NCBI GenBank assembly: GCA_964463155.1
Contig: CAYXAY010000022.1
Coordinates: 1 to 9,798, forward strand
Reading direction: 5' to 3'
Length of the DNA: 9,798 nt
Origin: an uncultured archaeon
GTDB taxonomy: Archaea > Iainarchaeota > Iainarchaeia > Iainarchaeales > CSSED10-239
The notes below the pieces were generated by a model. The model saw nothing but the letters and a program-made list of their open reading frames with translations. It was not told the DNA's origin and searched no databases. Numbering within the stretch: position 1 is the stretch's first letter; each line of letters opens with the position of its first letter. This document shows positions 1 to 9,798 of the stretch, piece by piece. The position numbers and the translations under genes were made by a program.

Positions 1-842
1 GTTCTAGATTATAGGTTAATACTTTTAGGATAACCTGCTTTTGCTGGTTATCCTTTGTTGTTGCAGTTACAAATCCGCCGGTTGTTCGCTTTATTGCAGA
101 GATTACTGATTCAACAACCGATCTTTTATTATAAGATTTAGTTCTAAATCTCCTCATTGCTTTTATTCTGTTATCAGACACCGTCTGATAACTCGGAAGT
201 TGCCTAAATGGGATATGCACAGCAATATTGTTGTCCCAACAATCTTCTCGCAACTCTCTAGAATCATAACCCTTGTCTGCTAAAGCACGAACAATATTGT
301 GTTTTAGTTTGTCAAGCAGGGGAATAAATGATTGGGTATCATTTTTACGATATGGGTTAACTATTGTGTTTAGTACTAGTTTTGTGTTGATATTAACGAT
401 AATGCTAGTTTGTGTAAAGTTTTTATATGATGGTCTAATTTCACATCTATTCAGATAGTAACCTGTAGGATTAACATTTGTAAATCCGGTGGGATCAACA
501 GCAACAACCATGTTTTTGCTGTTGATTAACTTATGGCAAGCCATTACTAGTTTTTGTAAAATGTCTTTACTTATTCTGCTTACACCCTTTTGCAGAGTTG
601 TGAAGTGTGGTAGTTTATGGATACCAAGCAATCTTAAAACATTTATGTCGTTTAACAATTCCGTTAAACGACGAAAGAAAAGTTGTGCCTTTCTTTTAAA
701 ATCAACAAATATACATAATAAAGTTATTGTAAAGCTTGTTAGAGTACTTAGAAAAATGAAAAGGTAACCTAACTTCACCAAAAACGCGTTCAACTTGCTT
801 ATAGAAACTATTAAAAGATATTGGTTGTAATATATTAATCAT
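1..842 (-). mobile_element. IS4/IS5-superfamily DDE transposase gene. The 3' end runs off the left edge, and the N-terminal 46 codons are in a different frame from the catalytic body (apparent +1 shift near 700-715).
   Basis: My own minus-strand translation; not in the ORF track because the frame has no stop inside the window. Frame A: ATG at 842..840, MINILQPISFNSFYKQVERVFGEVRLPFHFSKYSNKLYNNFIMYIC, stop at 702..704. Frame B is open from about 709 down to base 2: FVDFKRKAQLFFRRLTELLNDINVLRLLGIHKLPHFTTLQKGVSRI...VVAVDPTGF...LADKGYDS...YNKRSVVESVISAIKR...LKVLTYNLE. The DDE triad is visible: D codon 494..496, D codon 275..277, E codon 110..112, with K/R 7-8 residues after the E. This pattern is typical of IS4/IS5-type transposases. 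Confidence 0.8.
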
Positions 843-850
843 GAAAGATC

Positions 851-884
851 AATAATATATATGTCGCAAGACATATATATTATT
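851..884. repeat. Perfect palindrome or hairpin: 15-bp stem aataatatatatgtc, 4-nt loop gcaa, then gacatatatattatt. It lies 9 nt upstream of the transposase ATG.
   Basis: Read directly from the sequence. The two arms are exact reverse complements. Function unknown (IS-end structure, transposase promoter/operator, or terminator of the upstream ATPase gene). Confidence 0.85.
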
Positions 885-906
885 TATGTTACAAATAAGG
901 AGTTAG

Positions 907-924
907 AGGGTTTCTACAAACCCT
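907..924. repeat. Second small hairpin: agggttt / ctac / aaaccct.
   Basis: A 7-bp perfect stem seen directly. It sits between the ATPase stop (966) and the transposase start (842). Candidate IS terminus or terminator; it cannot be assigned without the other IS end. Confidence 0.5.
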
Positions 925-965
925 AAATGTCCGAGTTTTTGTGCAATAATGTTTGCATTTTATGA

Positions 966-2213
966 TTATATAAAATCTCTCCAAACTAAATAGTATTTTA
1001 TTAAATTAATATTTTCTTTATTTGCATCAAAGTTTATTATTGATCCATCTCTTATAATTAAATATTTTTTGTATAATTTAAGTTTCTGAACTTGCTTTAA
1101 TTTAAAGTTATTAATGTCTTGTAAGGTGATTTGATTTCTGTATTTTACTTCAACACCAATTTTTTTAGAAGACTTACTATCGTGCCAAATAAAATCTATT
1201 TCATTTACGCCTCTATTATCCCAAAAATATTCTGCATTTATTTGAAAAGCAACATCTGTTTCTATAAGTTTGCTTTCATTAGGAGAATCATCTATAAAAT
1301 AAATTAATGTTGTACAAAAGGGATAAAATTTTTTAGATTTTTGTTCGGTTTTTCTTGCATTATTTGAAAAATGATATATCTTTCTTATTAGACCACTATT
1401 ACACAAATACGCAAGGTATTTAGTAATATCTTTCCTATTTGTGCCCAATTCTTTTGATAGGTCAGTATTATTTATTATTTGCCCTGGATCTTTTGAAATT
1501 ATTCTAAATATACTGTATAGTATTTCTGTATTTACATTTTTTACATATTTTTCAGAATCTTCATATATTACTTTTTTAATGATATTTAACATATATTGTT
1601 TTGTATCTATAGAATAATCTAATGCTAATTCAGGATATTGTCTTTTTAAGTAACTTTTATAGTGATTTAAAAAAACATCATCTATTTTATTATCTATTAC
1701 TGTTGCATTATTTGAAAAAAACAAATATTCTTTGAAATTTAATGGACCAATAAAATATTCAAATATTCTCCCCGCAAGAGATTCTTTTTTACTTGATCTT
1801 AAAGTAGACCCACTAACCACAATCTTTATATTTATATAATTATCATAAATTATCTTTATTTTTTCTTGCCAATTGTCAAGTTTTTGAATCTCATCAAAAA
1901 ACAAATAAACTTTTCCTCCATTTAATGATTTATTTCTAATAATTTCATATTCTTTAATTAGTTTAAATATATCTTCTTTAAAATCATCAAATGAAAAATA
2001 TAATATATCTTCTGGAGCTACATTATTATCTATCAAGTTTTTTATTAATTGCTTAATCAAAACAGATTTACCAACTCTTCTTGGACCTTCAATAGATAAT
2101 ATAAACTTATTTTCGATTGCGTTTTCAAGAATCGTGTAAATATCTCTTTTTATTGGATACTCTTTTAATTCTCCTCGCCATTGTTTGTTTTGAAAAAATA
2201 TCATTTCTTTCAT
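966..2213 (-). CDS. AAA+ ATPase of the AAA_14 + DUF4143 type (COG1373-like), with a central wHTH-like segment and a C-terminal PD-(D/E)xK-like motif.
   Basis: 415-aa ORF with ATG start and TAA stop. Walker A is GPRRVGKS (DNA 2064..2087) and Walker B-like is VYLFFDEIQ. The segment TDLSKELGTNRKDITKYLAYLCNSGLIRKI looks like a wHTH. The C-terminal NEIDFIWHD...IGVEVKY fits a D...E-x-K nuclease-fold signature. As far as I recall, DUF4143 belongs to the PD-(D/E)xK clan. Confidence 0.85.
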   Translation of the reverse strand: MKEMIFFQNKQWRGELKEYPIKRDIYTILENAIENKFILSIEGPRRVGKSVLIKQLIKNLIDNNVAPEDILYFSFDDFKEDIFKLIKEYEIIRNKSLNGGKVYLFFDEIQKLDNWQEKIKIIYDNYINIKIVVSGSTLRSSKKESLAGRIFEYFIGPLNFKEYLFFSNNATVIDNKIDDVFLNHYKSYLKRQYPELALDYSIDTKQYMLNIIKKVIYEDSEKYVKNVNTEILYSIFRIISKDPGQIINNTDLSKELGTNRKDITKYLAYLCNSGLIRKIYHFSNNARKTEQKSKKFYPFCTTLIYFIDDSPNESKLIETDVAFQINAEYFWDNRGVNEIDFIWHDSKSSKKIGVEVKYRNQITLQDINNFKLKQVQKLKLYKKYLIIRDGSIINFDANKENINLIKYYLVWRDFI

Positions 2214-2352
2214 TCATTATCACTTAAATATTATATATTACGAAACATTTATAAACCGTTGCCAAACTTTCCACTATTTTGGTATAGCGTAGTTCCTAAA
2301 TGCCACCCATTTTGGCACAGGCCAGAACCAAACATTCTACTCTTTCTGTGTA

Positions 2353-2910
2353 TTATTTCTTTTTTGTTTGATATTTTATTTGTTGCTTCTTTGCTTTCTC
2401 ACACAATTTTATTATCTTCTTGTCTGTAAATGGATTAATTGCACGTATACCGGGGATCTTGTTGAAGTCTTTTGTGTTTTCTGTATAGATTAGATGAATG
2501 TTGTTATCAAGCATTGTTTGTGCTAAGAGGGCATCAAAGAAATGAACGCCTGTTAAATAGGATAGATCTACGGCTTGCATAATTGTATCAGAAGTATAGG
2601 ACAAAATGGTAAATAAATTTGAAATATTTTTTAAACGATTGTTTAATTCTGTCGGATTATCAAAACATTTTAATTTATTTTTGGTAACATTTACAAATTC
2701 AACAAGATTTTGAATACTTATATATCCATATTTTAGATTGCCTTCTGAAAGTAAATTAAAATAATTTCGTATCTTTTCTGACTGGTCTTTGGTGTTTACA
2801 TTTGTATAAACTGTTACAAATATATTTGTGTCTATTAGATAAGATTCTTGAGAATCGAAATTCAATTTATCATAATTTAAATATAAATTTTCTGTAGTCA
2901 TTTGCGTCAC
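2353..2910 (-). CDS. vapC: PIN-domain protein, VapC-like toxin, with a Lys-rich C-terminal tail.
   Basis: 185-aa ORF. PIN acidic signature: YLIDTNIF near the N-terminus, FFDALLAQTML, and IYTENTKDF near the C-terminus. The listed start at 2910 is GTG; an ATG at 2901 (MTTENLY...) is an equally plausible start. It lies 3 nt downstream of the RHH gene on the same strand. Confidence 0.75.
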   Translation of the reverse strand: MTQMTTENLYLNYDKLNFDSQESYLIDTNIFVTVYTNVNTKDQSEKIRNYFNLLSEGNLKYGYISIQNLVEFVNVTKNKLKCFDNPTELNNRLKNISNLFTILSYTSDTIMQAVDLSYLTGVHFFDALLAQTMLDNNIHLIYTENTKDFNKIPGIRAINPFTDKKIIKLCEKAKKQQIKYQTKKK

Positions 2911-2913
2911 ATT

Positions 2914-3153
2914 TTATCTTTCATATATCTCTGCTCTAGTCTTAGGCATTTTCCCGTTTTTTCCGACCTTTAAAGGATTAGCCATCAAATATTTTAAATG
3001 CTTAATTGCGTCTAATCTTTTATTTTCTTTTTCAGATATGGTTTCAACAATTGTTTTACTTATAGCGTTTTTCCTGTCACCATACTTGGCTTTTGCCATT
3101 TCTCTTAAAAGCTTTTCAGATTTGTCATCCATTGATATTGTTATTACTCCCAT
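2914..3153 (-). CDS. vapB: Small ribbon-helix-helix (CopG/VapB-like) antitoxin candidate.
   Basis: 79-aa ORF with ATG start. The N-terminal GVITISMDDKSEKLLREMAK fits a beta-strand plus helix RHH start. It lies immediately upstream of the PIN gene. GAGGTG lies 7 nt upstream of the ATG. Confidence 0.65.
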   Translation of the reverse strand: MGVITISMDDKSEKLLREMAKAKYGDRKNAISKTIVETISEKENKRLDAIKHLKYLMANPLKVGKNGKMPKTRAEIYER

Positions 3154-3160
3154 TTTAGCA

Positions 3161-3166
3161 CACCTC
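3161..3166 (-). promoter_or_regulatory. Shine-Dalgarno-like GAGGTG for the RHH/PIN operon.
   Basis: The plus strand reads cacctc at 3161..3166, which is GAGGTG on the minus strand, 7 nt before the ATG at 3153. It is complementary to the conserved 16S 3' end. Confidence 0.4.
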
Positions 3167-3236
3167 TTTTCCGTTTAATGATTATTAAAAAGAAAGAACA
3201 AACAATTTTTAAACCTTGCCATTTTAAGTAATTTAA

Positions 3237-3277
3237 TATTTAAATAGGCAATTATTTAAATAGTTAATTATTTAATA
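3237..3277. promoter_or_regulatory. Three phased copies (16-bp spacing) of an AT palindrome: tatttaaata at 3237..3246 and 3253..3262, and a degenerate tatttaata at 3269..3277.
   Basis: Read directly. tatttaaata is its own reverse complement. The flanking context (c/t)aattatttaa is also repeated. The copies lie 85-125 nt upstream of the RHH gene start and downstream of the pilin-like gene. Candidate operator or TATA cluster, but low complexity in an AT-rich genome weakens this. Confidence 0.3.
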
Positions 3278-3341
3278 AAATACAATAAAAAAGAGCGATG
3301 ACTATCAAAGTTGTGTCCAAGAAATAGTGTAAACTATAACT

Positions 3342-3373
3342 AAAAAAATCAAAATTAAACCAAAAAATAAAAA
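3342..3373 (-). terminator. Oligo-T tracts (T5, T6, T7 on the minus strand) downstream of the pilin-like gene.
   Basis: Plus-strand A-runs at 3369..3373, 3362..3367 and 3342..3348 lie 15-46 nt after the stop at 3388. Archaeal RNA polymerase terminates at oligo-T stretches. Confidence 0.45.
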
Positions 3374-3387
3374 GAAGAAAAACAACC

Positions 3388-3894
3388 TCAATTGACTGTG
3401 CAGTTGTTTAATATTATTGACTCTTTAGGGCATGTTCCATTAGTTAGAATCATATGATATATGCTGTTTGGATTTAATGTGGTTAAAAGATTTTCATCTC
3501 CTATTGTGTATGTAAAATTAGCGTCAGTAGAAAGATTAGTCATTTCTCCCTTGCTTACTACCTTTTCAAATCTCCCCGCAACTACTAAGTCTTCTTCACT
3601 ACCATTCTTTCCTTGTATTGTCAGTACAAGATTAAATACTCTCAAATTAGAATCATTTCTAAAAACAAGACTTACCTTGTTTCCAGAAGAACTATAAATA
3701 TTACAAGAATCAACAATAAACTTAGCATCCATACAAGAAAGATCACTTGCCTGCTTTAATTCATCTGTTGCCTGGTCCATTCTTTCCTTTGAAGAATTTT
3801 TAAGCCACGCAAAGAAGATTCCTGCTAAAATCACGGTCACAACAATGATTAATGTAACAACAATTACCTCTGATGCCCCTTTTTGTGTATTCAT
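3388..3894 (-). CDS. Secreted or surface protein with an archaeal class III (type IV prepilin-like) signal peptide; pilin-like.
   Basis: 168 aa. The N-terminus MNTQKG/ASEVIVVTLIIVVTVILAGIFFAW has a short charged head, a K-G-A motif and a hydrophobic helix, as in PibD/FlaK-type substrates. The mature part has 4 Cys and 7 N-x-S/T sequons (NSS, NDS, NGS, NLS, NFT, NGT, NCT). Its ATG overlaps the antiporter TGA (ATGA at 3891..3894). Confidence 0.6.
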   Translation of the reverse strand: MNTQKGASEVIVVTLIIVVTVILAGIFFAWLKNSSKERMDQATDELKQASDLSCMDAKFIVDSCNIYSSSGNKVSLVFRNDSNLRVFNLVLTIQGKNGSEEDLVVAGRFEKVVSKGEMTNLSTDANFTYTIGDENLLTTLNPNSIYHMILTNGTCPKESIILNNCTVN

Positions 3895-5144
3895 TTTTTA
3901 CCACCACTTGCCTTTATATTGCTTGTTGATGCTGGCGGATCCTTTTCCCTTTCAACAATTAAGAAATAAACAGTGGTTGAAAGATTAGTTATAAGTATTA
4001 CCAAAAAGGCAATAGCAATAATCTTTTCGGTGAATATGTTGATTAAGCCAAGCCCTATTGGATAGGTTGCAAGAACCGCTGAAGCAAGCCCCCTAGAATG
4101 CAAAGCCACCACAAAAGCCCTATCTTTTTTCTTAAGAATCTTAGAAAACAATAATTGTGTTGAAACCGCCCTTAATATCAATATCAAACTTACTAATGCC
4201 AAAGTTATCAAAATAACATCCAATTTCAATAACATCTTTATATCAATGATTATTCCAAGATAAACAAAAAAGAACGTTTTAATAAGTAGGGAAATTTCTC
4301 TTTGAAAATTTGCAATGCCTTCCCCTAAAGTGTATTCCTTCATCTTGAATGTGTTTAAAAGGCTTGTAGAATTGCCTAAGACTAATCCAAACACAAGAAC
4401 GCAGAATGCGCCATTGCCGCCTAGATATTCCGCTAGAACATACAAAACAAACAAGAAAGCCAAAGTCAAGAAATAATCAAACTCCTTTGCTTCTGTTTGG
4501 TCTCTTAAGATTCTTATCCAGAATAATCCGCCAATCACTCCAATAACAGAAGCAATTGCAAATGCCAAGAATATTGTCTGTGCAATGCTTGTGGTGTTTA
4601 TTGCCTGTGATATTATTAATCCTGCTATTGTGATTGTTGCTACAACACAAAATATATCAGTCATTGCTGATTCTAATGTTAATATTGTCTTTGTCTTATT
4701 ACTTGCGCTTGATTTTGTAATTAAGGGAATAACTATTGCAGAGCTTGTCCCCCCAACAATAACTCCAGCCATCAGACCATAAAGCCATTCAAAGCCAAAA
4801 ATAAAATGTAAAGCTGCGCCACAAGCAAAAGCAGTAACAACAAAAACAATAATTGTATATAAAAATGAATTTTTTATCTCAGTTAATACTTTTCTAAAAT
4901 TAAGATATAACCCACCATCAAATAACAATACAATCAAGGCAATCGTTGCAAAAACGGGCGCAAGTCCTCTCAAAATCTCAATAATAGACACTGGAATTAC
5001 ATTAAATATAGGACCAAACAACAGTCCAACAATTATTAAAATTAGTATATCTGAAATCTTTGTCTTTTTAAAAAATTGGTTTCCAAAAAAGCCAAGTAGA
5101 AATATCGCTGCCAAAAGTAACAATGATAATAAGGTGGTATTCAT
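3891..5144 (-). CDS. Monovalent cation:proton antiporter (Na+/H+ exchanger family, CPA-type).
   Basis: 417 aa and polytopic (about 11-13 hydrophobic helices). The N-terminus LLLLAAIFLLGFFGNQFFKKTKISDILILIIVGLLFGP is typical of Na_H_Exchanger/Kef-type transporters. There is no SD. The AT-rich TATA-like stretch at 5153..5178 is consistent with a leaderless transcript. Confidence 0.85.
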   Translation of the reverse strand: MNTTLLSLLLLAAIFLLGFFGNQFFKKTKISDILILIIVGLLFGPIFNVIPVSIIEILRGLAPVFATIALIVLLFDGGLYLNFRKVLTEIKNSFLYTIIVFVVTAFACGAALHFIFGFEWLYGLMAGVIVGGTSSAIVIPLITKSSASNKTKTILTLESAMTDIFCVVATITIAGLIISQAINTTSIAQTIFLAFAIASVIGVIGGLFWIRILRDQTEAKEFDYFLTLAFLFVLYVLAEYLGGNGAFCVLVFGLVLGNSTSLLNTFKMKEYTLGEGIANFQREISLLIKTFFFVYLGIIIDIKMLLKLDVILITLALVSLILILRAVSTQLLFSKILKKKDRAFVVALHSRGLASAVLATYPIGLGLINIFTEKIIAIAFLVILITNLSTTVYFLIVEREKDPPASTSNIKASGGKK

Positions 5145-5209
5145 ATGTTTCGTTTTTTATTTTATTAAAATATATATTGTGAATTATTTTATAAACTTAA
5201 CTAAAAATA

Positions 5210-5251
5210 AATAATATAGACTAATAACATAATAATATAGACTAATAACAT
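5210..5251 (+). repeat. Perfect 21-bp tandem direct duplication (aataatatagactaataacat x2) in the divergent intergenic region, ending 21 nt before the DAC gene ATG.
   Basis: Copy 1 is 5210..5230 and copy 2 is 5231..5251, identical base for base. Each copy contains a TATA-like ataatata. Confidence 0.9.
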
Positions 5252-5271
5252 AAATTCACGGATAAGTGGTT

Positions 5272-5978
5272 ATGGGAAAAAACAAAAATTTTAATAAGAA
5301 GGTAATAGCAATTGTCACACAAATAGTCAATGGAATGGCAAACAAGAAAAAAGGTTCTTTTTTTATAATCACAAAATCATTTCTGACAAATATGAAAGAC
5401 TTTATCCTGATCTTTTTTCTAAACAAAATGTAAGCATATTCAAAAAGGAAACACAAACTCTTCTTATTGCTCTTCTAGAGGTTGATGGGGCAATTGTTAT
5501 TGATAACCACGGCCACATAGTTGACTATGGCGTCAAAGTAAAAAAAACAAAAATACTTTTCGGACATGGAACAAGACATTCTGCTGCTCGTGGAATCTCC
5601 TGTGTAAAAAATGTTCTGTCAATTATATCTTCTGAAGAAGATGGCAAAGTCAGATTATTTAGAAACGGAGAACAGGTTGCAGAGATAAACCCAAAGACTG
5701 GAAAATCCAAGAAATTCTTTGAAAGAATTGGAGAACTATTTTCAAAGTCTGAGCTTCATGTTGCTACTGCTGGCGGTGTTGCCTCACTATTGCTTCGCTT
5801 GAATCCTTTGCTTTCAGGAATTGTCTTTACTGGTTCTTGGGTCGTCACAAAATATGGAATAGTAAGCTTGAAATATTTCTTACATACAGGAAAGCTTACT
5901 ATTGAAAAGAAACATAAAGAAATCAAAAGAAAAATAAAAAAAATACAGAAAAAACATGGCCAGTCAACAAAACAATAG
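5272..5978 (+). pseudogene. DAC (DisA_N) domain protein, a diadenylate cyclase-like c-di-AMP synthase candidate. It is interrupted by a -1 frame change around 5358-5380 (pseudogene or homopolymer sequencing error).
   Basis: My own translation. Frame 1 runs from ATG 5272: MGKNKNFNKKVIAIVTQIVNGMANKKKGSFFIITKS... and stops at 5431. The frame starting at positions divisible by 3 is open 5298..5978 with no ATG/GTG/TTG before 5790, which is why the track shows only 5790..5978. It reads ...ISDKYERLYPDLFSKQNVSIFKKETQTLLIALLEVDGAIVIDNHGHIVDYGVKVKKTKILFGHGTRHSAARGISCVKNVLSIISSEEDGKVRLFRNGEQVAEI.... The DGA motif, the GTRHxAA motif and the SEE(D/T)G segment are DAC-domain hallmarks. The C-terminus has a hydrophobic stretch (VATAGGVASLLLRLNPLLSGIVFTGSWVV) and a Lys-rich tail. 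Confidence 0.75.
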
Positions 5979-6390
5979 CACAACGGAAATTTCAAAAGGA
6001 ATAGTCCAGTCATTTATAAGAATCGCAATGAGAGTTATTCTATTTGGAATTATAATTCCAGGAATAATCTACATTGGCATTAGATTCTTAGAAATTGCTT
6101 TTGGATTTGGCTGGAAAGAACAATTAACTTACCAGTATATGGGTTATATCTATACTGTTGGTTATGCTTTGTTTTTGGTGTATATGGCAATAAGAAACCA
6201 ACTAAGCACAACCTTGTATTATTCAATAGGTTGGATTTTTGGTTTGTTATTAATGTTTAGGCTTGGAATATTTACTACCAGAATGTTTTTTGGTTTTTTG
6301 TTTGTGCCAGTGATATTTGTAATCATTAAGATCTTGTATCTAATTTTTAAAAAAAAGGAAAAAAAAGTTAAAAGAAATTATAGCCCTTAG
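5956..6390 (+). CDS. Small integral membrane protein (about 4 TM helices), function unknown.
   Basis: 144-aa ORF with ATG start. It has four long hydrophobic segments and a KKKEKKVKR tail. It overlaps the DAC gene 3' end by 23 nt, and converges with the repeat-protein gene with a 23-nt overlap. Confidence 0.5.
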   Translation: MASQQNNSTTEISKGIVQSFIRIAMRVILFGIIIPGIIYIGIRFLEIAFGFGWKEQLTYQYMGYIYTVGYALFLVYMAIRNQLSTTLYYSIGWIFGLLLMFRLGIFTTRMFFGFLFVPVIFVIIKILYLIFKKKEKKVKRNYSP

Positions 6391-8326
6391 AGTGAAGTCT
6401 TACATATCTTTGCATTCTTCTTTGGCTTACTCCAAGTTCTGCTAGTTCTTTGTAACCATATCCTGCTTTTATCAATTGCTCTGTGTTATAGCCAGCTTTA
6501 TGTAGTTCTTTTGCAGAAAAGCCAAGTGGCTTTAGTTCTTTAGCTGAATATCTAATCACTCTTAATTGTCTTGCATTTTGTCCTAATTTCCAAACATCTT
6601 TTGCAGAATAACCAGCAAAATATAGTTCTCTTGGTAAAAATCCAACAGCATACAGTTCCTTTGCAGAATAGCCAGCATCTCTTAAAGACGCTGGTGAAAA
6701 ACCAAGTGGCTTTAGGTCTTTAGCAGGATATGCTTTTCTTAAATCATATGCACTATAGCCAGCGTCTCTCATTTCTTTTGCTGTGTAGCCGGCTTTTGCA
6801 AGTTCTTCAACATCAATATCTAGGTCATTCAGTTCTTTTGCTGAATAGCCTGCATCTTTAATCATTTTTAATTCAAAACCCGCAAAATAAAGTTCTCTTG
6901 CAGTAAACCCAAGATTATGGAATTGTCTTGCTGAATAGCCGATACCAAGTAGTTCTTTTGCTGAATAGCCCGCGTCTCTTAATTCATAAAGGTTATAGCC
7001 TGCAAGATGAATCTCCACAGCAGAAAATCCGGCTTTTTTAAGTTCTTTAATTGTACAGCCTTTTGAGATAAATTCTGGTAGTTCACAACCAATAAGTCTT
7101 ATTTCATTTAATGGACAGCCGGCATCCATCAATTGTGAGCAAAAAAGTCCTGCTTTTGATAATTCTTTTGTAGTATAGCCTGCAATATAAAGTTCTGCGG
7201 GAGAATAACCAAAATCCAATAGTTCCTTTGCAGAATAATTAAGATATCTTAGTTCTTCTAGATGGAATTCTTCTTTTTTTTCCTTTTCTGTTAATAGTTC
7301 CCTTAAATCAAATATTTCTTTTAGTTTGTAGCCTGCTTCTTTTAGTTCTTTAATTGAGTATCCTGCTTGGTACATGTCTTTTGCAGAAATGCCAGCAATC
7401 CTAAATTGGTTTGCAGTAACTCCGACTGGTGCTAATTCTTTTATTCTGAATCCTTCTTTTAAAAGGTCTGCAATTGTTATGCCGTCGTCCAACAATTCCT
7501 GTATATTTATTTTTCTTCTGTCAATTAATTCTAAAAGAGTGTGTCCTGCAAGCAATAGTTCGCCTATGGTGTATACTTTTTTTAGGTCTTCTAAAGTATA
7601 TCCTGCATCAAGCAATTGCCTTGCCTTGTAGCCTGCAATCTTTAATTTCTTTACTGGAAAATTGTGTTTGTATAGTTCCTTTGCTGGATATTGGGCATAA
7701 GAAACAACATCTTCGTTAAATTTTGTGTTTAACAGTTCCTTAACAGAATAACCTGTATCTCTTAGTTCCTTAGCAGAATAGCCTGCTCTCTTAAGCTCAA
7801 TCAAAGAAAATTTTGCTTTTTTTAATTCCATTGCTGAAAAGCCTAGAGTAAATAAATATTTTGAACCAAATTTCATTTTCTTTAGTCTTGTAACAGTATA
7901 TTTTGCTTTTTTTAATTTAAAGTGATTGTAACCTAATTGTAATAATTTCTTTGCTGGCGTTTTCTTTTTTAGAAGTTCTGAAATAGTTAATTTCTTCTTT
8001 ATTATTTTCTTTTTTACTGGTTTTGATTTTATTGTTTTTTTCTTTGGTTTAATTAAAGAAAAGCCAAGTTCTTTTAGTTCTGGATTAGTAAAGCCCGCTG
8101 TTTTTAAATCCTTAATTGTGTATTTCATGCCTTCAAAGATTGTGTGGTTTGCCTTTACTTTTTTTAAGTCTTTAGCATATCTTTCTAAACTTATTTTTTT
8201 CTTTTTTAGATGAGAAATATCTATTGGAGAAATTATAAATCTCTTTGGAGAATTAAGCTGTTTATTTAATAATTCAACTACTTCTTTCTTTTTAAGTGTT
8301 TGAGTTATCTTTTTCATATATTTCAC
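6368..8326 (-). CDS. Large tandem-repeat protein: a Lys-rich N-terminal region followed by about 50 in-register decapeptide repeats (x-x-A-G-Y/F-S-A-K-E-L). No family recognised.
   Basis: 652-aa uninterrupted ORF in a region of 30-nt DNA periodicity. There is no signal peptide or TM segment. The listed start at 8326 is GTG, and the ATG at 8317 (MKKITQ...) is a likely alternative. Example run: RDAGYSAKEL LGIGYSARQF HNLGFTAREL YFAGFELKMI KDAGYSAKEL. Confidence 0.8.
   Translation of the reverse strand: MKYMKKITQTLKKKEVVELLNKQLNSPKRFIISPIDISHLKKKKISLERYAKDLKKVKANHTIFEGMKYTIKDLKTAGFTNPELKELGFSLIKPKKKTIKSKPVKKKIIKKKLTISELLKKKTPAKKLLQLGYNHFKLKKAKYTVTRLKKMKFGSKYLFTLGFSAMELKKAKFSLIELKRAGYSAKELRDTGYSVKELLNTKFNEDVVSYAQYPAKELYKHNFPVKKLKIAGYKARQLLDAGYTLEDLKKVYTIGELLLAGHTLLELIDRRKINIQELLDDGITIADLLKEGFRIKELAPVGVTANQFRIAGISAKDMYQAGYSIKELKEAGYKLKEIFDLRELLTEKEKKEEFHLEELRYLNYSAKELLDFGYSPAELYIAGYTTKELSKAGLFCSQLMDAGCPLNEIRLIGCELPEFISKGCTIKELKKAGFSAVEIHLAGYNLYELRDAGYSAKELLGIGYSARQFHNLGFTARELYFAGFELKMIKDAGYSAKELNDLDIDVEELAKAGYTAKEMRDAGYSAYDLRKAYPAKDLKPLGFSPASLRDAGYSAKELYAVGFLPRELYFAGYSAKDVWKLGQNARQLRVIRYSAKELKPLGFSAKELHKAGYNTEQLIKAGYGYKELAELGVSQRRMQRYVRLHSKGYNFF
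6413..7942 (-). repeat. 30-nt periodic coding repeat array (the decapeptide repeats), with some near-identical DNA units.
   Basis: For example, the 20-mer agttcttttgctgaatagcc occurs exactly at 6831..6850 and 6951..6970 (120 nt apart, or 4 units). Related versions occur at about 6654, 6927, 7221 and 7765. The boundaries are approximate. Confidence 0.8.
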
Positions 8327-8382
8327 ATTTTAATTATAATTAACTAAATACGGTTATTTGTTATATATATTATAAACGAAAA

Positions 8383-8394
8383 GCTTTATAAAGC
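8383..8394. promoter_or_regulatory. 12-bp palindrome gctttataaagc containing a TATA-box consensus (tttataaa), in the divergent promoter region.
   Basis: Read directly. It lies between the divergent starts at 8326 (minus) and 8473 (plus). Further TATA-like runs are at 8361..8376 and 8410..8433. Assignment to either gene is uncertain. Confidence 0.3.
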
Positions 8395-8472
8395 AAAGGT
8401 TTAAAAATAATATATTATATATATTATATATTAGCACAATTTCTTATAACAAAAATAAAGGGGGAAATATTA

Positions 8473-8835
8473 ATGGCTAAAAAAAATAATGAAAAATTAA
8501 AAAAATTTGGAGCAATTGCATTCATAGTTGGTGTAGTAATTGCTTTAATTGCGGGAATCTTATCTAGAATGATAGGAGAAGTAGTTACAACGTCAATATT
8601 AGTATTACTTGGACTTGCTGTTGGTTTCTTAAATGTCACAGACACAGAAGTAAAGGATTACTTACTTGCATCAGTTGCTCTTGTAATTGTAACTGCTCTT
8701 GGTAGTGCTGTACTTGGAGGAATAATGTATATAGGTCCTTACCTAGGAAGCGTATTACAAGCAATAACAACTTTTGTAATTCCAGCTACAATAATTGTTG
8801 CTTTAAAAGAAATCTATGGTTTAGCTAAAAACTAA
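8473..8835 (+). CDS. Small integral membrane protein (3-4 TM helices), function unknown.
   Basis: 120-aa ORF with ATG start. A G-rich SD-like AAGGGGGA ends 8 nt upstream (G-run 8460..8464). The sequence is hydrophobic and Gly/Ala/Val/Ile-rich throughout. Confidence 0.6.
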   Translation: MAKKNNEKLKKFGAIAFIVGVVIALIAGILSRMIGEVVTTSILVLLGLAVGFLNVTDTEVKDYLLASVALVIVTALGSAVLGGIMYIGPYLGSVLQAITTFVIPATIIVALKEIYGLAKN

Positions 8836-8838
8836 ATC

Positions 8839-8856
8839 TTTTCTTTTTCTTTTTTT
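8839..8856 (+). terminator. Oligo-T tracts (T4, T5, T7) immediately after the membrane protein gene.
   Basis: The sequence cttttctttttcttttttt begins 3 nt after the TAA at 8833..8835. This is a typical archaeal oligo-T termination signal in a convergent gene junction. Confidence 0.5.
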
Positions 8857-8857
8857 C

Positions 8858-9067
8858 TTATTTTATATAAATAGTTGATGCTTTTTTTAATCTGGTCATT
8901 ATGGCTTTGCCTAACTTGTCTTCGTCAATTCCTTGAGCAATAATTATATCTATTTTGTCTTTATCAAATTCTCTAAAATAAGAAAATAGTTTTTGTGCAT
9001 AGATTTTTGTATCAGAATCTAAATACCTAACATTATTTTCTTTTAAATCAAAACTATAAGAAAGCAT
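8858..9067 (-). CDS. sua5: C-terminal (Sua5-domain) fragment of the threonylcarbamoyl-AMP synthase gene, displaced into another frame.
   Basis: The 69-aa ORF ...YAQKLFSYFREFDKDKIDIIIAQGIDEDKLGKAIMTRLKKAS matches the conserved Sua5 C-terminal end (L..LR.fD....D.I.......GlG.AimnRL.KAa). This frame is open upstream to 9124, so it overlaps the end of the main ORF. Confidence 0.7.
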   Translation of the reverse strand: MLSYSFDLKENNVRYLDSDTKIYAQKLFSYFREFDKDKIDIIIAQGIDEDKLGKAIMTRLKKASTIYIK

Positions 9068-9759
9068 ACCTTTTTTTTCTTTGGATTTTTCTTCTTTATT
9101 AATTCTATTTCTCTCAAGAAATTTCTATTATAGTCAATTAAGATAACTTTTGCTTTTGGGGAATAATGTGTGTATTTCATTCCTGGGGCTTTTGGTTTAT
9201 CTCCATTTTTAGAATTTAAATTAGAAAATTCAACTTCTCCAATAACTTCTTCAATATCTTCTTTAGTAATGTATCCTGGTCGTAATATTGTTGAAGTATT
9301 AGAAGTAAAGTCAATAACTGTTGACTCAAGGTCAACTTTACAACATCCCACATCAATGATCATTGAAATCTTGTTATTAAGATCTTCAATGACATGTTTT
9401 GCTGTTGTTGGGCTTGGTTTTCCTGAAATATTTGCACTTGGTGCAACAATTGGAACTTTTGATTGTTTTATTAATTCTAAAGCAATTTTGTTGTTAGGCA
9501 TTCTTATTGCTACACTGTCCAGTCCTGCTGTAACAATGTCTGAAACAACTTTTTTCTTTTTAAGAACTATTGTTAAAGGTCCAGGCCAAAACTTTTTTGT
9601 TAATTTTTGCGCAGATTTTGGGAAATCTTTTGCAAGTTTTTTAATCTGAGAGATATCAGAAATGTGAGCAATTAATGGATTATCTTGTGGTCTACCTTTA
9701 ACTTTAAATATTTCTGAAACTGCCAAAGGATTAAAAGCATTTGCCCCAAGGCCATAAAC
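9043..9759 (-). CDS. sua5: L-threonylcarbamoyladenylate synthase (Sua5/YrdC/TsaC family), main body. The 5' end is truncated by a fold-back and the 3' end is frameshifted.
   Basis: Reads VYGLGANAFNPLAVSEIFKVKGRPQDNPLIAH...WPGPLTIVL...IRMP...VAPSANISGKPSPTTA...PGMKYTHYSP. The KGRP..NPLI and SAN.SG motifs are family hallmarks. The track start at 9726 is an internal TTG. The frame is open to 9771, but upstream of VYGLG it reads EKKQ instead of the expected PTET. Confidence 0.85.
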   Translation of the reverse strand, partial: VYGLGANAFNPLAVSEIFKVKGRPQDNPLIAHISDISQIKKLAKDFPKSAQKLTKKFWPGPLTIVLKKKKVVSDIVTAGLDSVAIRMPNNKIALELIKQSKVPIVAPSANISGKPSPTTAKHVIEDLNNKISMIIDVGCCKVDLESTVIDFTSNTSTILRPGYITKEDIEEVIGEVEFSNLNSKNGDKPKAPGMKYTHYSPKAKVILIDYNRNFLREIELIKKKNPKKKKVCFLIVLI

Positions 9760-9798
9760 TTGTTTCTTTTCCTACAGAAACGGTTTATGGCCTTGGGG
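9744..9798. repeat. Perfect 16-bp inverted repeat (ccccaaggccataaac at 9744..9759 and gtttatggccttgggg at 9783..9798) around a 23-nt spacer, reaching the last base of the window.
   Basis: Read directly. The plus strand at 9759..9798 encodes LVSFPTETVYGLG, the missing Sua5 N-terminal motif, but in the opposite orientation to the gene body. Confidence 0.9.

Follow-up and report, generated by a model that had tools for sequence, protein, structure and literature searches.

Members of the DUF4143/COG1373 family have been placed in the PD-(D/E)xK superfamily, their function being unknown (PMC3424549). PDC-S01, in which an ATPase is joined to a PD-(D/E)xK domain, is the fourth most common candidate defence system and is enriched in Archaea and in DPANN (PMC12988326; 10.1101/2024.01.29.577857). 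To build the corresponding family, PADLOC drew on genes located inside BREX, DISARM and type I RM systems, and PDCs are untested candidates (10.1101/2024.01.29.577857); validation of PDC-S01 is pending (PMC12988326). COG1373 is also among the genes that different genera have in common in near-identical form (PMC10782964).

The window analysed here, the whole stretch of 9,798 nt, carries a member of this class. A preliminary description had reported four co-oriented genes on the minus strand at one end of the window. All were recovered in place: a partial DDE transposase of the probable IS5 family, an ATPase, a PIN gene and an RHH-like gene. The features, with the evidence for each, were as follows.

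1 to 838, minus strand: reading frame of a DDE transposase, probably IS5 family, with DDE_Tnp_1 and IS5_2 matches; its C-terminus lies beyond the left window edge
703 to 843, minus strand: ATG-initiated ORF of 46 codons in another frame than the transposase, from six-frame translation
844 to 923, minus strand: upstream end of the IS, from comparison with the related loci L001, L090 and L091
924 to 965, minus strand: 3′ tail that ends the ATPase cassette, conserved in the alignment of L001, L090 and L091
966 to 2213, minus strand: ATPase with predicted nuclease domain, PDC-S01/COG1373 type, 415 aa (Pfam, PADLOC, AF2 model, Foldseek)
2214 to 2285, minus strand: predicted ATPase promoter region, within a block of 95-100% identity common to L001 and L090
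2288 to 2320, minus strand: 33-bp insertion specific to the window, from pairwise alignments against L001, L090 and L091
2353 to 2910, minus strand: VapC-like PIN protein of a long subfamily, 185 aa from GTG (Pfam, alignment, VapC structure matches)
2914 to 3153, minus strand: RHH-like antitoxin candidate, 79 aa (homologue alignment, transitive profile matches)
3154 to 3280, minus strand: predicted toxin-antitoxin promoter region, with a TATA-like element and AT-rich palindromes

The toxin-antitoxin pair, the ATPase and the IS are three unrelated kinds of accessory gene that adjoin one another in the small genome of a DPANN archaeon. We consider the region to be probably a junction of three independent modules (the RHH-PIN pair, the ATPase cassette and the IS) and not one system.

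A PADLOC search, suggested in the preliminary description, matched the ATPase to the PDC-S01 model PDLC04787 (2.1e-47; residues 20-394 aligned to positions 10-392 of a 412-position profile), and six more PDC-S01 models also matched. Pfam detected AAA_14 (PF13173, 3.7e-32, residues 37-164) and DUF4143 (PF13635, 1.4e-14, residues 218-359). The domain order was an AAA+ core, a helical lid, a wHTH (about residues 229-298) and a PD-(D/E)xK domain (about 300-415). Walker A (GPRRVGKS) occupied residues 43-50 and the DE of Walker B residues 107-108, with G43, G48, K49 and D107-E108 invariant in the homologue alignment. The nuclease motif, E318, E338-x-D340 and E355-x-K357, was likewise invariant in 42 aligned homologues sharing 33-82% identity with the window protein, and E318, D340, E355 and K357 stayed invariant when the C-terminal domain was aligned. 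These residues formed the PD-(D/E)xK signature, in which the first helix carries a glutamate, the second core strand an aspartate and the third strand (D/E)xK; the peptide NEIDFIWHDSKSSKKIGVEVKY spans residues 337-358.

The AF2 model of the full-length ATPase had a pLDDT of 93.8 and a secondary structure that includes the helical lid and winged helix, and Foldseek matched it to ORC/Cdc6, RuvB, RFC and CED-4 (STAND) at E values of 1e-8 to 1e-6. A model of the isolated C-terminal domain (pLDDT 89) had a helix at 18-29, strands at 34-38, 42-49 and 56-62, a helix at 69-76 and a strand at 87-92, and so contained the alpha-beta-beta-beta-alpha-beta core fold. Nearly all of its matches in the PDB had the restriction-endonuclease fold, and they were weak (best E 7e-3, none at E <= 1e-3). 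They comprised MspJI, AspBHI, Bax1, VC1899, FokI and Avs4, and further LlaBIII, EcoT38I, HamA, McrC, Hjc and BamHI. A sequence profile of the C-terminal domain found nothing in the PDB. The earlier description of an NTPase with a wHTH and a nuclease-type signature was thus borne out by the invariant motif and by the fold matches, weak as these are, and the gene fuses an NTPase with a winged helix and with a predicted PD-(D/E)xK-type nuclease domain.

In its domain order, invariant nuclease motif and single-gene form the window ATPase resembled PDC-S01, a class common in Archaea and DPANN. It differed in that no RM, BREX or CRISPR locus surrounds or adjoins it and in that its slot follows a VapBC-like pair. 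Avs3/Avs4, HamA (Hachiman), McrBC and type ISP enzymes likewise combine an NTPase, a helical lid, a winged helix and an effector of the restriction-endonuclease fold. Avs4, HamA, McrC and LlaBIII were structural matches of the C-terminal domain, and CED-4, Apaf-1 and NLRP matched the full-length model. Sequence similarity between the ATPase and the Avs, HamA, McrBC and type ISP proteins was undetectable, and we do not claim it as a member. Unlike these antiviral STAND/NLR-like nucleases and other defence proteins, it has no sensor repeat domain, is only 415 aa long and carries its nuclease domain at the C-terminus. By its profile matches it belongs to the already catalogued defence candidate class PDC-S01, with a predicted nuclease activity and a putative role in defence. 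The ORC/STAND-like module would bind DNA or oligomerise in a nucleotide-dependent manner and thereby license the C-terminal nuclease, which would then cut DNA, most plausibly invading DNA.

The PIN protein matched Pfam PF01850 (2.9e-8), and its family profile matched solved VapC structures (7by2_B at 8.9e-9). It has 185 aa when read from GTG and 182 aa from an alternative ATG at 2901, the start used in the 100% identical database protein P0121. Conservation of the acidic residues had been proposed as a test, and the quartet D27, E71, D126 and E144 was invariant in 39 sequences. The protein had been described as atypically long, with an N-terminal extension and a Lys-rich tail. It is long because of a conserved N-terminal extension of about 23 aa and a conserved basic C-terminal tail of about 30 aa (TDKKIxRLCEKAKKQ), both common to a subfamily of 176-195 aa.

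The RHH-like gene ends three nucleotides before the GTG of the PIN gene, and the pairing was kept in all relatives. Its N-terminus, MGVITISMDxxSEKLLRxMAKxKYGxxKxAISKTI, was invariant or nearly so among 30 aligned homologues. The window protein itself had no direct significant match in Pfam. DUF6290 matched weakly in 15 of the 30 close homologues, Pfam RHH_6 matched 27 of 105 homologues found by profile, and PDB entry 2k6l_A matched at E = 0.024. The RHH antitoxin of the preliminary description stood as to its position and pairing upstream of PIN, and the RHH fold is supported only indirectly, by transitive homology. We classify the two genes as a putative VapBC-type type II toxin-antitoxin pair. 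A small upstream protein of putative DNA-binding type, the 3-nt gap and the D-E-D-E/D acidic quartet of PIN are shared with VapBC. In contrast to it, the PIN protein has the extension and basic tail that the classical VapC of about 130 aa lacks, the antitoxin candidate matches no curated VapB family directly, and the pair occurs in synteny across lineages, not sporadically. An RHH dimer would repress the operon and the C-terminal part of the RHH protein would block the PIN RNase, so that PIN would cleave RNA once the antitoxin is lost. A TATA-like element, TTTAAAAAT, lies at about 3206-3214 in the predicted promoter region, and overlapping AT-rich palindromes occupy 3223-3275 upstream of the RHH gene, where the DNA is so AT-rich that they may be due to chance.

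Comparison among related lineages separated the history of this pair from that of the ATPase. RHH-PIN was syntenic in eight lineages; the ATPase was found in the slot downstream of PIN in only three and was absent from five (L086, L087/L088, L103-L105, L106 and L107/L108), in which other genes follow. In three of these (L086, L087/L088 and L103-L105) the following gene encoded a homologous basic protein of about 113-126 aa, and a possible distant relative of it occurs in a fourth. Among the window, L001 and L090, the ATPase cassette (~1.36 kb) was 97.5-98.2% identical in DNA sequence, versus 84-88% for RHH, 82-85% for PIN and 73-91% for the flanking genes, where values above 83% came only from a 301-nt partial TM120 gene of L001. 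Each of the three pairwise comparisons placed the ends of the block of 95-100% identity at about 2280 and 925. This difference in identity indicates that the cassette was probably a recent horizontal replacement. RHH-PIN is probably a long-standing resident of this chromosomal locus among DPANN archaea of an Iainarchaeia/Diapherotrites-like clade, and the cassette would recently have been placed downstream of PIN by horizontal transfer or recombination, in a slot that holds the basic protein of about 113 aa in most relatives. No recombinase and no clear flanking repeats were found at the cassette.

The cassette is a self-contained unit of about 1.36 kb, made up of the gene, the predicted TATA/SD promoter and palindrome upstream of it, and a conserved tail of 42 nt. 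The gap between PIN and the ATPase measured exactly 139 nt (2214-2352), as reported earlier, and both TATA-like strings reported in it, tttataaa at 2248-2255 and ttatatatta at 2231-2240, were in place. The proposal that the ATPase has its own promoter gained support, since the predicted promoter region was conserved together with the gene in relatives, inside the block of 95-100% identity (L001 and L090). This region contained a TATA box, TTTATAAAT, at 2248-2256, an SD-like GTGAT about 6 nt ahead of the ATG, and an imperfect palindrome, CCAAA-N11-TTTGG, at 2262-2282, which abuts the BRE/TATA. Palindromes of the same type stood upstream of 68%-identical ATPase relatives in unrelated contexts, and the 33-bp insertion contained a further, degenerate copy of the CCAAAAT.GTGG...TTTGG motif. 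At the other end, the tail (minus-strand reading TAATCATAAAATGYAAAYATTATTRCACARAAAnTYGGACA) was conserved in L001, L090 and L091, and these loci diverged from one another directly after its GGACA.

The preliminary description had also read the combination of genes as a typical defence or mobilome island and had proposed testing how often the ATPase occurs with the toxin-antitoxin pair. We surveyed the neighbourhoods of ATPase relatives at 80 loci from other species, scanning 134 upstream and 129 downstream neighbours with Pfam. PIN and RHH profiles had no adjoining match at these loci, and the Pfam PIN domain was detected in two of the 129 downstream and at most one of the 134 upstream neighbours (families were listed from two members up). 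The neighbours represented 180 Pfam families upstream and 132 downstream, none with more than four members. Unrelated genes, for example one for a Glu/Gln-tRNA synthetase, adjoined the relatives at 64-68% identity. PIN or RHH genes were thus almost never adjacent to ATPase relatives in these 80 species. As the combination was not enriched elsewhere, the reading as a recurrent island failed, and it is also contradicted by the five of eight toxin-antitoxin lineages without the ATPase; the individual domain calls stand.

The discreteness of the cassette could also reflect a selfish mobile gene, whose wHTH and PD-(D/E)xK nuclease would drive homing-like spread to a preferred site and not host defence. 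This would account for a 1.36-kb block of ~98% identity with the same ends among flanks of 73-91%, and for the replacement of another gene at one slot. The extremely heterogeneous neighbours of ATPase relatives, their tandem paralogues, the identical upstream palindromes in different phyla and the horizontal sharing flagged for COG1373 (PMC10782964) are consistent with it as well. However, no target-site duplication or terminal repeats could be defined for the cassette, nor an empty-site sequence, and a defence gene swapped by homologous recombination via conserved flanks predicts an equal pattern. On viral contigs the ATPase family was also scarce, with 5 loci among 2.9 million contigs, and we know of no homing nuclease of this architecture. 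We regard this explanation as unlikely.

It is quite improbable that the ATPase has no part in defence or mobility and is instead an ORC/Cdc6-like cellular factor for DNA transactions or regulation, acting for example in repair, in replication restart or in the control of transcription. ORC4, Cdc6/Orc1, RuvB and RFC were the top structural matches of the full-length model, Hjc and Bax1 were among those of the nuclease domain, and many relatives adjoin housekeeping genes such as aminoacyl-tRNA synthetases. A core function nevertheless does not fit, because the gene is patchily present even in close relatives, was recently transferred, has tandem paralogues and belongs to a family that PADLOC built from genes within BREX, DISARM or type I RM loci (10.1101/2024.01.29.577857).

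Order and orientation did not vary among the three ATPase-bearing lineages, so a functional interaction within the clade is possible. A single defence system of three genes made up of RHH-PIN and the ATPase, with an ATPase-nuclease that would sense infection and release or cooperate with PIN, or an RHH protein that would regulate the ATPase promoter, is nonetheless very improbable, given the different histories implied by ~98% versus 82-87% identity, the five lineages with the pair alone and the near absence of PIN and RHH beside ATPase relatives in 80 other species. GGCAA-N-GGTTTAWAAAT stands at both the RHH and the ATPase promoters, but it also occurs at the unrelated gene TM120 and is a generic promoter feature genome-wide. 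Pairing of an ATPase with a PIN protein does occur in defence systems, validated or candidate, HEC-03 being one example (10.1101/2024.01.29.577857), but the ATPase of HEC-03 is an ABC ATPase and not AAA_14.

The third of the independent modules is the IS. It was absent from nine related loci that reach downstream of the ATPase or PIN gene, including the ATPase carriers L001-L004 and L090/L091 as well as ATPase-less relatives, and is thus strain-specific. An IS5-family element would have inserted after the arrival of the cassette, a few bases downstream of it and in this strain only. Its terminus falls at about 918-923, reading ...GGACATTTAG|GGTTTGTAGAAACCC on the minus strand, and homology to L001, L090 and L091 ended at 924-928 in every comparison. 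As previously described, the element encodes a DDE transposase (DDE_Tnp_1, 3.5e-16). Its best NCBIfam model was transpos_IS5_2 (8e-37), which scored 127 bits, below the 140-bit cut-off, on a protein cut by the window edge. The element resembles the IS5 family in this domain and best model, and differs in the score below the curated cut-off and a possibly shifted frame; one end of the IS lies beyond the window.

The transposase frame, open from 838 to the left window edge, contained no in-frame ATG. Fusing the out-of-frame ATG ORF at 703-843 to it raised the score from 127 to 134 bits against the 140-bit cut-off and moved the profile start from position 43 to 32, with the match ending at 287 of 289, so the ORF may represent the transposase N-terminus, displaced by a frameshift. 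Apparent frameshifts were also seen in Sua5 and DAC in the window; the assembly may therefore contain indel errors, and fine sequence details could be wrong. At and upstream of the start of the 703-843 ORF lies a 24-nt inverted repeat (842-865 and 870-893).

The window is AT-rich (20-37% G+C across it), and its nearest relatives in the databases carry the annotations Iainarchaeum, Diapherotrites and Micrarchaeota archaea, all of them DPANN lineages. The four co-oriented minus-strand genes named in the preliminary description were all found where it had placed them:

838 to the left window edge, minus strand: transposase frame, open throughout; DDE_Tnp_1 (3.5e-16) and NCBIfam IS5_2 (8e-37, under the curated cut-off)
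966-2213, minus strand: ATPase gene; AAA_14 (3.7e-32), DUF4143 (1.4e-14) and the PADLOC defence candidate class PDC-S01 (2.1e-47)
2353-2910, minus strand: PIN gene; PIN (PF01850), 2.9e-8
2914-3153, minus strand: RHH-like gene of 79 codons; no direct family match

The 139-nt gap between the PIN and ATPase genes, the TATA-like strings and the peptide EIDFIW...IGVEVKY were likewise present. Rfam, tRNA and bacterial promoter and terminator scans of the window returned nothing relevant. The best explanation of the locus is a syntenic VapBC-like pair followed by a variable slot that was recently filled by a PDC-S01-type cassette, with a private IS5-family insertion beside it. All components belong to catalogued families (VapBC-like pairs, PDC-S01/COG1373 and IS5) and do not form a new kind of system; the biochemical functions of all the proteins are those we infer.

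An exact database look-up of the window ATPase gave no match, and a 98%-identical database protein (P0001) stood in for it in database work. In an alignment of 42 homologues, 33-82% identical to the window protein, the Walker A residues G43, R45, R46, G48 and K49 and the Walker B pair D107-E108 were invariant. So were E318, E338-x-D340 and E355-x-K357, the pattern expected for a putative PD-(D/E)xK active site. In an AlphaFold2 model of the full protein built on this alignment (pLDDT 93.8), the P-loop core is joined by a helical lid and by a winged helix spanning residues ~229-298, and the C-terminal domain has an alpha-beta-beta-beta-alpha-beta order. Foldseek matches to the full model were dominated by AAA+ proteins (ORC4, Cdc6/Orc1, RuvB, RFC and the STAND proteins CED-4, Apaf-1 and NLRP, E 1e-8 to 1e-6) and inform the NTPase-plus-winged-helix module only. 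Since they were silent on the C-terminus, residues 296-415 were modelled separately (pLDDT 89). The PDB matches of this domain were weak (best E 7e-3) and almost uniformly of the restriction-endonuclease fold, including MspJI, AspBHI, the RPB5 N-domain, Bax1, VC1899, FokI and Avs4, as well as LlaBIII, EcoT38I, HamA, McrC, Hjc and BamHI. Sequence searches of the PDB with the full ATPase and with a C-terminal-domain profile were empty. Invariant residues, domain-model matches and the literature thus agree with the earlier suggestion of a PD-(D/E)xK-like C-terminus. DUF4143/COG1373 has been placed in the PD-(D/E)xK superfamily, its function being given as "unknown" (PMC3424549), and the published description of PDC-S01 is of an ATPase with a fused PD-(D/E)xK domain (PMC12988326). 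Some genomes carried two or three paralogues of the ATPase family in tandem or close together (L025:610-4548, L052, L059, L084 and L020), and the ATPase of another locus, L094, was 82% identical to that of the window, in a sequence that ends upstream before its gene context comes into view.

Among the candidate systems of prokaryotes PDC-S01 ranks fourth in frequency and has 9,986 archaeal copies; DPANN enrichment has been reported for PDCs as a group, and PDC-S01 itself awaits validation (PMC12988326). The PDC set as a whole consists of 145 untested candidates, which were found inside loci of the BREX, DISARM and type I RM systems (preprint 10.1101/2024.01.29.577857); PDC-S01 is not treated in the main text of the Payne 2024 preprint. 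COG1373 is also among the genes found near-identical between genera of the gut microbiota (PMC10782964).

The PIN protein had been described as atypically long. Its length is genuine and defines a subfamily of 176-195 aa, in which both the N-terminal extension (~23 aa) and the basic tail (TDKKIxRLCEKAKKQ) are conserved, and the acidic quartet D27, E71, D126 and E144 was invariant in 39 PIN homologues. The family profile matched solved VapC structures (7by2_B at 8.9e-9). The 79-aa protein has an almost invariant N-terminus (MGVITISMDxxSEKLLRxMAKxKYGxxKxAISKTI) among its homologues, and weak DUF6290 matches were found in 15 of 30 close ones. Searching 1.84 billion representative proteins with a profile recovered 104 relatives. 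Pfam RHH_6 matched 27 of the resulting 105 aligned sequences, window protein included (best 9.5e-6), RHH_1, ParD and MatP_C matched one each, and a broader family profile matched 2k6l_A in the PDB at E = 0.024. From these matches of its homologues, the 79-aa protein is likely an RHH protein.

The PIN gene was itself a mosaic when 2353-2910 was compared with its counterparts in two related loci (L090:5001-5540 and L001:9326-9907). Its 3′ half and basic tail were near-identical between lineages, and from ~2600 to 2850 identity dropped to 48-63% at the DNA level, this stretch occurring in two allelic forms across the subfamily. The pattern suggests recombination within the toxin gene. A 233-aa database protein annotated as Fic family (P0143) matched 42% of the PIN protein at 81% identity and may be a fusion or recombinant.

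In the preliminary description the combination of an NTPase-nuclease fusion, a toxin-antitoxin pair and an IS was taken to be typical of defence or mobilome islands. We fetched 80 loci with ATPase relatives, one per species, called their ORFs and searched these with HMMs from the PIN and RHH alignments of the window families. No PIN or RHH gene adjoined the ATPase in any of the 80, and PIN genes occurred in a single locus (L031), ~3-4 kb from the ATPase. Neighbours were heterogeneous. The two upstream genes of ATPase relatives (134 proteins) matched 180 Pfam families, none with more than three members; PIN was not among the families with at least two members and VAPB_antitox was not listed. 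The two downstream genes (129 proteins) matched 132 families, with PIN and VAPB_antitox represented twice each and Polbeta/MNT three to four times. The closest ATPase relatives outside the 98% group (64-68% identical) adjoined a Glu/Gln-tRNA synthetase or other unrelated genes. Thus the gene observation and domain predictions of the preliminary description stood, and the island as a recurrent association did not, which corrects the inference that an adjoining toxin-antitoxin pair and IS imply a functional island.

The same locus in relatives was found by looking up contigs encoding PIN homologues. The RHH-PIN pair was a syntenic resident of the locus in eight lineages, and Sua5, a decapeptide-repeat protein, a pilin-like protein and a Na+/H+ exchanger recurred around it. 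The gene after PIN varied:

Genes following PIN in the window and in related loci (L-numbers)
L086, L087/L088 and L103-L105: conserved basic protein of 113-126 aa, 41-59% mutual identity (L086:5647-5988, L087:5716-6096, L103:4626-4967); after it, in L086 and L103-L105, a small transmembrane protein
L106: 117-aa protein, then a small transmembrane protein
L107/L108: opposite-strand gene
Window, L001-L004 and L090/L091: ATPase; beyond it, L001 and L090 have a member of the same transmembrane protein family, and the window has the IS

No trace of the ~113-aa gene was found in the window. The 113-126-aa family had no Pfam match, and neither the ~113-aa protein nor the transmembrane protein had an NCBIfam match. 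Similarity of the 117-aa protein to this family was not detectable; it is possibly a distant relative. The ~113-aa protein may be a third component of an RHH-PIN variant, an uncharacterised three-gene form, in three ATPase-less lineages. It may deserve attention there (and possibly in a fourth, should the L106 protein be a distant relative), as may the long PIN subfamily with its conserved basic tail. The gap between the pilin-like and RHH genes (window 3154-3894) was also variable, being empty in the window and L090 and holding 287-aa and 464-aa (NlpC/P60) genes in L001 (6121-9096) and 302-aa and 867-aa genes in L086 (519-4747). L001 had two paralogues of the Na+/H+ exchanger versus one in the window.

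DNA identity jumped at the ATPase. The window gene was 97.5% identical to that of L001 and 98.2% to that of L090, and these two were 97.9% identical to each other. Values against L001 and L090, respectively, were 87.5% and 84.1% for RHH and 85.0% and 81.6% for PIN. Flanking genes shared 74-91% with L001, where only a partial gene for the flanking transmembrane protein (TM120, 301 nt) exceeded 80%, and 74-81% with L090. In a 60-column sliding comparison the block of 95-100% identity ran from ~2280 to ~925 in all three pairs. The promoter region lies within it, as does a 42-nt 3′ tail with GGACA at its end, past which similarity among the three ATPase-bearing lineages breaks down. A discrete cassette of ~1.36 kb that was recently exchanged by horizontal transfer can explain this near-identity. 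A chimeric assembly is unlikely, since the junctions were seen in independent NCBI, ENA, JGI and Logan assemblies. Protein-level selection cannot be the explanation, as nucleotide identity equalled amino-acid identity in the ATPase and the high identity continued into non-coding DNA.

No recombinase was found for the cassette, and inspection by eye and a repeat search revealed no convincing direct repeats or target duplications flanking it. The ATPase family was rare on viral contigs (5 loci). A metagenome scan with the ATPase 5′-UTR pattern recovered only two contigs, both already known, and no wider spread of the cassette was seen.

Homology to all ATPase-bearing relatives ended at window 924-928, and the IS element was present in none of the relatives compared. 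By this comparison the IS is a strain-specific insertion, a few bases past the cassette tail. The transposase frame had no in-frame ATG, and fusing an out-of-frame 46-codon ORF to it raised the IS5_2 score from 127 to only 134 bits.

The suggestion that the ATPase has its own promoter gained support, as the stretch TTTGGCAACGGTTTATAAAT...GTGATAATGAATG falls within the conserved block, consistent with an independent transcription unit. An imperfect palindrome, CCAAA-N11-TTTGG, adjoins the TATA box, and similar palindromes precede 68%-identical ATPase relatives in other contexts. Across 77 loci, palindrome scores were modestly higher upstream of the ATPase than in control upstream regions (8.7 vs 7.7, p = 2e-4). 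The exact CCAAA-N-TTTGG palindrome occurred in two of these loci, closest relatives only, and was dropped as a family-wide operator. The half of it nearer the TATA box is a generic feature of promoters in the window genome, and a TTTGGCA-TATA likeness between promoters was rejected on that ground as a sign of toxin-antitoxin control of the ATPase. Because of this restriction and the generic half, autoregulation through the winged helix is only an idea. Two types of near-identical palindrome, ACATATTATTWAATAATATGT and TTAACCTAGAATCGAATCTAGGTTAA, were observed upstream of ATPase homologues (L027, L028, L039 and L041; also L044, L065 and L074) from Methanosarcinales, Woesearchaeota, Aenigmatarchaeota, Micrarchaeota and Thermoplasmatota. 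This sharing across phyla hints that the upstream region is transferred with the gene.

It is conceivable, though we think it improbable, that PDC-S01-type genes in general are minimal autonomous cassettes that overwrite resident slot genes. Such a cassette, ~1.4 kb long, would combine the ATPase-nuclease gene with a promoter and palindromic operator and with a short conserved tail, and would have no dedicated recombinase. It would overwrite particular slots, here the position downstream of the syntenic VapBC-like pair, perhaps by homing-like spread using its own wHTH-guided PD-(D/E)xK nuclease. If so, the "defence candidate" that ranks fourth in frequency among those of prokaryotes would partly be a selfish element.

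On the best explanation given above, that of a recently filled slot, the locus offers a clean natural case from DPANN archaea in which a PDC-S01 gene behaves as a discrete cassette exchanged not long ago, with defined ends and an alternative allele filling the same slot in relatives. As PDC-S01 is very abundant and a candidate class only, the example could guide constructs for first functional tests.

Two further genes of the window were disrupted. Sua5/TsaC2 (8858-9798, minus strand) was interrupted by a frameshift within an A8 run (~9045-9065) and had an in-frame stop near 9770; either the assembly is in error here or a t6A gene that is normally essential has become a pseudogene. A diadenylate cyclase gene (DAC; 5266-5980, plus strand), intact in L001 and L090, was frameshifted near 5325-5391 and was therefore missing from the ORF list of the window. 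For the frameshifts, assembly indels and true pseudogenes are equally likely explanations. Between these two genes, a 652-aa protein (6368-8326, minus strand) carried Pfam "Decapeptide" repeats over nearly its whole length (12 stretches, E 1e-157), and it was kept beside the same locus in relatives (655-671 aa).

What the first reader, a model, noticed from the sequence alone, without database searches (positions are those of the whole stretch)
3388..5144. Type IV pilin-like, Cys- and sequon-rich surface protein translationally coupled to a cation:proton antiporter
The antiporter stop and the downstream gene start overlap as ATGA (3891..3894), and there is no other intergenic space. This implies co-transcription and coupled translation. 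The downstream protein has a textbook archaeal class III signal peptide (QKG/ASEVIVVTLIIVVTVILAG...), 4 Cys and 7 N-glycosylation sequons. Pilin-like genes normally sit with pilus or archaellum assembly genes (ATPase, platform protein, prepilin peptidase), none of which is present here. Pairing with an ion antiporter is unexpected. It could mean a pilin-fold accessory subunit or extracellular cap of the transporter, or just opportunistic gene packing in a compact genome.
Basis: partly seen in the sequence, partly recalled or inferred. Interest (0 to 1): 0.45.

Follow-up and report, generated by a model that had tools for sequence, protein, structure and literature searches.

The report
Archaeal pilin gene packed behind antiporter
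A small surface-fibre (type IV pilin-like) gene of an uncultured DPANN archaeon overlaps the end of an ion-antiporter gene by 4 bases, but relatives keep the pilin gene without the antiporter, so the pairing looks like ordinary operon packing in a compact genome.

Summary
Both genes lie on the minus strand: a CPA1/NhaP-type antiporter (5144..3891) and a 168-aa ORF (3894..3388). They share an ATGA overlap. The ORF has 4 Cys, 7 sequons and a K-G|A-S class III-type N-terminus.

The ORF is a type IV pilin-like protein.
- The AF2 model shows a 50-residue N-terminal helix plus a beta-sandwich.
- The only whole-chain PDB match is an archaeal type IV pilus subunit.
- K(-2), G(-1) and S(+2) are invariant in the close homologues.
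- Distant homologues sit beside a prepilin peptidase, a GspE/FlaI-type ATPase and two T2SSF platform genes.

The family is small and found mainly in DPANN MAGs (Iainarchaeota/Diapherotrites-labelled). Its members often carry C-terminal adhesin-like domains.

Co-transcription with the antiporter is plausible. The tight junction recurs in 7 of 11 related lineages, and one conserved TATA-like element lies upstream.

A functional partnership is not supported.
- Four lineages lack the antiporter at this locus. One of them is nested among antiporter-bearing ones.
- One lineage has two antiporter copies.
- In lineages without the antiporter, the same promoter element sits directly before the pilin gene.
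- 19% of same-strand gene pairs in this clade overlap.

Verdict: a new member of a known kind, of low interest.

The parts
3388..3894 (-). 168-aa type IV pilin-like protein of a DPANN-restricted 4-Cys subfamily, short 'bare' form
   Evidence: ORF. AF2 pLDDT is 83.4, with a helix at residues 6-55 and an eight-strand beta domain. The only whole-chain Foldseek hit is 8fk7_A, an archaeal type IV pilus subunit. 34 close homologue clusters were found, and 42 representative clusters at E<=1e-10.
3877..3894 (-). Predicted class III signal peptide MNTQKG, with inferred cleavage after G6
   Evidence: K5 (-2), G6 (-1) and S8 (+2) are invariant in 18 homologues. This fits the archaeal rule of a charged residue at -2 and G/A/S at -1 (PMC4371748). 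A rule-based site was found in 70 of 76 family members. Cleavage itself is inferred, not shown.
3802..3876 (-). Hydrophobic H-domain (aa 7-31), the N-terminal half of the long alpha-1 helix
   Evidence: Hydropathy is 2.5-2.8 over aa 7-31. The model places a helix at residues 6-55. The sub-threshold Pilin_N match covers aa 6-40.
3391..3729 (-). Beta-sandwich head domain (aa 56-168) with 3 of the 4 invariant Cys (the fourth, C54, lies at the end of the helix), the conserved LTNGTCPK motif and 6 of the 7 sequons
   Evidence: Invariant C54, C64, C155, C165, N80, S82 and N152. pLDDT is above 90 for residues 70-150. The disulfide pairing 54-64 and 155-165 is inferred from spacing only.
3891..3894 (-). 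ATGA start/stop overlap between the antiporter and the pilin-like gene
   Evidence: The equivalent junction is -4 nt in L002, L012, L013 and L029, -1 nt in L007 and +4 nt in L003.
3900..3905 (-). Shine-Dalgarno-like GGTGGT, 5 nt upstream of the pilin ATG, inside the antiporter's last codons
   Evidence: Similar GGTG/AGGT/GGAG motifs lie 5-8 nt before the starts in L003, L007, L008 and L012 (pilin-like gene) and before the antiporter starts in L002, L003 and L012. Function is inferred.
3891..5144 (-). 417-aa CPA1 (NhaP-type) monovalent cation:proton antiporter without a C-terminal regulatory domain
   Evidence: PF00999, E 2.6e-41. Best solved relatives are PaNhaP 4cz8 (E 3e-13) and MjNhaP1. NCBIfam K+/H+ antiporter models match well below their cut-offs.
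5182..5204 (-). Conserved promoter-like element TTAGTTAAGTTTATAAAATAATT (TATA-like box at 5187..5195) in the 127-nt DAC-antiporter intergenic region
   Evidence: Nearly the same element precedes the antiporter in L002, L003, L012 and L029. It precedes the first pilin-like gene directly in the antiporter-less L026 and L027, with a looser version in L010 and only a weak likeness in L008. Promoter activity is inferred.
3342..3386 (-). Four oligo-T runs (T5, T5, T6, T7) immediately after the pilin stop codon, the likely end of the transcription unit
   Evidence: Sequence. That archaeal transcription terminates at oligo-T tracts is general knowledge. It was not tested here.
5272..5978 (+). Divergently oriented diadenylate cyclase (DAC) gene, interrupted by a frameshift near 5375-5385
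   Evidence: tblastn with DAC proteins of relatives gives aa 2-39 in one frame (5278..5391) and aa 24-212 in another (5340..5906), at 70-75% identity.

Best explanation
The 168-aa ORF encodes a type IV pilin-like surface protein of an uncultured DPANN archaeon. Related MAGs are labelled Candidatus Diapherotrites or Candidatus Iainarchaeum.

Inferred mechanism:
- The precursor inserts into the membrane through its N-terminal hydrophobic helix.
- A PibD-type prepilin peptidase, encoded elsewhere, removes MNTQKG after G6.
- The mature protein is a long alpha-1 helix plus an Ig-like beta-sandwich, probably held by two disulfides and N-glycosylated.
- A GspE/FlaI-type ATPase and TadC-like platform proteins, also encoded elsewhere, polymerise it into a pilus or pilus-like fibre.

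The window protein is the short, 'bare' form of a modular family. In relatives, 1-3 tandem copies occur. Longer copies use the same module as an N-terminal handle for adhesin-like domains.

The gene is the last cistron of a two-gene transcription unit. That unit starts at a conserved TATA-like element upstream of the antiporter and ends at oligo-T runs after the pilin stop. The pilin gene has its own Shine-Dalgarno-like site inside the antiporter's 3' end.

The antiporter is a dispensable, copy-number-variable passenger (0, 1 or 2 copies) between that promoter and the pilin cluster. It is not a structural partner of the pilin. The ATGA overlap reflects genome compaction.

Shown here: gene order, the overlap, family membership by fold, motif and context, and the variable presence of the antiporter. 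Inferred: cleavage, glycosylation, disulfides, fibre assembly and co-transcription.
For: Pilin identity:
- AF2 model with a helix at 6-55 plus a beta-sandwich, pLDDT 83.4.
- 8fk7_A, the Pyrobaculum calidifontis type IV pilus subunit, is the only full-length Foldseek hit (E 9e-4, TM 0.53 by target length). It is also the best sequence hit in the PDB (E 0.04).
- K5, G6 and S8 are invariant and match known processing sites such as KG|QV, RA|VS and KA|IS (PMC4371748).
- 70 of 76 family members pass a rule-based class III test.
- Family members P0062, P0104 and P0108 exceed the Pilin_N gathering score.
- Distant members carry the canonical K-A-[IL]-S-P-I-I motif and keep the 4 Cys.
- Homologue P0209 lies directly after a prepilin peptidase (Arc_PepC_II, 50.6 bits), a GspE/FlaI-type ATPase (2oap, E 1e-32), two T2SSF genes and a DUF192 gene.
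- Homologue P0067 lies about 3 kb from a T2SSF gene, alongside two further pilin-like genes.

Operon:
- The same promoter-like element lies before the antiporter in lineages that have it, and before the pilin gene in lineages that lack it.
- The junction is tight in all 7 antiporter-bearing lineages.

Dispensability of the antiporter:
- It is absent from this locus in L008, L010, L026 and L027.
- L027 nests inside the antiporter-bearing clade.
- L029 has two copies.

Base rate of overlaps: 19% of same-strand gene pairs.

Literature: archaeal pilin genes usually lie outside assembly operons (PMC4858521). DPANN pilins are too divergent for routine detection (PMC6393860).
Against: - The window protein itself scores below the Pilin_N gathering threshold (21.5 against 25.2 bits).
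- Structural similarity to solved pilins is modest (TM 0.45-0.53). Most Foldseek hits are generic Fn3-like domains of GH3 enzymes.
- No prepilin peptidase, ATPase or platform gene could be checked in this organism's own genome. Only 9.8 kb is available, and the close-clade loci (up to 10 kb either side of the pilin gene) show none.
- JGI annotators named some homologues 'FlaG/FlaF family'. A non-cleaved membrane-anchor role is therefore not excluded.
- The antiporter-pilin junction is kept very tight in 7 of 7 lineages that have the antiporter. This is more regular than the 19% base rate and could reflect selection for co-expression.
Confidence: 0.78

Rival explanations
1. Functional partnership. 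The pilin-like protein is an accessory subunit, extracellular cap or regulator of the CPA1 antiporter, and translational coupling sets the ratio of the two proteins.
For: The ATGA overlap is real. The antiporter stop and the next pilin-like start lie within -4 to +4 nt in all 7 antiporter-bearing lineages, even though protein identity between lineages is only 50-65%. The antiporter has unusual ion-site motifs, GGTSS and ESAMTD, conserved in the clade, so it is not a textbook NhaP.
Against: - Four lineages keep the pilin genes and lose the antiporter, one of them recently.
- One lineage has two antiporters for one pilin.
- The antiporter-adjacent gene is sometimes a 339-538-aa long form with adhesin-like domains rather than the short form.
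- Distant family members sit with pilus machinery, never with an antiporter.
- To my knowledge, no CPA1 transporter is known to need a pilin-fold subunit.
- The whole 15-20 kb neighbourhood is collinear in these genomes. Adjacency therefore carries little functional information.
Confidence: 0.05
2. Uncleaved membrane-anchored surface protein. The N-terminus acts as a permanent signal-anchor, as described for the archaellum stator proteins ArlF/ArlG (FlaF/FlaG). The Ig-like domain then decorates the cell surface or binds the S-layer instead of forming a fibre.
For: - JGI names several homologues 'FlaG/FlaF family flagellin'.
- Weak NCBIfam ArlF match (E 0.026).
- One family member gives a weak FlaF_Ig-like Pfam match.
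- FlaF 4p94 appears at E 7.6 in the PDB sequence search.
- The close clade shows no assembly genes within 10 kb.
Against: - The ArlF score of 14.7 bits is far below the cut-off of 110.
- Invariance of K(-2), G(-1) and S(+2) is what a peptidase recognition site predicts. A plain anchor does not predict it.
- Distant homologues are encoded next to a prepilin peptidase and ATPase, without archaellin (Arch_flagellin) genes.
- The best structural match is a pilus subunit.
Confidence: 0.12
3. Co-regulated stress and attachment module. The diadenylate cyclase, the antiporter and the pilin cluster share one bidirectional control region, so ion or osmotic state (through c-di-AMP) and surface adhesion are switched together without any physical interaction between the proteins.
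For: DAC is divergently adjacent to the antiporter or the pilin gene in every lineage whose upstream flank is available. It shares an intergenic region of 88-191 nt that carries the conserved TATA-like element in most of them. General knowledge: c-di-AMP controls K+ transporters, including cation/proton antiporters, in bacteria.
Against: - The antiporter lacks an RCK_C or other known c-di-AMP-binding domain. It is 417 aa with PF00999 only.
- The DAC gene is frameshifted in this window.
- Collinearity of the whole region means conserved adjacency could be purely historical.
- No expression data are available.
Confidence: 0.05

Closest known systems
Archaeal type IV pilins with class III signal peptides (Pfam Pilin_N, PF07790), for example Haloferax volcanii PilA1-6 and the Pyrobaculum calidifontis pilus subunit (PDB 8fk7)
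   Same: Short charged N-region, K at -2 and G at -1. A hydrophobic H-domain of about 25 residues forms the start of a long alpha-1 helix, followed by an Ig-like beta-sandwich head. Many N-glycosylation sequons. The gene lies away from the assembly genes, as with pilA1-6. Family members P0062, P0104 and P0108 pass the Pilin_N threshold.
   Different: The window protein reads S-E-V-I instead of the usual S-P-V-I and falls below the Pfam threshold. The head has four invariant Cys and an LTNGTCPK motif that no Pfam, NCBIfam or PDB-sequence search here accounted for. The family is small and found mainly in DPANN MAGs: 42 representative clusters at E<=1e-10 among 1.84 billion.
Large minor pilins and pilin-adhesin fusions, such as archaeal arCOG02911 (250-550 aa, prone to duplication; Makarova et al. 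2016)
   Same: In relatives the same pilin module is duplicated in tandem and extended at the C-terminus by CHB_HEX_C_1/Fn3_assoc, LamG, RCC1, Glug or PT-HINT domains. This matches the pattern described for minor or tip pilins.
   Different: The window copy is the bare 168-aa module. Whether short forms are the major subunits and long forms the minor ones is an inference. No homology to arCOG02911 was tested.
Archaellum stator proteins ArlF/ArlG (FlaF/FlaG)
   Same: An N-terminal hydrophobic helix followed by a beta-sandwich domain. Some databases name the homologues this way.
   Different: The NCBIfam ArlF score is far below its cut-off. No archaellum genes are nearby. The conserved peptidase-site residues argue for processing.
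NhaP-type CPA1 Na+(K+)/H+ antiporters (PaNhaP 4cz8, MjNhaP1 4czb)
   Same: Full-length alignment over about 390 residues. Conserved positions include the Ser and Asp of the ES..xD motif and the Arg of the RG motif.
   Different: The TM4 'ATDP' motif reads 'GTSS', and the 'ND' motif reads 'TD', in all orthologues of this clade. There is no cytoplasmic regulatory domain. Substrate is unknown.

Membership tests
Archaeal type IV pilin-like proteins (class III signal peptide) | Processing motif before the hydrophobic domain: a charged residue at -2, G/A/S at -1, then an uncharged H-domain of about 20 residues near the N-terminus | tested here: met
   K5-G6|A7-S8 is followed by 24 uncharged residues. 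K5, G6 and S8 are invariant in 18 homologues. 70 of 76 family members pass the rule. Criteria are taken from PMC4371748. FlaFind itself was not available.
Archaeal type IV pilin-like proteins (class III signal peptide) | Pfam Pilin_N (PF07790) score above the gathering threshold | tested here: not met
   The window protein scores 21.5 bits against a threshold of 25.2. Only 5 of 22 short family members match at E<0.01, all below threshold. Family member P0062 (26.9 bits) and the next-nearest relatives P0104 (26.8) and P0108 (29.3) do pass.
Archaeal type IV pilin-like proteins (class III signal peptide) | Pilin 'lollipop' fold: a long N-terminal alpha-helix packed against a beta-rich head | tested here: met
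   AF2 gives a helix at 6-55 plus eight strands, pLDDT 83.4. 8fk7_A, an archaeal type IV pilus subunit, is the only whole-chain Foldseek match, with modest TM of 0.45/0.53.
Archaeal type IV pilin-like proteins (class III signal peptide) | Genomic link to the assembly machinery (A24 prepilin peptidase, GspE/FlaI ATPase, TadC/T2SSF platform) | tested here: inconclusive
   Absent from the window and from the close-clade loci, which extend up to 10 kb either side of the pilin gene. Present next to distant homologues P0209 and P0067. The rest of this organism's genome could not be searched.
Archaeal type IV pilin-like proteins (class III signal peptide) | Cleavage by the prepilin peptidase and incorporation into a filament | not testable with these tools
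   This needs proteomics or N-terminal sequencing, and filament purification or cryo-EM.
CPA1 / NhaP cation:proton antiporters | Na_H_Exchanger (PF00999) transmembrane domain above the gathering threshold | tested here: met
   142.2 bits against 26.2, covering aa 17-389. PaNhaP and MjNhaP1 are the best PDB relatives.
CPA1 / NhaP cation:proton antiporters | Canonical ion-binding motifs: T-D in TM4 and N-D in TM5 | tested here: not met
   In the alignment to PaNhaP, GATDPATL corresponds to GGTSSAIV and ESIFND to ESAMTD. The same substitutions occur in five of the six orthologues compared. In L012 only the TM4 motif could be read. The TM5 Asp and the preceding Ser are kept.
   Seven lineages have the antiporter at this locus and four lack it. 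One loss is nested in the antiporter-bearing clade, and one lineage has two copies. Distant family members have no antiporter neighbour.
ArlF/ArlG (FlaF/FlaG) archaellum stator proteins | NCBIfam ArlF (NF052590) or Pfam FlaF_Ig-like match at the curated cut-off, with an archaellum operon context | tested here: not met
   ArlF scores 14.7 bits against a cut-off of 110. FlaF_Ig-like matches 1 of 22 members at E 0.007. No archaellum genes occur in any locus.

The most novel reading that the evidence does not exclude
This 4-Cys pilin module may be a DPANN-specific 'handle' for putting interchangeable host-interaction domains on a type IV pilus. The domains seen are CHB_HEX_C_1/Fn3_assoc, LamG, RCC1, Glug and PT-HINT pretoxin. 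In the window's clade the module would be expressed as one attack-and-attachment operon with giant NlpC/P60 wall hydrolases and, optionally, a non-canonical cation:proton antiporter. The bidirectional promoter would be shared with the c-di-AMP synthase, tying symbiont attachment to ion and osmotic signalling.
Probability: 0.12. Interest if true: 0.55.

Novelty: new member of a known kind. Interest (0 to 1): 0.2.

Why it matters
The practical value is mainly annotation. A family currently labelled 'hypothetical' or 'FlaG/FlaF' in DPANN MAGs can be called type IV pilin-like. It has a recognisable signature: K-G/A|x-S, four Cys and LTNGTCP.

Type IV pili are prime candidates for how ultrasmall episymbionts hold on to their hosts. 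The modular long forms and the neighbouring NlpC/P60 giants are therefore reasonable targets for DPANN host-interaction studies.

The antiporter pairing itself teaches a cautionary point. In compact, collinear genomes, start/stop overlaps and conserved adjacency among close relatives are weak evidence of a functional partnership.

Tried and rejected
- I first concluded from the ORF list that the window had lost the diadenylate cyclase gene. tblastn showed the gene is present but frameshifted, and its long open frame has no start codon, so the ORF lister missed it. The conclusion was withdrawn.
- I first thought direct abutment of the antiporter with a short pilin form was unique to the window. 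L012 and L029 show the same arrangement. Withdrawn.
- Internal promoter for the pilin gene: a TATA-like AATATAAAGG lies at 3911..3920, but no box is conserved at that position in the other six junctions. There is no support for it, and it was not pursued.
- The metagenome and GTDB genome scans with the family alignment returned few loci, mostly duplicates.
- Pfam on the short family members gave only sub-threshold Pilin_N and Flp1_like hits.
- The PDB sequence search gave only marginal hits.
- tRNA and Rfam scans of the window found nothing.
- The bacterial sigma-70 promoter and terminator scanner was not used, because the organism is archaeal.
- AlphaFold-Multimer of the pair could not be run. 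The tool takes single chains only.
Full report
**1. What is in the sequence**

Both genes of the finding lie on the minus strand. A 417-aa ORF runs 5144..3891 and a 168-aa ORF runs 3894..3388. The minus strand reads ...GCAAGTGGTGGTAAAAAATGAATACA. The downstream ATG and the upstream TGA therefore share the four bases 3891..3894.

- The 168-aa protein has Cys at residues 54, 64, 155 and 165.
- It has seven N-X-S/T sequons. Shuffles of the same sequence average 3.0, and 1.1% of them reach seven.
- It has a single strongly hydrophobic stretch at about residues 7-31, preceded by MNTQKG.
- A Logan assembly of run SRR11582140 (L001) is 100% identical over window 3387..5343, so the junction is not peculiar to one assembly.

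**2. The two proteins**

The upstream protein is a cation:proton antiporter.
- Pfam Na_H_Exchanger matches at E 2.6e-41.
- The closest solved relatives are the NhaP-type CPA1 antiporters PaNhaP and MjNhaP1 (E 3e-13 and 2e-11).
- It has no cytoplasmic regulatory domain.
- In the alignment to PaNhaP, 'ATDP' is replaced by 'GTSS' and 'ND' by 'TD'. The same substitutions occur in the orthologues of this clade.

The downstream protein gives only a sub-threshold Pilin_N match (21.5 against 25.2 bits, aa 6-40) and a weak UpsA match. Several other lines of evidence make the pilin assignment solid.

- The AlphaFold2 model (pLDDT 83.4) has a helix at residues 6-55 followed by an eight-strand beta domain with pLDDT above 90.
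- The only whole-chain Foldseek match in the PDB is 8fk7_A, the Pyrobaculum calidifontis archaeal type IV pilus subunit. The remaining hits are generic Fn3-like domains of GH3 enzymes.
- 8fk7 is also the top sequence hit in the PDB, at E 0.04.
- In 18 homologues, K5, G6 and S8 are invariant, as are the four Cys and an LTNGTCPK motif.
- Archaeal prepilin peptidases need G/A/S at -1 and a charged residue at -2 and are lax at +1 and +3. Known sites include KG|QV, RA|VS and KA|IS (PMC4371748). K-G|A-S fits this rule.
- A rule-based test finds such a site in 70 of 76 family members. Four of the six failures are N-terminally truncated fragments.

**3. The family**

- A word-indexed search of 5.8 billion proteins finds 34 clusters, all at least 46% identical.
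- An exhaustive profile search of 1.84 billion representatives finds 42 at E<=1e-10. The domain is always at the N-terminus.
- Only three of 185,579 GTDB species representatives carry it.
- Named members come from 'Candidatus Diapherotrites archaeon' and 'Candidatus Iainarchaeum sp.' MAGs, that is, DPANN.
- More distant members carry the canonical K-A-[IL]-S-P-I-I pilin motif and keep the four Cys.
- Member P0062 and the next-nearest relatives P0104 and P0108 exceed the Pilin_N gathering score.
- Many members are long fusions. The pilin module is followed by CHB_HEX_C_1/Fn3_assoc, LamG (up to six copies), RCC1+LamG, Glug or a PT-HINT domain.

**4.

I recovered eleven distinct lineages of the close clade, including the window. 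The whole neighbourhood is collinear across them: GlmS, DUF5680, (Sua5), a 120-aa TM protein, a decapeptide-repeat protein, a 140-150-aa TM protein and DAC on one side. On the other side are the pilin-like gene(s), often a 290-320-aa protein and 850-1230-aa NlpC/P60 proteins, and then an RHH+PIN pair.

An antiporter lies between DAC and the first pilin-like gene in seven lineages: the window, L002, L003, L007, L012, L013 and L029. In all seven, its stop and the next start are -4, -1 or +4 nt apart. L029 has two tandem antiporters. Four lineages (L008, L010, L026, L027) have no antiporter at this locus, and there the pilin-like gene directly follows the DAC intergenic region.

On a tree of the neighbouring repeat protein, L027 nests inside the antiporter-bearing clade, with 90% identity to L003. 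At least one loss is therefore recent.

The gene next to the antiporter is a short form in the window, L012 and L029. It is a 339-538-aa long form in L002, L003, L007 and L013.

Two more distant homologues show what the family normally keeps company with.
- P0209 lies directly after a prepilin peptidase (Arc_PepC_II, 50.6 bits), a GspE/FlaI-type ATPase (2oap, E 1e-32), two T2SSF platform genes and a DUF192 gene.
- It is followed by a 1113-aa LamG protein.
- P0067 lies about 3 kb from a T2SSF gene, alongside two further pilin-like genes.
- Neither locus has an antiporter.

**5. Transcription and translation signals**

The DAC-antiporter intergenic region of the window carries TTAGTTAAGTTTATAAAATAATT (5182..5204, minus strand). 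Nearly the same element precedes the antiporter in L002, L003, L012 and L029. It precedes the pilin-like gene itself in the antiporter-less L026 and L027, with a looser version in L010 and only a weak likeness in L008.

The simplest reading is one promoter for the unit, with the antiporter as an optional first cistron.

- A Shine-Dalgarno-like GGTGGT lies 5 nt before the pilin ATG. Similar motifs precede most starts examined here.
- Four oligo-T runs follow the pilin stop (3342..3386).
- A TATA-like box inside the antiporter's 3' end is not conserved in the other junctions.
- Co-transcription is thus plausible but inferred.

The overlap itself is not special. Of 88 same-strand neighbouring gene pairs in these loci, 17 overlap, 9 of them by exactly 4 nt, and 48% are overlapping or at most 15 nt apart.

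**6. Interpretation**

The 168-aa ORF is a type IV pilin-like protein, the bare form of a modular DPANN pilin family. It most likely works like other archaeal pilins, through prepilin-peptidase cleavage after G6 and assembly through its hydrophobic helix into a fibre. A glycosylated, disulfide-stabilised Ig-like head would be exposed.

Long paralogues in relatives probably act as adhesin-bearing minor or tip subunits. These steps are inferred from homology. None was shown here.

The antiporter is probably co-transcribed, but it is dispensable and variable in copy number. The 'accessory subunit or cap' idea is not supported (about 5%). An uncleaved ArlF/ArlG-like anchor role remains a minor alternative (about 12%). 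A purely regulatory link with the divergent c-di-AMP synthase is speculative (about 5%).

Most archaeal pilin genes lie outside type IV pilus operons (PMC4858521), and DPANN pilins are known to be too divergent for routine detection (PMC6393860).

**7. Verdict**

This is a real feature, correctly described, and an ordinary one. It is a new member of a known kind (an archaeal type IV pilin-like protein) packed behind an antiporter in a compact genome.

Interest is low (0.2). The modular pilin family and its NlpC/P60 neighbours are the more promising lead for DPANN host-interaction biology.

Noticed in passing
window 5272..5978 (+): The diadenylate cyclase (c-di-AMP synthase) gene is divergent from the antiporter and split by a frameshift near 5375-5385. 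The N-terminal 38 aa are in one frame and the remaining ~190 aa in another, at 70-75% identity to intact DAC genes of relatives. The Logan contig L001 ends at 5343, just before the frameshift. This is either an assembly indel or a pseudogene.
   Followed up: partly
window 8858..9726 (-): The Sua5/TsaC (threonylcarbamoyl-AMP synthase) gene is also split by a frameshift near 9070-9097 when compared with the intact 335-aa gene in L008. Two frameshifts in 9.8 kb suggest imperfect assembly.
   Followed up: partly
window 6368..8326 (-): A 652-aa protein consists almost entirely of PF25296 'Decapeptide' repeats (E 1e-157, 12 stretches). It is 62-74% identical across all relatives. It overlaps, convergently by 23 nt, a conserved 144-aa multi-TM protein at 5956..6390 (+). 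Function is unknown.
   Followed up: no
window 3891..5144 (-); L002, L003, L012, L029: The CPA1 antiporter has non-canonical ion-site motifs (GGTSS for ATDP, ESAMTD for ES..ND), conserved in the orthologues of the clade. The gene is present in 0, 1 or 2 copies at this locus in different lineages.
   Followed up: partly
window 966..3153 (-): An RHH-like 79-aa gene and a PIN-domain 185-aa gene form a toxin-antitoxin pair, followed by an AAA_14/DUF4143 ATPase. The ATPase is 98% identical to the L008 copy, although neighbouring genes are only 55-75% identical. This hints at recent mobility of the ATPase gene.
   Followed up: no
L003 11452..17290; L007 4053..11235; L010 7862..16955; L012 11991..15446: In relatives, the pilin genes are followed by a 290-320-aa protein with a Sec signal and a C-terminal TM anchor, and by 850-1230-aa Sec-signal proteins with NlpC/P60 cell-wall hydrolase domains. 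All of these are absent from the window. They are possible host-wall-attacking factors of an episymbiont.
   Followed up: no
protein P0063 (484 aa, family member): The same pilin module is fused to a PT-HINT (pretoxin HINT) domain (E 3e-15), a hallmark of polymorphic toxin systems. A pilin-borne toxin cassette would be unusual.
   Followed up: no
window 1..965: About 1 kb at the window's start has no convincing ORF, tRNA or Rfam match, and its GC content (29-35%) is slightly higher than its surroundings. It was not examined further.
   Followed up: no

Follow-up and report, generated by a model that had tools for sequence, protein, structure and literature searches.

A cyclase gene divided over two reading frames

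The DNA analysed here (the window, 9,798 nt) encodes a diadenylate cyclase (DAC/DisA_N) domain at positions 5272-5978 of the plus strand, divided over two reading frames. The features of the locus are the following.

3891..5144, minus strand: gene for a 417-aa Na+/H+ exchanger (PF00999, E=2.6e-41), divergent from the DAC gene
5182..5206, plus strand: promoter-like block AATTATTTTATAAACTTAACTAAAA, 5' of the DAC gene, with a TATA-box-like TTTTATAAA at 5187-5195
5210..5253, plus strand: 21-nt tandem duplication AATAATATAGACTAATAACAT in the 5' leader (2.1 copies, 100% matches in a tandem repeat finder)
5272..5378, plus strand: DAC gene, 5' portion in frame A; encodes 36 residues of the native protein (Met1-Ser36), which comprise the helix at the N-terminus and the strand GSFFIITK
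5379..5433, plus strand: out-of-frame read-through of frame A; 17 residues FLTNMKDFILIFFLNKM and a premature stop (TAA, 5431-5433)
5379..5978, plus strand: 3' part of the DAC gene, frame B; 199 codons and TAG, own start codon absent
5484-5492, plus strand: DGA motif, frame B (VDGA at 5481-5492)
5562-5588, plus strand: GHGTRHSAA motif, frame B (RHS at 5574-5582)
5628-5645, plus strand: SSEEDG motif, frame B, from the translation
5766-5846, plus strand: C-terminal hydrophobic module, frame B, from the translation
5907-5957, plus strand: Lys-rich tail, frame B, from the translation
5956..6390, plus strand: ORF for a membrane protein of 144 aa; a Kyte-Doolittle scan gives four hydrophobic peaks, arranged as two overlapping pairs

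Frame A runs from the ATG at 5272 to the TAA at 5431-5433, and its 5' part could be aligned with the N-termini of 28 intact homologues. The preliminary description of this DNA had given the cyclase 53 codons in this frame. This is the correct length from ATG to TAA, but only the first 36 residues are native (MGKNKNFNKKVIAIVTQIVNGMANKKKGSFFIITKS), the third base of the Ser36 codon being position 5379, past a deletion described below, and the last 17 are out of frame. Frame B lies one base earlier than frame A and is open from about 5296 to the TAG at 5976-5978, i.e. for about 228 codons in DNA of 30% GC. It contains no ATG, GTG or TTG before 5790, which rules out reinitiation at an internal start, and no single uninterrupted ORF with a start codon covers the DAC domain in the window. 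The earlier observations that the ORF track misses the gene, that it is split between frames and that its second part has no start codon were thus all verified, and the C-terminal hydrophobic segment and Lys-rich tail described at the same time were also found.

The DAC assignment itself, for which a search with PF02457 had been proposed, was upheld when the repaired protein was compared with this Pfam family (E=3.5e-14, 52.9 bits for a cut-off of 27, profile positions 4-118 of 119). Frame B alone scored 49.1 bits over positions 27-118; since the match starts at 4 rather than 27 in the repaired protein, the domain's first strand and helix come from frame A. An AlphaFold2 model of the repaired protein showed the mixed alpha/beta DAC fold with a pLDDT of about 90 over residues 10-140, while the C-terminal module had a pLDDT of 45-65, so that the model supports no claim on topology there. 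The top 50 Foldseek matches listed from the PDB were all diadenylate cyclases (CdaA, DacM/CdaM and DisA), with a probability of 1.00, and the best was CdaM/DacM (7dfx_B, E=5.7e-9). Further evidence came from a profile search of the PDB, in which a match to CdaA (E=4e-11) paired GALLTI with GSLFII, HDGA with LDGA, GTRHR with GTRHS and SEETG with SEEDG. At the position of the canonical RHR motif, the window protein thus keeps Arg and His, the third residue being Ser (GTRHSAA).

A family of short cyclases in DPANN-type archaea

We found 94 homologues, with a median length of 228 aa (about 215-250 aa when full-length), all of which contain PF02457. The best was 83% identical to the window protein (E=5e-113), and coverage was 88-100%. 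They come from MAGs of Iainarchaeota, Micrarchaeota and Marsarchaeota, and some are labelled diadenylate cyclase; P0016, P0034, P0041 and P0082, for example, from Ca. Iainarchaeum, Micrarchaeota and Marsarchaeota, carry the names 'diadenylate cyclase [archaeon]' or 'DisA nucleotide-binding domain protein'. The source of these relatives (Iainarchaeota/Diapherotrites, Micrarchaeota and Marsarchaeota) agrees with the suggestion that the DNA belongs to a small-genome archaeon. The window protein shares with the family its length, the N-terminal DAC domain, the GHGTRHSAA and SSEEDG motifs, the module TAGGVASLLL..NP..AG.VFTGSW and the basic tail; the window copy alone differs by a 4-nt deletion and the 21-nt duplication of the leader. 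In an exhaustive search, 25 cluster representatives had E<=1e-30, and representatives of about 190-235 aa matched the profile from about position 10 to about 200. The DAC domain was near the N-terminus in about 75 of the best 149 representatives, and of the 37 that combined this position with a long C-terminal tail, 36 had a hydrophobic stretch in the tail. On the evidence of its sequence, 5272-5978 belongs to a family of diadenylate cyclase genes that is specific for DPANN-type archaea.

The C-terminal module is kept across phyla, F186 and G188 being invariant and A171, P179, T187 and S189 nearly so. The maximum 19-residue hydropathy of the tails had a median of 1.59 and was at least 1.33 in 88/88, as compared with 1.07 for the DAC part. 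GTRHS was present in 89/94 homologues and RHR in none (0/94), while 93/94 had xDGA or xDGG. Thus, neither the RHS motif nor the minimal architecture, both previously regarded as peculiarities of this locus, sets it apart, the latter being the norm in a family of 215-250 aa proteins already labelled diadenylate cyclase. DacZ-like representatives also have a residue other than Arg at the third position of the motif (RHM, RHI, RHL and others). In the studies cited here, mutagenesis of RHR concerned either the first Arg alone or the whole triplet (PMC12974146, PMC3328451). Published work has shown Arg at the start of this motif and Asp in DGA to be essential (PMC12974146; bioRxiv 10.1101/2022.03.11.483894), and the window protein keeps both of them.

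DAC domains reportedly occur in 22 architectures, as surveyed by Galperin in 2023. The window protein falls outside each of the named classes with which it was compared. CdaA/DacA of Listeria, Bacillus and Staphylococcus (4RV7, 6HVL, 6HUW, 6GYW) has the same fold (Foldseek 1.0, target-normalised TM-score 0.6-0.67), shares Asp-Gly-Ala, Gly-Thr-Arg-His and Ser-Glu-Glu, and is membrane-associated, as the window protein probably is too. However, CdaA has three TM helices N-terminal to DAC, whereas in the window protein no hydrophobic segment precedes the domain and the hydrophobic part follows it; in addition, CdaA has RHR rather than RHS, SEETG rather than SEEDG, and a His before DGA that the window protein lacks. 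The score against TIGR00159 was 36.8 bits, for a cut-off of 188.8. The best-scoring named class, with 45-54 bits, was the archaeal DacZ/CdaZ (Haloferax volcanii, Methanocaldococcus jannaschii; NF041371). In DacZ, a PK_C-like domain of about 120 aa comes first and the DAC domain is C-terminal, neither of which applies to the window protein: its DAC domain starts at about residue 8, and it scored 45.4 bits (cut-off 430) over model positions 141-268 only. A 2025 paper (PMC12699388) states that dacZ is absent from DPANN. CdaM/DacM of Mycoplasma (7DFX, 8OFJ) is likewise a small minimal cyclase with a single membrane anchor, from a reduced genome, but its anchor is one N-terminal TM helix and its motif the canonical RHR (bioRxiv 10.1101/2022.03.11.483894); the window protein scored 18.5 bits against NF038327 (cut-off 225). 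It scored 22.5 bits against the CdaS model (cut-off 225) and did not match the NCBIfam model of the DisA class.

By analogy with these enzymes, the family would have diadenylate cyclase activity. Intact relatives are proteins of about 230 aa, with an N-terminal DAC domain (about residues 8-146) that keeps Asp-Gly-Ala, Arg-His and Ser-Glu-Glu. Two such domains should pair head-to-head and condense two ATP to c-di-AMP, as expected from their homology with CdaA, CdaM and DacZ. The moderately hydrophobic module of about 60 aa that follows, with two short hydrophobic stretches around an Asn-Pro turn ahead of the Lys-rich tail, may hold the enzyme at the membrane, on its cytoplasmic side, as a substitute for the N-terminal TM helices of CdaA and CdaM.

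Flanking regions and neighbouring genes

The promoter-like block is nearly unchanged 5' of the DAC start in 11/12 close loci, the sequence of the twelfth (L010) ending short, and it is also present in L002, despite a different upstream gene. We infer that it acts as an archaeal promoter. The 21-nt duplication is private to this genome, the segment being unduplicated in every relative. L005-L009 and L011-L014 share the divergent arrangement of the exchanger and DAC genes, whereas L002 does not; the neighbourhood that the close clade shares with the window comprises the Na+/H+ exchanger, the DAC gene, the 4-TM gene and a decapeptide-repeat protein. Rfam and tRNA scans of the window found nothing. 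At the end of the window (fold-back at 9744-9798), 23 nt of the Sua5 gene stand in inverted orientation between the arms of a 16-nt inverted repeat, which looks like a contig-end chimera.

As noted earlier, the ORF for the 144-aa protein with four hydrophobic peaks indeed overlaps the 3' end of the DAC gene, by 23 nt. This protein matched nothing in Pfam or NCBIfam, and only 11 homologues were found. Its gene lies directly 3' of the DAC gene in 11/11 close loci (those with a DAC identity of at least about 65%) whose sequence continues beyond the DAC stop. Outside this group, it is displaced by an intervening gene (L016 and L017), absent within the stretch fetched (other Iainarchaeia loci) or replaced by Bud32 (Micrarchaeota). 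In the synteny check the pair was thus conserved among close relatives only, which weakly suggests that the 4-TM protein may be a partner of the cyclase.

The 4-nt deletion and its possible origins

Two further features concern the switch between the frames.

5378..5379, plus strand: site of a 4-nt deletion, from a nucleotide alignment with 9 intact relatives
5358..5364, plus strand: T7 run, coding for the two adjacent Phe conserved in GSFFII; in the phase of frame A (TTT TTT) it is formally a U UUU UUU heptamer

At the junction, the relatives read AAATC[TGAT]ATTTCT and the window AAATCATTTCT, the form with the 4 extra nt present being AAATCNGATATTTCT. The deletion removes one codon (Asp) and one more base, and thereby shifts the frame. 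All of the related loci that contain both motifs (56/56) have one open frame with a spacer of 4 residues between the GSxxxx strand and IS.KY, which no single frame of the window gives. We also found 334 relatives in JGI data; all the close ones were continuous across the junction, and so were all close GTDB matches. No relative sharing the frameshift was therefore found among the 9 aligned sequences, the 56 loci and the close JGI and GTDB matches. The deletion lies in non-repetitive sequence, 3' of the T7 run and of the A6 (5347-5352) and A4 (5373-5376) runs. The preliminary description had placed the switch within 5358-5380, which holds, and had pointed to homopolymer length; a homopolymer slip was rejected as the cause, as the alignment puts the 4-nt gap outside all three runs.

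A phase-variable cyclase, toggled by changes in the length of the T7, A6 or A4 run, had also been considered. These runs do exist just 5' of the switch, but the lesion maps after all three of them and is a 4-nt deletion. The T7 run is of the same length and in frame in 7/9 aligned intact relatives (L010 and L014 have TTTCTTT), contingency loci usually have longer runs than these (4-7 nt), and restoring the frame with an extra base in T7 or A6 would mean replacing the conserved IITKSD strand. We therefore regard phase variation as extremely improbable.

If the deletion is real, some full-length cyclase might still be made through -1 slippage, as the DAC frame is regained by a -1 shift anywhere from about 5296 to 5433. 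One route would be a slip of the P-site tRNA-Lys on A-AAA (5373-5376), directly 5' of the deletion, where A4 permits perfect re-pairing; the near-native product (...ITK-IISDKY...) behaves in Pfam like an intact relative (52.9 bits, profile 4-118). The other would be a ribosomal or transcriptional slip on the T7 run, a formal X XXY YYZ heptamer in the phase of frame A, to give ...GSFFYNHKIISDKY...; in this product the domain is without its first strand, and the match to Pfam begins at position 25. However, the downstream RNA (5365-5450) had an MFE of -3.9 kcal/mol (z=+1.6), worse than 193/200 shuffles, and thus offers no stimulatory structure. Furthermore, the T7 run and the A-rich codons are kept in intact relatives simply as coding for GSFFIITK, and recoding sites are normally conserved, whereas this frameshift is seen in no relative. 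A programmed -1 frameshift was therefore rejected in spite of the in-phase heptamer, and we consider rescue by slippage of either kind improbable. Most likely, the gene is either freshly inactivated or affected by a local assembly error, and does not represent a new kind of switch.

The gene has otherwise remained intact. The window protein has no private change (0) in the family-invariant columns, and only 6 mild ones relative to the 15 closest sequences. For pairs that include the window, dN/dS was 0.11, as compared with 0.14 between intact genes; as dS is saturated in these pairs (1.1-2.3), the ratio shows merely that there is no visible relaxation, and dating of the lesion by this means was abandoned. 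With a gene so pristine (invariant residues, dN/dS of about 0.1, promoter block) and no relative sharing the lesion, the latter must be recent or artefactual. Judging from these comparisons, we take it to be private to the lineage and, since the rest of the gene and its promoter are undecayed, very recent.

The same pristine state, with strong purifying selection, a single lesion and the promoter intact, would fit an assembly or sequencing artefact in a functional gene (low coverage, or a chimeric or wrong read in the consensus), the gene being intact in the organism. When the neighbouring proteins were looked up by exact match, only two contigs were found, both from the Logan assembly of run SRR11582140. 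They agree with the window at 100% identity, but the assembly breaks on both sides of the lesion: one contig (L003, identical to 3387-5343) ends at 5343 and the other begins at 5578, so that the 234 nt with the deletion are without independent support. A pattern scan of the junction in JGI data, allowing 0-4 extra bases, gave no match, and a scan for relatives found nothing closer than 83%. Neither of the frame-A products (53 aa and 55 aa) gave a record when looked up, so that no annotation treats the frame-A fragment as a gene, and the 132-aa partial product was absent from the collection searched. The fold-back-like inverted repeat that truncates Sua5 at the contig end also indicates that the assembly is not flawless. 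On the other hand, a clean 4-nt loss in non-repetitive sequence, outside any homopolymer, is not typical of read error, be it in short reads or in the consensus. The remaining genes of the 9.8-kb window are all full length when aligned with relatives, so that the assembly is not generally indel-prone, and the nearby 21-nt duplication, another oddity of the locus, is reproduced in a second assembly (L003). An artefact is in our view possible, but not probable.

We infer that the deletion is present in cells and not in the assembly alone, and lean slightly towards a genuine, recent loss-of-function allele, be it a pseudogene in the making or a defective variant carried by the population that was sampled. 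The decaying cyclase that had been offered as an alternative is a supported reading. Translation from the ATG at 5272 would then leave the native frame after Ser36 and stop at 5431-5433, yielding a 53-residue peptide without a catalytic motif. With the remaining 199 codons devoid of a start codon, no cyclase would be made, and translational coupling to the overlapping 4-TM gene would probably be lost too. In Haloferax volcanii, the archaeon tested, c-di-AMP synthesis is essential (PMC6741144). That an archaeon would lose its only cyclase is therefore less to be expected a priori, but the situation may not be the same in DPANN symbionts.

The outcome for this locus is mostly housekeeping: a missed gene was recovered, and its oddities are family traits or a simple 4-nt lesion. 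To our knowledge, experimental work on archaeal c-di-AMP concerns only DacZ-type enzymes of Euryarchaeota. A modest but real point is that a coherent, uncharacterised DAC family spans Iainarchaeota, Micrarchaeota and Marsarchaeota. One may speculate, though we think it unlikely, that DPANN have their own class of c-di-AMP synthase, with a C-terminal hydrophobic hairpin as anchor and an RHS/RHA motif, paired with the 4-TM protein in some Iainarchaeia and with the KEOPS kinase Bud32 in Micrarchaeota, and that the lineage of the window is losing it. If so, an archaeon that depends on a host could live without c-di-AMP. Provided that the deletion is real, the MAG offers a natural experiment on the need for a cyclase in a DPANN archaeon.

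A diadenylate cyclase gene in two reading frames

The preliminary description had placed a diadenylate cyclase (DAC; c-di-AMP synthase) gene, split over two frames, in the window (9,798 nt, GC 30%), and this observation was confirmed; the interpretation given with it was supported in part. Frame A starts at ATG 5272 (MGKNKNFNKKVIAIVTQIVNGMANKKKGSFFIITKS...) and runs for 53 codons to a TAA stop (5431-5433). Frame B, set one base back, is free of stops between about 5296 and TAG 5976-5978 (about 228 codons in 30% GC DNA) and encodes ...ISDKYERLYPDLF...LLEVDGAIVID...GHGTRHSAARGIS...IISSEEDGKVRLF...; no ATG, GTG or TTG start codon was found in it upstream of 5790. The DAC profile PF02457 matched the repaired 235-aa protein, in which the two frames are joined across the lesion, with E=3.5e-14 and 52.9 bits (gathering score 27), and the match spans positions 4-118 of the 119-position profile. 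Frame B alone scored 49.1 bits (profile 27-118) and the 53-aa frame A peptide alone had no match to PF02457. Compared with the repaired protein, the scores and profile spans of the pieces therefore indicate that the two frames are halves of one domain. An AlphaFold2 model of the repaired protein, built from 29 homologues, had a pLDDT of about 90 across residues 10-140, and the top 50 PDB matches listed for it were all diadenylate cyclases (CdaA, DacA, DacM/CdaM, DisA), at a probability of 1.00 and with target-normalised TM-scores up to 0.67. A profile search of PDB sequences paired GALLTI, HDGA, GTRHRAA and SEETG with GSLFII, LDGA, GTRHSAA and SEEDG, respectively.

In the protein alignment, the family consensus at the junction is GSFFIITKxDISxKYExLYPDLF; the window is one residue short and changes frame there. 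Nucleotide alignment with nine intact relatives (70-78% nucleotide identity) gave a single clean gap: the relatives read AAATC[TGAT]ATTTCT or equivalent, the window reads AAATCATTTCT, and the four bases are absent between 5378 and 5379. The deletion thus falls inside the interval 5358-5380 to which the switch had been assigned, but the T7, A6 and A4 runs that had been pointed to are not its cause. GGTTCTTTTTTTATAAT, which holds the T7 run and codes for Gly-Ser-Phe-Phe-Ile-Ile, is shared without change, and read in frame, by seven of the nine relatives; the remaining two differ from it at synonymous sites only. A change in homopolymer length was rejected on the basis of the 4-nt gap and this conserved run, and for the same reasons the suggestion of phase variation found no support. 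All 56 related loci have four residues separating the GSxxxx strand from the IS.KY motif, within one open frame that also includes the RH motif; this combination is not given by any one frame of the window. The lesion is of an ordinary kind, and the gene family it affects is interesting but has been annotated before.

Age and reality of the deletion

The lesion is private to the window copy. We found 25 relatives among GTDB species representatives and 334 in JGI metagenomes (best identity 83%), and every close one is continuous across the junction. The window copy retains 25/25 invariant and 28/28 nearly invariant family residues, has no private change at family-invariant columns, and carries six mild private changes relative to the 15 closest sequences. 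Its median dN/dS against relatives was 0.11, compared with 0.14 among intact genes, a coarse test because dS is saturated. The retained residues, the dN/dS and the long open frame B suggest that the lesion is either young or not real. The following features of the window bear on this point or are discussed below.

Features of the window around the DAC gene
3891-5144, minus strand: Na+/H+ exchanger (PF00999), divergent from the DAC gene
5182-5206: conserved upstream block AATTATTTTATAAACTTAACTAAAA, containing the TATA-like TTTTATAAA, intact in the window
5210-5253: perfect 21-nt tandem duplication (AATAATATAGACTAATAACAT, 2.1 copies) in the DAC leader, between the promoter-like block and the start codon
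5956-6390: 144-aa ORF (4-TM gene), overlapping the DAC stop by 23 nt, with four Kyte-Doolittle hydrophobic peaks in two overlapping pairs
6368-8326, minus strand: 652-aa decapeptide-repeat protein (PF25296, E=1e-157, 12 stretches)
9043-9726, minus strand: Sua5, its first ~35 codons removed by the terminal fold-back

We lean towards a real, recent loss-of-function allele. Read and consensus errors do not usually take the form of a 4-nt loss from non-repetitive sequence, and all other window genes are full length against relatives. An assembly artefact, less likely but possible, would leave exactly such an otherwise flawless gene, and two observations speak for it. The 4-TM protein and the exchanger of the window are recorded both in NCBI (12,025-nt contig) and in Logan, whose independent assembly of run SRR11582140 yielded contigs L003 (window 3387-5343) and L001 (window 5578-7004), both 100% identical. 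That assembly is thus broken on either side of the deletion, at 5343/5344 and 5577/5578, and the 234 nt between the breaks contain it; low coverage or branching could account for these breaks. Furthermore, a perfect 16-nt inverted repeat (9744-9759/9783-9798) closes the window; the 23 nt between its arms are native to the Sua5 coding region, but inverted in orientation relative to the related loci L013, L014 and L017. The arrangement resembles a contig-end fold-back or chimera, and therefore points to at least one local assembly defect.

The AATAATATAGACTAATAACAT duplication, a second private slippage-type change at the DAC locus, was found in none of the 12 related loci examined and was reproduced by L003. 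The AATTATTTTATAAACTTAACTAAAA block is strongly conserved in L002, L004-L009 and L011-L014, relatives with no more than 70-78% identity in their coding sequences. In some relatives, such as L004, an ATG follows this block within ~25 nt, which suggests a leaderless transcript.

Rescue of the cyclase frame by -1 slippage seems very improbable. It is geometrically possible, as T7 forms an in-phase U UUU UUU heptamer and A-AAA at 5373-5376 could re-pair in the P site to give a near-native ITK-IISDKY product. However, RNA downstream of the heptamer is less structured than shuffled sequence (z=+1.6), the T7 and A runs are present for coding reasons, and no relative uses the frameshift.

Neighbouring genes

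The 23-nt overlap between the DAC 3' end and the 4-TM gene, from which a partnership had been proposed, is real. A homologous ORF of 138-150 aa with several hydrophobic segments starts -32 to +8 nt from the DAC stop in 11/11 close loci (those extending past the stop, with a DAC at least ~65% identical). The 4-TM protein evolves fast (30-58% identity, vs 70-83% for the DAC gene), is unmatched in Pfam and NCBIfam, and has no more than 11 detectable homologues. In L016 and L017 its homologue lies ~0.8 kb downstream, beyond an inserted opposite-strand gene, and L015 and L018-L021 had none within the stretch fetched. The proposed synteny thus held in close relatives but not in these five loci, nor in Micrarchaeota-type loci, which have Bud32 instead; since the pairing is limited to close loci and displaced or absent elsewhere, it amounts to a clade-specific operon. 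Close relatives share the order pilin-like gene, Na+/H+ exchanger, DAC, 4-TM gene, decapeptide-repeat protein and 120-aa protein. Because this whole neighbourhood is conserved at the same divergence, the pairing is not strong evidence for a partner, although it is compatible with the 4-TM protein being a membrane partner of the DAC. The decapeptide-repeat gene converges on the 4-TM gene, overlapping its end by 23 nt, and has the same position in all close relatives.

Bud32 (KEOPS kinase; TIGR03724, E=2e-50) lies directly 3' of the DAC gene in 21 fetched Micrarchaeota-type loci (L022-L030, L059-L069, L074), often with a 4-nt overlap. Identity among the Bud32 sequences is no higher than 39-88%, so the gene pair has persisted across wide divergence. 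In L029 (8652-9205) the Bud32 homologue was matched in two tblastn pieces (residues 14-120 and 131-199) and may be interrupted. The window, L013, L014 and L017 carry Sua5, another t6A-pathway gene, a few kb away from the DAC gene. Most close relatives have the exchanger in divergent orientation to the DAC gene (L002 differs), and no RCK_C domain was detected in the window exchanger. In bacteria, c-di-AMP is known to target cation/proton antiporters, so the exchanger's position beside the DAC gene could be meaningful or incidental.

The short DAC family of DPANN archaea

A word-seeded search gave 94 homologues (median 228 aa; full-length members ~215-250 aa), all with PF02457. Their source MAGs carry the labels archaeon, Ca. 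Iainarchaeum or Diapherotrites, Micrarchaeota and Marsarchaeota, and public records already give some of the proteins the name diadenylate cyclase. The minimal architecture, which had been taken for an oddity of the window gene, is therefore normal for the family. In the alignment all members share an N-terminal DAC domain, the module TAGGVASLLLxxNPxxAGxVFTGSWIxTKYG and a basic tail. The maximum 19-residue hydropathy of the tail had a median of 1.59 (at least 1.33 in 88/88 full-length tails, at least 1.6 in 40/88), compared with 1.07 in the DAC part. These values make the C-terminal module borderline for a TM helix; a kinked hairpin or peripheral anchor would fit better. The AlphaFold model is unreliable over this module (pLDDT 45-65). 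When 1.84 billion representatives were searched exhaustively, 2,115 were hit at E<=1e-3, and for 25 of them the match reached E<=1e-30. Among the 149 best representatives, about 75 had a near-N-terminal DAC domain; 37 of these had a C-terminal tail of more than 70 residues, with a hydrophobic stretch in 36/37.

None of the DacZ, CdaA, CdaS, CdaM and DisA class models reached its cut-off with the window protein (45/430, 37/189, 22/225 and 18/225 bits for the first four; no hit for DisA). DacZ-type enzymes are the nearest named class, yet at 45 bits against a cut-off of 430. It is a separate DAC-domain family, whose domain comes closest to DacZ-type enzymes.

The RHS motif, earlier regarded as peculiar to the window, proved to be a family trait: 89/94 homologues have GTRHS, 2/94 GTRHA and none RHR. 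Among the ~75 representatives with a near-N-terminal domain, RHS occurred in 25, RHA in 22 and RHR in one. The next-nearest relatives are DacZ-like, with RHI, RHL, RHM and other variants; one such protein, P0197, scored 426.5 bits on the DacZ model and reads GTRHMAG. Since the third position varies in both groups, it is probably simply unconserved outside CdaA and DisA. Within this motif, the first Arg is the residue that has been shown to be essential: the change R203A in Leptospira CdaA abolishes or nearly abolishes activity (PMC12974146), as was found for Arg143 in DacM (bioRxiv 10.1101/2022.03.11.483894), while in M. tuberculosis DisA the whole triplet was altered, from RHR to AAA (PMC3328451). 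In the window protein, Arg and His are both retained.

Experiments on c-di-AMP in archaea have dealt with DacZ/CdaZ of Euryarchaeota (PMC6741144, PMC10249747), and according to a 2025 paper the DPANN, TACK and Asgard lineages lack dacZ (PMC12699388). As cited in a 2023 review (PMC10249747), Galperin 2023 predicted DACs in several candidate archaeal phyla, and the present architecture may already be catalogued among the 22 families attributed to that work (PMC12901056). The proteins are already entered as diadenylate cyclases in public records. The window gene is thus a new but broken member of an already annotated family, and the short DAC family of DPANN archaea is itself uncharacterised and mildly interesting.

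Follow-up and report, generated by a model that had tools for sequence, protein, structure and literature searches.

The four cysteines of a stand-alone archaeal decapeptide-repeat protein, which lie together in neighboring repeats, are probably explained by a locally repacked solenoid core and one recent Tyr-to-Cys change, rather than by a metal or redox site. The gene was analyzed within a 9,798-nucleotide stretch of DNA from an uncultured archaeon (the window), and its features are listed in Table 1. The maximal open reading frame (ORF), at 6368..8326 on the minus strand, encodes 652 aa and opens with GTG at 8326; residue numbering throughout follows this frame. The downstream ATG is favored because all orthologues begin with MKKITQ, and it is probably the true start. 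Exact-sequence look-ups of the protein with both start codons returned no record, and neither Rfam families nor tRNAs were detected in the window.

Table 1. Features of the decapeptide-repeat gene and its cysteine block (window positions; residues numbered in the 652-aa frame).
Feature	Position	Strand	Residues or codon	Remarks
Decapeptide-repeat gene, stand-alone	6368..8317	(-)	649 aa	Probable start ATG at 8315..8317
N-terminal module, archaeal-clade-specific	8042..8317	(-)	~aa 4-95	From orthologue alignment
Lys-rich linker	7955..8041	(-)	~aa 96-124	Read from sequence
First decapeptide array	7307..7954	(-)	~aa 125-340	AF2: 6-residue helices with 4-residue loops between
Second decapeptide array, holding the Cys block	6407..7258	(-)	~aa 357-640	pLDDT 93-98, full-length model
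Four Cys-bearing units	7037..7156	(-)	aa 391-430	KAGLFCSQLM, DAGCPLNEIR, LIGCELPEFI, SKGCTIKELK
C396	7139..7141	(-)	TGC	At G+3, usually Ala; kept in all orthologues, TGC/TGT synonymous variation
C404	7115..7117	(-)	TGT	At G+1; kept in all orthologues
C414	7085..7087	(-)	TGT	At G+1; kept in all orthologues
C424	7055..7057	(-)	TGT	At G+1; window-specific; Tyr (TAT) in L001, L058, L002, L056

The ORF matches the Pfam Decapeptide family PF25296, known from the Legionella type IVB secretion protein DotG/IcmE, with 512.5 bits (E = 1.2e-157; cut-off 45) over 12 stretches. Against the NCBIfam DotG equivalog NF033900 it scored 391.7 bits, below the cut-off of 750 and with the match confined to the repeat portion of that model, and the C-terminal TrbI/VirB10 domain PF03743, which is present in nearly all top homologues, was absent from its Pfam matches. 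The archaeal protein is a stand-alone PF25296 member and not a DotG. It has about 50 decapeptide repeats overall with the consensus x-A-G-[Y/F]-[S/T]-A-x-E-L-x, and 38 canonical G-x5-[LIMVF] units were counted, mostly 10 aa apart; the repeat motif described for DotG/IcmE is [KR]-x-A-G-[FY]-[STND]-x-x-x-[LI] (bioRxiv 10.1101/2023.03.22.533729). A pentapeptide-repeat beta-helix was considered and rejected, as the Pentapeptide_4 model PF13599 scored 17.5 bits (cut-off 38) and DSSP of both AF2 models assigned helices only. Recent duplication of a Cys-bearing unit was likewise rejected, since the block contains no 30-nt DNA repeat and the three units differ throughout. Tandem Repeats Finder detected hardly any 30-nt periodicity in the gene, and the units, as judged from their DNA, are not recent duplicates.

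Translation of the ORF revealed exactly four Cys residues (C396, C404, C414, and C424) at the four codons originally predicted to be the only ones, in a C-x7-C-x9-C-x9-C arrangement with the predicted codon spacings of 24, 30, and 30 nt. Three of them (C404, C414, and C424) directly follow the Gly in consecutive 10-residue units, again as predicted. The accompanying assumption that Tyr or Phe is near-invariant at this position did not hold: it occupies 28 of the 38 canonical units, the others having Cys (three), Ile (two), Val (two), His, Leu, and Gln (one each). Across the family, only two residues are commoner than Cys at this G+1 position, where it occupies 6-13% of units (722/5584 in DotG-type matches and 343/5602 in a set of 147 diverse representatives of 50% clusters). 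Nevertheless, the clustering of the four Cys in the archaeal protein is non-random: four residues placed at random would fall within 29 aa with P = 2.8e-4, and three random units of 38 would be consecutive with P = 0.004. Of the 272 other family proteins compared, not one has three GC units in succession, and only two have a pair in succession, one being the Mallomonas protein P0217.

Orthologues were located via synteny with the neighboring Sua5 gene. L001 and L002 are 72 and 69% identical to the window protein, respectively; a metagenome scan and an N-terminal-module search added L056 and L057 as further copies of the L002 lineage and L058/P0273 as belonging to the L001 lineage. Conservation was judged on three lineages, that of the window included, and the collections searched held no more. 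L001 and L002 both retain C396, C404, and C414 and have Tyr (TAT) at position 424. The trio persists through ~30% sequence divergence. Across the orthologues, the fraction of invariant positions is 0.66 for the whole protein and 0.73 for the Cys block, and 31 of the 38 units do not vary at +1 (fraction 0.82); a second +1 site reads Gln, Cys, and Tyr across the three lineages. Within this alignment, the three shared Cys are conserved no better than background. Searches with the Cys-block segment (aa 340-450) gave five candidates and no match in a word-indexed set of 5.8 billion proteins, and 1421 family matches without an orthologue (best identity 45%) in an exhaustive search of cluster representatives. 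A scan of species-representative genomes with the repeat protein itself returned no relative, and only the Sua5 route led to orthologues.

The window-specific TGT codon of C424 is one A-to-G transition away from the TAT of the orthologues. That the new Cys adjoins the existing GC pair speaks against the repacked-core reading, the chance being about 1 in 20 to 1 in 30 if any aromatic +1 site is possible. The same codon could arise from a base-call or assembly error, with TAT read as TGT and the true protein having three Cys like its relatives. The assembly does have faults: Sua5 is broken by a frameshift at an A-run near 9072-9080, the diadenylate cyclase (DAC) gene by another at a homopolymer run at about 5325-5391, and a fold-back inverted repeat lies at the end of the window, together indicating assembly problems. 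However, none of the visible faults, which comprise indels and a chimeric end, is a substitution, and the ~30% residue difference between the window and its relatives makes an extra substitution unremarkable. We consider such an error exceedingly unlikely.

The preferred reading, a repacked core, draws on the predicted structure of the repeats. In the AF2 models, a unit consists of a 6-residue helix (G+3..G+8) and a 4-residue loop (G-1..G+2), and the Cys block (pLDDT 94-97) shows no irregularity; a separate model of a 120-aa segment from the second array reached a pLDDT of 95.5 and a pTM of 0.81. Foldseek comparison of the full-length and 120-aa models with the PDB gave TM-scores of at most 0.25 and, for the segment, E >1, revealing no solved analogue; the (HhH)2 repeats of topoisomerase V were rejected as an analogue because the matches were weak and not significant. 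Each unit is predicted to comprise a single short helix and a turn that contains the Gly. The G+1 residue would, with Ala(-1), Ala(+3), and Leu(+6), form a buried hydrophobic contact joining adjacent short helices. Both this burial and the absence of a cavity or ligand site are inferred from sequence, the former from general helix-capping rules (Gly as C-cap, a capping box of the form S/T-x-x-E, and a hydrophobic staple).

All four Cys, C396 at +3 and the others at +1, would thereby occupy buried positions. The Cys units combine a small +1 residue with Leu, Leu, or Ile at +3, and have Ile at -1 and Phe at +6, so that the usual large +1/small +3 pattern would be swapped for a small Cys with a large Leu or Ile. 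The estimated summed volume of the core residues (-1, +1, +3, and +6) is 530-632 cubic angstroms in the Cys units, compared to 586 +/- 46 for all 38 units; because bulky residues compensate and the volume remains within the normal range, no cavity is expected there. Across the family, a bulky +3 residue is found in 30% of units with Cys at +1 versus 18% of those with Tyr or Phe. The Cys would accordingly serve as small hydrophobic residues that pack a locally rearranged stretch of the solenoid core. Three are putatively inherited within a small archaeal clade, and the fourth probably arose recently from Tyr by one transition (TAT to TGT), a kind of exchange that the family appears to tolerate widely.

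The original prediction of a localized functional Cys site was thus borne out in its non-random clustering and in the retention of three Cys, whereas the four-Cys ladder is not conserved and no metal or redox indication was found. A narrower proposal, in which the C396/C404/C414 trio is a real thiol site in or at the edge of the solenoid (metal, cluster, or redox sensor) and C424 a ligand gained later, appears unlikely. The clustering (P ~3e-4), the trio common to three lineages with a synonymous change in the first Cys codon, and the location of the block in a region conserved above average (0.73-0.85 vs 0.66) are consistent with such a site. On the other hand, one Cys of the four is unconserved, the trio, as judged from three lineages, is conserved at the background level, and the bulky compensating residues speak against a cavity. 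A classical Cys ligand motif (CxxC, CxC, or Cx2Cx2Cx3C) is absent from the ORF, no conserved His or Asp was found nearby as an auxiliary ligand, and the ORF matches no metal-binding Pfam family. The gene neighbors are Sua5, DAC, a Na+/H+ exchanger, a pilin-like gene, and two small membrane proteins, among which there are no metal- or Fe-S-related genes and no dot/icm genes of the type IVB secretion system (T4BSS). The host is a low-GC DPANN-type archaeon.

A family precedent for a thiol site is provided by the DotG-type Cys quartets, which occupy the +1 and +3 positions of units n and n+2: the pattern [AG]CxC-x15-19-CxC occurs at these repeat positions in 119 proteins, and GC-x22-GC pairs occur 409 times in 138 proteins. 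Because these motifs are strongly conserved in DotG-type relatives, thiol chemistry at +1/+3 may be used elsewhere in the family; among the literature search results examined, no paper took up DotG repeat cysteines or disulfides. Mutual information between neighboring units revealed couplings that include +3(n) with +1(n+2) and +7(n) with +1(n+3). The former, which is the relation between C396 and C414, is the strongest at a two-unit distance and would favor a thiol site, although the signal is confounded. Mutual information was rejected as a contact proxy, since it reflects how canonical and irregular stretches differ, together with the conserved DotG super-motifs. In a bolder version, which we regard as distinctly unlikely, the trio and C424 would form a buried thiol cluster (metal or thiol/disulfide switch) tuning rod stiffness or partner binding, as an archaeal cytoplasmic counterpart of the DotG CxC...CxC and GC-x22-GC motifs.

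The same DotG-type pairs and quartets, placed at equal repeat positions, could be taken to suggest one or two disulfide staples between neighboring repeats of the archaeal protein, for instance C396-C414 or C404-C424. The repeat region of DotG is periplasmic (bioRxiv 10.1101/2023.03.22.533729), and Cys pairs there plausibly form staples. In contrast, the N-terminus of the archaeal protein, MKKITQTLKKKEVVELLNKQ, is polar and without a hydrophobic segment, and a hydropathy scan found no signal peptide or transmembrane segment (the 19-residue maximum of 1.08 being internal), so that the protein is expected, from its sequence, to be cytoplasmic and in a reducing location. The spacing of 8, 10, and 10 aa also departs from the 24 or 17-21 aa of the DotG motifs, and three conserved Cys are an odd number for pairing. 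Disulfide staples are highly unlikely in our assessment. The N-terminal module is present in three copies in the L002/L056 orthologue, and a search with it yielded as its sole outside match P0273, a split L001-type orthologue. AF2 models it poorly (pLDDT <50 for residues 27-46, 56-68, and 90-106), and the Lys-rich linker, also of low pLDDT, is the least conserved part of the protein (invariant fraction 0.35). The net charge of the protein is about +47 (124 K+R vs 77 D+E).

If the repacked core is the true explanation, the Cys run itself is of little consequence; a thiol site, if real, would give this type of repeat its first assigned functional site. The DotG-type repeat is found in addition as a stand-alone and very basic protein in DPANN-type archaea, where its gene neighborhood is conserved, and Cys recurs family-wide at two core positions in stereotyped motifs. 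As the repeat has no experimental structure and Foldseek found no solved analogue, a short, well-behaved archaeal array could be convenient for solving the fold, which would also inform work on the unresolved collar of the Legionella Dot/Icm machine.

Among known systems, Cys-ladder beta-solenoids such as the antifreeze protein of Tenebrio molitor are secreted beta-helices whose consecutive short repeats have in-register Cys, with a disulfide pair in every coil stapling the solenoid; the archaeal protein differs from them in having Cys in only 4 of ~50 units, helical repeats, and no signal peptide. Pentapeptide repeat proteins, which form a right-handed quadrilateral beta-helix, likewise consist of short tandem repeats in a solenoid, and DotG repeats were historically annotated as such, whereas the archaeal model contains only short helices and no strands. 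Eukaryotic stand-alone proteins (Durusdinium trenchii CAK9098782.1, Polykrikos, and Mallomonas) also carry PF25296 repeats without a TrbI domain, but they do not share the N-terminal module, show a repeat identity of at most ~35-40%, and have no three-unit Cys run. Compared to DotG/IcmE, the archaeal protein lacks the TrbI/VirB10 domain, the N-terminal membrane anchor, and T4BSS neighbors, comes from an archaeal host, is strongly basic, falls below the NCBIfam DotG cut-off, and has its Cys in three consecutive units instead of GC-x22-GC pairs and CxC...CxC quartets. It resembles DotG/IcmE in the strong HMM match, in the equal 10-residue unit and consensus, and in the recurrence of Cys as the alternative to Tyr or Phe after Gly. 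The two are also alike in being predicted as helical rather than as a beta-helix, which agrees with the AlphaFold remark on the DotG repeats, whose fold is experimentally unresolved (bioRxiv 10.1101/2023.03.22.533729).

The longest ORF of the window (9798 bases, G+C 30%) encodes the repeat protein, and its translation contained exactly four cysteines at the originally noted positions, with spacings of 24, 30, and 30 nt (see the table below). The ATG codon listed there is probably the start, because all orthologues begin with MKKITQ. When the protein was laid out on its Gly residues (G), the cysteines fell, as originally noted, in four successive units, KAGLFCSQLM, DAGCPLNEIR, LIGCELPEFI, and SKGCTIKELK, the first at G+3 and the remaining three at G+1. 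The accompanying claim that Tyr or Phe is near-invariant after Gly proved incorrect, as these residues occupy the position in 28 of 38 units. The clustering is beyond chance expectation: four random positions span ≤29 aa with P = 2.8e-4, and three units drawn at random from 38 stand in succession with P = 0.004. This statistical improbability favors the proposal that the cysteines form a functional site. Recent duplication of repeat units was considered and rejected, the units being old at the DNA level.

Coordinates of the Cys codons and other features of the window
Feature	Codon	Position	Strand	Basis
C396	TGC	7139..7141	minus	translation
C404	TGT	7115..7117	minus	translation
C414	TGT	7085..7087	minus	translation
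C424	TGT	7055..7057	minus	translation
Repeat-protein ORF, 652 aa		6368..8326	minus	
Probable repeat-protein start	ATG	8315..8317	minus	orthologues
Repeat protein from probable start		6368..8317	minus	
AAA_14/DUF4143 ATPase gene		966..2213	minus	
PIN-domain gene and 79-aa ORF		2353..3153	minus	
DAC gene		about 5272..5978	plus	
Break in DAC		near 5325..5391		
Sua5 gene		8858..9798	minus	
Break in Sua5		near 9070..9097		
A-run agaaaaaaaagg		about 9072..9080		
Inverted repeat ccccaaggccataaac / gtttatggccttgggg		9744..9759 / 9783..9798		
Segment encoding Sua5 residues 29-42		9756..9797	plus	

The repeat protein matched Pfam PF25296, "Decapeptide repeat region" (E = 1.2e-157), and its top sequence matches lay in the central repeats of DotG/IcmE, which belongs to the core of the type IVB secretion system in Legionella. 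Assignment as DotG was rejected: the Pfam matches included no TrbI/VirB10 domain, the protein has no hydrophobic segment, no dot/icm genes lie near its gene, and its score against the NCBIfam DotG model (391.7 bits) is below the cut-off of 750. The protein adds a new stand-alone archaeal member to an already known and large repeat family, for which 1421 cluster representatives (50% identity) were retrieved at E <= 0.001. Stand-alone PF25296 proteins that lack a TrbI domain were also observed in dinoflagellates (P0221, Durusdinium trenchii; P0243, Polykrikos kofoidii) and a chrysophyte (P0217, Mallomonas marina), one of them annotated as 'IcmE/DotG protein'. The window protein is strongly basic (K+R 124 vs D+E 77), with a net charge of about +47, and it might conceivably bind nucleic acid.

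No orthologue emerged from direct searches that used either the repeat protein or its Cys block; two syntenic orthologous loci were reached via the neighboring Sua5 (threonylcarbamoyl-AMP synthase) gene, namely L001 from an archaeon MAG (671-aa ORF, 72% identity to the window protein) and L002 from an uncultured archaeon (827 aa, 69% identity). Three further loci, L056, L057, and L058, are extra copies of these two lineages. Conservation of the Cys block held for C396, C404, and C414, which all orthologues retain (with synonymous TGC/TGT variation at C396), but failed for C424, which is Tyr in all of them. The orthologous codon, TAT, is one transition away from TGT, and the fourth Cys would represent a recent Tyr-to-Cys change in the window lineage. 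A base-call error at C424, to which two homopolymer frameshifts and an apparent fold-back end in the window lend some credence, seems very improbable. Tyr/Cys exchange at +1 appears ordinary in this clade, because the three lineages have Q, C, and Y at another +1 site; four of the seven alignment columns with Cys in any lineage are variable.

The proposed four-Cys ladder, whether read as a metal or cluster site, a redox site, or a disulfide, appears doubtful: presence of the trio in all three lineages speaks for it, whereas restriction of the fourth rung to the window lineage speaks against it. Invariant columns make up 66% of the alignment and 73% of the Cys block, and 31 of 38 +1 positions are invariant; judged from the alignment, conservation of the trio is no greater than background and not exceptional, which also weighs against a site. 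A functional thiol trio of C396, C404, and C414 is unlikely in our assessment. The ~95-aa N-terminal module (LTKKEIIEKLNKQLNSP...FIISPID...YAKDLKKVNANKTIY...), which has no Pfam match, occurs in triplicate in L002 (2265..4748) and L056 (4298..6781), suggesting an independent domain. In L058 (4064..6078; L001-type, 99.2% nt identity), the Lys-rich (A-rich) linker contains a frameshift that yields ORFs of 110 and 527 aa.

AlphaFold2 gave a mean pLDDT of 84 (93-98 in the second array) and a pTM of 0.47 for the full-length protein, and 95.5 and 0.81 for a 120-aa segment around the Cys block. In both models, every decapeptide consisted of a helix of six residues (G+3 to G+8) and then a loop of four, and the Cys block showed no irregularity (pLDDT 94-97). 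Papers up to 2025 describe the DotG repeat region as unresolved, and Foldseek with both models retrieved no similar solved structure (TM-scores <= 0.25). Weak, non-significant matches of the segment model included the (HhH)2 repeats of topoisomerase V.

The unit motif A-G-[Y/F]-[S/T]-x-x-E-L fits textbook helix capping, with Gly as C-cap and S/T-x-x-E as capping box, and with a hydrophobic residue ahead of the N-cap packing against the Leu that lies four residues inside the helix; from this match we infer that positions -1, +1, +3, and +6 are buried. The canonical core set is Ala, Tyr/Phe, Ala, and Leu, and the Cys units carry A-L-C-L, A-C-L-I, I-C-L-F, and K-C-I-L, so that the +3 residue (Leu, Leu, or Ile), together with Ile at -1 and Phe at +6, would make up for the small Cys. 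Summed side-chain volumes of the Cys units are normal (530-632 cubic angstroms; 38-unit average 586 +/- 46), and a bulky +3 residue is commoner family-wide with Cys at +1 (30%) than with Y/F (18%). Given the inferred burial, this argues for a core that is repacked but filled, rather than a cofactor cavity. A locally repacked core with a recent Tyr-to-Cys change is the account we consider probable. A disulfide staple is decidedly improbable, and the block comes with neither a classical ligand motif nor an export signal nor a metal-related gene context, a further point against a functional site.

Neighboring the repeat-protein gene are Sua5 and genes for two small membrane proteins, a diadenylate cyclase (DAC), a Na+/H+ exchanger, and an archaeal pilin-like protein. 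The nearest Sua5 relatives belong to uncultured archaea, Nanoarchaeota, and similar groups, which points to a DPANN-type archaeon. A PIN-domain protein (185 aa) adjoins a 79-aa ORF in what looks like a toxin-antitoxin pair, beside an AAA_14/DUF4143 ATPase gene; the syntenic regions of L001 and L002 lack all three. The Sua5 reading frame is interrupted at an A-run, dividing the gene between two frames and reflecting either a sequencing/assembly indel or a real pseudogene; the L001 orthologue is intact (337 aa). The DAC gene carries a frameshift close to a run of A6 or T7, leaving an open downstream frame of 217 codons without a start codon; its counterparts are a PF02457 DAC in L058 and an intact 230-aa protein in L001. 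At its end the window carries a perfect inverted repeat of 16 nt, where part of Sua5 is encoded in the orientation opposite to the gene, and the terminus looks like a fold-back chimera at the contig end.

Among the residues that follow Gly, Cys ranked third in 120 DotG-type matches (13% of units) and again in 147 diverse cluster representatives (6%); as a frequent alternative at +1 it counts against a dedicated site. Two units with Cys at G+1 in a row occurred in only 2 of the 272 other family proteins compared and three in succession in none, and the arrangement in the window protein is unusual within the family. We regard the Cys run as a minor variant within the decapeptide repeat family. 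The DotG-type proteins carry GC-x22-GC (409 occurrences in 138 proteins) and [AG]CxC-x15-19-CxC (119 proteins), motifs that are highly conserved in P0001-P0120 and correspond to residues 166-187, 270/294, 380/404, 445/469, and 523/547 of L. pneumophila DotG (P0051). None of the literature search results examined discussed them; periplasmic disulfides in the DotG collar region are a plausible role. These stereotyped motifs occupy the same +1/+3 positions as the cysteines of the window protein, a likeness that favors a functional site.
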